DNA of 64,000 nucleotides, from NCBI GenBank assembly GCA_964386665.1, contig CAYLQP010000003.1, positions 28,731 through 92,730 of the forward strand, read 5' to 3'. Positions 1-64,000 of this stretch are shown piece by piece. The notes below the pieces were generated by a model. The model searched no databases, was not told the DNA's origin, and saw only the letters and a list, made by a program, of their open reading frames with translations. A program made the position numbers and the translations under genes. The first letter of the stretch is position 1; the number at the start of each line of letters is the position of its first letter. Origin of the DNA: an uncultured Candidatus Saccharibacteria bacterium (GTDB lineage: Bacteria > Patescibacteriota > Minisyncoccia > Phycocordibacterales > CAIRYW01).

Positions 1-1269
1 ATCATAAGAAAAGTCGATAGTAAGTTTTGAGAGCGCGACGTTTGGAGTTACTTCTGTTACTACTGTTTGAACAAGCTCTTTCAGATCGAAATCAACGAAA
101 TCGTATTTCATTCGTCCTTGTTCAATACGTGTAATATCGAGATAATCTCCTACAATAACTACTAGCGCTTGCGTTGATTTGAAGATAGTTTCTATTGCTT
201 CTTTTAATTCTGAAGTAAGTTTACCGAAGTCTCCCTCAAGAAGCATTGAAGCATATCCCTTGATCGCTGTAAGCGGTCCTCGTAGTTGGTGAGATGCAAG
301 AGAGATGAACTCAGTCTTTTGTTCGTCGAGTTCCTTGAGTCGTCGGTTTGATTCTTCGAGTTTTTTGTTTGTTATATTTAATTCTTTTCTGGCTTCACTT
401 TCTTTTTTAATCGAACGAGTGAGAATCATTACAAAAATAATCGACATAAAGACCGTAATGACGGTCAAAACTAATCCGACAATATTTTTCGCAAAGAAAA
501 GCTCTGAAGCAACCAAAACAACAAGTACATATGCAATAAGTTGCTGTGACCACAAACGTAAATTAAATAGATTGAGACGAGAAATCGTAAATACAATAAT
601 AAGAAGGAAAACTGGTATCGCAAAGAGTCCAAAAAGCAAAATTTCATAGACACCTGTTTGACCTGCAATATAACCCGTTATTGAGAAAGTAAGTAGAAGC
701 AATAACAGACTTGAACCAATCAACAAAATTACACTCTTTTCTTTTGGCTGTTTTCTTAAAGTAAAAACAGTAGAAATAATAATCAAAAACATTATCAATA
801 TCTCTACACCTACTCTATATTTACTTAAGAAAGAACTATCTGTAGCTTCACAAACAGGATGATAAAAATCAATAATTGACAACCCTCTAATGGTTATATA
901 AAAAGCCGGCAAGGACAAAATAATAATCAACTTTTTTGCAATTTTATTGAAAGAGGGGTTATCAATAAGATTTGTAAAAAAATAAAAACTAAATAAAAAT
1001 GCAACAATCTCAAAATAATCAAGAACAGACCACCAAGCCACTATCAAATCATAATTATTAGATGCCCAAGTTACAAGATCACCAATAAGCCATAAAATTA
1101 AAAAACCAATAAAAAAAGAAAAAGAGATGTGAAGTGTTTGCTTATTTTTTTGACTAAGAACGTAAATACCTATAATTAAAAGAATAAATACAGGAACCAA
1201 GTGGGTGTAATAAGCAATAGGTCTTACTGCTGATGCGGTTGCTAAACATGTATTAATTAATTCTTGCAT
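1..1269 (-). CDS. Sensor histidine kinase, partial; the C-terminal catalytic part runs off the window edge
   Basis: Minus-strand translation from the ATG at 1269 gives about 210 aa of polytopic membrane domain, then a HisKA dimerisation/H-box (…EFISLASHQLRGPLTAIKGYASML…). It reads out of the window without a stop, so it is absent from the ORF track. The 305..649(+) and 471..668(-) ORFs lie inside it out of frame. Confidence 0.6.
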   Translation of the reverse strand, partial: MQELINTCLATASAVRPIAYYTHLVPVFILLIIGIYVLSQKNKQTLHISFSFFIGFLILWLIGDLVTWASNNYDLIVAWWSVLDYFEIVAFLFSFYFFTNLIDNPSFNKIAKKLIIILSLPAFYITIRGLSIIDFYHPVCEATDSSFLSKYRVGVEILIMFLIIISTVFTLRKQPKEKSVILLIGSSLLLLLLTFSITGYIAGQTGVYEILLFGLFAIPVFLLIIVFTISRLNLFNLRLWSQQLIAYVLVVLVASELFFAKNIVGLVLTVITVFMSIIFVMILTRSIKKESEARKELNITNKKLEESNRRLKELDEQKTEFISLASHQLRGPLTAIKGYASMLLEGDFGKLTSELKEAIETIFKSTQALVVIVGDYLDITRIEQGRMKYDFVDFDLKELVQTVVTEVTPNVALSKLTIDFSYD

Positions 1270-2104
1270 TTTTGATAGATTCTATATGATTAAATATATC
1301 ATCATTGTAACAAAACCAAAAATTCTCTCCTTCAATATCTGTGGGTTCAAGTGCAACTACGAGAGGTTTTAATTTAAATAAATTCTTAGTTTTTATAAAA
1401 TTTAATAAAAAGACCTGGTCAGTAAATCTTTTTTCTTTGCCTGTGAGGCAGAAATTTTCAAATAAAATATTATTTTGAACAAAAAGATTCATAACATAAT
1501 TATAATATTGTTCTGGTTTTTTTCCTACAATATTAAGCCAGGGTGAAATATCAAAAAAATTAGGCTGAGTATGTTTTGAATGTAATTGAAAAATTTTATG
1601 ATGAAAATCAACTAAAGATTGCCCCCACAAAGTCTCTACCTCAGATATTTTTTTACCGTCAAATTTATGAAAATCAATTACATTAATATTCCTTTTTTCT
1701 AAATTCTTTTTTTTGTAACCTAAATAAAAAGACAATCTAGCTAATGCTAATTTCATTGGGCTATTGGTTGTAAATTTATCTTCGAAATACTCTAAAAATA
1801 AATTAGAAACACCAAAACCATCTGATGCAGCTAAGAAACGTAAATTCTCAAAATTTGGAGTTGCAACCTGCCGAAACAAAACAAGTCTACCTTTGGGATC
1901 TAAAAACGGTTCTGGTATCCCAACTTTTTTAAAAAAACATTCTACTTTTTTCTTTAATCCAGAATCCTGTTGACGTTGATGGAGTTCTTTTATAGCTTGA
2001 TCAACGTCAGTATATACAAACTCATCAAATGCTTTTCGGTCATTCATTAATTTGTTTCGCCGCCAGTAGTATTCTATTGTGCTTCTAATATTATTCCAGA
2101 ACAT
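1253..2104 (-). CDS. Hypothetical protein (283 aa)
   Basis: Long AT-rich ORF with no recognisable motif. Its stop overlaps the HK start by 17 nt. Confidence 0.45.
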   Translation of the reverse strand: MFWNNIRSTIEYYWRRNKLMNDRKAFDEFVYTDVDQAIKELHQRQQDSGLKKKVECFFKKVGIPEPFLDPKGRLVLFRQVATPNFENLRFLAASDGFGVSNLFLEYFEDKFTTNSPMKLALARLSFYLGYKKKNLEKRNINVIDFHKFDGKKISEVETLWGQSLVDFHHKIFQLHSKHTQPNFFDISPWLNIVGKKPEQYYNYVMNLFVQNNILFENFCLTGKEKRFTDQVFLLNFIKTKNLFKLKPLVVALEPTDIEGENFWFCYNDDIFNHIESIKNARIN

Positions 2105-2186
2105 TTCGTATAAGAAAATAAGGCTTTTGTATATAATGACACTAAATAGTGTATCATATCTATCAAATTACAAAAACAATTTAAGA

Positions 2187-2369
2187 CTAAACTTTCTTCG
2201 CTAGAAACTTTAATATATGCCAATTTTTAAATTCACCTTTCATAGTCTTCCCTAGCCCTTTTTCTTCAGATTGCCAAAGCACACTAAATCCTGTTTTTTT
2301 AAGAAATTCAATCATCTCATTAAAATCAATTGGAGTTAAAAAATAACAAATATTATCACTATTACTCAC
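2187..2369 (-). CDS. Small hypothetical protein (60 aa)
   Basis: Short ORF only, no recognisable motif. Confidence 0.25.
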   Translation of the reverse strand: MSNSDNICYFLTPIDFNEMIEFLKKTGFSVLWQSEEKGLGKTMKGEFKNWHILKFLAKKV

Positions 2370-2445
2370 TTATATATTGACAAGTATTGTTTTTTAATGT
2401 TATTCTGTGTCCAGAATACTGTTATTTGACAACACTTTTCCTACT

Positions 2446-3015
2446 ATGATTATTTCACTCACCGGACCATCTGGTGCAGGTAAGGAGCACTTAAAAAAAG
2501 CCCTCCTGCAAAGATTTGTCACACTAAAAGAACTCTGCTGGACTACGACTCGTTCGTTACGCCCAGAGGAGTCTCAGGGTGTCACGCGTGAAAGTATTTC
2601 TAGACAAGAGTTTGATGAATTGGTGCAGGCTGACGAATTCATGTTCGTCCAGCAAGTATTCAATAATTCATATGGAATTCGTAAACATTTTTTGCGAACT
2701 GAATCAGGATTTTTCCTGACCGAATTTCATATTGAAAACCTGATACTCGCTCACTCGCAAGAGCTGTGTCCGGTAACCATCGGACTTATCCCTCAGAGCA
2801 TCGAGTTTCTGAAGGAACGGTTGAAACGAAGAGGAACGGAATCTGCGGAAGAAATTGCAGATCGCCTGTCCTCGGCCAAGAAAGAAGTCTCACTCATTAA
2901 CCAGCACAGACATTTATTCTCCCTTCTTGTAAAATTTTCGGGAGCAAACGAACACGCTGTCGCTGACATTGTCTCAGAATTCCTCAAACCTCACATCACT
3001 CCAGCAACCCCATGA
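2446..3015 (+). CDS. gmk: Guanylate kinase
   Basis: P-loop GPSGAGK directly after Met (MIISLTGPSGAGK) and a TTTRSLRPEE…G motif typical of GMP kinases. The ORF track offers an alternative GTG start at 2407. The gene lies in a GC-rich (~48%) block. Confidence 0.75.
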   Translation: MIISLTGPSGAGKEHLKKALLQRFVTLKELCWTTTRSLRPEESQGVTRESISRQEFDELVQADEFMFVQQVFNNSYGIRKHFLRTESGFFLTEFHIENLILAHSQELCPVTIGLIPQSIEFLKERLKRRGTESAEEIADRLSSAKKEVSLINQHRHLFSLLVKFSGANEHAVADIVSEFLKPHITPATP

Positions 3016-4169
3016 ACAAACTCCAAACTTCTGTTGGGGGTATCACATTTGAGACCCCGCTTCTACTCGCGTCTGGCTACATCACAGAAACACCAGACTT
3101 CTGCCTACGTTCGAAGCGATTCGGTTGTGCAGGTATGGTGACACGCTCTCTCAAGGAGCATGTGCCACCAGAACGATCACGGGTCCCATCACCACGTTAC
3201 AGCATCTTCGGTCAAACATCGATGCTCAACTGTGAATGGGGCAACGAGCATCCTTGGACCAACTGGAGAGATGGTTGGGCCGATAAAGTCAGATCTTCTG
3301 GCAATCGCCTGATTATTTCCTTCAGTGGAAGAGACATTGCAGGATGTGCAAACTTGATCGGAGCATTCGCTGAACAAGCAGATGCTTTCGAGATTAATGT
3401 GTCCTGCTCTCATTCGGGAGCTTTGCACGGTAATCTCAATCTTGACTTTGATCATCTTCGCGAACTTCTCCGAACCATCAGACCAATCACAAAAATTCCA
3501 ATCTGGCTCAAATTGTCTTACTCACCCATCGTGGTGGAGATGGCAAAAGTTGGCCAGGAGGAAGGCGCGGATGCCATAGTCTGCACCAACACGATTGGAC
3601 CTGGTCTACTCATCGATATTGAAACTGGCCTCCCAAAGGTTGGAATCAAAGGCGGTGCAGGTGGAGTTTCAGGCCCAGCGATTTTCCCAATCGCCATGCG
3701 CTGTGTCTATGAAATCAGTCAGGCAGTTACCATTCCTGTGGTTGGTGTCGGTGGCATATCCAGTGCTGAAGACGTCCTACAGATGATGATGGTTGGTGCC
3801 TCCGCTGTGCAACTTTACACATTGCCAGCACTCAAAGGTCCACGGTCGTTCAAAGCGATCAAAGAAGGTCTCATCAGTTTTCTCGATACTCACACTCAAT
3901 ACGGAAGCTTGCATGACATCGTTGGTCTAAGCCATAATAAGGCTAAGTCCCATCGGTTTATCGCACCTATTCCTACAGTATCAATCGACAAGTGCACAGG
4001 GTGTGGCATTTGTGTTTCAAGTTGTGCTTTCGATGCAATCAAACTCACCAAAGGTAGTGAGGGTCCGAAAGCAGAAATAAAAAGTAATTGCACAAGCTGT
4101 AACGCATGTCTCGGGGTATGCCCACCAGAACTTAATGCAATATCAACAACATTCACCAACCATGGCTAA
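3012..4169 (+). CDS. Dihydroorotate/dihydropyrimidine dehydrogenase family flavoprotein with C-terminal 2x[4Fe-4S] ferredoxin domain (PreA-like)
   Basis: Class-1 DHOD-like TIM-barrel motifs (…GGISSAEDVLQMMMVGASAVQLYT…) followed by two CxxCxxCxxxCP clusters (CTGCGICVSSC, CTSCNACLGVCPP). The ATGA start overlaps the gmk stop, indicating translational coupling. Confidence 0.65.
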   Translation: MNKLQTSVGGITFETPLLLASGYITETPDFCLRSKRFGCAGMVTRSLKEHVPPERSRVPSPRYSIFGQTSMLNCEWGNEHPWTNWRDGWADKVRSSGNRLIISFSGRDIAGCANLIGAFAEQADAFEINVSCSHSGALHGNLNLDFDHLRELLRTIRPITKIPIWLKLSYSPIVVEMAKVGQEEGADAIVCTNTIGPGLLIDIETGLPKVGIKGGAGGVSGPAIFPIAMRCVYEISQAVTIPVVGVGGISSAEDVLQMMMVGASAVQLYTLPALKGPRSFKAIKEGLISFLDTHTQYGSLHDIVGLSHNKAKSHRFIAPIPTVSIDKCTGCGICVSSCAFDAIKLTKGSEGPKAEIKSNCTSCNACLGVCPPELNAISTTFTNHG

Positions 4170-4422
4170 AAATAAGAAGAAAATATTCCCAATCGAGGTG
4201 TGTTGCACGGGGTGTAACTCTGTGCTTTACGAATACAACAAAGAGGGGGCCGGCTCTCTCGTGAAGTGCTTTGTGAGTGGTATCACCAAGGACCATACCA
4301 AAGGTGACCTGTGTTGTCAGAAGTGCGGAACCCAATTCTGCAGGCTCGGACAAATCGGACACCGTCCGATCCACAAAATTATCCAAGGAAAAGTGTTCAC
4401 CAAGGGCCATTGCCCGAAGTGA
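4162..4422 (+). CDS. Small Cys-rich zinc-ribbon protein
   Basis: MAKNKKK…CCTGCNS…CCQKCG: two Cys pairs typical of a zinc ribbon. A strong terminator follows. Confidence 0.4.
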   Translation: MAKNKKKIFPIEVCCTGCNSVLYEYNKEGAGSLVKCFVSGITKDHTKGDLCCQKCGTQFCRLGQIGHRPIHKIIQGKVFTKGHCPK

Positions 4423-4430
4423 TCAAGGAG

Positions 4431-4467
4431 GGTGACAGAGCAATCTGTCACCCTCTATTTTTATTTA
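4431..4467 (+). terminator. Rho-independent terminator
   Basis: Perfect 10-bp stem GGGTGACAGA/TCTGTCACCC with 4-nt loop, then a T-run (ctatttttatttat). Confidence 0.65.
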
Positions 4468-5067
4468 TAAATACCTTTTCTCTTCAAAATACCCTTTCTC
4501 AAAACTTTTGTAATCAAAGTTAATATTTGCTTCCCTGTTTAATGTATTCACATATTCAAAGAAATCATCCTTTGAGAAAACTTTTAAATTCAATTCGTCA
4601 CAAACTTGTTTGATAGATTTTTCTGCTTCGGGAGCACCTTCTGGTGAAGAAACTATCTCTGCTTCAAAAAAGAAACTATGATTTGGTACTTCTACAAGTG
4701 CAAACTCTATTCCCTTGTAATCATAGACCATACTATTACGAACACAGAGTACCCCCCTTTCATGTCCGAGCTCTCCAAACACCTTTACAAGTGATTCAAA
4801 TTTACCAGACTCTGTCTTTATTGATACCTCTTCTCTACTTTCTGTTCCACCCCATGATCCTAGCTTGAGTATTATCTCTGGTACACCGTTTGTCTCTCGT
4901 ATTCTTATGTCCTTAGTCCTGTTTTCCATTCCAGAAGAATAGTCGATAAGCACCCTCTCCTTCTTCCCTTTAAAAGTACCATTATTTGATAAAAAGGCAC
5001 TTAATCTATCCATCTCATCTTTAGTAAGAAGTCCTCTGATTTCTACTTCAATATCTTTATTACTCAT
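4465..5067 (-). CDS. CYTH-domain protein (class IV adenylate cyclase / triphosphatase-like)
   Basis: N-terminal IEVEIRGLL (ExExK/R β1 signature of CYTH) and acidic clusters later. Size (200 aa) is consistent with the family. Confidence 0.4.
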   Translation of the reverse strand: MSNKDIEVEIRGLLTKDEMDRLSAFLSNNGTFKGKKERVLIDYSSGMENRTKDIRIRETNGVPEIILKLGSWGGTESREEVSIKTESGKFESLVKVFGELGHERGVLCVRNSMVYDYKGIEFALVEVPNHSFFFEAEIVSSPEGAPEAEKSIKQVCDELNLKVFSKDDFFEYVNTLNREANINFDYKSFEKGYFEEKRYL

Positions 5068-5188
5068 AGTAATTATTCTAATGATTTATATATTAACTGT
5101 CTTATACACATACCCCTGTTTTAATTGATTCCAACACCCCTTTAGATTGTAAAAAGTCATAAAGCATAAAAACCAAAAGAAAAATGTT

Positions 5189-5575
5189 CTACTCTCCTTC
5201 TCCTCCGGAACAAACATCTCCTGCCTCAGCATTACATTTGGTTTCTTCGCAGTTTTTTGGATTGGCACAAAACTTCCCACACGTATCTTCGGGATTACAC
5301 CGTGCAAAGTCAAAACCCTTAATAACGTATCGATGATAGCTTTCAAGGCTATTTGGCGGACATTCTTCCGTTTCGCAGTCTCGAACAAAACAAGTTGAAG
5401 TAGTTGAATCACACGTAGTTTCAATAAAGATATCGTAGTTTTTTATTATAAAAAAACGAAGAAAACTCATCAGCATCACGAGAGCAAGAGAAATGAGAAA
5501 AAACTTTGAAACACGTGAGTTACTTTTTTGTAGTTCGAGGTCAGCTGGATTTTTTGTTTCTTCTACGGTTATCAT
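5189..5575 (-). CDS. Membrane-anchored cysteine-rich secreted protein
   Basis: One N-terminal TM helix followed by about 70 aa containing 10 Cys (CDSTTSTCFVRDCETEECPP…CGKFCANPKNCEETKC). Confidence 0.4.
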   Translation of the reverse strand: MITVEETKNPADLELQKSNSRVSKFFLISLALVMLMSFLRFFIIKNYDIFIETTCDSTTSTCFVRDCETEECPPNSLESYHRYVIKGFDFARCNPEDTCGKFCANPKNCEETKCNAEAGDVCSGGEGE

Positions 5576-5602
5576 ATGTTGTTTATTGTAACATACCTAA
5601 AA

Positions 5603-6514
5603 CTAATTTGTCACCAAATACACCCCAACCGCCATAATAAGAATTGAAACGAACTTAAGGGCTAAATTTTTCTTTGAGATATCTTCTTTGATAAATCGAG
5701 GAAACAAAAGAGTAAAAATAATACCAAGCAAAAAAACAAAAAGCGGTTGTACTGAATACTCAATCAAAATAATAATCGCAACAGGTGCCAACAAAATCGC
5801 ATAATTGTTTACAATAATCCCAATTGTCTCAAAAATTTGTTCAAGTATATTAACCCCTATTATGGTTTTACTGTTTTCCTTGAGAGCCTTGATGAACTGT
5901 TGTCGATATAGAGTTGATGCAAAACAAATAAGCCCAAACAAAAACATTCCAACCTGATTCCAAAATATAGAGGTCCAAAAAGAAAAATCTTCTACTGCTG
6001 CTTTTTTAAACAAAACATTACCAAGCGCTAGATAAACAGAAGATACAATCATTGTATAAAAAATCTCTTTTCGAAGTTTGAGTTTTCCATTTCTTTTTTT
6101 AAATGATAAAAGCAATGCACCAAAAAGCACAATAACTCCTCCTATAATTTTGTGTTGTTCGATTTGTTCAGACAGCAAAAACAAACCAAAAAAGTACGTA
6201 AATACTGGTGTTAATTGCCAAAACGGCACAACAAGCGATGCGTCTTCTTTCTCAAGTGCATCAAGATATAAAAGCACAGCCATGTTGTACAAGAGACCTG
6301 TTGCTAAAAGTAATGCAACATCATATATAGATACAGTAAATACATCTGGACTGAATACAAAAATAATCAACGCAAGTGGCAATGCAATTACCCCAACAAA
6401 AATCATTAGTGCACCAATACCACCTTTGAAATACTTCGACACCAAATACTTATCAACGTGATTTACAATACTCCAGATAAACGGTGCGATAAGTGCAATG
6501 ATAATCCAAGACAT
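5603..6514 (-). CDS. EamA/DMT-superfamily transporter (10 TM)
   Basis: 303 aa with ten hydrophobic helices arranged as two EamA-like halves. Confidence 0.6.
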   Translation of the reverse strand: MSWIIIALIAPFIWSIVNHVDKYLVSKYFKGGIGALMIFVGVIALPLALIIFVFSPDVFTVSIYDVALLLATGLLYNMAVLLYLDALEKEDASLVVPFWQLTPVFTYFFGLFLLSEQIEQHKIIGGVIVLFGALLLSFKKRNGKLKLRKEIFYTMIVSSVYLALGNVLFKKAAVEDFSFWTSIFWNQVGMFLFGLICFASTLYRQQFIKALKENSKTIIGVNILEQIFETIGIIVNNYAILLAPVAIIILIEYSVQPLFVFLLGIIFTLLFPRFIKEDISKKNLALKFVSILIMAVGVYLVTN

Positions 6515-6523
6515 GGTTTAGTT

Positions 6524-6566
6524 ATTAGCTGTTAGGTTATTAGGCTTTAGGCGCTAGCTTTTAGTT
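6524..6566. repeat. Short intergenic repeat (family member C, inverted relative to D/E)
   Basis: ttaggttattaggctttaggcgctagcttttag is the reverse-complement relative of the 7941..7978 copy and shares ttaggctYtRggcRctagc with copies A and B. Confidence 0.45.
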
Positions 6567-6591
6567 ACAAGTCATTAATTATGAGTTAATC

Positions 6592-7752
6592 TCATTTGAT
6601 TTTCCTAAAGAACATTTTACCTTTTTGGAGAATATCATTTGGTGCAAGAGTAAGTGCGACATCAGTGACTACTTCACCGTTTACTTTTACTCCTTTTTCT
6701 TCAATCAATCGGCGAGCCTCACCCTTGCTTGTAACAGCAGAAGTTTCGATAAGCACTGCAACAATGTTGTAATCACTTGGCGTCACTTCTTCAAGATCAT
6801 CTGGAATCTCCTTTTTTGAAAAGGTTGAAATCCAATACTGCTCCGCCTTTTCTGCATCTTGTTTTGAGTGATACATTTCAACCAAAGTTCCTGCAAGTTT
6901 CATTTTGATATCGCGAGGGTTTACCCCATCAGCCAAACTTTTTTCATAGATTGCGATTTCTTCAAGTGATAGCCGTGTAAGTAACATAAAGTATTTCACT
7001 ACAAATTCATCTTTCAGTGACATAAGCTTACCAAACATATCGTTTGGGGTATCAAACAAGTTTACTGTATTACCCCAACTTGAGCTCATCTTGCGTCCAT
7101 CGAGCCCTTCGATGATTGGACCTGTAAGAATGTCTTGTGGTTCTTGTCCGTATTCTTTTTGAAGATCACGTCCAGCAAGAAGATTGAACTTCTGATCAGT
7201 TCCTCCAAGTTCTACATCTGCTTTTACGGCGACTGAATCATACCCTTGCATCAAAGGATAAAGAAGCTCACGAAGCGACACTCGTTTTCCTTCATCGAGT
7301 CGCTTCTTGATGTTTTCTCTTGAAATAAAGTTAGAGAGTGAAAACACATCAGCATGTCGTCCGATATCTCCGTAATTCAAGGGACCAAGCCACTCTGAGT
7401 TGTATCTGATTTCGGTTTTTGCAATATCAATGATTTTGCCAGCTTGTTCAATATAGGTTTCTAAATTTTTTTTGATTGTGTCACTTTGAAGCATTGGTCG
7501 TTCACTATCCTTATCTGACGTATCTCCAACCACCCCCGTGAAGTCTCCAATAATGAGTACAACTTGATGCCCTGCTTGTTGAAAATCGCGAAGTTTAAGA
7601 AGAGGAATAGATCGACCCAAATGAATATTTGGACTTGTTGGATCAATACCAAGCTTCACTCGAAGTCTCTCTCCGTTTTGAAGTCGTTTTTCTAAGTGCT
7701 CTCGGTCAATGATTTCTTCAACCCCTCGTTCTAATATTGTTTTAATATCCAT
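6592..7752 (-). CDS. tyrS: Tyrosyl-tRNA synthetase
   Basis: HIGH-region GIDPTSPNIHLGR, KMSKS variant KMSSSWGN, GGTDQ, and a C-terminal S4-like domain (RRLIEEKGVKVNG). The probable true start is MDIKTILERG; the track start at 7788 is a TTG. Confidence 0.85.
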   Translation of the reverse strand: MDIKTILERGVEEIIDREHLEKRLQNGERLRVKLGIDPTSPNIHLGRSIPLLKLRDFQQAGHQVVLIIGDFTGVVGDTSDKDSERPMLQSDTIKKNLETYIEQAGKIIDIAKTEIRYNSEWLGPLNYGDIGRHADVFSLSNFISRENIKKRLDEGKRVSLRELLYPLMQGYDSVAVKADVELGGTDQKFNLLAGRDLQKEYGQEPQDILTGPIIEGLDGRKMSSSWGNTVNLFDTPNDMFGKLMSLKDEFVVKYFMLLTRLSLEEIAIYEKSLADGVNPRDIKMKLAGTLVEMYHSKQDAEKAEQYWISTFSKKEIPDDLEEVTPSDYNIVAVLIETSAVTSKGEARRLIEEKGVKVNGEVVTDVALTLAPNDILQKGKMFFRKIK

Positions 7753-7812
7753 ACAGACAATAGTACAATATTTTTGAGATAGGTGCAAAAAAGGTAAAAA
7801 AGTGATTAGAAA

Positions 7813-7872
7813 GTTAGGCTCTGGGCACTAGCCAGTTAAATAAACAAATAACAAGCACTAAATAACAAACAA
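7813..7872. repeat. Short intergenic repeat (family member A)
   Basis: About 60 bp, ~90% identical to 11986..12044: ttaggctctgggcactagccagtt…aataaacaaataacaagcactaaataacaaacaa. Confidence 0.6.
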
Positions 7873-7906
7873 AATTCAATGACCAATGACTAATAATGAA
7901 AAACAA

Positions 7907-7935
7907 TTCCCCACACACCAGGGGTGTGTGGGGAA
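7907..7935. repeat. Perfect GC-rich palindrome / hairpin
   Basis: ttCCCCACACACC agg GGTGTGTGGGGaa: a 13-bp stem with a 3-nt loop. Confidence 0.5.
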
Positions 7936-7940
7936 CCAAA

Positions 7941-7978
7941 ACCTAAAGCCTAAAAGCTAATGCCTAATAGCTAACCTC
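7941..7978. repeat. Short intergenic repeat (family member D)
   Basis: cctaaagcctaaaagctaatgcctaatagctaacct is related to 8507..8545 and is the inverse of 6524..6566. Confidence 0.45.
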
Positions 7979-8049
7979 GCTTCCTTGTAAAAGAATGTAT
8001 TTTAGGTAATCTAAAGGGTAGCTGCTAAACAACCCAGCTCTTTATTATT

Positions 8050-8466
8050 ATGGTAAACGACTTTCAAACATGGTGCTTAGGCCGACATATGGCACAAGCA
8101 ACCGCAATGTTGCTCACCGATTCACCAAACGAACCTCATCTCGTGCTCCTGCATGGTCAAGGCAATCCAATTCTTCCGTGGGGTGACCTCCCTGCATCGA
8201 TTCCCTACGGGTCTGTCACCATCAAACCGGATGTGAGATGGGCAATTGGGAACAGTCTGGTCAGCTTCAAAACCTTTTGGACAGAGGCAGTAGCACGACA
8301 CCATCGAGACGGTGCAGCAATACACGGCACAAAAATATCGGTTGAATTAATCGGAACGTCAATTGGGAACAGTGCAATATTAACTGCCCCTAAAACCACT
8401 GACAGTAATGGCCGCTGGACGCTCAGTGGTCATGTCGTGATCATATTAAGATCAATTGGTTACTAA
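8050..8466 (+). CDS. Hypothetical protein in a GC-rich block of foreign composition (138 aa); a non-coding alternative is not excluded
   Basis: About 50% GC against a ~35% background. ORFs are open on both strands. There is an internal 14-bp direct repeat (caattgggaacagt at ~8248 and ~8358, giving AIGNS/SIGNS at protein level). A + strand terminator lies immediately 3'. Confidence 0.35.
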   Translation: MVNDFQTWCLGRHMAQATAMLLTDSPNEPHLVLLHGQGNPILPWGDLPASIPYGSVTIKPDVRWAIGNSLVSFKTFWTEAVARHHRDGAAIHGTKISVELIGTSIGNSAILTAPKTTDSNGRWTLSGHVVIILRSIGY

Positions 8467-8490
8467 CTCGGTTCGCCGAGTTTTTTTTAT
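8465..8490 (+). terminator. Rho-independent terminator
   Basis: ctcgg-ttcg-ccgag hairpin followed by T8. Confidence 0.6.
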
Positions 8491-8506
8491 TTCCCAAAAA
8501 CTATTG

Positions 8507-8545
8507 CCTAACAACCCAAGGCCTAAAAAGTTAGTAGCTAACCTA
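8507..8545. repeat. Short intergenic repeat (family member E)
   Basis: cctaacaacccaaggcctaaaaagttagtagctaacct shares gcctaaaag.ta and tagctaacct with copy D. Confidence 0.4.
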
Positions 8546-9619
8546 CAGCCCCTCCTCTCTCAACTCCTCCACGAGCTTTCGCGATTGTTTTGAAAGTTTG
8601 TTTGGAGTTTTGATATGTATATGGATCAAGATATCTCCACGACCGTTTCCATGAGGCACTCCTTTTCCTCTTACCTTAAGCACATCGAGATGTTTGGTTC
8701 CTTCGGGAATACTCACCACTATATTGCCATCAAGTGTTTCAAGTCCTATCTCTGCCCCAAGGAGCGCGTCCGTTAGTTTGATTTCGAGAATGGTTTCAAG
8801 ATTGAAACCTGCCTTTTTAAACACCTTACTTGGTTTGACATAAATCTTGATAAATAAATCTCCATTTTGTCCTCCACGTACCGCTTCACCTCGTCCAGTT
8901 ACTCGAAGCATTTCTCCATGTTCAATCCCTGAAGGAATCTGTACTTCAATATCTTCACTTTGTTTGTGGACTCCTGCACCATGACAGACACCACACTTAT
9001 TTTTTGGAATTGCACCCACACCAAAACAACTATCACACACACGCTCACTTGCCACTTGTCCGAAGATAGATCGTTTCATTTCTCGAATGACACCCTGACC
9101 ATTACAATGTGTACACGTATTCATTTGTGAGCCAGCTTCTGCCCCGTTTCCATTACAATTCTTGCAACTTGAAACTTTGTTGAGGTGGATTTTTTTTGCG
9201 ACACCAAACACTGCGTCTTTGAAATCAAGTTCAACGTCAACTTGGATATCATTCCCCTTTTTTGTTTTTTGTCTGCGACCTCCGCCTCCGCCGAAAATAT
9301 CCCCAAAAATATCCCCAAGATCTCCCATATCAAACTGAAACCCACCACCTTGTCCTCCAAATCCACCAAAGTCAAACCCTTCGAAACCAGCTCCTCCACT
9401 CGATCCTGCTCCTGTGTCTCCAAACCGATCATACTGAGCTCGTTTTTGCGTATCAGAAAGCACAGTATATGCTTCACTTACTTCCTTGAAGCGTTTGTCA
9501 TCTCCACCCTTCTTGTCTGGATGGTGTTCGTGCGCAAGTTTTCTAAACGCTTTTTTGATTTCGTCTTGGGAAGCGTTCTTAGAAACACCTAGTATATTAT
9601 AGTAGTCTTTTTTGTTCAT
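8543..9619 (-). CDS. dnaJ: Chaperone DnaJ
   Basis: J-domain (YYNILGV…HPDK), a G/F-rich linker, and four CxxCxGxG zinc-finger repeats. Confidence 0.9.
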
Positions 9620-9678
9620 CTGTTATTTTAGTCAAAAATTAAAAGTTAAAAATCAAAATTGAATGTAAAAAGTCAAAA

Positions 9679-10047
9679 TTATAACTTTTTTAAACTCATT
9701 ACGCTTTTTCCGAGCATATTGGAAATTTGCTCCGCTTCATCAATAATCAATTCAAGATCTTTGATAGCAACTAGTTTTGAATCTTTTAAGAGATTAAGCC
9801 AATAAAGCGTTTCATTTGAGCTTTTAAGTGATATCTCATAAAACTTCTTAAATTCTAATCTCGAGCTAGAGGCTTTTGCTTCCACAATGTTCGCACCGAT
9901 TGAGGTGGCAGATCTAAGTAATTGATCACCAATGACCCAACCGGCACGTTTTTGTGGTAAAGAATCCAAAAGTCTAATGATACTTAAACTAAACTGATAA
10001 GTTCGTTGTTTGAGATCGGTTTTGAACTTTGAGTTTAAATTTTGCAT
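9679..10047 (-). CDS. Four-helix-bundle protein (23S rRNA intervening-sequence-type family)
   Basis: …GWVIGDQLLRSATSIGANIVEA… is typical of the TIGR02436-like four-helix-bundle proteins. Here it sits between dnaK and dnaJ. Confidence 0.55.
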   Translation of the reverse strand: MQNLNSKFKTDLKQRTYQFSLSIIRLLDSLPQKRAGWVIGDQLLRSATSIGANIVEAKASSSRLEFKKFYEISLKSSNETLYWLNLLKDSKLVAIKDLELIIDEAEQISNMLGKSVMSLKKL

Positions 10048-10073
10048 TTTGATTTTTGAATTCTTACTTTTAC

Positions 10074-11963
10074 CTATTTCTTCTCTTCCTCCTTAAACTC
10101 AGCTTCTTTTGGTTCTTCTTGCTTTGGAGTGTCAGCTGATGATTCAGGATTTGCTTGTTGAGATTGTTTTGCCATCTCTTCACCAATCTTTGACATCTCA
10201 GTTGAAAGTGCTTCTGTTGCTTTTTTCATTGTCTCAATATCATTTCCTTCTTTTGCTGTTTTGAGATCTGCAATCTTTGCTTCAACAGATGCTTTCAAAT
10301 CTGCACTTATCTTGTCTCCATTGTCCTTAAGAGACTTCTCAGCAGTGTAAAGTACTTGATCAGCGATATTTTTCGCTTCGATTTCAAGTTTTTTCTTCTC
10401 ATCATCTGCTGCATGCATCTCAGCATCTTTTTGCATCTTTTCGATATCTTCTTTTGAAAGTCCAGAACTTGCTTCGATTCGGATTGAGTTTTCTTTGTTC
10501 GTTGCCTTATCCTTCGCCTTCACAGAAAGAATTCCGTTTGCATCAATATCAAAGGTTACTTCCACTTGAGGTACTCCTCGAGGTGCAGGTGGGATTCCAT
10601 CAAGAATAAATCTTCCCAAACTCTTGTTGTCAGAGGCCATTGCTCGTTCTCCTTGAACGATATGAATTTCAGTTGAAGTTTGGTTATCTGTTGCGGTTGA
10701 GAATACTTGAGACTTTGAAGTTGGAATAGTTGTGTTCTTTTCAATCAATTTTGTTGCTACTCCTCCCATTGTTTCGATTCCAAGAGAAAGCGGGATTACA
10801 TCAAGAAGAAGTACATCTTTCACATCTCCTCCAAGAATTCCTCCTTGAATAGCAGCCCCAAGAGCTACTACTTCATCTGGGTTTACTCCCATATTTGGCT
10901 CTTTGTTGAAGAAGTCTTTTACCGCTTTTTGGATTGCTGGCATTCGAGTTTGTCCTCCAACCAGGATCACCTCATTGATATCTCCCACCTTAAATGGTGA
11001 TGCTTCAACCGCTCGTTTAGTAATAGACATTGCTCGGTCGATAAACTCAGAAGTCAACTCTTCGAGTTTTGCTCGAGTAAGTGTGATGAGTAAGTGACGA
11101 GGTCCTGAACTATCTGATGTAATGAACGGAATATTTACTTCTGTTTGAACTGCTGTCGAAAGCTCGATCTTGGCTTTTTCTGCCGCTTCGTCTAATCGTT
11201 GCAACGCAAGAGCATCTCCTCGAAGATCAATACCTGATTCTTTTTTGAACTCATCGGCAAGGAAGTTAATGATTTTTTGATCTAAGTCCTTTCCTCCGAG
11301 GTGTGCGTCTCCATCAGTTGATTTTACTTCTACAACATCATCCCCTACTTCAAGTACTGAGATATCAAATGTTCCTCCTCCGAAGTCGAACACTACGATC
11401 TTTTCATCTTTTTTCTTGTTGAATCCGTATGCAAGAGCAGCAGCAGTTGGTTCGTTGATGATTCGCATTACTTCAAGTCCTGCAATCTTTCCTGCATCTT
11501 TGGTTGCTTGTCGTTGTGCATCGTTGAAGTACGCAGGTACCGTAATTACTGCTTGTGTGACAGGTTCTCCTACTCGTGCTTCTGCGTCAGCTTTGAGCTT
11601 TTGGAGAATCATCGCAGAAATCTCTTCTGGACGATATTCTTTGTTCCCCATTTTTACTTCGATTCCTCCGTTTGAAGACTTTGTTATTTCGTATGGAACT
11701 GAAGCTTTGTCTTTTTGAACCGGAGCCTCATCGAAGTTATGTCCGATAAATCGCTTGATTTGATAAATTGTGTTTTTTGGGTTTGTTACTCCTTGTCGTT
11801 TTGCAAGAAGCCCTGCAAGACGTTCCCCTGTTTTACTTTCGGCAACGATCGAAGGAGTCGTTCGAGCTCCTTCTGCGTTTTCGAGAATCTTTGGACTACC
11901 TGCCTCCATTACCGCAATAGCAGAGTTAGTAGTTCCAAGGTCAATACCAATTATTTTTGACAT
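10074..11963 (-). CDS. dnaK: Chaperone DnaK (Hsp70)
   Basis: [18 protein letters not shown]…, full Hsp70 signatures (DLGGGTFD) and an acidic EEKK tail. Confidence 0.95.
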
Positions 11964-11985
11964 AAATTTTTTAGTTAGTTAGATG

Positions 11986-12044
11986 CTAGGCTTTGGGCAC
12001 TAGCTAGTTTAATAAACAAATTACAAGCACCAAATAACAAACAA
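11986..12044. repeat. Short intergenic repeat (family member B)
   Basis: ctaggctttgggcactagctagttt aataaacaaattacaagcaccaaataacaaacaa, about 90% identical to 7813..7872. It ends 22 bp upstream of the dnaK ATG. Confidence 0.6.
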
Positions 12045-12133
12045 TCCTCAAATCTTAATTTTGCAAATTCCAATCGTAGATTAATTATTGGAGTTTGAAT
12101 TTTATTTGTGATTTGGAATTTGGTTCTTGGTGA

Positions 12134-12433
12134 TTACGCTAGCGTTGGCGCACGTGGTTTAGATCCGTTGATATCAATAAGACTACTTACATAAGGAGAT
12201 TGAATCGCAAGATTAAAAGTTGAAATAAGCAAGTCATCAAATACAGAAGTACTTTGACATATAGGCAAAGCGATTGTTTCCGAAAGGTCTTCAATCTTGC
12301 CAAGAGGAATTACCTTAATAATTTCTGCCTTTACCCCATCAAGTTCATTTGAAACAGCAAAAAAGACACGGAAAATAAAGCCGTTTTTCTCGATTACTTT
12401 TTCAACTATTTGTTTTCGGGTAGTTGTAAGCAT
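12134..12433 (-). CDS. Hypothetical protein (99 aa) between grpE and dnaK
   Basis: ORF only. It occupies the position where hrcA is expected in Gram-positive-like chaperone operons but does not resemble hrcA. Confidence 0.3.
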   Translation of the reverse strand: MLTTTRKQIVEKVIEKNGFIFRVFFAVSNELDGVKAEIIKVIPLGKIEDLSETIALPICQSTSVFDDLLISTFNLAIQSPYVSSLIDINGSKPRAPTLA

Positions 12434-12485
12434 TTGTTTAATTATACCAAAACAATATCAAAACTAAAACCCCAACACAAGACCT

Positions 12486-13079
12486 TTATTTCTTCTCAAA
12501 CACCTTCACTCCTGCTGGGCGGATTTCTTTACCATTTAGTACATAGCCTTTTTGCATTACTTCTGCAACCAAACCTACTTTTGATTCATCGTCAGTTTCA
12601 ACCACTCCAACTGGATTATGTTTCATTACATCGAGCTTTTGTCCTACGGGATTTTCTTGTTTAACTCCTGCGTTTTCGAGAGTTCTAAGTATTTGATTGT
12701 AAATGTATTCAATACCGCTTCGCCATGCACTATCAACTTTTTCCCAGGCTTCTTTGTTCGCCATTGCCATATCAAAAGCATCGAGTGTTGGTAACAACTC
12801 CACAATGAAGTTTTCATTTGCATACTTAATTAGTTCAAGTCGAGACTTATCCGCTTCTTTTTGAGCGTTCACATAGTCAGCTTTTGTACGTTGCCAACCG
12901 AGAAGGTTCTCAGCACTTTCTTTTTGCAACTCTTTTATCTTTGTCTTGAGTTTTTTGATTTCAGCCCTCGCGTCTTCTTCTGAATATTCCATATCTAAAT
13001 CTGCATCTAGATCGGTGTCTGAATTTGTATTTGGCTCGATTGTTACATCGTCTTGTTCTTCTTGTTGTTGATTATCCAT
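12486..13079 (-). CDS. grpE: Nucleotide exchange factor GrpE
   Basis: Acidic N-terminus, a coiled-coil tail (…LLGWQRTKADYVNAQKEADK…), and C-terminal FDMAMA/ENPVG motifs. Confidence 0.85.
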   Translation of the reverse strand: MDNQQQEEQDDVTIEPNTNSDTDLDADLDMEYSEEDARAEIKKLKTKIKELQKESAENLLGWQRTKADYVNAQKEADKSRLELIKYANENFIVELLPTLDAFDMAMANKEAWEKVDSAWRSGIEYIYNQILRTLENAGVKQENPVGQKLDVMKHNPVGVVETDDESKVGLVAEVMQKGYVLNGKEIRPAGVKVFEKK

Positions 13080-13116
13080 AGATACATTGTATAAAAAAAG
13101 AGAGAAATTTCAACTT

Positions 13117-13150
13117 ACAAAAAACTTCGCTTTGTGGCGAAGTTTTTTTG
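13117..13150. terminator. Bidirectional terminator hairpin
   Basis: aaaaaa-cttcgc-tttgtg-gcgaag-ttttttt. Confidence 0.5.
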
Positions 13151-13317
13151 GTTTTTTGAAGTTATTGTTTTGACCATTGCGGGTCCCAGATATTTTTCTG
13201 GTGAAAAATTCCGTGACCTCGTCTCGCGCCGTCGCGCTCCGACCTTGCAGTCGGGTCCCTTTCCCGACTTCACTTTTCGCGCTCCGCCCGCAAGGCGCTA
13301 CATAGTGGTTAGTAAAG

Positions 13318-13352
13318 CAAAAAAAAATCCCCTTTCGGGGATATTTTTTATC
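13318..13352. terminator. Bidirectional terminator hairpin (rpsI terminator)
   Basis: aaaaaaaaa-tcccc-tttc-gggga-tatttttt. Confidence 0.55.
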
Positions 13353-13752
13353 GCTTTGACCACTGTGGCGCCTTGCGGGCTTTCTTGAGACCGAATTTTC
13401 GTCGTTCTTTTGCTCGGGCATCTCGCTTAAGGAGACCTTCTTTTTTGAGTGCTCCTCGAAGGTGTTTATCGTATACTGTAAGAGCTCGGGCAATTCCAAG
13501 AGATACTGCACCTGCTTGTGATGAAATTCCTCCTCCAACTACTTCAACTGAAACTTTAAATTTTTGTTCAATACCAGATTTGACAAAAGGAGCAGAAACT
13601 GTTTTTTGTAAATCAGCTGTTGGAAAATGTACTTCAAAAGCTTTTTTGTTGATTATAAAAGATGTTTTAGAATCAGGAGTAATTCGCACTCGTGCAATAG
13701 AGGTTTTTCGTCGTCCTAGCCCTTCAAAATATGTTGTATCTTTAGTCGCCAT
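13348..13752 (-). CDS. rpsI: 30S ribosomal protein S9
   Basis: C-terminal …RKFGLKKARKAPQWSKR. Confidence 0.9.
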   Translation of the reverse strand: MATKDTTYFEGLGRRKTSIARVRITPDSKTSFIINKKAFEVHFPTADLQKTVSAPFVKSGIEQKFKVSVEVVGGGISSQAGAVSLGIARALTVYDKHLRGALKKEGLLKRDARAKERRKFGLKKARKAPQWSKR

Positions 13753-13756
13753 ATAA

Positions 13757-14101
13757 TTATTCTGTTATTTTAAGATTTAAAAGCATTTTTGCTCGAAGTT
13801 TGTTTTTTGGAAGCATTCCAGAAATAGCGTGTTTGAGCACTTCACTGTATCCCTTCTTCTTTGTTACACGTTCAAGAGTTTCTTTTGTAAGTCCTCCTGG
13901 GTATCCAGAATATCGTGAGTGTGTACTTTCTTTTAGCTTCTTTTCAGTGATTGAAATAAGAGAAGCGTTTGTAATAACCACCTTTGAAACTGGCATTTTG
14001 TTTCGTGCAAAATCAACTGAATCTTTGTTCATCAAAAGATGTGCCGCCTTACTTGCGATTCGTCCTAGTTTTTGGTTTGTTGCGTCAATTGTATGTTCCA
14101 T
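13757..14101 (-). CDS. rplM: 50S ribosomal protein L13
   Basis: N-terminal …ATNQKLGRIASKAAHLL… is the L13 signature. Confidence 0.9.
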   Translation of the reverse strand: MEHTIDATNQKLGRIASKAAHLLMNKDSVDFARNKMPVSKVVITNASLISITEKKLKESTHSRYSGYPGGLTKETLERVTKKKGYSEVLKHAISGMLPKNKLRAKMLLNLKITE

Positions 14102-14108
14102 AATATTT

Positions 14109-14462
14109 TTACTTTACAAATTCTATAAATGCCATCTTACTTGCATCTTTCTGACGTCGTGGAAGTTTGATGATTCGTGTGTAACCTCCATTTACTTCTT
14201 TGAATACAGGAGCGATATCTGCAAACATTTTTGTAAGCGCAACACCATTACCGATTTTTGTTGCAACAAGTCTTCGAGATGCCACAGAGTCAACCTTAGC
14301 TTTAGTAATAAGCTTTTCAATATGAGGTCGAAGTTCTTTTGCTTTTGCTTCTGTCGTAGTGATCTTTTCTCGAGTGATAAGAGCAACAGACAATGCCTTC
14401 AAAAGCGCTTTTCTTTGATTTCGATCTCTTTTAAATTTTCGTGGTTTACTGTGGTGTCTCAT
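14109..14462 (-). CDS. rplQ: 50S ribosomal protein L17
   Basis: MRHHSKPRKFKRDRNQRKALL… and the conserved L17 core. Confidence 0.9.
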   Translation of the reverse strand: MRHHSKPRKFKRDRNQRKALLKALSVALITREKITTTEAKAKELRPHIEKLITKAKVDSVASRRLVATKIGNGVALTKMFADIAPVFKEVNGGYTRIIKLPRRQKDASKMAFIEFVK

Positions 14463-14468
14463 GGTACT

Positions 14469-15434
14469 TTATTTTAATTCGATTGAAAATTCCTTCAACA
14501 TGTTTTTGATTTCTTGTACGCCTTTTGCCCCAAGTCCATCAATTTCACCAAGATCTTTTTCTTTTTTTCGAGCAAGACCTCCTACTGTTCGGATATTTGC
14601 ATTAATAAGTGCATTGATTGTTCGTTGTGATAAATCAAGAGATTCAATTCGAGTCTTAAATACATCCTCAAGATCTTCTTTGTCTCCACTTTCTTCATCA
14701 GTAGATTCTTCAACTTCTCGTACAAGAGGAGCGTCATCTTCTTCTTTGAATCCAACAATCGCTCGGAGTTGATTGATCATTGTAGCAATTGAAGTTTCAA
14801 GAGCAGCTCGTGGAGCAATACTTCCATCAGATTCAATAGAAATCTTGAGACGGTTGAAGTCAGTTCGGTTTCCTACTCGCATATTTTCTACTTCGTAGTT
14901 CACTCGTCGAATCGGACTAAAAAGTGCATCAACTGCAATCGCACCGATTTCAACTCTTTCTCGTTGAACCATTTCTTTTGAAAGATACCCAAGTCCTTTT
15001 TGAATTTCGATTTCCATTACAAGTTCGAAGTTCTTATCAGTTACTTCACAGATGTATTGATCTCCGTTCATAATTTCTACTTGACCTGGAAGTTTGATAT
15101 CAGACGCAGTTACAACCTGAGGTCCTCTTACAGAAACAGTAACTGTTTGTGCTTCATCAGAAAGAATCTTAAACCGAAGTTTTTTCAAGTTTAAGATAAT
15201 AGTGATCACATCTTCTTTTACCCCATCAATCGTTGAGAATTCATGATTCGCTCCCTTGATTTTAAGACTTGTAACCGCAACTCCTTCAATTGAAGAAAGA
15301 ATGATTCGTCTAAGTGAGTTACCAAGCGTATGTCCATACCCTGGGTAAAGTCCATCGATTTCATACATACCAAAAGAACCTTCTTCTTTGATTATCTTTG
15401 GTTGTGAGGGCAATAGAATTTTTGTTTCTGCCAT
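14469..15434 (-). CDS. rpoA: DNA-directed RNA polymerase subunit alpha
   Basis: N-terminal assembly domain (…YGHTLGNSLRRILLSS…) and a C-terminal αCTD helix-hairpin-helix. Confidence 0.9.
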   Translation of the reverse strand: MAETKILLPSQPKIIKEEGSFGMYEIDGLYPGYGHTLGNSLRRIILSSIEGVAVTSLKIKGANHEFSTIDGVKEDVITIILNLKKLRFKILSDEAQTVTVSVRGPQVVTASDIKLPGQVEIMNGDQYICEVTDKNFELVMEIEIQKGLGYLSKEMVQRERVEIGAIAVDALFSPIRRVNYEVENMRVGNRTDFNRLKISIESDGSIAPRAALETSIATMINQLRAIVGFKEEDDAPLVREVEESTDEESGDKEDLEDVFKTRIESLDLSQRTINALINANIRTVGGLARKKEKDLGEIDGLGAKGVQEIKNMLKEFSIELK

Positions 15435-15510
15435 AATATTTAAATGTGACCTTATAATTGATTTAACTAAAAAACTTTACGATTATACCTTATTTTTTTG
15501 ATCTTAGCAA

Positions 15511-16113
15511 CTATCTTCGGTAATACTCGAACACCGCCTCCAGATCAAACATTAACTCTGTAGGTTTTGCTTTTGGAATACCAGAGACAACTCCTTCTTT
15601 TGTCTTCACATCAAATGTGATCCATTCAGGGATAGTGATGTCTTTGTATCGTGCTTCAAGGTCTTTGAAGAGTCCGGCTCCTTCACTTTCTTTTCTGATA
15701 GTTACTTTATCTCCGTTTTTTATTGCGTAAGAAGGAATAGTTACTTTTCGTCCGTTTACTTTGATGTGACCGTGAGAAACCATCTGTCGAGCTTGTCTTC
15801 GAGTAAGTGCAAATCCAAGTCGGTATGCAACGTTATCAAGTCGTCGTTCAAGTGCTTCAAAAAGTTTATCTGTTTGAGATCCTCCTTTTGATTCGAGGAT
15901 CATTTTTACATAGTTCTTAAATTGCTTTTCTGAAACTCCGTAAGTAAATCGAGCTTTTTGTTTTTCATTTAGTTGAAGACCAAAAGCACTTTTAGGTTTT
16001 CCAAAAGCTGCTTTTCTTCGCTCTTTTGAGGCAGCAAATTTAGCTGTTTGAGTTTTCTCAAATATTGGAGCTCCAAGCCGTCGTGCTAATTTGTATTTTG
16101 GTCCAAGTTTCAT
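15511..16113 (-). CDS. rpsD: 30S ribosomal protein S4
   Basis: MKLGPKYKLARRLG… and an S4 RNA-binding domain. Confidence 0.9.
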   Translation of the reverse strand: MKLGPKYKLARRLGAPIFEKTQTAKFAASKERRKAAFGKPKSAFGLQLNEKQKARFTYGVSEKQFKNYVKMILESKGGSQTDKLFEALERRLDNVAYRLGFALTRRQARQMVSHGHIKVNGRKVTIPSYAIKNGDKVTIRKESEGAGLFKDLEARYKDITIPEWITFDVKTKEGVVSGIPKAKPTELMFDLEAVFEYYRR

Positions 16114-16147
16114 AAAATGAATTCGATAATTTAAAGTTAAGTGTTAA

Positions 16148-16579
16148 TTATACTCGACGTGGTTTTGGTGGTCGAGGTCCGTTATGTGGTACTGGGGTTA
16201 CGTCTTTGATTCCAGTGATTTCAAAGTTACCTTTTGAGATAAAACCTCGAATTGATGATTCTCGTCCAGAACCAACACCGTTTACAACAACAGTAACTTG
16301 TTTTACTCCCATTGCAAGGGCTTTTGCTCCCAACGTTTCTCCGATTTTTGCAGCTGCAAATGGAGTACCTTTTTTTGCACCCTTAAATCCTAGACTTCCA
16401 CTTGAGCTCCAAGCAAGCGCATTTCCTTTCATATCAGTCAAAATAACCTTTGTGTTGTTGTATGTAGATTGGATATTTAAAATAACAGAATCTACTCTTT
16501 TCTTTGAAAGAGAAGAAGATCGAGGCTTATCATCCTCTTTTGATCCGTCCTTTTTAGTTATGATTCGTTTTTTTCCCAT
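16148..16579 (-). CDS. rpsK: 30S ribosomal protein S11
   Basis: …GFKGAKKGTPFAAAKIGE…VKGVGSGRESSIRG…. Confidence 0.9.
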   Translation of the reverse strand: MGKKRIITKKDGSKEDDKPRSSSLSKKRVDSVILNIQSTYNNTKVILTDMKGNALAWSSSGSLGFKGAKKGTPFAAAKIGETLGAKALAMGVKQVTVVVNGVGSGRESSIRGFISKGNFEITGIKDVTPVPHNGPRPPKPRRV

Positions 16580-16599
16580 TGTGTTGCCTTTGTTTATTA

Positions 16600-16977
16600 T
16601 TATTTCTTGTCAGCTTTCTTTCGTCCACTTCCCATCGTCTTTTTAACTCCTTTGAGTGTTCGAGCATTTGTCTTTGTTCTTTGCCCTCGCACTGGAAGTC
16701 TTTTCATATGACGTACTCCTCGGTAACATTTGATATCTTTGAGTCGTTTGATGTTTGAACTGATTTCTCGCTTGAGTTCACCTTCAAGTGTGAATCCTTC
16801 GATTACCTTTCGAATCTCGTTTTCTTGATCAGTTGAAAGATCTTTTCCTTTTGTTCCAGCATCTATACCTACTTGTTTAAGTATAGATTGCGCCAAAGGA
16901 CGTCCAATACCATACACGGCAGTTAAACCAATTTCTAATCTTTTTTCGTCTGGAATTGTAATACCTAATACTCGCAT
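16600..16977 (-). CDS. rpsM: 30S ribosomal protein S13
   Basis: [13 protein letters not shown]…YGIG…. Confidence 0.9.
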
Positions 16978-16996
16978 AATATATTTTTATTTAAAA

Positions 16997-17113
16997 TTAC
17001 CCTTGTCTTTGCTTATGTCGCTTATCAGCTTTGCAAATAACTCGAACAAGACCCTTCCTTCGAACGACCTCGCATTTCGGACATATTTTTTTTACTGATG
17101 CTTTTACTTTCAT
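16997..17113 (-). CDS. rpmJ: 50S ribosomal protein L36 (not in ORF track, <60 aa)
   Basis: Manual translation of the minus strand gives [38 protein letters not shown], the canonical L36 zinc ribbon, in the expected infA-rpmJ-rpsM position. Confidence 0.8.
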
Positions 17114-17179
17114 AATATTTTGACAATATACTATACTCTCCTTTTTAAGTCAAAGGAAAATATACATTTACCTCATAAT

Positions 17180-17392
17180 TTAACCTCTTCTAATGATTCT
17201 CGCCTTTCCACCATAGGGATCTATCTCCATTTCTACCTTATCCCCAATCAACACTCTAATCCGATTTAACCTCATTTTTCCTGAAAGAAAAGCTAAAATA
17301 ACCTCACCATCTTCTTTCTCAACTTTAAAAAGAGTATTCGGTAACGCCTCTAAAACAACTCCATTTTCGGTCGGCTTTTTTTTTGTATCCAT
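17180..17392 (-). CDS. infA: Translation initiation factor IF-1
   Basis: 70-aa S1-like OB fold …[15 protein letters not shown]…[16 protein letters not shown]…. Confidence 0.9.
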
Positions 17393-17488
17393 TTACAATT
17401 TATGTACTTTTTATTATGTGTAAATTATAACTAATCTCATATCACAAGTCAAATAAACCTCTTTTTAAAGTTCTTGGGCTAGAGGCTT

Positions 17489-18832
17489 TTATTGATTCCC
17501 TAGACTGTTTTTTGTAATGTTGATCTTAGATGTGTTTGATGTGACGCTCGAAAACCAAAATGGAGTGACTATTACTTGGGCTTTTTCGATAATAGGAAAT
17601 TGTGTAAGAATCTTTGGTATTTCTTTCTTTTTTTGACCTACAATTGCGGTTTTTAGCTTCTCATCGTCTAAATGATAGGTAAACCGAACTGTCCCATTAA
17701 ATCCAAACGTAGCGCGTGTTCCCTCTTCTGTAATCGAGACAATCTGCAAACTAGCAAAATCTGGGTTAGTATTAAATCCTTCTTCCAAAGGTATTTGTTT
17801 TTCTTTTGCAAGGACCGCGAGTAGTTCCGTAGCCTTGAATGTAAATGCCTTGATGGTTGCTTTCATCGTTATTTTTGCTTTATCACCTTCATTTACACTT
17901 GAAACTGGCTCAAAGGCTATACGATAAGCACCTTCGAGAAGAATAAATTCTTTTGGTAGTTCAGCTCGCACTTTTGCAATAATTGCTGTTTCGAGCTCTT
18001 TTTTCATTTCTGTTTCAAGTCCCAAAAGAGCTTCTGCTTCAATGACAGGTACTGTACCTTCCATACCTCCAAGCATTAACGTCTTTGATCGAGCATAAAA
18101 CCCATTAAACTTTGGTGTACCTTTAAATCCAGGGATTGTAAAATCAGAAAGAGGTATATTAAAACGAGCACCAGCTTCATCCGCAGTTACAGCCACCTCA
18201 ACACTTCCTGGAACAATTTTACCAGAAACAGTCTTCTTACCAGGAACTATGACTGATTTATCGATTCTAAATATATGTCCATTTTGATCTTCTAGTCTCG
18301 TTCCAGCAACGAGTTGTTGTGTAGCTGTACTGAAGTTATTGAATACAACAACGGTTCCTTTTGCTTTGGCAGAGACTTCTTTTTGACCCTTGGCTTCAAC
18401 CACCTTTGAAACTTCGTCACTAAGCTCCACGGTATTGAACCGGAAAGAAGCTTCTTGGTTCGAATCACTTTCAGCAAAAAAAGATTCATTTTCAATTGTA
18501 AATGTTGCTTTTTTTAGATCGATAACAACTTCGGTTTTAGAAAACAACCATAATAACGTCCCAACCAAGAGCACCAATGCTGAAAAAGCGACGAGCCACA
18601 TTGTTTTGCCAGATGTTTGGTTTTGTTTTTTGAAAGATGAGACAGACTCGGTATCAGTAAAGACATCCTCATCAGGCGTATCAAATACTTCTTCTTTTGT
18701 AAGTTTTCTTCTTGGTTTTGAAACTCGTTCGTTTACATCAGATGCTTCAACATTGAGTCGTTTATGAGATAACGGAATATCTCGTATTGAGCGTTTTTCT
18801 GATGGGATAATATCTCTTAGTGAACTTTTCAT
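17489..18832 (-). CDS. Bitopic membrane protein with large extracytoplasmic domain (hypothetical)
   Basis: About 75-aa cytoplasmic N-terminus, one TM helix (MWLVAFSALVLLVGTLLWLF), then a ~350-aa soluble domain. Confidence 0.45.
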   Translation of the reverse strand: MKSSLRDIIPSEKRSIRDIPLSHKRLNVEASDVNERVSKPRRKLTKEEVFDTPDEDVFTDTESVSSFKKQNQTSGKTMWLVAFSALVLLVGTLLWLFSKTEVVIDLKKATFTIENESFFAESDSNQEASFRFNTVELSDEVSKVVEAKGQKEVSAKAKGTVVVFNNFSTATQQLVAGTRLEDQNGHIFRIDKSVIVPGKKTVSGKIVPGSVEVAVTADEAGARFNIPLSDFTIPGFKGTPKFNGFYARSKTLMLGGMEGTVPVIEAEALLGLETEMKKELETAIIAKVRAELPKEFILLEGAYRIAFEPVSSVNEGDKAKITMKATIKAFTFKATELLAVLAKEKQIPLEEGFNTNPDFASLQIVSITEEGTRATFGFNGTVRFTYHLDDEKLKTAIVGQKKKEIPKILTQFPIIEKAQVIVTPFWFSSVTSNTSKINITKNSLGNQ

Positions 18833-18882
18833 ATTTGTGTCATTATACCTAAAAAAAAATTTTAATTCTACTGTGGAAAGAT

Positions 18883-20055
18883 TTATAACATCTGAATATA
18901 CAAAACCGAAGTTGCAAGGACTGTCTCAAGAGATGAATTGTGGACAGTCTCCTCATATGTGACAAACTGTTCAAGATCTTTGTGTGTGAAAAATAATCCC
19001 TTAAATCCATCAGTAGTGAAAGTGTGGTTTATGTATTCTTCCGACAAGAACCATTTGGCAAGTAGATGTGTCTCAAAACTATTATCTGCAAATATAACCG
19101 TGTTTGGTAATAAAATGTTTTTGTTTAAATGCTGAAATGCTTGTCCCAAAAGTTCCTTGAGTACGTGTTGTGCCTCAGCAAAAAGCTTCAAGAGCTCGGA
19201 TTTCTTTTGATCAGTAAGCCCATTAGTTCGATACAGTTTAAGAAAACTGTATGCTTCTGTCTTTGAACAATCAAATCTCTTCATTATTAGTTCAAGTATG
19301 TACTGTTTTCCATATGGCACCGATACACTTGATTCAATAGAACCATTTGAGATATGGATCATCTCAATAACATGAGCTTCTGGTAATATCAGAATATAGT
19401 CTTTCTCTTTGATATACTCTGACATTACTGAAAAAGTTGATAATGAATATGTGTGAACAAAGATTTCAAAGTTAGGTAAAAAGATACTGATTGTTTCGGT
19501 AAGTTGCTTGTACAAATCTTCTTCAACTACCGATACAAATCCTTTATATTCGAGTGATGAAACCCTTCGTCCAATCGGATCTTTGATGATATAACCATTA
19601 GCCTTAATAGAAACAACCTTTTTTTCGATATGAATACCATTTACAAGCACCTGATCAAATAGTTTTTCGGATTGTTGTTCAAGTATTTCTGGTGTCAGTA
19701 CAAATGAAGTAGTATCAGTGAACACGTGTGTTGTGGTTTTAGATAGGTACCAAGGAACCCCTAAAAACACATGGGTATACTTGAGATTAATATCTTCCTT
19801 CATTGTCTGAATATGCACAAGTCCTTCTTGCATAATAAGTTCGGCACTACGTTTGAGTACAACAAGCATTCGAGGAACTAAATGGGATCTGTCGAGCTCA
19901 TTGTGAACTGGTATAGACATTCGATGAACAAAGAGAACGTGAGGGAGTTTACCTGTTTCAAATTTTACAATGGCCGAAATAATTTCCCCACTTTCAATAC
20001 AAAAAATAACTGAGGTTTCGTCTTTAATGATTTTTTTTTGAAACAAATGTAACAC
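18883..20055 (-). CDS. Hypothetical protein, possibly a divergent actin-like (ASKHA, FtsA/PilM-like) fold
   Basis: N-terminal VIFCIESGEIISAIVKF (phosphate-1-like) and a later IHISNGSIESSVSVPYG (phosphate-2-like), but the catalytic Asp residues are not conserved. Confidence 0.35.
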   Translation of the reverse strand: MLHLFQKKIIKDETSVIFCIESGEIISAIVKFETGKLPHVLFVHRMSIPVHNELDRSHLVPRMLVVLKRSAELIMQEGLVHIQTMKEDINLKYTHVFLGVPWYLSKTTTHVFTDTTSFVLTPEILEQQSEKLFDQVLVNGIHIEKKVVSIKANGYIIKDPIGRRVSSLEYKGFVSVVEEDLYKQLTETISIFLPNFEIFVHTYSLSTFSVMSEYIKEKDYILILPEAHVIEMIHISNGSIESSVSVPYGKQYILELIMKRFDCSKTEAYSFLKLYRTNGLTDQKKSELLKLFAEAQHVLKELLGQAFQHLNKNILLPNTVIFADNSFETHLLAKWFLSEEYINHTFTTDGFKGLFFTHKDLEQFVTYEETVHNSSLETVLATSVLYIQML

Positions 20056-20213
20056 AGTAGTTTAATTATAAACTAACCTGTCGAATAACCAAATCACAAA
20101 AAACAAAAACTAAATAAGTTCAAGGATCAATGCTTTACACTTCAATGTTGAGTATTGAGAAATCAAGCGCTGTTTGTAGTTTGTTGTTTGGTTACCAAAT
20201 ACTTAGTGATAAG

Positions 20214-22091
20214 TTATTCGAGCACGGCTTTAATCCGTCTTACACCTGCTGAAACTGCCTCTTCTTTCTGAATCTTGAATGTTCCTTTGAGTTCTGAAGT
20301 GTTTTTGACGTGAGGACCTCCACAAAATTCTTTTGAAAATGCGTCTGCAATAGTGTCTCCAATGTAATACACAGAGACTTGATCACCGTATTTTTCTCCG
20401 AAGAAGTGAAGTGCTCCTGTTTCTTCTGCATCTTGCTTTGGCATAATTTTGTTTTGAACAGGGAGAGCTTCTCTAATCTTTTCATTTACGATATCTTCAA
20501 CTCTTTTCTTTTCTTCATCAGTCATTTTGCGTTCAAAAGAAAAATCGAACCGAAGGCGTTCTGGTGTGATGTTACTTCCCTTTTGACCAACAGTGCTTCC
20601 AAGCACATCTCGAAGAGCTTTGTGAAGTAAGTGGGTTGCGGTGTGGTATTGGAGAGACTTTTCACTCGTATCTCCAAGACCTCCTTTGAATTTTTGTTCA
20701 CTTCCAGCACGAGATAGGTCTTTGTGTTTTTTAAATTCAGATTCAAATGCTTCTTTATCTATTGCAATTCCTTTTTCTTTGGCAATCTCTTCGGTAATTT
20801 CAATAGGAAACCCGTACGTTGAAAACAAAATAAAAGCATCTTCCCCAGAAAGACTTCCTTTCTCAACTTGTTTTAAAAGCTCTTTATTTCCATCTTTAAG
20901 TGTCTTTCGAAACTTCTCTTCCTCACGCTTTATTTCTTCAGCAATAAAATCCAACTTTGCAAAAGTTTCTGGGAAGGCTTCTTTATAAAAAGAAAGCAGA
21001 GGTGACACAAGTGTACTGATTCCTGCATCTTGTATTCCAAGCTTATCCCAAAACCGAATCGCTCGTCTGAGAAGTCTTCTTACAAAGTATCCTTGCTCGC
21101 TATTTGTTGGCACTACCCCATCACCAATAAGAAAAACTGATGAACGAATATGATCTGCCACCACACGGAAAGTAGCTGTGAATTCTGTATCACTGTATTT
21201 TTTGCCTGATAATTTCTCGAGAGTATCAACAATACCGCCAAGCGTATCGATCAAGAACACATCACTCTTGTCTTCTGAGACCGCAACGATTCTTTCAAGT
21301 CCTCCTCCGAAATCTACGTTTTTTTGTGGCAATTTTTCAAAACCTGAAGCCGTGCGCCAATATTCCATAAACACAGAGTTTCCAATCTCAAGAAACCGTC
21401 CACAGTCGCAGTTAGGATGGCAATGTTCACCGAACTTCTTGTCATGTGTTACCGAATCAAATTCATAGAAGAGTTCTGAATCTGGGCCTCCTGGTTCTCC
21501 TTCTGGCATTTTTGAAGGCACACCACTTCGACTCCACCAGTTTTTCTTGACATCATAAGCAAAAATTTTCTCACCTTCTTTTATACCCCGCTTTCCAGCT
21601 TCTTCTTCGCTTATCATATCGGCATCAAGAGCATTGTCGATTCCTGCTTCTTTAAAAAGACTTTTCCATAGAGCAATCGCCTCATTGTCTTTAGCAATAC
21701 CCGTTTGCTCATCTCCACGAAATACAGTGACAAAAAGCTTTTCTGGCTTTATACCAATCTCTTTTGTTAAAAATTCGAATACAAATGGAAGTTGTTCATT
21801 CTTGAAATAATCACCAAGTGACCAGTTTCCAAGCATTTCAAAAAATGTTGTATGACGATTGTCTCCTATATCATCGATATCTTGAGAACGGAAACACTTT
21901 TGACTGTTGGTAAGTCTTACTCCTTCTGGGTGCTTTTCACCAAGCAAAAATGGTACAAGAGGTTGCATACCTGAGCCCGTAAAAAGCGTTGTAGGGTCGT
22001 TTTCTGGTACGAGTCGAGCCGAAGGAATGATAGTGTGCCCTTTTGATTTAAAAAATTCTAAGTATTTTTTTCTTACTTCTGCGGTTGTCAT
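20214..22091 (-). CDS. alaS: Alanyl-tRNA synthetase (short form: catalytic + editing domains, no C-Ala domain)
   Basis: N-terminal RKKYLEFFKSKGH…PSARLVP…DPTTLFTGSGM and the editing-domain HxxxH (HTATHLLHKAL). Confidence 0.85.
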   Translation of the reverse strand: MTTAEVRKKYLEFFKSKGHTIIPSARLVPENDPTTLFTGSGMQPLVPFLLGEKHPEGVRLTNSQKCFRSQDIDDIGDNRHTTFFEMLGNWSLGDYFKNEQLPFVFEFLTKEIGIKPEKLFVTVFRGDEQTGIAKDNEAIALWKSLFKEAGIDNALDADMISEEEAGKRGIKEGEKIFAYDVKKNWWSRSGVPSKMPEGEPGGPDSELFYEFDSVTHDKKFGEHCHPNCDCGRFLEIGNSVFMEYWRTASGFEKLPQKNVDFGGGLERIVAVSEDKSDVFLIDTLGGIVDTLEKLSGKKYSDTEFTATFRVVADHIRSSVFLIGDGVVPTNSEQGYFVRRLLRRAIRFWDKLGIQDAGISTLVSPLLSFYKEAFPETFAKLDFIAEEIKREEEKFRKTLKDGNKELLKQVEKGSLSGEDAFILFSTYGFPIEITEEIAKEKGIAIDKEAFESEFKKHKDLSRAGSEQKFKGGLGDTSEKSLQYHTATHLLHKALRDVLGSTVGQKGSNITPERLRFDFSFERKMTDEEKKRVEDIVNEKIREALPVQNKIMPKQDAEETGALHFFGEKYGDQVSVYYIGDTIADAFSKEFCGGPHVKNTSELKGTFKIQKEEAVSAGVRRIKAVLE

Positions 22092-22624
22092 ATATGAGGC
22101 ATAGTATAGCGCAGAGTAATCAAAAATAAAAATACCTCCCCTAACTTGTGGGAGAGGCGGGTAGTGTTTGAGCAGGTAGTCTTAGTAAGGGGATGAAAAG
22201 TTCTATTCCCCAGACATAGATCCTAACTGCGTTATCTACTACAGAAGAACTTATACCGCCAAAGAATTCTAGTGGTGAGTCTTTCGCATAACAAATTATT
22301 TCTGAAACGCGAACGGTTCGACACCTAGAGCGATGTTTGTAAGTTAGAAATATCCCAATCACACTTCCCGTTTCTCGCACCGCTTCAATGGTCCACCAAA
22401 TTCTTCTTCTCCTTAGATGTATTGACAGAAGGATTACAGAGGGTCCACACAAATCTGGAGTTTTCATTTTCTAATAAATAATAGTACACAAAAAATTGAT
22501 TATGTACAGTTTCTTTGATACGATAAAATTATAGATAGGAAACTTGAACTAATACAAACATGGGTTCTGATCTTCGTAACCCTCCTCTTACTTGTCACCA
22601 GTGGAGAATTCTCCAAGTTTGACT

Positions 22625-22650
22625 AAAACTTCCTTGTGAAGTTTTTTTTG
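22625..22650 (+). terminator. Rho-independent terminator (+ strand) just upstream of the next CDS
   Basis: aacttc-cttgtg-gaagtt + T8. Confidence 0.5.
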
Positions 22651-22665
22651 TGTTAGAATTTTCTT

Positions 22666-23304
22666 ATGAAGGCATTAAAAAATATTTTATCTCCAAAAGA
22701 ATTTCAATTACTAAAAAAACTCAACACTCCAATCAAGATTCAAAACTTTCTTGATACACTCCCTATCAACTTTGAAAAGAAAGCTGAAACGTATATGTCA
22801 CCTCGTCGGGTCCTTCAAGAAAAAAAAGCAATGTGTATTGAAGGTGCAATGCTTGCGGGAGTATGCTTGTGGCTACAAGGAGAAGAACCACTTCTCCTTG
22901 ACCTCAAGAGTTATAACGGTGATGATCACGTTGTTGCTATCTACAAACAAAATGGCTATTTCGGTGCTATCAGCAAGACGAACCACGCCACCCTTCGATT
23001 CCGTGATCCTGTGTACAAAACAATTCGAGAGTTGGCGACATCATACTTCCACGAATACTTTGATGTGAAAACAGGAGAAAAGATCCTTCGAAGCTTCTCT
23101 AAACCCTTTAACCTTCGAAAGAAATACGGTACAACGTGGATTACTCGAATGGATGAAATGTTCGATGTAGCAAATGATTTAGATACGTCTCCTCATATTA
23201 TGTTTACCTGCAAAGCCAACCTAAAACACCTTCGCTCTGCCGACAAAATGGAACTAAAGGCAGGCAACATTCTAGAATGGAAGAAAACCAACAAAAGAAC
23301 GTGA
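22666..23304 (+). CDS. Hypothetical protein, possible papain-like/transglutaminase-like Cys-His peptidase
   Basis: Candidate nucleophile Cys in KKAMCIEGAMLAG and a downstream His in DDHVVAIY. The motif-level resemblance is weak. Confidence 0.35.
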   Translation: MKALKNILSPKEFQLLKKLNTPIKIQNFLDTLPINFEKKAETYMSPRRVLQEKKAMCIEGAMLAGVCLWLQGEEPLLLDLKSYNGDDHVVAIYKQNGYFGAISKTNHATLRFRDPVYKTIRELATSYFHEYFDVKTGEKILRSFSKPFNLRKKYGTTWITRMDEMFDVANDLDTSPHIMFTCKANLKHLRSADKMELKAGNILEWKKTNKRT

Positions 23305-23323
23305 TTATGCTACAATAAAGCCC

Positions 23324-24202
23324 ATGACGAAACGAGAACATATATTTATTAATTTATTTGCAATACTTGTCTTGCTATCACTTGCTTCCTTTGGAATATA
23401 CAAATACTACCTACTAACACTTCAAAACAAAGCACAGACGCAAACAATACAAACTCTAGAGCAAAAGATCGCTCGCTTTGAAGAAGATATTACCAAGCGA
23501 GAAGAAGAAAAAAACAGCCTTGTGAATTCACTCCTTGCCGAACAGGAAAAGGTAAATCAGATTGGAAGTGAATTTGAAAAAATAGCTGATACAGTAAACA
23601 CACTCGAAAAGTTATCAAAAACAGATAAAGAGCTTCTACAAAAATACTCAAAAATATACTTCCTCAATGAGCACTATATTCCAGAAAAACTTACCCTTAT
23701 TGACCAAGACCTTTTGGCCACAGGTAGAAAAGAAATATACATCCACTCAAAGGTTAACTCTTATCTTGAAAAAATGTTTGAAGACGCACAAGATGACGGG
23801 ATTGATTTACGTGTTATATCTGGATACCGATCATTTGAAACTCAAAAAGCACTAAAAAGTGCTTACAGTGTCAATTATGGAAAAGGTGCAAATACGTTTT
23901 CTGCTGATCAGGGGTTTTCGGAACATCAACTGGGAACAACGCTTGATTTCACTACTAAGCAACTTGGCCAAAGTTTCGCTTCATTTGAACAAACAAAAGC
24001 TTACCAATGGTTAAATGAAAACGCACATCGTTATGGCTTCACTCTGTCATATCCAAAAGGAAACACGTTCTATATCTTTGAACCGTGGCACTGGCGGTTT
24101 GTTGGATTAGAACTTGCAGGAGACTTGCACGAAGATGGAAAACATTTCTATGATCTTGAACAACGTGAGATTGATACGTATTTAGTAAATATTTTTGATT
24201 AA
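23324..24202 (+). CDS. VanY-type D-alanyl-D-alanine carboxypeptidase (peptidase M15B) with N-terminal TM and coiled coil
   Basis: SGYRSFETQ, SEHQLGTTLD and EPWHWRF are the Zn-ligand motifs of VanY/M15. Confidence 0.7.
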   Translation: MTKREHIFINLFAILVLLSLASFGIYKYYLLTLQNKAQTQTIQTLEQKIARFEEDITKREEEKNSLVNSLLAEQEKVNQIGSEFEKIADTVNTLEKLSKTDKELLQKYSKIYFLNEHYIPEKLTLIDQDLLATGRKEIYIHSKVNSYLEKMFEDAQDDGIDLRVISGYRSFETQKALKSAYSVNYGKGANTFSADQGFSEHQLGTTLDFTTKQLGQSFASFEQTKAYQWLNENAHRYGFTLSYPKGNTFYIFEPWHWRFVGLELAGDLHEDGKHFYDLEQREIDTYLVNIFD

Positions 24203-24204
24203 TT

Positions 24205-25902
24205 CTACAAAAAGTATCTTGTCTTTATAGCGAGTAAATGTCGAGCACGATGTTTTTCGTAACTGCTTTGATCAAACACTGATTTTTTGATCATATCTCC
24301 AATATGTTTTGCACCAATATAATGCGGTACTGCCACATACGTTGCACCCGCTTCATATAATGCATCTGCTTCTTTTGAATCATGAGAAAGCAATATCACC
24401 ACAGCGTCTGGATTCTTACCTTTGGTATAGGTAACCAAAAGCATATTGGTGTCAAAATCTGGAATTGTTGAAACAACCAAAGATGTGTCTTTTAAATTGA
24501 GCTCATCAAGAAACTCGACATCCTCTGCATCACCAAATCGATGTGGAATATTTCTCTGTTTCAAGTCTTTGAGAGTGACAGGGTTAAAATCAACAATCAA
24601 AAATGTTTTGTGAATTGATTGAAACACTTTCACAAAATCCATCCCCACTCTTCCAAAACCAAACAACACAACATCGTATTTCACATCGGTATTATGTTCA
24701 TTACGAACACGTGTTTTGGTTGGAAATATTTTTTTTATAAATGGCTCACAAATATAAAACAACTTATCTGAGTACATAATCAAATACGATGAACCTGCAA
24801 TCGTAATCATCCCAACAACAGTCACGAGAGATAACACTTCAGTTGTAATAAATCCAAATGAATGTGAAAGTGCCATCAATATCAGCGAGAACTCGCTAAT
24901 CTGAGCTACGGTAAGTCCGGTTTGAAAGGAAGTTTTGTGTTTAAACTTCAACATATACATCAAAACAAACACAATAATCGGATTACCAATCAACACAAAA
25001 AGTGACAACATCACCCCATCAAAAACCAAACTCGATACATCAGTCACTACAAGACTCACTCCAAGCAAAATAAAGAAAAGTAAGACAAAGAAATCTCTGA
25101 GTGGCTTAAGTCTCGAACTAATTTCATACGCAAACGGAGACGCAGCGAGCGTTACTCCAGCAATAAGGGCTCCAATCTCGATTGAAAAGCCAACAAATGC
25201 AAAGATTGAAGAAATCCCAAATCCCCAAGCAAGCGAAAATATAAACAAAAACTCTTGATTTGAAGCAATGAAGCTCGTGAACTTGGATACAACCTTTGTA
25301 CTCAACAAATACAAAAAGACTGTGAGCAACACCCCTTGGACAACAAGAAACAAAATATGAAATCCGATAGAATTGTCAGTTGTCTGATGAGCTCCAAGGG
25401 TAGAGATCACCATCAAAATAATCGTTGCAACAACATCTTGTACCAAGAGCAGTCCTAAGGCTACTTTACCATACAGTTTTGTTAGGTCACCTTTGTCCGA
25501 AAGGAGCTTAAGAATAATGATTGTGCTACTAAGTGTGAGAGCAAGACTCACGAGGATTGCAGGTACGACCGCAAGACCAAGTGCAAGACAAATAAAAAAC
25601 CCTATAACCGACGTAAATACTACTTGCCCAAGCCCTGTGACAAAAGAAACCTTTCCCACTTCTTTTATAATATGAGGTGAAAGAGAAAGTCCGACAATAA
25701 AAAGAAGAATACTGATTCCTATTTTTGAAAACACTTCAATATGTTCAACTGATTCGATAACATTAAAAAAATAAGGACCAAGCAAAATACCCGAAAGAAT
25801 GTATCCAACAACAAGAGGTTGTTTCAAGAATCTCATTACAAAAGAAACGCATGTTGCAATGATCAAAATTATACTTAGTTCTAAAAAGATACTCATTTGC
25901 AC
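24205..25902 (-). CDS. CPA2-family monovalent cation:proton antiporter with C-terminal TrkA-N (Kef-type)
   Basis: About 12 TM helices of the Na+/H+ exchanger fold, then a Rossmann motif VVLFGFGRVGMDF. Confidence 0.75.
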   Translation of the reverse strand: MQMSIFLELSIILIIATCVSFVMRFLKQPLVVGYILSGILLGPYFFNVIESVEHIEVFSKIGISILLFIVGLSLSPHIIKEVGKVSFVTGLGQVVFTSVIGFFICLALGLAVVPAILVSLALTLSSTIIILKLLSDKGDLTKLYGKVALGLLLVQDVVATIILMVISTLGAHQTTDNSIGFHILFLVVQGVLLTVFLYLLSTKVVSKFTSFIASNQEFLFIFSLAWGFGISSIFAFVGFSIEIGALIAGVTLAASPFAYEISSRLKPLRDFFVLLFFILLGVSLVVTDVSSLVFDGVMLSLFVLIGNPIIVFVLMYMLKFKHKTSFQTGLTVAQISEFSLILMALSHSFGFITTEVLSLVTVVGMITIAGSSYLIMYSDKLFYICEPFIKKIFPTKTRVRNEHNTDVKYDVVLFGFGRVGMDFVKVFQSIHKTFLIVDFNPVTLKDLKQRNIPHRFGDAEDVEFLDELNLKDTSLVVSTIPDFDTNMLLVTYTKGKNPDAVVILLSHDSKEADALYEAGATYVAVPHYIGAKHIGDMIKKSVFDQSSYEKHRARHLLAIKTRYFL

Positions 25903-25941
25903 TTATTATATAATAATTTTTTCAAAAAAGAAAAATATAGT

Positions 25942-26298
25942 ATGATACATTTTATGAGAAATGTAATGAAAAGTTTTAGATGGGCGGTTAATGGCCTCAA
26001 GACAGTTTGGCGCGAAGAAAGAAACTTTCGTATTGAAGTGGTTATCGCCTGTATCGTTGTGAGTTATGGATGTCTCAAGGACCTTTCCGCATATTCCTGG
26101 GCGCTCTTATGTGTAGCTATCACTCTTGTACTTACCGCAGAGATTGTAAACACAGCAGTTGAAGATATATGCAACAAAATAGAACCAAAACAGGATAGTA
26201 CTATTGGTAAAATAAAAGACATTATGGCAGGATTTGTTCTCCTTGCTTCAATCTGCGCAACACTGCTTGGAATGATTATTTTTGAGATAGGTTTCTAA
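25942..26298 (+). CDS. dgkA: Diacylglycerol kinase-family (DgkA / undecaprenol kinase-like) membrane protein
   Basis: …RNFRIE…TAEIVNTAVEDICNK… is the prokaryotic DAGK signature, with 3 TM helices. Confidence 0.6.
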   Translation: MIHFMRNVMKSFRWAVNGLKTVWREERNFRIEVVIACIVVSYGCLKDLSAYSWALLCVAITLVLTAEIVNTAVEDICNKIEPKQDSTIGKIKDIMAGFVLLASICATLLGMIIFEIGF

Positions 26299-26301
26299 CA
26301 T

Positions 26302-27567
26302 ATGACACAAATACACATTGATGGCTTTCATACTGACGGATCAGGCATGACAAAGAAAGATGATTATACGTATCACATCTGGAACGGACTTCCTGGTGAA
26401 GATGTAGAAATTGAAATATCAAAAAAGAAACGACGTCATATCGAAGCTCTTGCAACAAACATACTTAATCCATCTCCAGTTCGAATCGAACCACTCGAAA
26501 AGGACTTTGTTTCTTCGAGTCCGTGGCAAATTATTGAGCTTGAAACAGAACTTCTCTTCAAGCGAAGCATCACCACCGAAGTATTCAAACAACTCCCTGA
26601 CATCATCGAGTTGTTTGCAAAAGAAAAGGTGTTTACAGATAGCACCCGTCTGCACTACCGACACAAGATGGAGTATCATATTTATACCGATGAAGAAAAT
26701 AACTTCCATCTTGGTATCTTTGGACGAACCGAAAAGAAAAAGATTCCTATCCCGCCAAGTATCCTCGCAACCGACGCACTCAATCTCACAGCATCAAAGA
26801 TCATTACATGGCTTGATGAAGTTAAATTCCCTCGCCCACTACTTAAAACCATTATCATTCGAAGTAATACAAAAGGAGAAACTGTTGCAGGGCTTTTTGT
26901 AAAAACACACGAAATCGAACAACTTCGCACTAACCCCTTTGATAACCTCACTATTTATTATTCAGAGCCCAAGAGCCCCGCTTCTGTTGCAACAGAACTT
27001 CTTGTTGAAGCAAAGAAACATACACTTACGCAGTCACTTCTTGGTATGCCGTTTACGTATGGGCTTATGAGTTTTTTTCAGATAAATCCTTCTGTGTTTG
27101 AAGCAACCCTTCGAGACATAGAACAGTTTATCGAAGCAGGTTCTTCAGTTGTGGACTTTTATTCTGGAGTTGGAACCATAGGACTTTCTCTTCGCAAGAT
27201 CGCAAAAGATATCGTTTTGGTAGAAGAAAACAGTGATGCAGTTACGTTTGCAAAACAAAATATCGAAAACAACAACATACAAAACGCGCAGGCGTTTTTG
27301 GGTCAAGCGCATACACTTCGAGAATACATCAATGCCGAAAGCATTCTTATCGTCGATCCACCACGAGGAGGACTTCATCCCAAGGTGATCAAAAAAATCA
27401 TCGAAACACTTCCTCCAAAACTCATTTATCTTTCTTGTAATATCGAAAGCCAAGCCCGTGATCTCCAAGACATCCTTCCTTTTTACAAACCAGTTTTTGC
27501 CAAGCTATACAACTACTTCCCTATGACTCCACATGTTGAGAGTTTGATTGTGTTGGAGAGAAAATAA
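26302..27567 (+). CDS. RNA (uracil-5)-methyltransferase, RlmD/RumA/TrmA family
   Basis: SAM-MTase motifs …DFYSGVGTIGL…, VDPPRGG and the catalytic LSCNIESQARDL. Confidence 0.75.
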   Translation: MTQIHIDGFHTDGSGMTKKDDYTYHIWNGLPGEDVEIEISKKKRRHIEALATNILNPSPVRIEPLEKDFVSSSPWQIIELETELLFKRSITTEVFKQLPDIIELFAKEKVFTDSTRLHYRHKMEYHIYTDEENNFHLGIFGRTEKKKIPIPPSILATDALNLTASKIITWLDEVKFPRPLLKTIIIRSNTKGETVAGLFVKTHEIEQLRTNPFDNLTIYYSEPKSPASVATELLVEAKKHTLTQSLLGMPFTYGLMSFFQINPSVFEATLRDIEQFIEAGSSVVDFYSGVGTIGLSLRKIAKDIVLVEENSDAVTFAKQNIENNNIQNAQAFLGQAHTLREYINAESILIVDPPRGGLHPKVIKKIIETLPPKLIYLSCNIESQARDLQDILPFYKPVFAKLYNYFPMTPHVESLIVLERK

Positions 27568-27676
27568 GTTTAGTTTTTTTAAAAAAATAATATTAAATGA
27601 ATAAGAATTGATTGTACACTTTTTTATTATAAAAAAGGGCGTCAACTACATAGCCAACACCTTAAATTGAAACGAA

Positions 27677-27859
27677 TTAACTTTTTTTACACCATACAAT
27701 AAGAGCACTACCACAGCTCCCAAAAATCATAAAACCTGCCTTATGTATGATTTGTGATTGCATACTCACTTGAGTGAAATTAATTCCAAGCAAGTGATCG
27801 ATAATTGTTAGCACCCATGCACCAGCAAGAAGGAACGCAATAAGAATAAAGATTTTCAT
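27677..27859 (-). CDS. Small membrane protein (60 aa)
   Basis: Two hydrophobic segments, ORF only. Confidence 0.25.
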   Translation of the reverse strand: MKIFILIAFLLAGAWVLTIIDHLLGINFTQVSMQSQIIHKAGFMIFGSCGSALIVWCKKS

Positions 27860-27958
27860 TTGTGTTTTTTTGTCCAGTGGTAAATATACAAGACAATAAA
27901 TAATATGTCAAACCACTTGAAATCTTTTTTTAAAACAATCTATCTATTACAAAACAGC

Positions 27959-28930
27959 TTATTCCTTGAGTTTAGATACATACTCTCTCAAAATCCCCAT
28001 CGCTTCTTTTGCATTTGGTGCATCCATTAGCGCGATCCGTAGATCGCTTGCGTTTTCGAAGCTTTGGATATAACTTTTGAAATGTTTTTTCATAAGGGCA
28101 AAGTTTTTTGTCGTCCCTAAAATCTCATCAAAAAGTTCTATATGAAGAAGAAGTGCTTCAAGCTGAGATTTGAGATCCTTTGCTTTGCCTTCTTTGCTAA
28201 ATAGAAATGGATTTCCAAATATTCCACGTCCTATCATCACTCCATCACATCCGGTTTCTTTGACTCGTTCTCGTGCTTCATCGAGGTTTTTGACATCTCC
28301 GTTACCGAGAATAAGTGTTTGTGGTGCTAATTCATCTCGAAGACCTACTACTTGTTTTACAAACTCCCAGCGTGCAGGAACTTTGGACATTTCTTTGCGT
28401 GTTCGAGCATGGATGGTTAATGCCTGAATGTCTGCTTTAAGTAAAATTGGAATCCATTTTTCAATCTCAACTGTGTTGTAACCAATTCGAGTTTTGACAG
28501 ATAAAGGAAGAGTTGGCGCACCACGTTTTGCCGCTTCGATTACACTGAGCGCAAGTTCTGGATTTTTTATCATTGCAGAACCGCTTTTTTGTTTTTCGAT
28601 ACTTTTGTCAGGACAACCCATATTGATATCAATTCCATCAAACCCGAGTTTCTCTACAAGAGCCGCTGCAATCTCCATATGTTCTGGATTTGAGCCAAAA
28701 AGTTGAGCGACAATTGGTCTTTCGCTTTCATCGTATTCGAGGTCTTTGAGAAGCTTTTTCTTCCCTTCTTCGGTTGCACGTACAAGCCCGTCCGCTGAAA
28801 CAAATTCAGTCCACGTGACGTCTGGCTTACCGTATGTGGCAATCACTTTTCGAAAAGACGCATCTGTCACATCCGCCATCGGCGCAAGGACAAAAAAAGG
28901 TTTTTTTAATTTTGACCAAAAGTTTTTCAT
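27959..28930 (-). CDS. dus: tRNA-dihydrouridine synthase
   Basis: …VLAPMADVTD…RKV… and the TIM-barrel Dus signature. Confidence 0.85.
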   Translation of the reverse strand: MKNFWSKLKKPFFVLAPMADVTDASFRKVIATYGKPDVTWTEFVSADGLVRATEEGKKKLLKDLEYDESERPIVAQLFGSNPEHMEIAAALVEKLGFDGIDINMGCPDKSIEKQKSGSAMIKNPELALSVIEAAKRGAPTLPLSVKTRIGYNTVEIEKWIPILLKADIQALTIHARTRKEMSKVPARWEFVKQVVGLRDELAPQTLILGNGDVKNLDEARERVKETGCDGVMIGRGIFGNPFLFSKEGKAKDLKSQLEALLLHIELFDEILGTTKNFALMKKHFKSYIQSFENASDLRIALMDAPNAKEAMGILREYVSKLKE

Positions 28931-28951
28931 ATCATCTGCAATATACCAAAT

Positions 28952-30094
28952 CTACTGCGTATTACCAGGGAGCGGAAATTCAACCTCCAAATCTGAGATT
29001 TTTTGAAAACCAATGTTTTGTTCAACGTATCGAAGGAGTCGATCCAAGTCACCATCACGATCACTGCTTTTTAGTACAACAATTGCAATCCGTCTTTTTT
29101 GTTTTTCTTTTTCTCCTGGAACCGTTAGTGCAACGTCATAGAGTGACACAGAAGTTTTGAGCGCCTCATCAGTAAAGCCATTCTTACCTCCTACAAAAGA
29201 AGCTCGCCGAAGTTGGTTGTTACCATTTTGCCACTTATGAGTTCGGATTGCGTATTCTTTTACCCGAGTGATATCCCAAAGCTCTGGATATGATGCGTCA
29301 ATGAACTGAGCAAGTCTAAACAAATCTCTCGCGGTCGAAACGTTTTTGTGAGATAGTCCACTTGGATCAGTAAAGGATGTATCCACCATCAAAATATCAG
29401 AAGCTTTTTCATTGATTCTTTTCATAAAAGTGTCGCGACCAAGTCCACTTGCAACTACCTCTGCTGCATCGTTTGACGATTCGATAAGGAGTGGGTAGAA
29501 CAAATCAGTCAAAGCTATTTTTTCTCCTGCAAAAAGCCCACCCGATGTGCCATATGTATTTATTGAAGAACGACTTACCGTAATCACCTTATGAAGATCA
29601 ATTTCTTCCTTGGCAACAACCGCAGTAAGAAGTTTTGAGATTGATGCGATTGGAAGAACCATATCTCCATTTTTCTCTAGAATAATGTTACCTGTTGCCA
29701 CGTCACCTACCAAAAAGCTCAATCCTCGTGTTTGTGGTAGTGCTAGTTTTTTGTTCAAGGTCAGATAATCCACGTCTTCTTCTGTTGAAGAAACCACATC
29801 ATCTGATCCAAGAAGCTTTTCTTCAGTTGTTGTTGCAACCTGGTAGACTACGACCTGTTTGGTACTAAAGACTTCTTTAAGTGCAAGAAGTGATTTTTCT
29901 GAAACTTGTGCAACACTGCCAAACAAAATAAATCCCGAAAAAAAAGCCATCAAAACCCATACAAATGTTGTATGTTTGAATGTTGGGGGTTCTTTCAGCA
30001 ACTCAAAGACTCTCTGACGATGTGGTCCGAGTGTTGTAGGAGTTACATATACCTTTGGCTGTTTGTATGCAAACGGATTTTTGGGATCAATCAT
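28952..30094 (-). CDS. Serine-type D-Ala-D-Ala carboxypeptidase (PBP5/6, peptidase S11)
   Basis: SxxK motif ASISKLLTAVVA, a TM anchor, and an S11 domain. Confidence 0.7.
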   Translation of the reverse strand: MIDPKNPFAYKQPKVYVTPTTLGPHRQRVFELLKEPPTFKHTTFVWVLMAFFSGFILFGSVAQVSEKSLLALKEVFSTKQVVVYQVATTTEEKLLGSDDVVSSTEEDVDYLTLNKKLALPQTRGLSFLVGDVATGNIILEKNGDMVLPIASISKLLTAVVAKEEIDLHKVITVSRSSINTYGTSGGLFAGEKIALTDLFYPLLIESSNDAAEVVASGLGRDTFMKRINEKASDILMVDTSFTDPSGLSHKNVSTARDLFRLAQFIDASYPELWDITRVKEYAIRTHKWQNGNNQLRRASFVGGKNGFTDEALKTSVSLYDVALTVPGEKEKQKRRIAIVVLKSSDRDGDLDRLLRYVEQNIGFQKISDLEVEFPLPGNTQ

Positions 30095-32493
30095 ACTATC
30101 TTTATATCAAGGGTTTTATTATCTTTCAAGAAGAATGTCACTCGAGATCCAGAAGAAATGTCTCCTGCAATCATTCGCTCTGCAATAATCTGTTCTACTT
30201 CGTTTTGAATCGCTCGATTCATTGGTCGAGCTCCGAACTTAGGATCAGTTCCTTGAGATACAAGATAGTTAACAAGATCCTCACTTTGTTCAAGAATGAC
30301 ACTTTTTTCACGCATTCTTTTTGCAAGTCTTTCTACCAAAAGTTTTGCAATATCTTTGAGATGAGTTTCGGTTAATGGATGGAACAAAATAATAGCATCA
30401 AAACGGTTAAGTAATTCTGGTTTAAAGATTCCTGCATTGATAATAGATTCAACCACTTCATCTTTTTTTGTATTAATATCTTCTCCCTTGAGTGCATACT
30501 CAAAGAGCATTTCGCTTCCCGCGTTAGAAGTAGCAATAAATATATTGTTTTTTGCATTAATACTTCGTCCTGCCGAATCACTAAACTGTCCTTCATCAAG
30601 CACCTGCAAAAAGAGATTGAGTACATCTTTATTTGTCTTTTCGAACTCATCCAACAACACCACTCCATAGGGACGTTCTTTTATTTTGCGCACCAAAACC
30701 CCTTGTTCTTCACTTCCAAAATATCCAATCAGTTTCGAAAGTGCATCCGCACCATTGTATTCACTCATATCAAAACGAGAAATATTTTCTTCAGATCCAA
30801 AAAAGATATCAGCGAGAGCCTTAGTTGTTTCTGTCTTCCCTACTCCTGTAGGACCAAGGAAAAGAAAAGAACCTATCGGTCTATCAGGATTTCGAACTCC
30901 TGAACGACTTCGCCTGAGTGCATTACTAATCACTTTGACCGCTTCATCTTGTCCAACCACTCGTTTATGAAGCGTATCTTCGAGGTGTAACAGAAGTGCT
31001 TTTTCTTCACCCTTAGGAGCTTCTGTTGGCATCCCTGTTTTTGATCCAATCAGTTTCAGTATAGTTTCTCTTGTGATGACATATGAGCCCAGTGAAGCAC
31101 TAAATGGAACTGATTCAGTGATAATATCTTTTGCTTTATCTGCAACACCATATGCATCAAAATATCTGCGAACTCCATCACGGATAGTTTCAAGAGCCAA
31201 AAACGTAAAGAAAAACCGACTTTCGTTTTCTATTTTTTCGGCCTCAGTTTCAAGTAAAGAAAGAATTCCTCTCGCATCACTTATCTCTGTTTGAATAACT
31301 TCAAAGTTCTCCATAATCGATGCGTTGTGTGATATATGACTTGTAAACATCTCTTTCGAATCAAGAGCAATGATTTGAAGTGTTGGTGCTAAAAAGAAGG
31401 GTCGAATAATCGAAAGCGCATCTGATCCAATCGCTTTTGCACTTTCAAGAAAACTAGAAAAATAAGGAATTACTACAATCACATTCAGTGCTTTCATTGC
31501 CTCAACAAGCAAATCTTCTAGATTGCGCTCAAAAGAGATTTTGTCAGTTGCACTTTCAACCAATAAGTTTGTTTCAATCACAAACACTCTTTTTTTTGAA
31601 AGTGGAGAAAGCACTTTTCCTTGACCAATCTTTCGAGCAAGCATTGTCACCACATCCATTCGACTCGCCTCATCATCAGATACAACAAGAGCGTTCCCTC
31701 CTTTGCTTTTTGCGAGAACCGATTCGAGGCGACTCACGGTTGCTTTATGCATACTTTGATACGCCTCAAAATGAGATGACTGAATATGCGTAATATCTCG
31801 TCCATAACGCTCCAAGGTAAACGTTTCTCCATAAGACCAGTTTTTTCCAATACCTTCGATACGAGAAAGTTTCTCTTTTGACCAAAAACGTTCTTCTTGA
31901 ATCTCATCTTCGTTTTTCTTCAATACCCACAAAAAGGCGCCCTCAAAATCATTGAAAGAAACATTCTTCTTCAAAAGCAATTCTTGTAACCCATTGTCAC
32001 TTTCATACAGTGTTTTAACATAAAGCAGGAAATTTATTTCCTTTGGAAAAAGTGATCCGAGGCTTTTTGTGATCAGTGTTCTTGATTGAATAAACTCTTT
32101 GATTTCGTCTTCGGTAAATTCAAGCCTCTTGAATACTTCGTCTCCCAAACTTGAAATCAAAAAACCCTGAGTGAGATCTCCTCCTTCACTATAATAAAGC
32201 ATTCTTGCTACTTCAAATGGTATATTTGGAACCTCGTCTTGTGAATATTCATACAAAGAATAAAAATAAGCATCAATACAAAATAACCAAAGCCAAAAAA
32301 AGAAACTAAACGCAAACACTCCTTTGATTTGAGCGACGCCCGTATCAACAAACAAACTTGCAATAAAAGTAAGGAGTGCAATACTTCCAAAAAGTTTTTT
32401 TAGAACCATTCTTGTGTTATGCGAAACCAGGTCTTCAAGTACAAGAAGTGGATATATAGAGCTTAATGTCTTTTTTAAGAAAGGATTGTTCAT
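30091..32493 (-). CDS. ClpA/ClpB-family AAA+ ATPase with N-terminal TM helices and a degenerate first AAA module
   Basis: The second module is intact (GPTGVGKTETTKALA…LLDEFEKT…, sensor motifs). The first has neither Walker A (…VVSDDEASRMDV…) nor Walker B. Two hydrophobic helices precede a Clp_N-like repeat. Confidence 0.7.
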   Translation of the reverse strand: MNNPFLKKTLSSIYPLLVLEDLVSHNTRMVLKKLFGSIALLTFIASLFVDTGVAQIKGVFAFSFFFWLWLFCIDAYFYSLYEYSQDEVPNIPFEVARMLYYSEGGDLTQGFLISSLGDEVFKRLEFTEDEIKEFIQSRTLITKSLGSLFPKEINFLLYVKTLYESDNGLQELLLKKNVSFNDFEGAFLWVLKKNEDEIQEERFWSKEKLSRIEGIGKNWSYGETFTLERYGRDITHIQSSHFEAYQSMHKATVSRLESVLAKSKGGNALVVSDDEASRMDVVTMLARKIGQGKVLSPLSKKRVFVIETNLLVESATDKISFERNLEDLLVEAMKALNVIVVIPYFSSFLESAKAIGSDALSIIRPFFLAPTLQIIALDSKEMFTSHISHNASIMENFEVIQTEISDARGILSLLETEAEKIENESRFFFTFLALETIRDGVRRYFDAYGVADKAKDIITESVPFSASLGSYVITRETILKLIGSKTGMPTEAPKGEEKALLLHLEDTLHKRVVGQDEAVKVISNALRRSRSGVRNPDRPIGSFLFLGPTGVGKTETTKALADIFFGSEENISRFDMSEYNGADALSKLIGYFGSEEQGVLVRKIKERPYGVVLLDEFEKTNKDVLNLFLQVLDEGQFSDSAGRSINAKNNIFIATSNAGSEMLFEYALKGEDINTKKDEVVESIINAGIFKPELLNRFDAIILFHPLTETHLKDIAKLLVERLAKRMREKSVILEQSEDLVNYLVSQGTDPKFGARPMNRAIQNEVEQIIAERMIAGDISSGSRVTFFLKDNKTLDIKIV

Positions 32494-32879
32494 ATTCTAT
32501 GAAGAAAAAGTTTAATAGATGATACAAAAAGAAATACGAGAATCACTGGAATCAATGTCCACACTACAAAGACTGCACCGAACACGACAACTGCAAACAC
32601 GACACAACATAGACCTATCAGAATAACAATGCTTCGTGCAAAAAACCCTACTCCTCGCATTAACACATTGATTGCAACTGACGCAAACCATTCTCCTATA
32701 TGAAACCCTCCTCGGTATCTTTCACCAAGTCTCTGCCAAGGCGCAAACAACGTTCGTATTAAATCTTTGATTGAAAAGAGATGGAACAAAAACCAAACCG
32801 TGTTTTTAAGCAACGTAAAAATTTCTTTGTAGGCTTTTGTGTAATGCCAAATGATCCCAGAAAAAAAAAGTTGTAACAT
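32490..32879 (-). CDS. Membrane protein (129 aa); its stop overlaps the start of the Clp-like ATPase gene by 4 nt (ATGA)
   Basis: Hydrophobic helices. The 4-nt overlap indicates translational coupling. Confidence 0.45.
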   Translation of the reverse strand: MLQLFFSGIIWHYTKAYKEIFTLLKNTVWFLFHLFSIKDLIRTLFAPWQRLGERYRGGFHIGEWFASVAINVLMRGVGFFARSIVILIGLCCVVFAVVVFGAVFVVWTLIPVILVFLFVSSIKLFLHRI

Positions 32880-32911
32880 ACTCTTTTAGTATACAATAAA
32901 GCAGACAGAGT

Positions 32912-33769
32912 TTAAAATGCAGATGTGGAAACACTTTTCATTACTCCCGAAGATGTGTGTTTCTGTTTAAAAAAAACTTTTGTTCCGAAACGAACATCGA
33001 TATATTCAAGAGAAGACGGGTTCGGAGACACTTTTTTAAATTCATTTGATGCAAAAAGGGTCTTTATCACCTTGATTGTTTCCTCTGATTTTTTTGTGAG
33101 ATCAACCTTGATTTTGAGTCCACCAGAAAGAGTAAGAATAGTCTCCCGCAAAGTAACAACATCAATACGTTCTGTTACAAGCGTATACTGCAAAAGAGCT
33201 TCGGTTATACGAAAAACTTCTTTTAAAAGAGCTTCATCCAAAAAGGTCTTTCCAAGAGGATTAGCATCAGTAATAATCCCTGTGAATATCTGATACACCC
33301 CACCAGAAAAGACAGGGGCCTGCGAAAATACGAGCCCAGCCGCATCAATAAAAAAACATTCTTTTTCTGTCTGACACCACAGCGCATAACTCCCTCGTTC
33401 TTTTATCTTGATTTCAAGGGTGTTTTTGTTAACCTGCATCTGCAATTCTTCTACCCGGCCAAATTCTTTTTGAATGGCATTTGTTAGTTCACCTTCTGGG
33501 TAGACTAATCTATTTTTTTTAGGAATAACAAACAAGTACTCTGACTCAAGGGTTTTGTGTACGAGTTCTTTGATGTGTTCCGCTTCAATAATCTGATTAC
33601 CAGAAACAGACACATCAGTGATATACAAAAACGGCGCCCGAAATACAAAAAATAAAATAAGTACGCACACAACGCACACAGAAAAAAATATTGAAAGAAA
33701 AATAATTCGTTTTCTTTTTTTCTCTTTTATTAGTTTTGAAGAAACAAGGGGGGTGCGTCGAGACTGCAT
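32912..33769 (-). CDS. ftsQ: FtsQ/DivIB-like cell-division protein (POTRA domain)
   Basis: Basic cytoplasmic N-terminus, one TM helix (IIFLSIFFSVCVVCVLILFFVF), then a POTRA-like …YITDVSVSGNQII…. The start is placed at the internal Met to avoid overlap with serS. Confidence 0.5.
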   Translation of the reverse strand: MQSRRTPLVSSKLIKEKKRKRIIFLSIFFSVCVVCVLILFFVFRAPFLYITDVSVSGNQIIEAEHIKELVHKTLESEYLFVIPKKNRLVYPEGELTNAIQKEFGRVEELQMQVNKNTLEIKIKERGSYALWCQTEKECFFIDAAGLVFSQAPVFSGGVYQIFTGIITDANPLGKTFLDEALLKEVFRITEALLQYTLVTERIDVVTLRETILTLSGGLKIKVDLTKKSEETIKVIKTLFASNEFKKVSPNPSSLEYIDVRFGTKVFFKQKHTSSGVMKSVSTSAF

Positions 33770-33785
33770 ACAAGTTTTTTTTGAG

Positions 33786-35069
33786 CTAGGTTCTCGTGAT
33801 TTTTGTTTTTCCAAACATCCACTTTTGAAGAACATCAGGAATAAGAATACTTCCATCTGCTTGCTGATAATTTTCCATAATAGCAATTAGAGTCCGTCCA
33901 ACCGCAACTACTGTTGCATCATTCATATGAACACTTTCAAGTCTTCCATCAGATCGTTTCACTCTTGTACCGAGACGGCGTGGTTGAAATCCTCCAATAC
34001 AATCAGCACTGTGTGTTTCTCGATACTTATCTTGTCCTGGCATCCACGTCTCAATATCGATTTGTCTATAATCAGGAAATCCCATATCTCCAGTACACAC
34101 CGCAACTACCTGATAAGGCAGTTTTAGACTACGAAGAATATATTCTTGTATTGCAACAAGAAACTCTTGTTCAGAGAGAGAATGTTCAGGAAGAGAAAAC
34201 ACTTCTGCCTCTAGTTTATCGAACTGATGCACTCGAAGTATTCCTTTTGTGTCTTTTCCGTAGCTTCCTGCTTCACGTCTAAATGCAGTTGAATATCCAG
34301 CATAACGAATCGGTAAATCTTTTTCATCAAATATCTCATCCATATGCATTGGACCAAGAGCATGTTCCGCAGAACCAACAAGCATTAAGTCGTCTTCTGG
34401 AAACATATAGTGTTCTTCAGGGGTAAGGAAGCGTGCCATTCGGTTTTGCACTGCTGGTTTTACAAACACAGGTGGAATAACAGGAATAAATGGATTTACA
34501 TCAAGAGTCACTCCCGCATCAGTTGCAATCTTTTGAAGTGTTTCTTTGTTTACCAATGTTTCAAGACAAAACTGCAACAATGCAAATTGAAGCAATGCTA
34601 AATCTCCTTTCAAATATCCAAACCGACTTCCCGCTACTTCGGTTGCAGTTTCAATGTCTAAAATATCCAAATCAGCACCAAGTTCAAAATGTTCTTTTGG
34701 AGTAAAGCTAAACGTTGGTTTCTCACCCCACTGTCGAATGATTTTGTTTTCAGTATCATCTTTTCCTATTGGAGTATCAGGTGAAGGAATATTTGGAACT
34801 TTGAGCATAAGTGCCATAAAGGTTTTATCAGCTTCTTTAAATTGTGCTTCAAGAGACTCGCTTTCGGCTTTGAGTTTTTGACCTAGTTCAACATCTCTGT
34901 TTTGTTGAGCGAGATTTCTTTTGCTATTGAGCTCATCGAGCTGTGTTCGTAAATCTTTTTTCTTTTCAAACAAAGTAAGCAACTCATCGATACTAATATC
35001 GCGGTTTTTGTTCTTGCAGGCAAGTTCTACAATTTCTTTATTTTCTTTTATAAATTTAATGTCGAGCAT
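33786..35069 (-). CDS. serS: Seryl-tRNA synthetase
   Basis: N-terminal coiled-coil arm and class II motifs (…TAFRREAGS…, …GFPDYRQIDIETWMPG…). Confidence 0.9.
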   Translation of the reverse strand: MLDIKFIKENKEIVELACKNKNRDISIDELLTLFEKKKDLRTQLDELNSKRNLAQQNRDVELGQKLKAESESLEAQFKEADKTFMALMLKVPNIPSPDTPIGKDDTENKIIRQWGEKPTFSFTPKEHFELGADLDILDIETATEVAGSRFGYLKGDLALLQFALLQFCLETLVNKETLQKIATDAGVTLDVNPFIPVIPPVFVKPAVQNRMARFLTPEEHYMFPEDDLMLVGSAEHALGPMHMDEIFDEKDLPIRYAGYSTAFRREAGSYGKDTKGILRVHQFDKLEAEVFSLPEHSLSEQEFLVAIQEYILRSLKLPYQVVAVCTGDMGFPDYRQIDIETWMPGQDKYRETHSADCIGGFQPRRLGTRVKRSDGRLESVHMNDATVVAVGRTLIAIMENYQQADGSILIPDVLQKWMFGKTKITRT

Positions 35070-35335
35070 ACAAAAAAGTATAACATATTATATAAAATTT
35101 GAAAAAATCGATTTATAGAAATGAGTAAGGTCCGGATTGCTTTCGCAAACCGGACCTAAGAAAATTTTAGTTAATCCCCTGATCTAGGAGAAAAACAAAG
35201 AACCAACCTCGCTTCCAACCAAGAAGCATCCTTACATACCATTCAAACCAAGAGCTTACACTCACAATATCTCGAAGTTAATCAAGATGTTATCTCGTTT
35301 TCACGAGATCTGCTCCTTTCTTTCCTTAAGAAGCT

Positions 35336-35617
35336 TCAATCTTTGATAAGCTGATAATGAATCATCTCACTTCCTCCATCCGATGATTCAGCCATAGTGT
35401 AAAGATCACGTTTTATAATCTTACCCTTGTTGCTTCTGTACACAAAAATATAATCCCATTCACTCTGGAATTCCTGCTGTTCTTCTGACAAACTCACAAT
35501 TGTCCAATGACCCGGAAGCAACTCAGATTCTGTAGGCAAACGGGCATTGCACCTTTTTGCCTCACTCTCCAGGTCTTGTTTAGTTAAGACTTCGGCCGTC
35601 GAGAGTATTATATTCAT
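35336..35617 (-). CDS. Hypothetical protein (93 aa)
   Basis: ORF only. Confidence 0.3.
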   Translation of the reverse strand: MNIILSTAEVLTKQDLESEAKRCNARLPTESELLPGHWTIVSLSEEQQEFQSEWDYIFVYRSNKGKIIKRDLYTMAESSDGGSEMIHYQLIKD

Positions 35618-35626
35618 TTTTAAGTA

Positions 35627-35693
35627 CCGTGAGGGTAATTATTCACGGCTTTAAACATTTAAAATATTTAAAGGCTTAAAGCCGTGAATAAAT
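35627..35693. promoter_or_regulatory. Operator-like near-perfect palindrome in a divergent promoter region
   Basis: Perfect 16-bp inverted repeat ATTATTCACGGCTTTAA … TTAAAGCCGTGAATAA separated by a 22-bp AT spacer that is itself near-palindromic. A third half-site ccgtga lies at 35627. Confidence 0.45.
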
Positions 35694-35793
35694 CTTGGTT
35701 TTTATGATGTAAATGTAATTTTTACTGTACATATTATATCATAATATACTAAATTGTCAAGTATATTATCCTTATCTAAAAAGAGTTAAGATA

Positions 35794-36672
35794 GTGTATA
35801 TGCTCTCTTCCTTCCCTATCAAAAAACTCACTCCTGAAGAATTCCCTCAAGCGCTTTTGGAAATCCCACAGGTTCCTAAACAATTATTTATTCGTGGTAC
35901 GTTTCCAAAAGATCTCGTAATGCTCGCAGTTGTTGGTACTCGCAAATATACTCCTTATGGTAAAGAAGTATGCAAAAAACTCATCGCAGGACTACAAGGG
36001 TATCCGATCTGTATTGTTTCAGGTCTTGCTCTTGGAATCGATGCGATTGCTCATGAAGCAGCCTTGAACTCAAAACTTGCCACTCTTGCAGTTCCAGGTT
36101 CAGGGCTAGATAGCAGTGTGATCTACCCTCGAAGTAATCTTTCACTTGCCGAAAGAATCCTGAACACAGGAGGATGTCTTCTTTCAGAATTTCTTCCAAC
36201 CGAAAAGGCAGCTCTTTGGACCTTCCCACAAAGAAATCGCATTATGGCAGGGCTTGCAAAAGCCGTACTTATTATTGAAGCAGAAGAAAAAAGCGGCACA
36301 CTCATCACTGCTCGGCTTGCAATAGAATATAACCGAGATGTACTCACTGTTCCCGGATCGATCTTTTCACCTACTAGTTCTGGACCCGCCCTTCTCCTTC
36401 GTCTTGGTGCAACTCCTATTACAAAAAGTGAAGATATTCTTGAAGCACTTGGTTTTTCAAAAGAAACAAAACAAAATATAGCTGATACTCTTTTTGATGA
36501 TTTGAATGAAGAAGAAAAACAAATTGTTATGTTACTTAAAGAATCTCCTTACAGTCGTGAAGACCTCGCAACAAAAAGTAATTTTGATATTTCAAAACTA
36601 AATACAATCCTTATGATGCTTGAAATCAAAGGAGTTACAAATGAGTTACTTGGTAAAATTATTTTGCGTTAA
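35794..36672 (+). CDS. dprA: DNA processing protein DprA (Smf)
   Basis: …VVGTRKYTPYGKEV…SGLALGIDAIAHEAAL… Rossmann-like DprA core. Confidence 0.8.
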   Translation: MYMLSSFPIKKLTPEEFPQALLEIPQVPKQLFIRGTFPKDLVMLAVVGTRKYTPYGKEVCKKLIAGLQGYPICIVSGLALGIDAIAHEAALNSKLATLAVPGSGLDSSVIYPRSNLSLAERILNTGGCLLSEFLPTEKAALWTFPQRNRIMAGLAKAVLIIEAEEKSGTLITARLAIEYNRDVLTVPGSIFSPTSSGPALLLRLGATPITKSEDILEALGFSKETKQNIADTLFDDLNEEEKQIVMLLKESPYSREDLATKSNFDISKLNTILMMLEIKGVTNELLGKIILR

Positions 36673-36714
36673 TATTTGCCAAAAAATACATTTACATATA
36701 TGTTATAGAAATAT

Positions 36715-38985
36715 ATGTCACATACATCAAAAAAACTTCTCATCGTCGAGTCCCCTGCAAAAGCAAAAACAATCGAGAAATATCTCGAAGGTGCTTATAC
36801 TGTGCGCGCTTCCATTGGGCACGTTCGTGATCTTCCCTCTTCAAACAAAAAAGCAATTGATATAGAAGCAGGATTTGTTCCCCATTATGAAATTTCAAAA
36901 GGAAAAGAAAAAGTAATCGACGAACTCAAATCAATCGCAAAAAAATCAGACACAATCCTCCTTGCAACTGACCCCGACCGAGAAGGAGAAGCTATCGCTT
37001 GGCATTTAAGTGAATTACTTAAAACATCTACAAAAGGCAAAGAAGTTCACCGAGTGACATATCACGAAATCACCAAAGAAGCGATAGAAGAAGCCTTGAA
37101 ACATCCGCGTCCAATTGACCAACATCTACGCCAAGCTCAAGAAGCTCGTCGTGTGCTTGACCGTCTGGTTGGATACGATCTCTCAGGTATCATCTGGAAA
37201 AAAGTTCGTTATGGACTCTCAGCAGGACGAGTTCAATCTCCAGCACTGCGTATACTTATGGAACGAGAACGAGAAATTCGCAGTTTCACCCCTGAACAAT
37301 ACTTTGTCATTTCTGGTCTTTTTGAAACACAAAAAAAAGATACACTAACACTTACTTGTGCAATCGAGCCAAAGGAAGCAGTAGAAGCAAAACGAATCGT
37401 TGATCTTGCAAATGCACATCCGTGGCATATTGTTGATATTGAACATACTGAAGTCAAACGTGCACCAAAAGCTCCATTTACTACTTCTACTCTCCAACAA
37501 TCAGCTTCGACACGATACGGATTCTCTCCTTCAAACACAATGCGAATAGCTCAAAAGCTTTATGAACAAGGACATATCACCTATATGCGAACAGACAGTA
37601 CAAACCTTGCAGAAAGTGCTTTGAAAACAATCGCACAAACAATAAAAGAAATGTACGGAAATAACTATCTTGAACATCGAACATTCAAGGCGAAATCAAA
37701 AAATGCTCAAGAAGCTCACGAAGCAATCCGTCCAACCCATATCGAAAAGACATCACTTGGCAACACCGAAGAAGAAAAGAAACTTTATCGACTTATTTGG
37801 GCACGAACGATTGCAAGTCAAATGAGTGATGCAAAAATGTCTCGAACAAAAATCATTGCAAACATTGCTACTGCAAACCAAATCCCTGACTTTTCTGCCA
37901 CTGGTTCAACTATTGCATTTGATGGGTGGCTTCGAGGAGATCCTGATGCAAAAGGAGAAGAAAACATTTTGCCTCAAGTTGCAAAAAACGAAACACTCAA
38001 ACTCCTTGAAATCCAAAACGAAGCCAAGCAAACTCTTCCTCCAAACCGTTACAGTGAAGCAGGACTTATCAAAGAACTTGAAAAACGTGGAATTGGAAGA
38101 CCTTCTACCTATGCTGCAATCATTAGAACACTTGAGGAACGCGAGTACGTCACAAAAGAAAACAAAGCACTAAAACCAACAGACACAGGAGATGTTGTTT
38201 CAACTTTTCTTGAAGAAAACTTTGCCAATTATATTAGTGATACATTTACCGCAGAAATGGAAGATGAACTCGATGAAATCGCCAACGGTACTAGAGAATA
38301 CGAAAAAACACTACGAGACTTTTATACTCCGTTTACAAAAGAGCTCAAAGAAAAAGACAAGCTCGCCAAAGCAACGACGTTTGGCGAAGCAGACAGTAAA
38401 CACAGATGTCCAAAATGTGGAAGTGGAATGCTTATCAAACTTTCACGAGGTGGTAAGTTTCTTAGTTGTGAAAAATTTCCAGACTGTACTGGGGCACTCA
38501 CTCTCGAAGGACTTGAAATCAAAAGTGATGAACCAATTGGAATTGACCCAGTAAGTGGGCTTCCTATCTTTGTAAAAACAGGACGTTTTGGACCATATGT
38601 ACAACTTGGAATACAAATTAAAAAAACAAAGGCAAAAACAAAAAAGAAAAAAGAAGGTACAGCAGAAACAGCTGAAGAGCCAAAAGGTACTGTAACCAAA
38701 GCTCGAATGGCTTCAATTCCAAAAGAAGTCAATCCAAACGATGTCACAGTTCCAATGGCAATGAAATATCTGTCCCTTCCACGAGTTCTTGGAACACACC
38801 CTCAAAGTGGGAAAGAAATTCTTGCAAACAAAGGACGGTTTGGTCCTTATATTGTGCACGATGGAGATTTCCGATCACTAAAAAAAGATGATGTGTTTGA
38901 AATCACACTTGAGCGCGCACTTGAAATCCTCAGTGAAGAAAAGAAAGTAGGTCGTGGACGATTTACAAAAAAGAAAAAAGAATAA
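36715..38985 (+). CDS. topA: DNA topoisomerase I
   Basis: TOPRIM (KKLLIVESPAKAKTI), the catalytic Tyr region, and a C-terminal C4 zinc ribbon (CPKCGSGM…CEKFPDC). Confidence 0.9.
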   Translation: MSHTSKKLLIVESPAKAKTIEKYLEGAYTVRASIGHVRDLPSSNKKAIDIEAGFVPHYEISKGKEKVIDELKSIAKKSDTILLATDPDREGEAIAWHLSELLKTSTKGKEVHRVTYHEITKEAIEEALKHPRPIDQHLRQAQEARRVLDRLVGYDLSGIIWKKVRYGLSAGRVQSPALRILMEREREIRSFTPEQYFVISGLFETQKKDTLTLTCAIEPKEAVEAKRIVDLANAHPWHIVDIEHTEVKRAPKAPFTTSTLQQSASTRYGFSPSNTMRIAQKLYEQGHITYMRTDSTNLAESALKTIAQTIKEMYGNNYLEHRTFKAKSKNAQEAHEAIRPTHIEKTSLGNTEEEKKLYRLIWARTIASQMSDAKMSRTKIIANIATANQIPDFSATGSTIAFDGWLRGDPDAKGEENILPQVAKNETLKLLEIQNEAKQTLPPNRYSEAGLIKELEKRGIGRPSTYAAIIRTLEEREYVTKENKALKPTDTGDVVSTFLEENFANYISDTFTAEMEDELDEIANGTREYEKTLRDFYTPFTKELKEKDKLAKATTFGEADSKHRCPKCGSGMLIKLSRGGKFLSCEKFPDCTGALTLEGLEIKSDEPIGIDPVSGLPIFVKTGRFGPYVQLGIQIKKTKAKTKKKKEGTAETAEEPKGTVTKARMASIPKEVNPNDVTVPMAMKYLSLPRVLGTHPQSGKEILANKGRFGPYIVHDGDFRSLKKDDVFEITLERALEILSEEKKVGRGRFTKKKKE

Positions 38986-39140
38986 AATTTTTCCTCGTCC
39001 GTATACCCACTAGCTTGCTGTCCCCCTCGTTTCACTCGGCGGGGTATTATACGAGGAATCAGGGAAAATTTTGTTTGTAGAGAGTTTCTACGCAAACTCT
39101 GTTATCATCTCCTCGTGAGCTCGCTCCGAGGTATTTCAAG

Positions 39141-39169
39141 AATAAAAAAAGCTTGTCATCACGACAAGC
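39141..39169 (-). terminator. Rho-independent terminator (minus strand)
   Basis: Read on the minus strand: gcttgtc-gtgat-gacaagc + T8. Confidence 0.55.
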
Positions 39170-39171
39170 AA

Positions 39172-39339
39172 TTAATCTTCATCTTCATCATCTAGACCCT
39201 CTTCAACACTAGCTTCATCAGGATCATCCTCACAGTCTGTTGAGGGACCACCCTCTATATGAACCTTTATTTCTCGTTCTAACTGAGTTGCAGGATCATA
39301 ATATCCAGGAGGTATGCTGTCAAAAGAATAACGTTCCAT
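39172..39339 (-). CDS. Small acidic protein (55 aa; not in ORF track)
   Basis: Manual translation gives MERYSFDSIPPGYYDPATQLEREIKVHIEGGPSTDCEDDPDEASVEEGLDDEDED*. It lies directly downstream of parB and ahead of the terminator. Confidence 0.3.
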   Translation of the reverse strand: MERYSFDSIPPGYYDPATQLEREIKVHIEGGPSTDCEDDPDEASVEEGLDDEDED

Positions 39340-39366
39340 AACTAAATCAAGTCTATCAAACCAGTT

Positions 39367-40407
39367 CTAAACAGTAAAGTTATCAAGGTTATAAAACTCT
39401 TCTTCCTCAAATTTTTTCTTCTCTTCATTACTTCGATCATCGAGCGTAACCGCTGGTTTTTCTTCTGCGTCAGATCCACCATCGGTTACCTCCGATGCAA
39501 GATCAATTGGTGTTGCAGAGGTAAGCACCTGTGCTTCAGTTTGTGTGGAAGCAGGCAAATCAACGTCCGCCAACTTTTTCTGAAATCCATCTTTGATACG
39601 TTCCAAGATATCTCGAAGATCTGATTCGTTGAAATAATCGATATGGATTTTTCCTCCTTGAAGCTTCTTTTCAATTGACACTCGTGTACCAAGTACTTCG
39701 GTGAGCTTTTCTTCTATATCAACAATTTCTGGATGAGCCATCTTGTCGTGACGACGAACCTTTTCAAATGCAATTTTACGAGCAATCCCTTCTGTCTCTC
39801 GAACCGTCATTCGTTTGAGCATAATCTCCTTAAACAACACTAACTGTTCTTCAGGACGATCAATAAGCATAAGAAGCGGACGCGTATGTCCTTCCGAAAT
39901 CTTTTCTTCCGAAAGCGCTATTTGCATCTCTTCTGGCATTAACAAAAGCCGAATACTATTTGAAACATACTCTCGACTCTTTCCCACTTTCTTGCCGATT
40001 TCACCATGCTTAAGATTGAATTCATCTGCAAGTTTTTTGAATGCTTTTGCTCTATCGATTGGGTTTAAATCTTCTCGTTGAAGATTTTCGATGATTGCAA
40101 GTTCGAGTTTGAGTTTGTCGCTTTGATCCCCTGTTTTAATAATTGCAGGAACTTGAGTGAGCCCAGCAATCTTTGATGCTCGAAGTCGTCGTTCTCCAGA
40201 AATAAGTTCGTATTCAACTGCAAGACCTCCTTCTGGCTTTTCTACTTCACGACGTGTAACAACAAGCGGTTGAAGGATTCCATACTGACGAATCGAAAGC
40301 GCCAAGTCATTAAGACGAGCTGTATCAAATTCAATACGAGGTTGAAAAGGGTTTGGTTTGATTTTTTCGACTTCGATCCAGAAAATTGAGTTATTATAAA
40401 ATTCCAT
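39367..40407 (-). CDS. parB: Chromosome partitioning protein ParB/Spo0J
   Basis: ParB box …LQPLVVT… and the GERR motif (ISGERRLRASKIAG) with an HTH. Confidence 0.85.
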   Translation of the reverse strand: MEFYNNSIFWIEVEKIKPNPFQPRIEFDTARLNDLALSIRQYGILQPLVVTRREVEKPEGGLAVEYELISGERRLRASKIAGLTQVPAIIKTGDQSDKLKLELAIIENLQREDLNPIDRAKAFKKLADEFNLKHGEIGKKVGKSREYVSNSIRLLLMPEEMQIALSEEKISEGHTRPLLMLIDRPEEQLVLFKEIMLKRMTVRETEGIARKIAFEKVRRHDKMAHPEIVDIEEKLTEVLGTRVSIEKKLQGGKIHIDYFNESDLRDILERIKDGFQKKLADVDLPASTQTEAQVLTSATPIDLASEVTDGGSDAEEKPAVTLDDRSNEEKKKFEEEEFYNLDNFTV

Positions 40408-40498
40408 ATTCTAATATTAATTAATTATGTAGATGATTATATCAAAAAAGCATCATTTTAAAAAATAAAAAAGTGTGTTACATTAGTATCGTTCCTTT

Positions 40499-40579
40499 GC
40501 CGGAGTGGCGTAATGGTAGCCGCGCTCGACTCAAAATCGAGTCTCGCAAGGGGTGAGAGTTCGAGTCTCTCCTCCGGCA
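40499..40579 (+). tRNA. tRNA-Leu (anticodon CAA)
   Basis: Acceptor stem GCCGGAG/CTCCGGC, anticodon arm ctcga-CTCAAAA-tcgag, long variable arm, T-arm gagag-TTCGAGT-ctctc and discriminator A. A small hairpin (aaaaatgt-gca-acattttt) follows. Confidence 0.85.
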
Positions 40580-40585
40580 CAAAAA
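40566..40585 (+). repeat. 20-bp direct repeat, copy 1 (3' end of tRNA-Leu)
   Basis: tctctcctccggcacaaaaa recurs exactly at 40746..40765. Confidence 0.7.
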
Positions 40586-40745
40586 TAACAAAAAAAATGT
40601 GCAACATTTTTGAAGTATTTTTTTTAGACAAGGAGGAGGGGTGAGAAAGACGGAGCCAGTATACAAGCGAACGAAGTGAGGCTTGTCGGCGAGTCGGGGT
40701 CGCGGGGCTTTTTGAAAAAAATAACCTGTGACCGAATCTCTCCTC

Positions 40746-40765
40746 CGGCACAAAAAGCGAAGCGG
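40746..40765 (+). repeat. 20-bp direct repeat, copy 2 (att-like duplicate of the tRNA 3' end)
   Basis: Exact copy of tctctcctccggcacaaaaa, 180 bp downstream of the tRNA. Confidence 0.7.
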
Positions 40766-40820
40766 TTTTTTGTACCTGAAAGAAAGTTGCATATAATTTA
40801 GCGGTCGGGTAACTAAACAC

Positions 40821-41747
40821 ATGACACAAAATTCAAAACCAAAAATAATTGTTATCCTTGGACCAACTGCCAGTGGAAAAAGTGATTTAGCTGTGCATAT
40901 TGCAAAGCAATGTAACGGTGAAGTTATTTCTGCTGATTCAAGACAAGTATATAAAGGCCTTGATATTGGGAGTGGTAAAATCACAAAAAAAGAAATGCAA
41001 GGTGTCCCCCATCACTTACTTGATGTTGTGTCACCTAAACAAATCTTTTCTGTTGAAGATTTTAAGATCAAAGCACAAGAAGCGATACAGACTATTTTAA
41101 ATAAAGGAAAAGTTCCAATCATCTGCGGAGGGACTGGTTTTTATATTGATACACTGGTCAAGAATCTGGTTTTTCCTGAAGTCAAACCAAATCCAGCATT
41201 TAGAACAAAGAATCTAGAATTTACTGCTGAGAAACTTTACAAAAAATTACAAAAACTTGATCCAAAACGAGCAAAAACAATAGACCCTCAAAACAAAGTC
41301 CGCCTTATCAGAGCGCTTGAGATTGCAATCTCCCTTGGTAAGGTTCCAAAAATAACTTCAAAGCCGCTCTATGATCCACTTTATATTGGGATCAGTTGGG
41401 AAAAAGATGCGTTACAAAAACGTATTGAAAAAAGACTTCTCTCACGCCTTAAACAAGGAATGATAACAGAAGCTAAACATCTCCATGCAAAAGGACTTTC
41501 CTTTAAACGTATGGAAGCTCTTGGGCTTGAATATCGATACCTTGCAAGATATCTCAAAAAAGAAATAACAAAAAAAGAGTTAATCACAGAACTGACCCTT
41601 AAGATTTATCAGTATGCAAAACGCCAAATACAATGGTTTAAACGAGATACTGACATACACTGGTTTACAAGTAATGAACTCGATAATGTGCCCACCATCA
41701 TAACAACATTCCTAAAGTCTAATAGTGAGAAACCAAGCCTATTCTAA
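40821..41747 (+). CDS. miaA: tRNA dimethylallyltransferase
   Basis: P-loop ILGPTASGKS…ISADSRQVYKGLDIGSGK…. Confidence 0.85.
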   Translation: MTQNSKPKIIVILGPTASGKSDLAVHIAKQCNGEVISADSRQVYKGLDIGSGKITKKEMQGVPHHLLDVVSPKQIFSVEDFKIKAQEAIQTILNKGKVPIICGGTGFYIDTLVKNLVFPEVKPNPAFRTKNLEFTAEKLYKKLQKLDPKRAKTIDPQNKVRLIRALEIAISLGKVPKITSKPLYDPLYIGISWEKDALQKRIEKRLLSRLKQGMITEAKHLHAKGLSFKRMEALGLEYRYLARYLKKEITKKELITELTLKIYQYAKRQIQWFKRDTDIHWFTSNELDNVPTIITTFLKSNSEKPSLF

Positions 41748-42140
41748 TCCCTTACAATTGCTCGCAGGAGTATATCCAGCACGCCTTGCCTCCTCTGTCG
41801 AATTGAAAGTTATCTTGTTTTTTTCGGCTATCTGTTTAGCACCAGCACACCAAGGAAAGTGGTATTTCTTGCCACTTTTAGAGGCAACAACCACTGAGGC
41901 AACATTGGTAGATTGAGTAGGTACAGTTATCTCTGAAACTTGCTTTGAGGGAGAACTTGATGCTGATGAGGCCTTTATAATATCGATTCGAGCATCTTGA
42001 GCTTGGTTTGCACTTAGTTTTCCAAGCCCGTAAGAACCAAATCCAACCAGTATTATAATGAGTGTAACTAAAACCTCTTCTTTTACCGAAGCAAAAAAGA
42101 CCTTGATTTTTATTAAAAGATGCTTTATACTTTGAAACAT
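41739..42140 (-). CDS. Membrane-anchored protein with C-terminal Ada-type metal-binding-like domain
   Basis: N-terminal TM helix. The C-terminal KYHFPWC…N.ITF.STEEARRAGYTP…C resembles the Cys-containing Ada N-terminal zinc domain. Confidence 0.35.
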   Translation of the reverse strand: MFQSIKHLLIKIKVFFASVKEEVLVTLIIILVGFGSYGLGKLSANQAQDARIDIIKASSASSSPSKQVSEITVPTQSTNVASVVVASKSGKKYHFPWCAGAKQIAEKNKITFNSTEEARRAGYTPASNCKGLE

Positions 42141-42183
42141 AAACGTAAATACAGCTTAATTATAACCTAAAAATACAAAATAT

Positions 42184-42456
42184 ATGTCAACCAAAAAAGC
42201 CGGTGGAGTAGCCAAAAACCTGACCGATTCAAAACCAAAATTCCTTGGAGTTAAACTCTATGAAGGGCAAACTGCAAAAACAGGTTCTATTATTGTACGT
42301 CAAAGAGGAACACGAGTACTTCCAGGAACAAACGTAGCAGTAGGAAAAGACCACACTCTCTTTGCTCTCAAGGACGGTGTTGTAGAATTTGGAGAAAAAC
42401 GAAAGAAAAACTTCGACGGAACTTCTACAGTACGAAAGATTGTCCACGTAAAATAA
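42184..42456 (+). CDS. rpmA: 50S ribosomal protein L27
   Basis: …[13 protein letters not shown]…[13 protein letters not shown]…DHTLFAL…. Confidence 0.9.
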
Positions 42457-42508
42457 CCCATCAAACAAAAAACACTCGCTTCAAGCGAGTGTTTTTTGTT
42501 TGATGGGT
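42456..42508. terminator. Bidirectional terminator shared by rpmA (+) and rplI (-)
   Basis: About 20-bp palindrome acccatcaaacaaaaaacactcgc-ttca-agcgagtgttttttgtttgatgggt. Confidence 0.6.
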
Positions 42509-42957
42509 TATTTCTTTGCGGGAGTGATGATAAGTTTAACCTCTGCTTTATGAGTATGTGCTTTTACAACAATAGTGTATTCCCCTACTTCTTTAATTGG
42601 TTTTTCAAGTTCAATAAAATCTGGACTGATTGAAGAATGGATCTTTGAAGACAAGATTTCTGCAATTTGTTCTTTATGAAGACCTGCAAAAAGATGCCCT
42701 TTGTCATTTGCTTTTTCTTCAATTTCAACCACCTTTTCGTTGATTTCATTTATACTCTTTGCAAGCAAGTCTTCCTGAACTTTCATATCATCTCGAGCAA
42801 GTGCTTTCAGTGCCTCAACTTTTTCTAACGCATCTTTTGTTGCACTTTTTGCTTTTCCTTGTGGAATCAAAAAGTTAAATGCAAAACCGTCTGAAACGTC
42901 TTTTACATCAAATTTTTTTCCCACTTTCGCCACATCTTTAAGAAGAATTACTTTCAT
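42508..42957 (-). CDS. rplI: 50S ribosomal protein L9
   Basis: MKVILLKDVAKVGKKFDVKDVSDGFAFNFLIP…. Confidence 0.85.
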   Translation of the reverse strand: MKVILLKDVAKVGKKFDVKDVSDGFAFNFLIPQGKAKSATKDALEKVEALKALARDDMKVQEDLLAKSINEINEKVVEIEEKANDKGHLFAGLHKEQIAEILSSKIHSSISPDFIELEKPIKEVGEYTIVVKAHTHKAEVKLIITPAKK

Positions 42958-43044
42958 AGTATCGAATATATTTACATTAATAAGTTTCTGCCATTATAGC
43001 CTAAAAATCGTTTTTGTCTATATAACCTCTCAAAAGGTCACGCA

Positions 43045-44259
43045 TTATTTTAAGACCTGAACCGCTTTTTCTAGTTGTACATCTTTGCCACTTTTTTGTT
43101 CTTCAAGAGTCGGTTTCACTACGAATTTTGGAGTAATTCCTACCTTTGAAATATAGGCACCCTTTGGGAGAAGCCATCGTGCTACTGTTAGTTTAAGTGA
43201 CGTATCTTTTGTTACCGAAATCAATTCTTGAACAGATCCTTTTCCAAAACTAGTCTCTCCTACAAGTGTAGCAATACCGTAATCATTTAATGCTCCGGCA
43301 AGAATTTCTGATGCAGAAGCCGAACCACCATTTATCAAGATAACCATTTTTGCATTAGATTTGAATGTATTGTATCCAAGGCTTCGATGTACTTGAGCTT
43401 CTTTCTTATTACCATAATCTTCAGTTACAATTACTTTTCCTTGTGGCAAGAAATAACTCGCCATTTCAACTGCTGATTCAAGGTATCCTCCTGGATTATT
43501 TCGAAGATCAAGAATGAGTTTTTTGTAATTTCCTTGATTGAACTTTTGCATAGCATCTTTAAACAACGAAACTGAAAGAGCATTAAATTCAAAAAGCTTT
43601 ATTTTGTAGATTCCTCCTTCAAGGACTTCTGTTTCAAGAGTTGGCACAAGAATCTTGTCTCGAATAATTGAAATTTCAATTGGTTCTGGTTCTCCTTTGC
43701 GAATCAATGAGAGAGTTACTTTTGTTCCTTTTTTCCCTTTGATCCGTTTAACGGCTTCAGAAACTGTCATTGAAACTGATTCTGTACCATCAATTTTGTA
43801 GATAATATCTCCTGCTTTTACACCCGCTTTATCTGCTGGAGAATCTTTGATAGGTGAAATTGCCGTCAATACATCATCACGAATACCAACCACTACTCCA
43901 ATCCCCTCCAAACTTCCAGAAAGTTCTTCATCAAATAGATTCTTTTCTTCTGCAGGAAGATATTCAGAATATGGATCACCAAGTGCAGCAACCAACCCTT
44001 TGATTGCGCCGTCAATCTTGTCACTATCCGGTGTACTTGAAGCAGTGCCAGAATATACATATCTCTTATCCATCAAATCCCATACTTTCCAGAAATCACT
44101 TAGATCAAGTTTCTGTGAGACTTCAAGTTTTTTCGAATTCAAAAGTCTATCTTCTGCTGTTGCAAATTCAGACTTAACAAGCAATCCTGCAAAGAAAGAA
44201 ATACCAACAAGAAAACAGAGTGCAATAATAATGTGTATCTTTTTGTGTAATGTAATCAT
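43045..44259 (-). CDS. ctpA: Carboxyl-terminal processing protease (S41, PDZ)
   Basis: PDZ domain (…GIGVVVG…) and S41 catalytic region (…LINGGSASASEILAGAL…). Confidence 0.8.
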   Translation of the reverse strand: MITLHKKIHIIIALCFLVGISFFAGLLVKSEFATAEDRLLNSKKLEVSQKLDLSDFWKVWDLMDKRYVYSGTASSTPDSDKIDGAIKGLVAALGDPYSEYLPAEEKNLFDEELSGSLEGIGVVVGIRDDVLTAISPIKDSPADKAGVKAGDIIYKIDGTESVSMTVSEAVKRIKGKKGTKVTLSLIRKGEPEPIEISIIRDKILVPTLETEVLEGGIYKIKLFEFNALSVSLFKDAMQKFNQGNYKKLILDLRNNPGGYLESAVEMASYFLPQGKVIVTEDYGNKKEAQVHRSLGYNTFKSNAKMVILINGGSASASEILAGALNDYGIATLVGETSFGKGSVQELISVTKDTSLKLTVARWLLPKGAYISKVGITPKFVVKPTLEEQKSGKDVQLEKAVQVLK

Positions 44260-44292
44260 ATATGTTTTATTATATCACCCTATAAAAAAATA

Positions 44293-45609
44293 TCATCTTT
44301 GTTGCCACTCCTCTTCTTGTCGCACCAAAAGCTTCTTTTGTTTTAGCCTATCTTGCAAAAGCGTTTCAACTACTCGCTCCATTCGTGCCCCTTGAGAACC
44401 TTTTATATAGACGACATCTCCTTCTTTTAAAATAGAATCTATTTTTTCTTTTGCTTCCAAAGAAGACTCAAACCAGTGCAAATTCTTCTTATCCATTTTT
44501 TTAATTTCGGCACCATCCAAAAAATCTTGTGCTCTCATTCCCACTGCCACAATTACATCAAATACACTTGCACCAAGTTCTCCCAAACGCAGATGTTCAG
44601 CAACAGAGTGACGCCCGAGCTCAAGCATATCTCCAAGAATAGCAATTTTTCTATGTTTTGTTTTGATGGTTTTTACAAGCTCCATACCTTCTTCAACCGC
44701 TAAAGGAGAGGCATTGTATGTATCATCGATAAGCACCATCTGGTTTTTTCCGGGAATAATATTCATTCGTCCAGGAGCGCATTGATGTTCACCAAATGCC
44801 AAAGATACATTTATAAGGTTAATTTCGAGATGCTTTGCAACACAAAAAGATGCGAGTACAGGATAAATATGCTGAGGTCCAAGCGCTTGTTTTAACATTA
44901 CAGGAAAACTACTTCCTTCTACATCGATTTTAACTGACATACCTTTTGGTACATCATCCTCATACACAATACTCGGATACGACGCTCCGACATCAGCCTT
45001 GGATTTAAGACCGAAGGTGATATGTTGATGTTTTTTATTTTCTTTTAGTAGCAACAAATCAGAATCATCTTGATTCAATACGATTACTCCGTTTCGTTTT
45101 AGTCCATTCAAAAGATTTGATTTTTCTTTGACCACATCTGCAACCGATGGATAAAACTCAACGTGCACTGGCACCTTTCCAATCCGAGTAAATACTGCAA
45201 TATCAATTTTGAGCCACGACATTACTCGAGCAATATCCCCTGGTCGATCTGCACCGATTTCAAGAACAAGCCAAGCTGGATATTCTGTTTTTTGAAACAA
45301 AACCTTTAGTCCTTTTATAATATTTAAAAACCACGTTTTAGGATCGTTCCACCCATTTGGTAATCCCAAGATTGTAAGGGGAATTCCTATTTCACTATTA
45401 AAACTTTTTTCAGTTTTACGAACAAAGTACGTTGTTTGAAGTGCAGTAAAAATAGCATCTTTTGTTGATGTCTTACCAACACTACCTGTAATACCAATAA
45501 CACGCGGTTTGTATTTTTTGAGTACTAATTTCGCTTCGAGCGTGAGAATAAATATAATTATTTTTTTTAGTATATGTTTCATTTTTTTAGTCATTAACTT
45601 GCAAATCAA
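44293..45609 (-). CDS. murF: UDP-MurNAc-tripeptide--D-Ala-D-Ala ligase
   Basis: Mur ligase P-loop GITGSVGKTSTK and C-terminal domain. Confidence 0.8.
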   Translation of the reverse strand: MICKLMTKKMKHILKKIIIFILTLEAKLVLKKYKPRVIGITGSVGKTSTKDAIFTALQTTYFVRKTEKSFNSEIGIPLTILGLPNGWNDPKTWFLNIIKGLKVLFQKTEYPAWLVLEIGADRPGDIARVMSWLKIDIAVFTRIGKVPVHVEFYPSVADVVKEKSNLLNGLKRNGVIVLNQDDSDLLLLKENKKHQHITFGLKSKADVGASYPSIVYEDDVPKGMSVKIDVEGSSFPVMLKQALGPQHIYPVLASFCVAKHLEINLINVSLAFGEHQCAPGRMNIIPGKNQMVLIDDTYNASPLAVEEGMELVKTIKTKHRKIAILGDMLELGRHSVAEHLRLGELGASVFDVIVAVGMRAQDFLDGAEIKKMDKKNLHWFESSLEAKEKIDSILKEGDVVYIKGSQGARMERVVETLLQDRLKQKKLLVRQEEEWQQR

Positions 45610-45615
45610 TCTATC

Positions 45616-47319
45616 CTATCTATCCGGCGGAATCTCATAATAATTCACTAAAAACTTACTTATATCAAGAAATGGTTCTGTAAGTGTATTTGATGCATAG
45701 GTCACCCCTTTTGGATAAACGGTATACAAGAATACAATAAACTTTGGATTATATGCTGGAAAATAACCAAAAAATGAGTGCAAATATCTATCTTCAAAAT
45801 ACCCACCACCGTTTGGATTAGCAATCTGCGCTGTTCCTGTTTTTGCGGCAACTGAATAATGAGGGTTTTTGGCTCTTCCATCAAGAAGTGATTCGTCCAC
45901 AACTTTTACAAGCATTCGTGTAATTTCATTTGAACTTTCTTCTGAAATAACCCGACGAACTGGATCTGGATCAATGTTTTTATGAAGCCCAGTTCGATAA
46001 TTAATCCGCTTGATCAAATGCGGTATGACTAGATTACCACCGTTTCCAAGGGTTGCAAGTGCACGAGTAATTGACACAGGAGTAAGTGCAATTCCTTGTC
46101 CAAACGATGCGGTAGCATATTCAATATCACGCGGACTTTTAAGGTTCCCAACAATGTTTGACACTTCATTTGGCAAATCAATCCCTGTCTTTTCTCCAAA
46201 CCCAAAGTCCATAAAATACTTCTTAAATTTTTCTTTTCCGAGCTTTTGATAAATGTACACCATTCCCGTATTGAGCGATTTACTCAGTGCTGTCTGCATC
46301 GGAATCTGTCCTCTTCCTTTTTTATCAAAGTTATAAATCGTCTCCGTATCAAGAGTAATTGATCCCTTGTCAAAATAAGTACTCTCCGCACCAATCACAC
46401 CCGCATCAAGTCCCGCTGCAACAGTAAGGGGCTTCACAATTGAACCCATTTCACGCACCTCCTCTACAAGTGGATTACCGAACACCGCAACGTTTGTTTC
46501 TTTTTGAAAATTATTTGGATCAAAGTTTGGAACACTCGCCATACCAACAATTTCTCCAGTCATAGGATCCATTATGATTCCTCCTGTCTCAGTTGAAGAC
46601 CATTTCGCATTAATACCCGCAACCGCTTCAGACAAATGCGCCTGTACAACAGGTTCAATAGTAGAAATAATATCGCCTTCAAGCACATCTTCTTTTGAAA
46701 CTGTTTTTTTAATATTTGAAAATACTTCAACAAAAAAGTTGGCATACAAATCACTTCCTTTTCGAGAAAGTGTTTTTTCATAAAAACGTTCTAACCCGTA
46801 ACGCCCAGATAATTCATCACCCTTAAACGCAATGAACCCAAGTACATTTGAAGCTTCATTTCCCCCAGGATAAAACCGCCATTGCTCTTTGTACAAACGA
46901 ACTCCTGAAATCTTGAGTGCTTCAATTGCCTTTCCTTTGTCCTCTGGAACTCGTTTTGCAACCTCTTCGTAAGGATCATTTTTTTTCATTGCCTTGGCCA
47001 AAAAAGCTTCACGGTCAAGATCAATGATTGTATGTAACTTTTCAAATACCTCTTCTTCATTGGTGAGAATCTTTGGATTAATTGCAACAATAAAACCTGT
47101 TTTAAGGGTTGCAGCAGAAATAAGTCTTTTGTCTCTTGTCTCAAAAAAAATAGATCCTCGAGAAAAAATCGAGTTGTTAGGTTTCGAATATTGACGATCG
47201 GCATTTAAGACAAACTCATCGTGTTTTACAATTTGAAGAAAATATAACTTTCCTACAATTACAAACGCAACTGCAAGAATCACGGCTCCGATAATTCTGA
47301 TGCGTTTTTCAGCAATCAT
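45616..47319 (-). CDS. ftsI: Penicillin-binding protein 2 / FtsI (class B transpeptidase)
   Basis: N-terminal TM, dimerisation domain, and transpeptidase motifs (…TGEIVGMAS… / …SFGQGIALTP… / KTGTA). Confidence 0.8.
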   Translation of the reverse strand: MIAEKRIRIIGAVILAVAFVIVGKLYFLQIVKHDEFVLNADRQYSKPNNSIFSRGSIFFETRDKRLISAATLKTGFIVAINPKILTNEEEVFEKLHTIIDLDREAFLAKAMKKNDPYEEVAKRVPEDKGKAIEALKISGVRLYKEQWRFYPGGNEASNVLGFIAFKGDELSGRYGLERFYEKTLSRKGSDLYANFFVEVFSNIKKTVSKEDVLEGDIISTIEPVVQAHLSEAVAGINAKWSSTETGGIIMDPMTGEIVGMASVPNFDPNNFQKETNVAVFGNPLVEEVREMGSIVKPLTVAAGLDAGVIGAESTYFDKGSITLDTETIYNFDKKGRGQIPMQTALSKSLNTGMVYIYQKLGKEKFKKYFMDFGFGEKTGIDLPNEVSNIVGNLKSPRDIEYATASFGQGIALTPVSITRALATLGNGGNLVIPHLIKRINYRTGLHKNIDPDPVRRVISEESSNEITRMLVKVVDESLLDGRAKNPHYSVAAKTGTAQIANPNGGGYFEDRYLHSFFGYFPAYNPKFIVFLYTVYPKGVTYASNTLTEPFLDISKFLVNYYEIPPDR

Positions 47320-47615
47320 CGAGAAAATGCAACATTGTCATTTCGTGCGACCGAAAAATGAGAAACTTCCACGAAACCAAGCGTCTTTGCTTTTTCGAGT
47401 GTAATATCTGATGTAACATTAACGTATGCAAATTCGAGCTCACTCACTGTTGTCTGCAAACGAACCAACTCTTGTTCAGCTTGTTGTCTCGCAAGCGTAT
47501 TTGAAACAGTAAATCCAACAAGAAACATATATGAAGCAATCAGTAATCCACAACAACTTGCAAGTATAAAAAATGTTTTTTGATTTGTGTATGAAAATGT
47601 TTTAGTGTTATACAT
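47316..47615 (-). CDS. ftsL: Cell division protein FtsL-like
   Basis: 99 aa with a single TM and coiled coil, in the rsmH-ftsL-ftsI position. Confidence 0.5.
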   Translation of the reverse strand: MYNTKTFSYTNQKTFFILASCCGLLIASYMFLVGFTVSNTLARQQAEQELVRLQTTVSELEFAYVNVTSDITLEKAKTLGFVEVSHFSVARNDNVAFSR

Positions 47616-48516
47616 TGTTGTGTTTTTCTATAATACGCAATTTTGCACTGCGTGATCTTGGATTTGCTAATAATTCTTCTCTTGTTGGAACAATTGGTTT
47701 TTTGTTGATAAGCTCTGCTTTCCCTTCATCTTTGAGTGTTCGAAACAGACGCTTTACCACCCTATCTTCAAGACTATGAAATGTTATAACTGCGATACGT
47801 CCGCCAAGATGCAAAATTTCGAAGGCATCCTTAAGGGTAGTTTCAAGAACTTCTAACTCATTGTTAACCGCCATACGGATTGCTTGGAATGTTTTTGTTG
47901 CTGGATGAATCTTGCCTTTCCGATAGAAAGTTGGTACTGCACCACTTACGATATCTGCAAGTTCTTTTGAGGTCATAATACGCTTTTCTTCTCGAGCAAG
48001 AACAATGGCACTGGCGATTCGTCTGGCAAACTTCTCTTCACCAAATCCTTTAATGATTGAGAAAAGGTTTTCTTCTTCAAATTCGTTTACCACATACTCT
48101 GCAGTTAGTTCATCTTTGGTTGGATGTTTACTGAAGGTCATAAGAAGTGGCTCATCTTTGCGAAATGTAAATCCCCTTCCTGAAGTTTCTAGTTGATCAC
48201 TACTAAGTCCAAGATCAAAAATAAACTTATCAACCTCTGTTACCCCCTTTTCCTTCAAAACAGTTTTAAGATTTTTGAAGTTAGAAAGAATGTATGTCAC
48301 ATTTGCCTCAAGTCCCTGAAGTGAAAATTCAGCTCGGATAAGCGCATCAGCATCAGCATCAATACCATAGATAGTAACCTTGTCTTTGTGACGCCTGATC
48401 ACTTCCTTGGTATGCCCCGCAGCATTGAATGTTGCATCAACAACAACATCTCCTGAAGAAATATTGAGTCCGTCAATTGTTTCGTGTAAAAGAACTGTTT
48501 TATGAACTGTTTTCAT
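47608..48516 (-). CDS. rsmH: 16S rRNA (cytosine1402-N4)-methyltransferase
   Basis: MraW signature …VDATFNAAGHT… and DLGLSSDQL. Confidence 0.9.
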   Translation of the reverse strand: MKTVHKTVLLHETIDGLNISSGDVVVDATFNAAGHTKEVIRRHKDKVTIYGIDADADALIRAEFSLQGLEANVTYILSNFKNLKTVLKEKGVTEVDKFIFDLGLSSDQLETSGRGFTFRKDEPLLMTFSKHPTKDELTAEYVVNEFEEENLFSIIKGFGEEKFARRIASAIVLAREEKRIMTSKELADIVSGAVPTFYRKGKIHPATKTFQAIRMAVNNELEVLETTLKDAFEILHLGGRIAVITFHSLEDRVVKRLFRTLKDEGKAELINKKPIVPTREELLANPRSRSAKLRIIEKHNNV

Positions 48517-48521
48517 CTTGA

Positions 48522-48956
48522 TTAAAATGCGCCGGTTTGACTAAGTTTTTCTGCCAAGCTATCTGCCTGCTTAACAATCTTTTGTTTGTAGTCTCCCCAT
48601 TTCTTTTCGTTCCACATTTCAATCCGTTTGTGCACTCCAATAAAGACACATTTGTCTTTAAGCGTTGCATACTCTCGTAAATACTCAGGAATCAAAAGAC
48701 GACCAAGAGAGTCTATTTCGATTTCAACAGCTCCACCAAACATAAAGCGGTTAAATTCTCGGGTGTCTGATCGCATCATTCCAAGTTTTGCGATTTCTTC
48801 GGAGATTTTTTCCCATTCCTTCACTGTGTACAAGAACAGACATTGTTCAAGTCCATAAGTGGCAACAATTTTTTTTCCAACTTCTTTTCGAAATTTCGAA
48901 GGAAGTGAAATTCTTTTTTTGTCGTCGATTGTATGAGTAAATTCTCCGATTAACAT
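48522..48956 (-). CDS. mraZ: Transcriptional regulator MraZ
   Basis: Starts MLIGEFTHTIDDKKRISLP, with a second DxxxR repeat (…EIEIDSLGRLLIP…). The track start at 49049 is upstream and out of family. Confidence 0.8.
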   Translation of the reverse strand: MLIGEFTHTIDDKKRISLPSKFRKEVGKKIVATYGLEQCLFLYTVKEWEKISEEIAKLGMMRSDTREFNRFMFGGAVEIEIDSLGRLLIPEYLREYATLKDKCVFIGVHKRIEMWNEKKWGDYKQKIVKQADSLAEKLSQTGAF

Positions 48957-49194
48957 ATGTTTTTGTGATACAAAATGATTTACCACTTCATACCACTTAC
49001 ATAACATTATATCCCACTTCAACCCATATGCAAACAAAGTTTTCCACAATTATGGCGCTCAATTTTGGTTTCTTCGAAACCAAAATTTAGCGCCATACCG
49101 CCCCCCCCCATATTTTACAAAAAAAGACATTTAATATATAAAAAGTAAATATATTTCACACGGACACGGACACCAAAAACATACAGAACCCCCA

Positions 49195-49278
49195 GTGTTA
49201 GCAGCACTGCTCATTGTGTTAACCTTACTTGCCTGCGCATTGTATTGCGCATGGAAAGCAGGCTTACTCACCTTCTAA
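49195..49278 (+). CDS. Candidate 27-aa hydrophobic peptide gene (GTG start)
   Basis: Reads VLAALLIVLTLLACALYCAWKAGLLTF*. It is preceded by a σ70-like tttaca-17-atataa and followed directly by a strong terminator. Confidence 0.25.
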   Translation: MLAALLIVLTLLACALYCAWKAGLLTF

Positions 49279-49281
49279 CGA

Positions 49282-49311
49282 CGAAATCCTTCACAGGATT
49301 CGTCTTTTTTT
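49282..49311 (+). terminator. Rho-independent terminator
   Basis: gacgaaatcc-ttcaca-ggattcgtc + T9. Confidence 0.6.
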
Positions 49312-49602
49312 TATGCGCGACATAAAGTGAATGAAATACAGAAGTGATCTTTCTTATTTCTGAGCCAAGGGACTAATCGGGTAACAACCCCGATACCCTG
49401 CGTCGAGGCTGTTGATTTAAAAACCATTATGTTATAAACGTTTTTCTTCAAAACACAACAAAAACACAAATTTGACTACTTAACAAATAAATAGTATAAT
49501 AAGTCCAGTCCAAAAGAGTGTCTTTGTGTTGCCTTCCTGGCACCACATCGTAACAACTTACGCTCTTTGACACACTACTCAACGAAAAAACCAACTCGTC
49601 AC

Positions 49603-50886
49603 ATGAAAATTATCTTCTACCTCCTCTTTGCAGCCATCGTGCTGCTTCTAGGAACGACTCTTAGTCTGCTCATTTGGGCAGGCATGTACGTCTTCCGTAC
49701 CTCAACTTCAATGGGGTTTACATACCTCATAGGAGTAACGATCTCCGCAACATTCCTCATTATCCTCGGATGGTGGTGGTATAAAACGGAGCTGCCAAAA
49801 ATTTGGCGCTCCCTTGCCGAGAAAGAAAAGTTCATCACACTGGCTCCAGAAAAACATTTCGTCCCAATTGAAAGAGCGGGTCGGTTTGTTTGGGGATTCA
49901 AATGTGAAGGAGGACTAATCATTCTCCTAATTCCACGCCCCTCAAGACAAGCAGGAGACCCTTGCTTGATAACTGTAATGCCAGAAAATATCTTTTCCGG
50001 GCTTGACTTAATCTTGTACCACTATTTCGTGGGACAGGGTTACGTCTGGCTAGGTTTTGATGCAAGTTCACAGGGGACAACTCGTGTAGGATCTCTTGCA
50101 ATACCCAAGGCAAGGTTGCAAAAAAGAGAGGGTCTTGATGAAGTTCAGATCAAAGTGGAGCCCATCAAGGCTCTTCGACTCACCTTCCAACGGTACGTCG
50201 TTGTGTCTGAAATCGAAACCACTGACGGACACAAGCTTCGTCTTTTGGCCCTTGCTATAGTAACTGTCACGGACCCCTACCTTGCTTGGTATGGTCTTGG
50301 AGGGAAAGCATACGAAACCCTCGATACGATAGTGGCAACACTAATTCGTACAGAGGGGGAAAAACACTCACTCGTCTCGATGTATCAGTCTGGTGCAAAC
50401 GGACAGGATGAAATCGAAGAGGAGATAAAAGAAGGATCCATAGAGACTGAAAGAAAATTAGGAATGAAGATCACTCTTACCATTGAAGAATGGGAAGATG
50501 ATGCTGGTCCTGGATTTCGAATCTTCATTGGTCGGGTCCAAACCGCTCAACAAGAGACGGCTAACCAGATCGCAGAGATGGAAATGCGAATCCGTATCGC
50601 AGAAAAGAAGGGAGATGAGCTCGCAGCCCAAGCACTCCTTGAAGTGGAACGAGCAAAGCTTGAAATACAGCGAAAGCTCGCAAACGAAGAGGAATACAAG
50701 GCTCTTCTTGCCCTCGCAGGAGGAAAAGAAGATGCTGTCATACACATAGTTCTCAAACAACAGCTTGGAGACGATCTCTACAAGAAGTATGTCGACGCTG
50801 ATGCACTAAAGCACACAAAGGTGCAAGTGCTTGGCACTAACGCAACCCCACTCATTAACCTACCACAACCACCAACTCAACCATGA
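49603..50886 (+). CDS. SPFH/band-7 (flotillin/stomatin-like) membrane protein
   Basis: Two N-terminal TM helices, an SPFH core (…LAIVTVTDPYLAWYGLG…) and a C-terminal EA-rich coiled coil (…AEMEMRIRIAEKKGDELAAQALLEVERAKLEIQ…). The region is GC-rich (~50%). Confidence 0.55.
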   Translation: MKIIFYLLFAAIVLLLGTTLSLLIWAGMYVFRTSTSMGFTYLIGVTISATFLIILGWWWYKTELPKIWRSLAEKEKFITLAPEKHFVPIERAGRFVWGFKCEGGLIILLIPRPSRQAGDPCLITVMPENIFSGLDLILYHYFVGQGYVWLGFDASSQGTTRVGSLAIPKARLQKREGLDEVQIKVEPIKALRLTFQRYVVVSEIETTDGHKLRLLALAIVTVTDPYLAWYGLGGKAYETLDTIVATLIRTEGEKHSLVSMYQSGANGQDEIEEEIKEGSIETERKLGMKITLTIEEWEDDAGPGFRIFIGRVQTAQQETANQIAEMEMRIRIAEKKGDELAAQALLEVERAKLEIQRKLANEEEYKALLALAGGKEDAVIHIVLKQQLGDDLYKKYVDADALKHTKVQVLGTNATPLINLPQPPTQP

Positions 50887-51704
50887 ATCCAGTCGTAATA
50901 ACCATTCTTGCATTCGCAGTGCCACTTCTGGTGGTACTGTGGTTTGCAATAAAATGGTTCAGAGGCCTTACATACCGCTCTTCCTCTGGAGCTGGTAACA
51001 GGTCCAAATGGACCATCCTGTCCATCGCGACCCTTGTGCTGGCGACGGCCTTTGGCGGATGGATAGGGCTTAGCCTTTCGGGGCTGGCATTGTCCTTTGT
51101 GTGGATGCACTTTATGCCAGGGCAAACCTGGTTCAAGTGGTCGACAGCAGCTTGCGGACTCATACTGCTTATGTCTCTAGTGCTCAACCAAAGCGCCAAG
51201 ACCAAAGCAGCGAAAGAAACGCGGATAGCGGAGGCAAGCCAAGGCTTCCGCAAGTCTGAGCTTATCGCTCGTGCGAAGGCACGAGGCAAGATAGTGAACG
51301 AGGACGCTGCCATCTGGGAAGGCACCTTAGAGACGTTTGATGTGGCAACACATCGATACGTTCCAGGATGGTCTGGGCAAGAGGTGGAAATCCTTGTCTG
51401 GGAAGAAGATGAATTCATCCTGCAGATGGAAATGCAGGATGGAAGCATACTCCACTTGGAGTATGACGAAGCATCCATTGGTCCCCAAAAGGGCGAGTGG
51501 ACGTGGTCATCGAGGATCCGGAGAGAGGAAGGAAGGTTTAGCCTCTCGACCGTATTGTCCGGACCGGCGTCGAGCAAGGGATTTGGTGGGATCATCACAG
51601 GTCTCCCACTCCCTAAAGGTCAAACAGGGGTGTTCCCGCCCCTGGAGTTCCGGTTCATCCCTAACCGGACACTTGCGGATGTAATCCGCAAGTTCGTTGA
51701 GTAG
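50883..51704 (+). CDS. Polytopic membrane protein translationally coupled to the SPFH gene (possible NfeD-like partner)
   Basis: ATGA overlap with the upstream stop. 3-4 N-terminal TM helices, then a ~170-aa soluble domain. Confidence 0.45.
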   Translation: MNPVVITILAFAVPLLVVLWFAIKWFRGLTYRSSSGAGNRSKWTILSIATLVLATAFGGWIGLSLSGLALSFVWMHFMPGQTWFKWSTAACGLILLMSLVLNQSAKTKAAKETRIAEASQGFRKSELIARAKARGKIVNEDAAIWEGTLETFDVATHRYVPGWSGQEVEILVWEEDEFILQMEMQDGSILHLEYDEASIGPQKGEWTWSSRIRREEGRFSLSTVLSGPASSKGFGGIITGLPLPKGQTGVFPPLEFRFIPNRTLADVIRKFVE

Positions 51705-51716
51705 TGTCCCACGCAA

Positions 51717-51748
51717 GCGGAGGATCCCCTGGATCCTCCGCTTTTTTA
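51717..51748 (+). terminator. Rho-independent terminator
   Basis: gcggaggatcc-cctg-ggatcctccgc + T6. Confidence 0.65.
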
Positions 51749-51798
51749 ATATTCAAAAAAATGCCTCGTTCGTATTATAAACAATCATATTTAACACC

Positions 51799-51830
51799 TC
51801 TCCAAACACAAAACACCACGCTCGCGCGTG
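51799..51830. terminator. Bidirectional terminator between convergent units
   Basis: aaacaccacgc-tcgc-gcgtggtgttt with an A-run 5' and a T-run 3'. Confidence 0.55.
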
Positions 51831-51848
51831 GTGTTTTGAAAGTTGTTT

Positions 51849-52169
51849 TTATTGACGAGGCAAGATTTTATCCACGTTTTGTATAGTACTTGGATCACTA
51901 CTGATTCCGAATGTATTGAGTACGATTCGAACAATCGTAAATGTCATCATCATAATAGCCATTCCAATAATACCCCACATAATCTGATTGGCTCCTTTTT
52001 GTCTTACCTCTTCATTATCTGCTCCAGAAATATAACCACGAACTCCCCAAAGAAAAACAAACAACGCAACAACGAACATTACGACAATAAGCGGATTTAC
52101 GATAGCTCCATTGAGCTTCAAGATAAATTCGGTTACTGGTGTTGCAGCTGCTGCGATGTTTTGTTCCAT
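51849..52169 (-). CDS. VirB2/TrbC-like two-helix hairpin membrane protein, paralog 1 (no signal peptide)
   Basis: Conserved module …IVNPLIVVMFVVALFVFLWGV-RGYISGADNEEVRQKG-ANQIMWGIIGMAIMMMTF…. Confidence 0.5.
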   Translation of the reverse strand: MEQNIAAAATPVTEFILKLNGAIVNPLIVVMFVVALFVFLWGVRGYISGADNEEVRQKGANQIMWGIIGMAIMMMTFTIVRIVLNTFGISSDPSTIQNVDKILPRQ

Positions 52170-52179
52170 TCTATGAAGG

Positions 52180-52533
52180 TTAGTTAGGGATGATAACTCG
52201 TGGAAGATCAGGAGAAGTAGTCACATCTCCAGAACCGAAGATTGAACTTCGAAGGATATTTACAAATCCCCATACAGCTGTCATCACAAAGAGTGCAATG
52301 ATACCAAAGATAATCATTCCTCGTGCTGCTGCTCGCGCTTCTTCGTCTCCTCCTGCTGTTACATACTTAAGTACCCCCACCAAGAAAAGAAGAAGTGCTA
52401 TTCCAACAATAAGTGGAATAAGTCTATCAATAATACCTGCAAGCGAACTAATTCCCGCTTCGATATTTGAAAAATCCGCCGCCATTGAAAGACCTGGCAC
52501 AAGCGCTACGACTGCTAACAAAAATTTTTTCAT
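52180..52533 (-). CDS. VirB2/TrbC-like secreted membrane protein, paralog 2
   Basis: Signal peptide MKKFLLAVVALVPGLSMA|AD, then LIPLIVGIALLLFLVGVL-KYVTAGGDEEARAAARG-MIIFGIIALFVMTAVWGF. Confidence 0.55.
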   Translation of the reverse strand: MKKFLLAVVALVPGLSMAADFSNIEAGISSLAGIIDRLIPLIVGIALLLFLVGVLKYVTAGGDEEARAAARGMIIFGIIALFVMTAVWGFVNILRSSIFGSGDVTTSPDLPRVIIPN

Positions 52534-52567
52534 TTTTAATTTGATTAATCTAATAATTTTGATTTAT

Positions 52568-52585
52568 TCTGTTTAAGAACAGAAA
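52568..52585 (-). promoter_or_regulatory. Hairpin plus TACAAT-containing promoter-like region in the only gap of the array
   Basis: ttctgtt-ctta-aacagaa, with tttttgttgctacaatat about 30 bp upstream of paralog 2. Confidence 0.3.
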
Positions 52586-52657
52586 TCACTAATACATATA
52601 TTGTAGCAACAAAAAAACGAAATTGCTATGCACCAAATACAAAACTGTGGATTACAG

Positions 52658-53050
52658 TTATTGACAAGTAGCCTTGAAACTACCTCCCTGTGCTGCAAAC
52701 TGTGGTACTCCAAATGAATCGCCGAGACCAAAACTTGCAACAAAAATTTTGAGTATTCCCCAAATAGACACCATAAAGAAAAATCCAACGATTCCATAAA
52801 TCATCATTTTGTTTCCGGCTGACCGTTTTTCTTCATTATCTCCGTGACTAACATATTTGATAAGTCCCGTCAAAAACGCTCCAACTGCAATCACAACAAC
52901 AAAAGGAATAAAATCAAGAACAATTTTAACAAAAATACAAATAATCTCCTTAAAACTTGTTGGCGCAGCTGGCTTCCCTGTACTTTGAGCAAAAAGTAAA
53001 ACAGGAAGTGTTAGAAGTGTAATAATGAATGAAAAGAATATATGTTTCAT
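52658..53050 (-). CDS. VirB2/TrbC-like secreted membrane protein, paralog 3
   Basis: Start taken at the internal MKHIFF. Signal peptide …LLFA|QS, then …FIPFVVVIAVGAFLTGLI-KYVSHGDNEEKRSAGNK-MMIYGIVGFFFMVSIWGI…. Confidence 0.55.
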   Translation of the reverse strand: MKHIFFSFIITLLTLPVLLFAQSTGKPAAPTSFKEIICIFVKIVLDFIPFVVVIAVGAFLTGLIKYVSHGDNEEKRSAGNKMMIYGIVGFFFMVSIWGILKIFVASFGLGDSFGVPQFAAQGGSFKATCQ

Positions 53051-53051
53051 A

Positions 53052-53429
53052 TTATTTAAGTGGGAGATAGTTAGGGATAGCAGTATCAGTTGAAAAGAAA
53101 GTTCGAACCACCAGATTAGTAATCCCCCAGAAAGCAACCATCACAAACAATACAACGAGTCCATAGATCATCACGTGACGACCATTTTGCCTTGCTTCTT
53201 CGTCATCTCCCGATTTTATAAACTTAATAACACCAGCAAGAAATGTTAAAAGAGCCACTGCAATAAGGGCAGGAATAAACCCTTTCATATTCCCCCATGC
53301 GAAGGTAAAAAACACATCACTGATAGTTTCTGGTGTTGTGGGAGGAGTATAGTTTGGACCCACTGCACATGTAAGCAGAGGTGTTAAGAAAAATGTAAAT
53401 ACTAGTATGTGACTAAAATATTTTTGCAT
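53052..53429 (-). CDS. VirB2/TrbC-like secreted membrane protein, paralog 4 (possible lipoprotein signal LLTC)
   Basis: Start MQKYFSHIL; …FIPALIAVALLTFLAGVI-KFIKSGDDEEARQNGRH-VMIYGLVVLFVMVAFWGI…. Confidence 0.55.
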   Translation of the reverse strand: MQKYFSHILVFTFFLTPLLTCAVGPNYTPPTTPETISDVFFTFAWGNMKGFIPALIAVALLTFLAGVIKFIKSGDDEEARQNGRHVMIYGLVVLFVMVAFWGITNLVVRTFFSTDTAIPNYLPLK

Positions 53430-53430
53430 A

Positions 53431-53844
53431 TTATTTGAATGGTGTTGTTGATTGTGGTGGAAGTGCTGGCATTTCAAATGAAGAGGCTGGGAAAATAGTT
53501 GAGTACAAAATCTTTACCAGTCCCCACACCGACGTCATTACAAAAAGTGCAATAATTCCAAAAAGCATAAGTCCTCTTCCTGCTTCTCTCGCTTCTTCGT
53601 TATCCCCACTTTTGACATATTTGAGAACCCCTACAATAAACATCACAAGAGCAAGCGCAAACAAGAAAGGAATAACGTATTTAGAAATAAGACAGATAGA
53701 AAACGTAAATAGTTGTCCAATGTCATTTGGTTGTCTACACGCAGATGCTGCAGGGGCAGATGTCGGATTCTGTGCTGATACAAACAAAGGAAGAATGACT
53801 AATGTGGCTGTAAAGAAAATAGATAACAATGTTTTTTTGTGCAT
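53431..53844 (-). CDS. VirB2/TrbC-like secreted membrane protein, paralog 5
   Basis: Signal peptide …LFVSA|QN, then …VIPFLFALALVMFIVGVL-KYVKSGDNEEAREAGRG-LMLFGIIALFVMTSVWGL…. Confidence 0.55.
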   Translation of the reverse strand: MHKKTLLSIFFTATLVILPLFVSAQNPTSAPAASACRQPNDIGQLFTFSICLISKYVIPFLFALALVMFIVGVLKYVKSGDNEEAREAGRGLMLFGIIALFVMTSVWGLVKILYSTIFPASSFEMPALPPQSTTPFK

Positions 53845-53849
53845 ATAGA

Positions 53850-54218
53850 TTATGTTAATTGATTAACTGTTCCTTCGATAATTTTGAAGATAACCTTTGC
53901 TCCAAGAAGGACTGCGGTTCCTACCATCGCCCAGGTAATAGTTTTGCGTCCATTTGAAACCTTCTCTTCATCTCCTGCTGCAGTCACCAAAAGAAATCCT
54001 CCGTACATTATACCCAACACCGAGACAATAACTCCGAGTTGAATAAGTCCATCAACAATAGATGCAAAGAACCCTGAAAGACTAGTGGCTTCAATTGGAT
54101 TTTGGATTGTATTTGAATTTTTGCCCCCAGATGCTTCCGCTAATACAAACAAAGGAAAAACCCACAAGGTCAAAATTATAAATGATTTATTTTTAAAAAA
54201 TGTGAGTGTTTTTTTCAT
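53850..54218 (-). CDS. VirB2/TrbC-like secreted membrane protein, paralog 6
   Basis: Start MKKTLTFF. Signal peptide …FVLA|EA, then …LIQLGVIVSVLGIMYGGFLLV-TAAGDEEKVSNGRK-TITWAMVGTAVLLGAKVI…. Confidence 0.5.
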   Translation of the reverse strand: MKKTLTFFKNKSFIILTLWVFPLFVLAEASGGKNSNTIQNPIEATSLSGFFASIVDGLIQLGVIVSVLGIMYGGFLLVTAAGDEEKVSNGRKTITWAMVGTAVLLGAKVIFKIIEGTVNQLT

Positions 54219-54228
54219 ACGTATTTCA

Positions 54229-54972
54229 TTAACCCAATAAACTAAATCCTTCTTTTGCCCCAAGAACCGTAAGTAATGTTTTTACAAGAAGCCATCCCAT
54301 AAGCACAAACAAGATTCCCATAAACGTTTTACTAAAAATGCCGTGGGCTTGCTCTATTTTACCACCATTTCCAAAAGCTGTCATATAAAGAAAACCTGCA
54401 TACGCAAACGCAATGGCTGACAATGATGCAGCAATATAAACCAAAAATTCAATAATACGGTTTATTAAAATAATAATATCTCTCCAACCACATCCTCCAG
54501 CATCTTTCCCAAACGTTGGATTATCTACGCAGTTTGGGGGTACTATCTGGAAATTTTCGTTCACAGGATCTCCTGTATTTTTGATATCAAGCTCTATTCG
54601 ATCTTCTTGAGAGAGACCTGGTACAAATGAAGGATCAGTTAATTCTTCATCCGCATAACTACTAAATTCATTTATAAAATCTTCTCTAAATCCTGCGTTA
54701 CTTTCATACAAACCATCAAGTTCGTCTGGATCATATTGACTATAATCATCGTGTGAATTAATAAAATCAATTAATAATTCACGAATAAGCGCTCCTTGCG
54801 GATCAGTTGGCTCATCTCCAAATGAATAATTTTCAAAATACCAAAGAACAGTTTCTTGAGGAAGTGTAGAGATTTGTTGTGCCTTTATATGAGACGAAAC
54901 TACTCCTCCTCCAACAAAAAAGAGGGTTGCAAAAAAAATGGAATATATCTTTTTATTTATTGTATTCATCAA
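54229..54972 (-). CDS. Larger secreted acidic protein carrying the same C-terminal two-helix hairpin module, paralog 7
   Basis: Signal peptide, a ~150-aa D/E-rich ectodomain, then …IEFLVYIAASLSAIAFAYAGFLYM-TAFGNGGKIEQAHG-IFSKTFMGILFVLMGWLLV…. Confidence 0.5.
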   Translation of the reverse strand: MMNTINKKIYSIFFATLFFVGGGVVSSHIKAQQISTLPQETVLWYFENYSFGDEPTDPQGALIRELLIDFINSHDDYSQYDPDELDGLYESNAGFREDFINEFSSYADEELTDPSFVPGLSQEDRIELDIKNTGDPVNENFQIVPPNCVDNPTFGKDAGGCGWRDIIILINRIIEFLVYIAASLSAIAFAYAGFLYMTAFGNGGKIEQAHGIFSKTFMGILFVLMGWLLVKTLLTVLGAKEGFSLLG

Positions 54973-56266
54973 GTATTTCTTTTAATTCTTTTTGGAATTG
55001 GACAACTGCACCCAACACTAATTCTTTTCCACTTGTTACTGATTCTATCATACTCTTAAATAAATTTGCGGTAGTAGCATAATCAGGATCAAGCCAAGAC
55101 TTTGACCATAATGCTGATTTCCAGACCACATCAAGTACCCCACTTCCAGGTGGGTTAGCAAGCATATCACGACGGACTGGTGCCATTTTGTTTACATCAG
55201 AGAACTTTTCTTGAAAAGTAGTGTTTGTAAGAACAAAAGCGGTATTAAGCATTGCAGCTTTGTTTGGTGATGCATCAACAATTGCGATTCCATACACATT
55301 ACCAAAAGTAACTTTCTTAGCTGCTCCGGTTGCTTGTGGGAGAAATGCAATATCAAGGTTAAGGTTTGGATTTTTTGACCGGAGTGTCGCAGCTTCTGAT
55401 CCAAAACCAATATACATCGCACTATCTGATCCCAAAAACATAGTAAGCGCATCTGGCAAAGCTCTTGACCAACTAAACAAAGGAGAGGCCGGATCAGCAA
55501 ACTCCGTGAAGTATGTAAGCACTGTTTGAAGTGGACTTACTTCAAGTCCAGTAAGAGTTTCGAGAACATCTTCTTGAAATTTATTTTCTTTTTGAAGGAC
55601 TATTTTGCCTCCTGATTGAAGTGTCATAGCACCAATAATTTCTTTTGCACGTGGAATGTTTTGATATTCCCCAAGTGCAATAGCATTTTTTGCGATACTC
55701 TTATCTTCTTTTTTTTCAGTAAATATAGGCACAAGCTTTGTGAGCTCTTCCCAAGTTTCTGGAGTCTTTGTAATCAGTTTTGAATTAAACATATCTCTGT
55801 TCCAATACAACACCAACGGATCAATCAAAAACGGTATTGCATAAGTACCTGACGGTGCAAAAAATATTTCACCAGCTTCACTATACGTATCTTTGAGTGT
55901 TCGCTCTGAAACAGCAGTCCAAGAAATAAGTGTGAGGCGCTTTTGAAGTTTCATCAACAATCTATCAGGAATAATAAGGCCGTCAGGAATACCTGATTTA
56001 TCGAGAAGTGCAGTAACCAAATCTTGTTCAAGTTCTTCTTCGCTTTGCTTCTCAACGTATTCAAGATTGGTTGTTCCTGGAGCTCCAATGTTCGCTTCTT
56101 CTACTATTGGAGTGAATTTATTTTTTTCGATAAGTCCCCAAATAACAACACGAGGGTTTTCTACAGCACCTTTTTTAGTACTTGAAACAGAAAACAAAAT
56201 CACCCCGACAACAGCAAAAAAAATAAATACTCCAGTGACTATGATTTGTATGTTTTCTGATTTCAT
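54953..56266 (-). CDS. Membrane-anchored extracellular solute-binding-protein-like (SBP family 1/MalE-like fold) protein
   Basis: N-terminal TM anchor, then a ~400-aa periplasmic-binding-protein-like domain. Its stop overlaps the start of paralog 7 by 20 nt. No permease or ATPase lies nearby. Confidence 0.45.
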   Translation of the reverse strand: MKSENIQIIVTGVFIFFAVVGVILFSVSSTKKGAVENPRVVIWGLIEKNKFTPIVEEANIGAPGTTNLEYVEKQSEEELEQDLVTALLDKSGIPDGLIIPDRLLMKLQKRLTLISWTAVSERTLKDTYSEAGEIFFAPSGTYAIPFLIDPLVLYWNRDMFNSKLITKTPETWEELTKLVPIFTEKKEDKSIAKNAIALGEYQNIPRAKEIIGAMTLQSGGKIVLQKENKFQEDVLETLTGLEVSPLQTVLTYFTEFADPASPLFSWSRALPDALTMFLGSDSAMYIGFGSEAATLRSKNPNLNLDIAFLPQATGAAKKVTFGNVYGIAIVDASPNKAAMLNTAFVLTNTTFQEKFSDVNKMAPVRRDMLANPPGSGVLDVVWKSALWSKSWLDPDYATTANLFKSMIESVTSGKELVLGAVVQFQKELKEILDEYNK

Positions 56267-56325
56267 TATTTTTGAAATAGGTTCTTTCTATTTTATACGA
56301 GAGTATCCAAAATAGAAAGCGAGTT

Positions 56326-56853
56326 TTACACTTTTTTAAATATGAGCGCATAATGATATCGATGTGCATCAATCTCTTTTTGCAACTCAAATGATTCTGC
56401 TTCAAATAATTTGATTGCATCAGATTGAAATACAATATGTTCTGACTTTGGACCAATACCTCCAAACGAATCAAGCCACTCAACAAATAGCACTCTTCCT
56501 CCTTTTTTTAACAAACGAAAAGCTTCCTTGATAGTTTGTTGCTTCTGTTCAATGGTAAAAAACACATTTGCCATCACCACAAGATCAAGTGATCCGTCTC
56601 GAAGAGGAGTTCCATTGTATGTTTCGATATTACCTGACAAAATCTCGACAGTATGTAACGCTTGTGCGGTAATATCATTAAATATCTTTTTTAATAAGTC
56701 TTTATTACTTCCAATACAAAATAACTTACCATCATCACGAAGGGTTCGAGCTATCTCAAGAGGAAAAAAAGATTCATATGCCTCAAAAACTCCGATATAC
56801 ATTCCAGGTGAAATGTGTGTGTGAGCTATAATTTGTTTTGGATTTAAGAACAT
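56326..56853 (-). CDS. Class I SAM-dependent methyltransferase
   Basis: …LFCIGSNKDLL… glycine-rich motif I and …LLKKGGRVLFVEW… motif. The track start at 56922 would run into the terminator palindrome, so a later Met is preferred. Confidence 0.55.
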   Translation of the reverse strand: MFLNPKQIIAHTHISPGMYIGVFEAYESFFPLEIARTLRDDGKLFCIGSNKDLLKKIFNDITAQALHTVEILSGNIETYNGTPLRDGSLDLVVMANVFFTIEQKQQTIKEAFRLLKKGGRVLFVEWLDSFGGIGPKSEHIVFQSDAIKLFEAESFELQKEIDAHRYHYALIFKKV

Positions 56854-56895
56854 AAAATATGTACCTTCAATTATATAATGAAAAGAGAATAAATA

Positions 56896-56950
56896 AAAAT
56901 GCCGTGTTTTTTGTTTGACCAATAGTCAAACAAAAAACACGGCATTTTTA
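56896..56950. terminator. Bidirectional terminator (22-bp perfect palindrome) downstream of gyrA
   Basis: aatgccgtgttttttgtttgac-caata-gtcaaacaaaaaacacggcatt flanked by A and T runs. Confidence 0.6.
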
Positions 56951-56985
56951 TTTTAAAATTTTAAAACAGAATCAAAACCTACTTT

Positions 56986-59463
56986 TTATAAACAAATCAG
57001 TGAAGCAAGTGAATCTCCTTCCCGAAGTTTCATAATCCGCACTCCCTGTGTATCTCTTCCAAGTGAAGGAATCTCTGTGAGACCACATCGTATTACCTGA
57101 CTTTTCTTTGAGATAGCAATTACCTCTTCAATTTCTGGGTATACAATTTTTGCAGCAATAAGGTTACCTGTTTTTGTAGTAGTCTTAACACATTTCACTC
57201 CTGAACCTCCTCGTCCTTGAATCTTGTATTCAGATACTGATGTTTTTTTACCATATCCATTTGAAGACATCACAAACACCTCTGCGTCTTTTATTCCTTT
57301 TTTGATACAATCAGCTCCGACAACACTTCCCCCTTTACTTAGTTTCATTACTCGTACACCTCCTGCGTTTCTTCCCATCTCTCTTACTTCTCCTGCTTCA
57401 AATCGGATTGATTGACCATCACTTGAAACAAGCATCACCGTATCGTCTTTTGTCACAAAAGATGCTGAAACAAGCTCATCACCTTTATCAAGTCCAATCG
57501 CGATAATTCCACTGCGGCGCACATCATGGAAACTTTCTGCTGCAACTCGTTTACCTGTTCCTTGTTTTGTCACCAAGAAGAGTGAAAGATCACTTCCCTT
57601 CTTTACATCTTTTGGCATCGGTAGAATTGAAGTAATTTTTTCGTCATTTTGAATTGCAAGGAAATTCATAATCGACTTTCCTCTAGTTGCTCGTTTTCCT
57701 TCTGGAATTTCATACATCTTAATTTGATATACCTTACCTTTGTCAGTAAAGAAAAGTAATTCTGAATGATTTGTAGTAGTAATCAAGTGAGTAATGAAAT
57801 CCTCTTCTTTTGTATCAATATCAATCACACCAACTCCACCACGTTTTTGTTTTTTGAATTCATCGGGATGAGTTCGTTTGATGTAGCCTCCTGATGTGTA
57901 CACAAGTACGCTTTCTTCATCGGGAATCACATCTTCAATTGAAAACGATTTCGCCTCGTGTGCAAACACCTTTGTACGTCTTTCGTCAGCAAATTTTTCT
58001 CGAATAGCAACCAGCTCGTCTTTGATGATTTTTGGAATTCGTTTTGGGTTTTCGAGGATATCTCTAAGGTCCTTAATAAGCTCTCGAATAGCATCGAGTT
58101 CGTCTTCGATTTTCTTTCGTTCAAGACCCGCGAGTTTTTGGAGTCGCATTTCAAGAATTGCGTTTGCCTGTCGTTCTGAAAACTTAAACTCTTTTATAAG
58201 TCCTGCTCTTGCTTCATCTACTGTTTTTGATTTTTTGATAAGTTTAATAATCTCATCAATATGATCTAACGCTTTTTTAAGTCCAGCAAGAATATGTTCT
58301 CGATCAAGTGCTTTTGCAAGATCAAATTCTGTTCTTCTTTTGATAACATCTTTTCTGTGTTTTACAAACTCTTCAAGGAAACTTTTGAGTCCAAGTGTTT
58401 GAGGAACCCCATCTACAAGGGCTACAAGGTTAAAGTGAAATGGTTCTTCAAGTCTAGTATGTTTATACAAAAAGTTAAGTACATTTTGAGCGTAGGCACC
58501 TTTTTTAAGTTCAATAACAATACGAATATCTTTTGTTGATTCATCTCGCAAGTCTTTGATACCTTCAAGTTTCTTGTCTCGAACAAGATCTGCAATCGAC
58601 ATAATGAGTTCCGCCTTGTTTACTCGAAACGGAATAGAGCTCACAATAATAGTTGAATACCCTGCTTTATCTTCAACAATCTCTGCCTCTCCTCGCACTA
58701 CTACTCCACCTCGTCCTGTTGTATAAGCTTGAACTAAATCTTTTTTACCAAAAATAATTCCACCTGTTGGAAAGTCTGGTGCCTTAATAAACTGAAGAAG
58801 GTCCTCTGTTGTTGCGTCTTTGTTATCTACCAAATGCACAGTCGCATCAATAAGCTCTCCAAGGTTATGAGGAGGAATGTTTGTTGCCATTCCAACTGCA
58901 ATTCCAAGCGTTCCATTCAAAAGCAAGTTAGGAAGAGCCGCTGGAAGTACCTTTGGTTCTTTTCGTGTGTTTTCATAGTTTGGTTGCCAATCAACAGAAT
59001 CTTTTTCAATATCTCGAAGCATCTCAAGAGACACTTTAGACATTTTTGCTTCTGTATATCTGTCTGCCGCTGGAGGGTCACCATCGATTGATCCGAAGTT
59101 TCCTTGACCGATTGCAAGTGGATATCGCATCGTGAAATCTTGGGCAAGCTTCACAAGTGCTTCATATGCCGCGACAGTTCCGTGTGGGTGATAGTTACCT
59201 GTTACGTCTCCAATGATCTTTGCACTTTTTCGAGTCTTCCCCCCAGGATTTAGTCCAAGTTCATACATAGTGTACAAGATTCTTCGGTGTACTGGCTTAA
59301 GCCCATCACGAATATCAGGAAGTGCACGATCAGTAATCACTGACATTGCATAGTCAATGTAACTTTCACGCATTTCGGAAACAAGACTTCGTGGCACAAC
59401 ATTGATATGTGCTGGTTTTTCTTCCGGAACTGGAGATTCTTGTTTTTTAGGGTTTTTTGCCAT
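56986..59463 (-). CDS. gyrA: DNA gyrase subunit A
   Basis: …[12 protein letters not shown]… around the active-site Tyr, a QRDR-like region (…[14 protein letters not shown]…), and a GyrA-box-like QKRGGVG in the C-terminal β-pinwheel. Confidence 0.9.
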
Positions 59464-59489
59464 TGTATGATTAATTAATTTCTAAATAT

Positions 59490-59834
59490 TTAGTTATGTG
59501 ATGATGTGTGTACTGTATCTGTTGTCGAAGCAGGAACTATTGTATCAGATTTCTTTTCTTCTTTTAAGATGTCGGTATTTGTAATAATGGCAGAAGTAAA
59601 ATCTTTGACTTCACCAACAATATGTTTAAACCCAACAAACGCCCCTGACATCTGTTCACCAAACTGACTAAAAAAAGCACTTCCTTTCTCTTTTGTTTCA
59701 GTTGCAACTGCTTTTGTCTCAAAAAAGTTTTGTTGTACCCATACTACCAAAAGTCCCATCGAAAAAAATCCAGCAAAGAATATAGCAACACTCTTTTTGA
59801 AACTATCATCTTTTTCTCGTAACTTTGAAAACAT
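59490..59834 (-). CDS. Membrane protein (114 aa), hypothetical
   Basis: One TM helix and a Thr-rich tail, ORF only. Confidence 0.35.
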   Translation of the reverse strand: MFSKLREKDDSFKKSVAIFFAGFFSMGLLVVWVQQNFFETKAVATETKEKGSAFFSQFGEQMSGAFVGFKHIVGEVKDFTSAIITNTDILKEEKKSDTIVPASTTDTVHTSSHN

Positions 59835-59846
59835 CAGGTTCTTGGT

Positions 59847-60470
59847 TTAGTTTGTAAGAAGTACGATCTCAGCAACTTTACCTTCTACGTCTTTTTTCTT
59901 GAGAGTAAGCTTTTCAAGTTCTTCTGGCTTCTTTCCCCCCGCTTCTTTTACAAAAAGCTTTATTTCTTCTTCGTCTCCAAGAGGAATAATCATATGAGGC
60001 TCAAGAGATACCGCAAGCTTGTGAGCATCGTTACTTCTGAGCATATCTTTTGAAAGAGGTACAAAAAGAATATCAATATCCGTAAGTGATTCAGATGCTT
60101 CATCACTTAGTTTTGTATCACTAATTGCTCCGAGAATACAAATATGAAGTCCATCCATAGTGACTGAAAAAACCGTATTAACATATTCTCCATCATCATA
60201 TGTAGAACCCGACAGAAATCCTTTGATAAAAGTCCCTTTCACCTCAAACTCACCTGGAGTATTGATCACAAAAGGCACCTTTTCACCGAAGGTCATATCT
60301 GATGCCCCGTTGAAGTCTGGATGGTTAATAGAAACCAAAGCAACATCTGCACCAAACTTACTTGATTTGAGAGATGACTCTTTAGAAATGGGATTTACAG
60401 CAAAAACCGTATCCCCTGTTTGAAGCTTAATAGAATGATGTCCGTTTGATGTAATAATCATAGGAAACAT
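59847..60470 (-). CDS. Metallo-β-lactamase-fold hydrolase (UPF0173-like)
   Basis: 207 aa; …HPDFNG…D… and H-rich motifs consistent with an MBL fold. Confidence 0.45.
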   Translation of the reverse strand: MFPMIITSNGHHSIKLQTGDTVFAVNPISKESSLKSSKFGADVALVSINHPDFNGASDMTFGEKVPFVINTPGEFEVKGTFIKGFLSGSTYDDGEYVNTVFSVTMDGLHICILGAISDTKLSDEASESLTDIDILFVPLSKDMLRSNDAHKLAVSLEPHMIIPLGDEEEIKLFVKEAGGKKPEELEKLTLKKKDVEGKVAEIVLLTN

Positions 60471-60663
60471 TGTATCACAGACGAAATGATTTTCAATTTA
60501 AACCTAGTTTTGTAAACTCAGGATCTTGTGGTATAGTATCCCTGTTCATTTAATAGCCGTTTTGTTGTATTAACCTCGTCTTGTGAAGTTGCTTATGGGT
60601 TGGATTCTTCCGCCTGTATTATGAGAAATTCAGACGAACTACAACAAAACCATTTATCAAAAA

Positions 60664-61797
60664 ATGACAAAAGCAAAAAGTGCTTCTGCATTAACCGCAG
60701 AAGAAGAAATTATTAGTGAAGAAATTGCAAAGCAAAATCCAGTAATGGATAAAGTGCTCGCTGATTCTGCAACCCCTCCTTCTATGGGAGATCTTGTAGA
60801 AGGACCTGTTGTTGCAATCGAACGAGGAGCGGTATATATCGACCTTCGACCGTTTGGAACTGGAATTATCTTTGGACGAGAATACATCGCTGTTCGAGAT
60901 ATCATCCGAAAGATAAATATTGGAGATACTGTTGCAGCAAAGATTGTTGATAACAAGAGTAAAGAAGGTTACATCGAACTTTCACTCAAAGAAGCAAAAC
61001 AAGCACTTGTATGGAGTGAAGCTGAAAAAGCAATCAAAGAAAAGAAAGTCTTTGAAATCGCTCCAACAGAAGCAAACAAAGGAGGACTCATTATGAACTG
61101 GCAAGGAATTCAAGGATTTCTTCCTGCAAGTCAACTTAAGAGTGAACACTACCCACGAGTAATGGACGGTGACAAAGACCGAATTCTTGATGAACTTCGA
61201 AAACTTCTGAGTGAAAAGCTCGCAGTATGTATCATCGGAGCAGATCCAAAAACAGGAAAACTCATCTTCTCTGAAAAGAACCAAGGAGAAAAAGAGCGAG
61301 AAAAAGTTGTTAACAAATACAATGTAGGAGATGTAATGAATGGTGAAGTAACTGGTATCGTTGACTTCGGAGTGTTTGTTAAGGTTGAAGAAGGACTTGA
61401 AGGACTTGTTCACATTTCAGAAATCGACTGGGGACTTGTTGAAGATCCACGAGCACTCTTCAAAGTTGGAGACAAAGTAAAAGTAAAAGTAATTGAAGTA
61501 AAAGATGGTAAAATCTCTCTTTCTATCAAAGCCCTCAAAGACAATCCTTGGGTTGAAGCTTCAAAGAAATACAAAAAAGATGATGTAGTACAAGGTGTTG
61601 TAATCAAATTCAATCGACACGGAGCGCTTGCTTCTATCGAAGAAGGAGTTGCAGGACTTGTTCATATTTCTGACTTTGGAAACGAAGATAAGCTTCGAGG
61701 AAGTCTAGAACTTGGAAAGAGTTACTCATTCAAGATCACTCTCTTTGATCCAAAAGATCAAAAAATGGCATTGTCATTTCAAGGAGACAAGAAGTAG
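60664..61797 (+). CDS. rpsA: 30S ribosomal protein S1 (four S1 domains)
   Basis: Repeated S1 OB-fold motifs (…GDLVEGPVVAIERGAVYIDL…, …VGDVMNGEVTGIVDFGVFVKV…). Confidence 0.8.
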   Translation: MTKAKSASALTAEEEIISEEIAKQNPVMDKVLADSATPPSMGDLVEGPVVAIERGAVYIDLRPFGTGIIFGREYIAVRDIIRKINIGDTVAAKIVDNKSKEGYIELSLKEAKQALVWSEAEKAIKEKKVFEIAPTEANKGGLIMNWQGIQGFLPASQLKSEHYPRVMDGDKDRILDELRKLLSEKLAVCIIGADPKTGKLIFSEKNQGEKEREKVVNKYNVGDVMNGEVTGIVDFGVFVKVEEGLEGLVHISEIDWGLVEDPRALFKVGDKVKVKVIEVKDGKISLSIKALKDNPWVEASKKYKKDDVVQGVVIKFNRHGALASIEEGVAGLVHISDFGNEDKLRGSLELGKSYSFKITLFDPKDQKMALSFQGDKK

Positions 61798-61827
61798 AAA
61801 AGAGTTTTTAGATTGTAGTTAAAACAA

Positions 61828-61862
61828 AAAAGCCGCGCCCTCCGGGCGCGGCTTTTTTGTTT
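61828..61862. terminator. Bidirectional terminator (rpsA/pth)
   Basis: aaaaaa-gccgcgccc-tcc-gggcgcggc-tttttt. Confidence 0.65.
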
Positions 61863-61901
61863 TATTCTCTTACATTCAACAATCTACATTCCAGATTCAA
61901 T

Positions 61902-62486
61902 CTAATTAAATCTGTTCTCTGCCTTCACTCTCCCTAGACTTACAATCACTTCCATTACTTCAAAAATCTTTTTGGTTACTTTTTTTATTTCCTCTTCTTC
62001 ACTCTTCTTAAATCCACTTATAATAAAATCTGGATTTTCTTTCATATCTGGCTTCTTGAGCTTGCCTGTAGGTGTCACAGGACATACCCCAATCCGAATC
62101 CGAATAAATCCTTCTGATTTCAAAGCTTTTTTAATTGATTCAACCCCTTTGTGTCCCCCACTCCCACGATTACAAACAATCTTGATTGCTCCAACAGGTA
62201 AATCAATATCATCATGAAGTACAACGAGCTCATCAAGTTTTTTTGGATTAACCTTAAGTGCTGAAACTGTCTTTCCTGAAAGATTCATAAATGTTTGCGG
62301 GAACAAACATTGAATCTGTTTTCCTCCAATTTCTAATTTTGTTTTAAGTGCCTGTAACACCTTATCACTTTTCCATTGTGCATTTTGTTTTTTTGCACAC
62401 GCCAGCAACACATCTGCACCAATGTTATGTCTTGTACCAATATATTCTTCTCCAGGATTTCCAAGTCCGACAAATATGTAACTCAT
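61902..62486 (-). CDS. pth: Peptidyl-tRNA hydrolase
   Basis: MSYIFVGLGNPGEEYIGTRHNIG…. Confidence 0.9.
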   Translation of the reverse strand: MSYIFVGLGNPGEEYIGTRHNIGADVLLACAKKQNAQWKSDKVLQALKTKLEIGGKQIQCLFPQTFMNLSGKTVSALKVNPKKLDELVVLHDDIDLPVGAIKIVCNRGSGGHKGVESIKKALKSEGFIRIRIGVCPVTPTGKLKKPDMKENPDFIISGFKKSEEEEIKKVTKKIFEVMEVIVSLGRVKAENRFN

Positions 62487-62549
62487 ATAATTAAAAAATT
62501 TTTATTAGCTTGCGTCAATAAGCATCACTATAATATCATACGGTAACAA

Positions 62550-63119
62550 ATGGAACAAAAAGAAACTGTAACAAAACAAAAAAGTTTTTTTAGAGAACTA
62601 ATAGAAATAATATTTTTTGTTGCAGTAATCGTCATTCCAATCCAAACTTTTGTCGGACGAACATTTATTGTTATCGGCAACTCAATGTTTCCAACATTTG
62701 AAAACAAAGATTATCTCATAGTTGATAAACTAACGTACCACTTCAAAGCCCCTTCTCGTGGAGATGTTATTGTATTCCACCCTCCTATCAATGAAAAAAC
62801 ATACTACATCAAACGCGTTATCGGACTTCCCGGTGAAACGGTCATTGTCAAAAAAAATGAAGTCACCATTATCAACGAAGCATTTCCAGAAGGTGTCACG
62901 CTTGAACAACCATACGCATCTTCTCTAGGCGAATCAGAATCAAATCTCACATTAAAGGCAGATGAATACTTCGTAATGGGAGATAACCGTGCAGTGAGTT
63001 CGGATTCACGAGTATGGGGTATTCTTCCAAAAGAAAATATTTCTGGACGCGCATTTATGAGACTCTATCCATTTACAAAGATAGACATATGGCCAGGAGC
63101 ATTAGAACAATCAATATAA
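62550..63119 (+). CDS. lepB: Signal peptidase I
   Basis: Box B GNSMFPTF (catalytic Ser), box D KRVIGLPGE, box E GDNRAVSSDSR. Confidence 0.85.
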   Translation: MEQKETVTKQKSFFRELIEIIFFVAVIVIPIQTFVGRTFIVIGNSMFPTFENKDYLIVDKLTYHFKAPSRGDVIVFHPPINEKTYYIKRVIGLPGETVIVKKNEVTIINEAFPEGVTLEQPYASSLGESESNLTLKADEYFVMGDNRAVSSDSRVWGILPKENISGRAFMRLYPFTKIDIWPGALEQSI

Positions 63120-63121
63120 CT

Positions 63122-64000
63122 ATGCCAAACAAACCAAAAGAAAAAGGAAAGAAAATTTCCCCAGAAATAGAAAAGGCGGTCACAATTGCATCTCATTATG
63201 GATTCTCTCCTCTCCCTGAAACACTAATTGAAAAGGAAGACATCAATCACGCAAAAAAATTTCACGAATCTCATCTCAAAATCCTTCATCCATTCAAAGA
63301 AAAGACACACCGATTTTCTGGGTATCTTGAAGAAAAGATTTCCCTCCTTCGTCATTTTCTGACAAAAAAATATATCGATATGCCTCAACCACTCACCGCA
63401 TGCTACACAGGACCTCTTAAAGGCAATCCCCATATTAAGGAACATACCGATGAAGAAAGTTTCAATCTTGAAATTATCGGATCAAACAAAAGTATCAGTG
63501 ATGCAACAATTATCGAAACGACACTCGTCATCCTCAAAGACCGTTATCCAGGTGAAACATTCAACGTTGAAATCAACACTATTGGAGACAAAGATGCGAG
63601 TATAAAATTTGCAAAAGAACTTTCAACTTTTGTAAAAAAAGAGTCAAGTAAACTCAACAAGACCTGCAAAGAACTCATAAAAAAAGATATCTATAACCTC
63701 TTTTCTTGTAACCATGCCACCTGTATTGAAATACAACAGAAGGCACCCAAATCTCTCACGTATCTTTCAGAATCAAGTCGATCACATTTCAAAGAGGTTC
63801 TTGAATATCTTGAATCACTCGATATTGCCTACTCTATCAACCACTCACTCATCGGAAGTCGCAGCTACTGTACAGATACTATTTTTGAAATTTATAGTAC
63901 AAAGAAAAACGGTACAACTTCTATAGTAGCTATAGGTGAACGTTACAACCATCTCGCAAAAAAGATTTGGGGTAAACGAGAAATTCCTGCTATTGGAGTA
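63122..64000 (+). CDS. hisS: Histidyl-tRNA synthetase-like protein, partial (runs off the window); motif 2 degenerate
   Basis: Manual translation from the ATG at 63122. …LESLDIAYSINHSLIGSRSYCTDTIFEIY…AIGERYNHLAKKIWGKREIPAIGV aligns with the HisRS GGRYDGL…PAVGF region, but motif 2 reads YTGPLKGNPH in place of the conserved arginines (FRxE/RxxQF). Confidence 0.55.
   Translation, partial: MPNKPKEKGKKISPEIEKAVTIASHYGFSPLPETLIEKEDINHAKKFHESHLKILHPFKEKTHRFSGYLEEKISLLRHFLTKKYIDMPQPLTACYTGPLKGNPHIKEHTDEESFNLEIIGSNKSISDATIIETTLVILKDRYPGETFNVEINTIGDKDASIKFAKELSTFVKKESSKLNKTCKELIKKDIYNLFSCNHATCIEIQQKAPKSLTYLSESSRSHFKEVLEYLESLDIAYSINHSLIGSRSYCTDTIFEIYSTKKNGTTSIVAIGERYNHLAKKIWGKREIPAIGV

Follow-up and report, generated by a model that had tools for sequence, protein, structure and literature searches.

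The 64-kb stretch of DNA analysed here (the window) carries on its minus strand a methyltransferase gene, a gene for a membrane-anchored solute-binding protein (SBP)-like protein, and seven genes for small membrane proteins, of which g7 is the first and g1 the last in the array (Table 1). The coordinates and lengths of g1 to g7 (106, 117, 130, 125, 137, 122, and 247 aa, respectively) given in the first-pass annotation were reproduced from the open reading frames. The near-zero spacing described there was found at five junctions (10, 1, 1, 5, and 10 nt) but not between g3 and g2, which are separated by 124 nt. The organism had been taken for a member of the CPR, and this assignment agrees with our results because the homologues are named as Paceibacteria/Parcubacteria.

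Table 1 Features of the array operon in the window.
Feature	Position	Strand	Evidence or remark
Class I SAM-dependent methyltransferase (175 aa, from ATG at 56853)	56326..56853	-	Pfam Methyltransf_11/25/31
Membrane-anchored MalE-type SBP-like gene (437 aa)	54953..56266	-	PF01547 E 8.8e-14; also PF13416
g7, array position 1; divergent hairpin (residues ~170-240) behind a signal peptide and a 134-aa acidic ectodomain	54229..54972	-	PF18895 13.2 bits
g6, array position 2; signal peptide and hairpin	53850..54218	-	PF18895 33.6 bits
g5, middle group; signal peptide and hairpin	53431..53844	-	PF18895 26.6 bits; 156 homologues
g4, middle group; signal peptide and hairpin	53052..53429	-	PF18895 25.6 bits
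g3, middle group; signal peptide and hairpin	52658..53050	-	PF18895 31.0 bits
g2, penultimate orthogroup; signal peptide and hairpin, short mature N-terminus	52180..52533	-	PF18895 29.5 bits
g1, last orthogroup; hairpin without signal peptide	51849..52169	-	PF18895 27.9 bits
Candidate operon -10 box TATAAT	56870..56875	-	Sequence inspection; 17 nt upstream of methyltransferase ATG
Conserved gap before penultimate gene	52534..52657	-	124 nt here, between g3 and g2
Candidate internal promoter, extended -10 TGCTACAAT	52608-52600	-	Sequence inspection; in g3/g2 gap
Probable terminator; hairpin with GC core between A and T runs (CAAAACACCACGC...GCGTGGTGTTTTG)	51809..51838	.	Palindrome search

As first described, the seven proteins have in common a conserved C-terminal module (~75 aa here), in which a K-Y-V-x-x-G-D-x-E-E-A-R loop connects TM1, preceded by a lead-in, with TM2, and their N-terminal parts could not be aligned across the paralogues. 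Pairwise core identity among the seven was 3-56%, and a profile built from the family matched precisely these ORFs and no other ORF in the whole window. The proposed architecture of a signal peptide and a two-helix hairpin was borne out by hydrophobic segments and AF2; in the AF2 model of g6 (pLDDT ~90), helices 47-79 and 84-120 are separated by a 4-residue turn. Between orthologues, the loop (89% identity) and TM2 (86%) were the most conserved parts; identity was lower in the C-tail (59%) and the N-terminus (41%). The long ectodomain of g7 is indeed acidic, with 30 acidic against 6 basic residues (pI 4.05).

Signal peptides were assessed by hydrophobic-segment analysis, and the N-termini were inspected by eye for cleavage sites. 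The five signal peptides previously called clear were recovered, with predicted sites at SMA↓A (g2), LFA↓Q (g3), VSA↓Q (g5), VLA↓E (g6), and IKA↓Q (g7), and g1 was again the one member without a signal peptide. Across arrays, the proteins encoded last have a median length of 96 aa, and in 56 of 59 arrays they contain two hydrophobic segments. On the other hand, the lipobox (LLTC) proposed for g4 was not supported: Thr occupies position -1, the two closest orthologues have Tyr or Phe in place of the Cys, and lipobox-like motifs are nearly missing from the 429 family members surveyed. We therefore set aside g4 as a lipoprotein; its signal peptide is likelier to be cut by signal peptidase I at T-C-A↓V-G.

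The resemblance to VirB2/TrbC claimed in the first-pass annotation held in HMM searches for one of two Pfam families. g1, g2, g3, g5, and g6 scored at or above the Pfam threshold of PF18895 ('T4SS_pilin'; 26.6 bits), and g4 fell just under it, whereas PF04956 was matched by g6 only, below threshold (23.1 bits, E 8.6e-5), making g6 the closest to TrbC/VirB2. The divergent g7 matched a family profile built without it (hhalign; E 9e-5, probability 59%). Six of the seven paralogues also weakly matched NF045849 (Mycoplasma ICE 'pilin-like conjugal transfer protein'; E 9e-7 to 8.5e-3) with 16-28 bits, all under its 40-bit cut-off, as well as further ICE small-membrane-protein models, and some homologues carry the NCBI name 'pilin'. 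The family comprises 26,175 cluster representatives at E<=1e-3. Judged by these profile matches, the seven proteins are members of the published CPR 'type IV secretion pilin' family.

Direct homology of the array proteins to authentic VirB2 could not be demonstrated. Profile-profile comparison of the family with eight alphaproteobacterial VirB2/TrbC proteins gave a probability of just 4.7%, no solved pilin was found in PDB with the family profile, and fold searches with the hairpin returned generic helical hairpins alone. The array proteins share with VirB2/TrbC (PF04956) a Sec signal peptide cut after Ala, a short exposed N-terminus, and two helices with a polar loop. However, VirB2/TrbC belong to the T4SSs of Gram-negative hosts, whereas a monoderm cell plan is assumed, from the literature, for the organism carrying the array. 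virB1, virB3, and virB4 are not adjacent to the array, and there is no evidence that its products are cyclised. The Mycoplasma ICE Mbov_0395 family (NF045849), whose genes are annotated as ICE conjugal-transfer proteins, likewise consists of a small 2-TM protein and comes from a monoderm MPF-FATA-type T4SS.

The SBP-like protein has an N-terminal TM helix (residues 3-29), a flexible linker, and a complete two-lobe SBP domain. Its PDB profile matches were sugar SBPs, and its AF2 model (pLDDT 91) matched trehalose/maltose-binding protein 1eu8 in Foldseek (E 6e-21), with TM-scores of 0.66-0.70 (E ~1e-20). Conservation of the TM anchor equals that of the domain, and one helical face is conserved. 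The reported overlap with the array is real (g7 and the SBP gene share 20 nt), but the gene is more than the neighbour it had been taken for: the array followed the SBP gene in every one of the 59 species-level loci that extend 4 kb or more beyond it, indicating that this gene is an obligatory partner. The same coupling was seen in 9/9 context look-ups containing the SBP gene and following sequence, and the SBP and array junctions are overlapping or 1-12 nt long. The methyltransferase gene, whose PDB matches were uncharacterised methyltransferases only, immediately precedes the SBP gene in 73 of 85 loci (median gap from stop to start, 8 nt; overlap in 22/72) and probably opens the operon. The order in Paceibacteria is SAM-methyltransferase, TM-anchored MalE-type binding protein, and 4-7 pilin genes. 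MalE and trehalose-maltose-binding ABC proteins have the same complete two-lobe fold (PF01547/PF13416); in contrast to them, the array partner is TM-anchored, always followed by pilin-family genes, and without adjacent permease/ATPase genes, none of which was found beside the SBP gene in the fetched related loci.

The candidate operon -10 box directly follows the gyrA terminator palindrome (56900-56944). The gap before the penultimate gene had a median length of 101 nt (IQR 83-124) in 59 arrays, compared with 2-12 nt at the other junctions. TATAAT occurred in 30 of 54 gaps (12.8+-3.0 in shuffles) and TGnTA[TC]AAT in 14 of 54 (0.9+-1.0 in shuffles). This promoter-like gap upstream is the sole basis on which g2 may be regarded as a candidate abundant (major) subunit. 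At the other end, the bidirectional terminator said to bound the array was located as two hairpins (51809-51838 and 51715-51743) before the convergent genes; the former is the probable operon terminator, usable on both strands.

Gene order in the array is conserved. The best match of g7 was at position 1 in 58/58 arrays, the g6 orthogroup at position 2 in 56/58, the g2 orthogroup penultimate in 51/58, and the g1 orthogroup last in 49/58, while the middle group (g3, g4, and g5) has one to four copies depending on the species. These four orthogroups hold their positions even across species whose SBPs are only ~35% identical; on this evidence the paralogues are ancient and position-fixed. We calculated dN/dS by segment against two close relatives. 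Values were 0.01-0.04 in the hairpins and, in the mature N-termini, 0.11-0.43 (g5) and 0.02-0.06 (g4). The hairpin paralogues are under purifying selection, and since dN/dS was below 1 in every segment, there was no sign of the diversifying selection on hypervariable ectodomains that had been suggested.

These data bear on the reading of the first-pass annotation, by which the array would supply a repertoire of alternative pilins or adhesin anchors and diversifying selection would act on their exposed N-termini, for antigenic variation or recognition of different hosts. The lower identity of the N-terminus and C-tail than of the hairpin, an N-terminal dN/dS in g5 ~10-fold that of its hairpin, and the variable copy number of the middle group are in its favour, as is the ectodomain size of the first and second array members, which varies widely by lineage (122-541 aa; FN3-like in L097/L098); equal speculation has been published (PMC12102498). 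However, the selection values, including those of the g4 N-terminus, and the positional stability of the four orthogroups oppose it. Furthermore, the genes are co-oriented in a single operon without silent cassettes, and no near-identical DNA repeats for cassette exchange were found, the longest shared DNA being 49 nt at 65-76% identity. Interchangeable antigenic variants are thus improbable.

The absence of VirB4/VirD4, prepilin peptidase, and sortase was confirmed for the window, which contains no T4SS machinery, and the fetched related loci likewise had none up to 10 kb from the operon. VirB4 is present in 2,417 of 3,035 Patescibacteria assemblies, and VirB2-like genes lie apart from virB4 in a large minority (PMC12102498). 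Tandem virB2 paralogues are also on record in Bartonella and Anaplasma (as cited in PMC12102498). Tandem VirB2-like arrays in Patescibacteria have already been published (PMC12102498; Southlakia, PMC10633639); therefore, the statement that the system appears undescribed does not stand. Quinonero-Coronel et al. (2025) counted 441 arrays among 383 assemblies, each of 2-11 genes, and gave their mean identity as 25% and the maximum as 54% (PMC12102498). Those arrays resemble ours in their tandem PF18895/PF04956-type genes of low mutual identity, and many of them are likewise remote from virB4, but they are most abundant in Microgenomatia and Saccharimonadia, whereas the present array is assigned to the Paceibacteria group, and the authors make no mention of a solute-binding protein, a constant gene order, a last member lacking a signal peptide, or a promoter inside the array. 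The six-gene array of the CPR epibiont Southlakia epibionticum ML1 (SEML1_0014-0019), essential by Tn-seq (Wang et al. 2023, PMC10633639), also consists of consecutive PF18895 proteins, some with sub-threshold TrbC/VirB2 matches. In contrast to the present array, which lies beside the SBP and methyltransferase genes with no T4SS gene nearby, it is inside a T4SS cluster (VirB4, VirB6, and PrgI-like genes) without an adjoining SBP gene. We found no description in the literature of an array that, throughout this lineage, follows a membrane-anchored sugar-binding-type protein with its genes in constant order.

The strict coupling to the SBP gene through such short junctions, together with the lack in the fetched loci of both an ABC permease/ATPase and a nearby T4SS gene, would also suit a device independent of any T4SS, in which the ordered 2-TM hairpins form a hetero-oligomeric complex that docks the TM-anchored SBP for uptake or sensing of host ligands, and the resemblance to pilins reflects common ancestry with no pilus. 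Fixed gene order is typical for stoichiometric complexes; the conserved SBP helix with its conserved face, the highly conserved cytoplasmic loop, and the failure to demonstrate homology to authentic VirB2 are further points in its favour. Nevertheless, the operon has no energising component, this type of transporter is without precedent, PF18895 proteins occur in the essential Southlakia T4SS cluster without any SBP, and several independent weak matches all point to conjugative pilin-like families, so that we consider this device unlikely, if less so than a variant repertoire. A superficial resemblance to pilins in what are really unrelated small membrane proteins (holins or bacteriocin-immunity proteins, for example) is very improbable. 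A two-helix hairpin is a generic fold that structure searches do not distinguish, but no holin or immunity family was matched in Pfam, NCBIfam, or PHROGs; moreover, signal peptides are atypical of holins, and the fetched related loci show a conserved chromosomal housekeeping context without phage or toxin genes.

No pili are known from monoderm T4SSs, and no pilus dependent on such array genes has been observed on any Patescibacterium. We give a probability of roughly 0.5 to the reading that the distal part of the operon encodes ordered PF18895 hairpins serving as a subunit pool for a pilus-like or conduit structure of a T4SS. Six proteins would be made with a Sec signal peptide, removed most likely by signal peptidase I, and g1 would be the identical hairpin type made without one. 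The mature protein would be a two-helix membrane hairpin with its variable N-terminus and C-tail outside and the conserved loop in the cytoplasm. We infer a membrane pool of subunits because of the analogy with VirB2/TraA pilins and the essential PF18895 array in the Southlakia T4SS cluster; the T4SS concerned would be the relaxase-less, monoderm-type system located elsewhere on the chromosome in ~80% of Patescibacteria. The co-translated binding protein would be a fixed partner, possibly a ligand sensor, adhesin, or assembly factor. Since the positions are fixed, with the large-ectodomain member first, the TrbC-like member second, a variable middle, and the last two behind a promoter-like gap, the array suggests a hetero-oligomer of specialised subunits, in which tip or minor subunits may be distinct from abundant ones.

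Seven minus-strand genes, numbered g1–g7 starting at the operon’s 3′ end so that g7 occupies array position 1 and g1 the last, were found by ORF listing and re-translation, with lengths of 106, 117, 130, 125, 137, 122, and 247 aa, in exact agreement with the first-pass annotation. The near-zero spacing described for the array stood except at the g3–g2 junction, which measured 124 nt. An alignment of the seven paralogues bore out the proposed conserved hairpin with divergent N-termini: all share a C-terminal module of a lead-in, TM1, a K-Y-V-x-x-G-D-x-E-E-A-R loop, and TM2 (the hairpin), and their N-terminal parts were not alignable. The pairwise identity of the core was 3–56%, and a profile built from the family matched exactly g1–g7 and no other ORF of the 64-kb window. 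Inspection of hydrophobic segments and N-terminal cleavage sites supported signal peptides in g2, g3, g5, g6, and g7, with g1 lacking one, as had been proposed. The hydrophobic-segment analysis, together with an AF2 model of g6 (helices 47–79 and 84–120; pLDDT ca. 90), gave a signal peptide and two TM helices with a short loop, g1 being without the signal peptide. The long ectodomain of g7 (134 aa) was indeed strongly acidic, with 30 D/E vs 6 K/R residues and a pI of 4.05. The assignment of g4 as a bacterial lipoprotein had to be discarded: its L-L-T-C has Thr at −1, the two closest orthologues have Tyr or Phe in place of Cys, and the lipobox motif [LVI][ASTVI][GAS]C at the signal-peptide end is nearly absent from the family (in 429 members the motif was matched 12 times, mostly away from this end). 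Type IV (T4P) pilins were also rejected, since the class III motif G↓F-x-x-x-E occurred in 0 of 7 N-termini and no N_methyl family matched.

Features of the pilin-like array, its surroundings, and ORFs of the window without Pfam or NCBIfam matches
Feature	Coordinates	Strand	Remarks
Pilin-like array g1–g7	51849-54972	-	ORF listing and re-translation
Conserved gap before penultimate pilin gene, ca. 100 nt	52534-52657	-	Carries TGCTACAAT at 52608-52600
SBP-like gene, 437 aa	54953-56266	-	Precedes array; 20-nt overlap with g7
Methyltransferase–SBP spacer	56267-56325		11-bp perfect AT-rich hairpin CTTTCTATTTT/AAAATAGAAAG
Class I SAM-methyltransferase	56326-56853	-	PDB matches to uncharacterised methyltransferases only
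TATAAT	56875-56870	-	Follows gyrA/methyltransferase palindrome
Bidirectional terminator	56900-56944		Perfect 20-bp palindrome, T-runs on both sides; between gyrA and methyltransferase
GC-rich island, 2.2 kb	49550-51750		45–54% GC vs ca. 37% in the window
Convergent ORFs in GC-rich island, 439 and 273 aa	49567-50886, 50883-51704	+	No Pfam, NCBIfam, or PDB match
Adjacent ORF pair, 447 and 390 aa	17489-18832, 18883-20055	-	No Pfam or NCBIfam match
ORF	1253-2104		No Pfam or NCBIfam match
ORF	22666-23304		No Pfam or NCBIfam match
ORF	32912-33886		No Pfam or NCBIfam match

Five members reached or exceeded the 26.6-bit gathering threshold of PF18895, the Pfam family T4SS_pilin (g1, 27.9; g2, 29.5; g3, 31.0; g5, 26.6; g6, 33.6 bits); g4 lay just under it (25.6 bits), and g7 was below it on its own (13.2 bits). 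What links g7 to the family is a match of its hairpin to the family profile in a profile–profile comparison (hhalign, E 9e-5) and the PF18895 matches of its positional orthologues in other genomes. TrbC/VirB2 (PF04956; gathering threshold, 27.9 bits) was matched by g6 alone, below threshold (23.1 bits, E 8.6e-5, model positions 6–96 of 98). Six of the seven proteins matched NCBIfam NF045849, a ‘pilin-like conjugal transfer protein’ of Mycoplasma ICE, below threshold, and further weak NCBIfam matches were to ICE small-membrane-protein models. The VirB2/TrbC-like family assignment of the first-pass annotation was thus essentially right. The family comprises 26,175 cluster representatives (E ≤ 1e-3); some homologues bear the NCBI name ‘pilin’, and every named relative is a Paceibacteria/Parcubacteria MAG, with names including Paceibacterota, Nomurabacteria, and Taylorbacteria.

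Little likeness to solved or authentic pilins was found. A profile search of the PDB with 81 family members returned no solved pilin, the top match being a de novo designed channel (E 0.049). We also compared the 81-sequence family alignment by hhalign with eight VirB2/TrbC proteins annotated on MPF-T plasmids, the starting VirB2 sequence having first been checked (99.2% identity to an annotated virB2); the probability was 4.7% over 28 columns, which is weak negative evidence because the reference set is narrow (Alphaproteobacteria only). Authentic virB2 genes lie between virB1 and virB3, whereas no virB1, virB3, or virB4 gene accompanies g1–g7 in the window or, in the fetched related loci, at a distance of up to 10 kb. 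The array proteins are only remotely close to real VirB2, and the label ‘VirB2-like’ is therefore based on the Pfam family name, the sub-threshold TrbC and ICE-pilin matches, the shared architecture, and the T4SS context that family members have in other CPR classes. A holin or phage origin was rejected: no holin or bacteriocin-immunity model of Pfam, NCBIfam, or PHROGs matched g1–g7, and PHROGs gave no annotated function, just three weak families of unknown function. Separately, the best family-profile matches in a library of 1.84 billion proteins (P0241–P0330) were single ORFs of up to 606 aa with 2–7 consecutive pilin modules, which are either true fusions or adjacent genes merged because an incorrect genetic code was used to call them.

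The array had been taken as undescribed, but such arrays are published. Using the same Pfam model, PMC12102498 reported 441 VirB2 arrays of 2–11 genes in 383 Patescibacteria assemblies, defined as pilin genes in tandem or with one gene between them and of low mutual identity (mean 25%, maximum 54%), and offered the same antigenic or host-range speculation. With seven genes in tandem and the core identity given above, the array of the window is of this kind. Six consecutive PF18895 genes (SEML1_0014–0019) lie in the T4SS cluster of Southlakia epibionticum and were essential in Tn-seq (PMC10633639); a 2025 review drew attention to them as possibly the first pilus of a monoderm T4SS. No solute-binding-protein gene adjoins the Southlakia array, whereas that of the window has one directly upstream, encoding a MalE-type, TM-anchored protein (SBP-like gene). 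The locus is not new as an array; we could not find a description of its strictly conserved SBP partnership together with the fixed array order, of a link between a solute-binding protein and pilin arrays, or, in the searchable literature, of the methyltransferase–SBP–pilin module.

In all nine context look-ups with an SBP gene and downstream sequence, the gene order was gyrA, SAM-methyltransferase, SBP-like gene, and pilin array, followed in most by a convergent pair of genes of unknown function. When species-representative genomes were scanned with an SBP alignment, at least 572 related loci emerged, of which the best 80 were analysed with our own profiles. All 59 loci whose sequence extended 4 kb or more past the SBP gene had 4–7 pilin-family ORFs immediately behind it in the same orientation; the unbroken chains had a median length of 6, and only loci with less than 1 kb left after the SBP gene were without any downstream pilin ORF. 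The junctions were short or overlapping between SBP gene and first pilin gene (median 3 nt; overlap in 30/81) and between methyltransferase and SBP gene (median 8 nt; overlap in 22/72), indicating that the methyltransferase, SBP, and pilin genes form one operon. Given its close linkage to the SBP gene in relatives, the methyltransferase gene is probably the first of this operon; the spacer, ca. 8 nt long in most relatives, measures 59 nt in the window.

The product of the SBP-like gene is a MalE-type binding protein with both lobes complete (AF2 pLDDT 91), with Foldseek E values of ca. 1e-20 to trehalose/maltose-, sucrose-, and sophoro-oligosaccharide-binding proteins. It shares the two-lobe fold of MalE-like ABC substrate-binding proteins; however, these have a cognate permease and ATPase in the locus, and no ABC permease or ATPase was found in the window or among the conserved neighbor clusters of 85 loci. 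Its N-terminal TM helix was as conserved as the domain (0.52 vs 0.54; linker, 0.29), and the conserved positions within residues 1–38 (Q7, F14, F17/I18, G21, and F25) lie on one helical face, which hints that the helix may make a specific contact within the membrane. Such conservation is unusual for a passive membrane anchor.

Best-match analysis of the window genes against 58 arrays revealed positional orthology. The best match of g7 was at the first position in 58/58 arrays, that of g6 at the second in 56/58, that of g2 at the penultimate in 51/58, and that of g1 at the last in 49/58; g3–g5 formed a middle group of variable copy number. The last gene (median 96 aa) encoded no signal peptide in 56 of 59 arrays, so the lack of one in g1 is a conserved trait. 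Across the 59 arrays, the junction before the penultimate gene had a median of 101 nt, compared with 2–12 nt at the other junctions. Among 54 such gaps, TATAAT occurred in 30 (12.8 ± 3.0 in shuffles) and an extended −10 in 14 (0.9 ± 1.0 in shuffles); no consistent RNA folding was seen (median z −0.13). This conserved, motif-enriched gap suggests that the last two genes are expressed separately, probably at a higher level. At two related loci (L097 7565-9990 and L098 7553-9990), the first two array members were 365–436 aa, and the pilin hairpin of the first bore an FN3-like (Pur_ac_phosph_N) ectodomain. A few kb downstream of the array, L097 (14287-20432) encodes a protein of ca. 2,400 aa with a Peptidase_S74 domain.

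The window is ordinary chromosome, containing genes for DnaK/DnaJ/GrpE, RpoA, AlaRS, SerRS, TyrRS, ClpB-like protein, TopA, DprA, ParB, MiaA, GyrA, Pth, and LepB as well as dcw genes, and its intergenic spaces gave no Rfam match at the respective family’s gathering score. In relatives, too, the 2.2 kb immediately following the array was GC-rich, exceeding the locus GC by a median of 6.2 points and at most 16 (56 loci); the convergent pair in it appears as fast-evolving genes at a conserved position. An SPFH/Band 7 identity of the 439-aa window protein was rejected because Pfam, NCBIfam, and the PDB gave no support for it, although one positional equivalent, in L099, is of the Band_7/SPFH type. 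A protein of 939 aa with shoulder and repeat domains of Major Vault Protein is encoded in the flank of a Patescibacteria-type locus (L052 2279-5098, minus strand).

Hypervariability under diversifying selection had been proposed from the divergent N-termini. Among g5 orthologues, identity was 38% in the signal peptide, 41% in the mature N-terminus, 69% in TM1, 89% in the loop, 86% in TM2, and 59% in the C-tail. Nei–Gojobori dN/dS against two close relatives (L101 and L102), a comparison of low power with partly saturated dS, gave 0.01–0.04 for the hairpin, 0.11–0.43 and 0.02–0.06 for the mature N-termini of g5 and g4, respectively, and 0–0.33 for the C-tails. Constraint is relaxed in some exposed parts and, at this low power, no segment exceeds 1. 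DNA repeats between paralogues were at most 49 nt long with 65–76% identity and offer no substrate for cassette exchange, so that exchange or gene conversion among paralogues was rejected. Selection is purifying, the gene order is ancient and fixed, and g1–g7 are not variants of one thing. A diversifying repertoire, for which the faster evolution of mature N-termini and C-tails would speak, is quite improbable.

The reading that we prefer, with a probability of about 0.5, is that a chromosomal, relaxase-less T4SS encoded elsewhere takes the hairpins from the membrane as subunits of a hetero-oligomeric pilus-like or conduit structure, with minor or tip and abundant subunits and the SBP as partner. 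Six members have N-terminal hydrophobic signal-like segments, which would direct Sec export, and the last has the same hairpin without one; the conserved loop would face the cytoplasm and the variable ends the exterior. The minor or tip subunits may be those of positions 1 and 2, whose ectodomains vary and can be very large and FN3-like, and the last two genes may encode the abundant ones, the SBP acting as the fixed partner of the array. As the first-pass annotation had noted, a scan of gene families found no VirB4/VirD4, prepilin peptidase, or sortase in the window. No VirB4-like ORF was found within 10 kb of the operon in the fetched related loci either; when all large ORFs of 85 loci were clustered and ten outside the conserved neighbor clusters were searched with Pfam, only housekeeping and miscellaneous genes appeared. 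This absence would suit the main rival, a T4SS-independent complex of SBP and hairpins. We consider this rival somewhat unlikely. VirB4 has been reported in 2,417 of 3,035 Patescibacteria assemblies, and of the 1,948 assemblies with both kinds of gene only 1,135 have VirB2-like genes close to virB4, so an array far from T4SS genes is not unusual. That the array consists of unrelated membrane proteins is scarcely credible, even with generic hairpins as the only structural matches of the AF2 model. A bolder proposal, which we regard as unlikely, is a distinct Paceibacteria-wide operon in which an oligosaccharide-type SBP is physically associated with a VirB2-like hetero-oligomer or filament, as an SBP-coupled pilin conduit sensing or importing host-derived molecules.

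The role of the T4SS and pilin arrays, essential in the one species tested, is an open question of CPR/Patescibacteria biology. The locus adds no new kind of system; it does correct the tempting reading of antigenic variation, and it raises the questions of which subunit is abundant, what the SBP binds, and whether the operon and VirB4 co-occur. If the SBP-coupled conduit were real, such a conduit of biosynthetically poor cells could feed a distant T4SS or work without it. Concrete handles are the fixed subunit order, the terminal member without a signal peptide, the internal promoter-like gap, and the obligatory MalE-type partner, present at at least 572 species-representative loci; of the 80 examined, the 59 with enough downstream sequence all confirmed the partnership.
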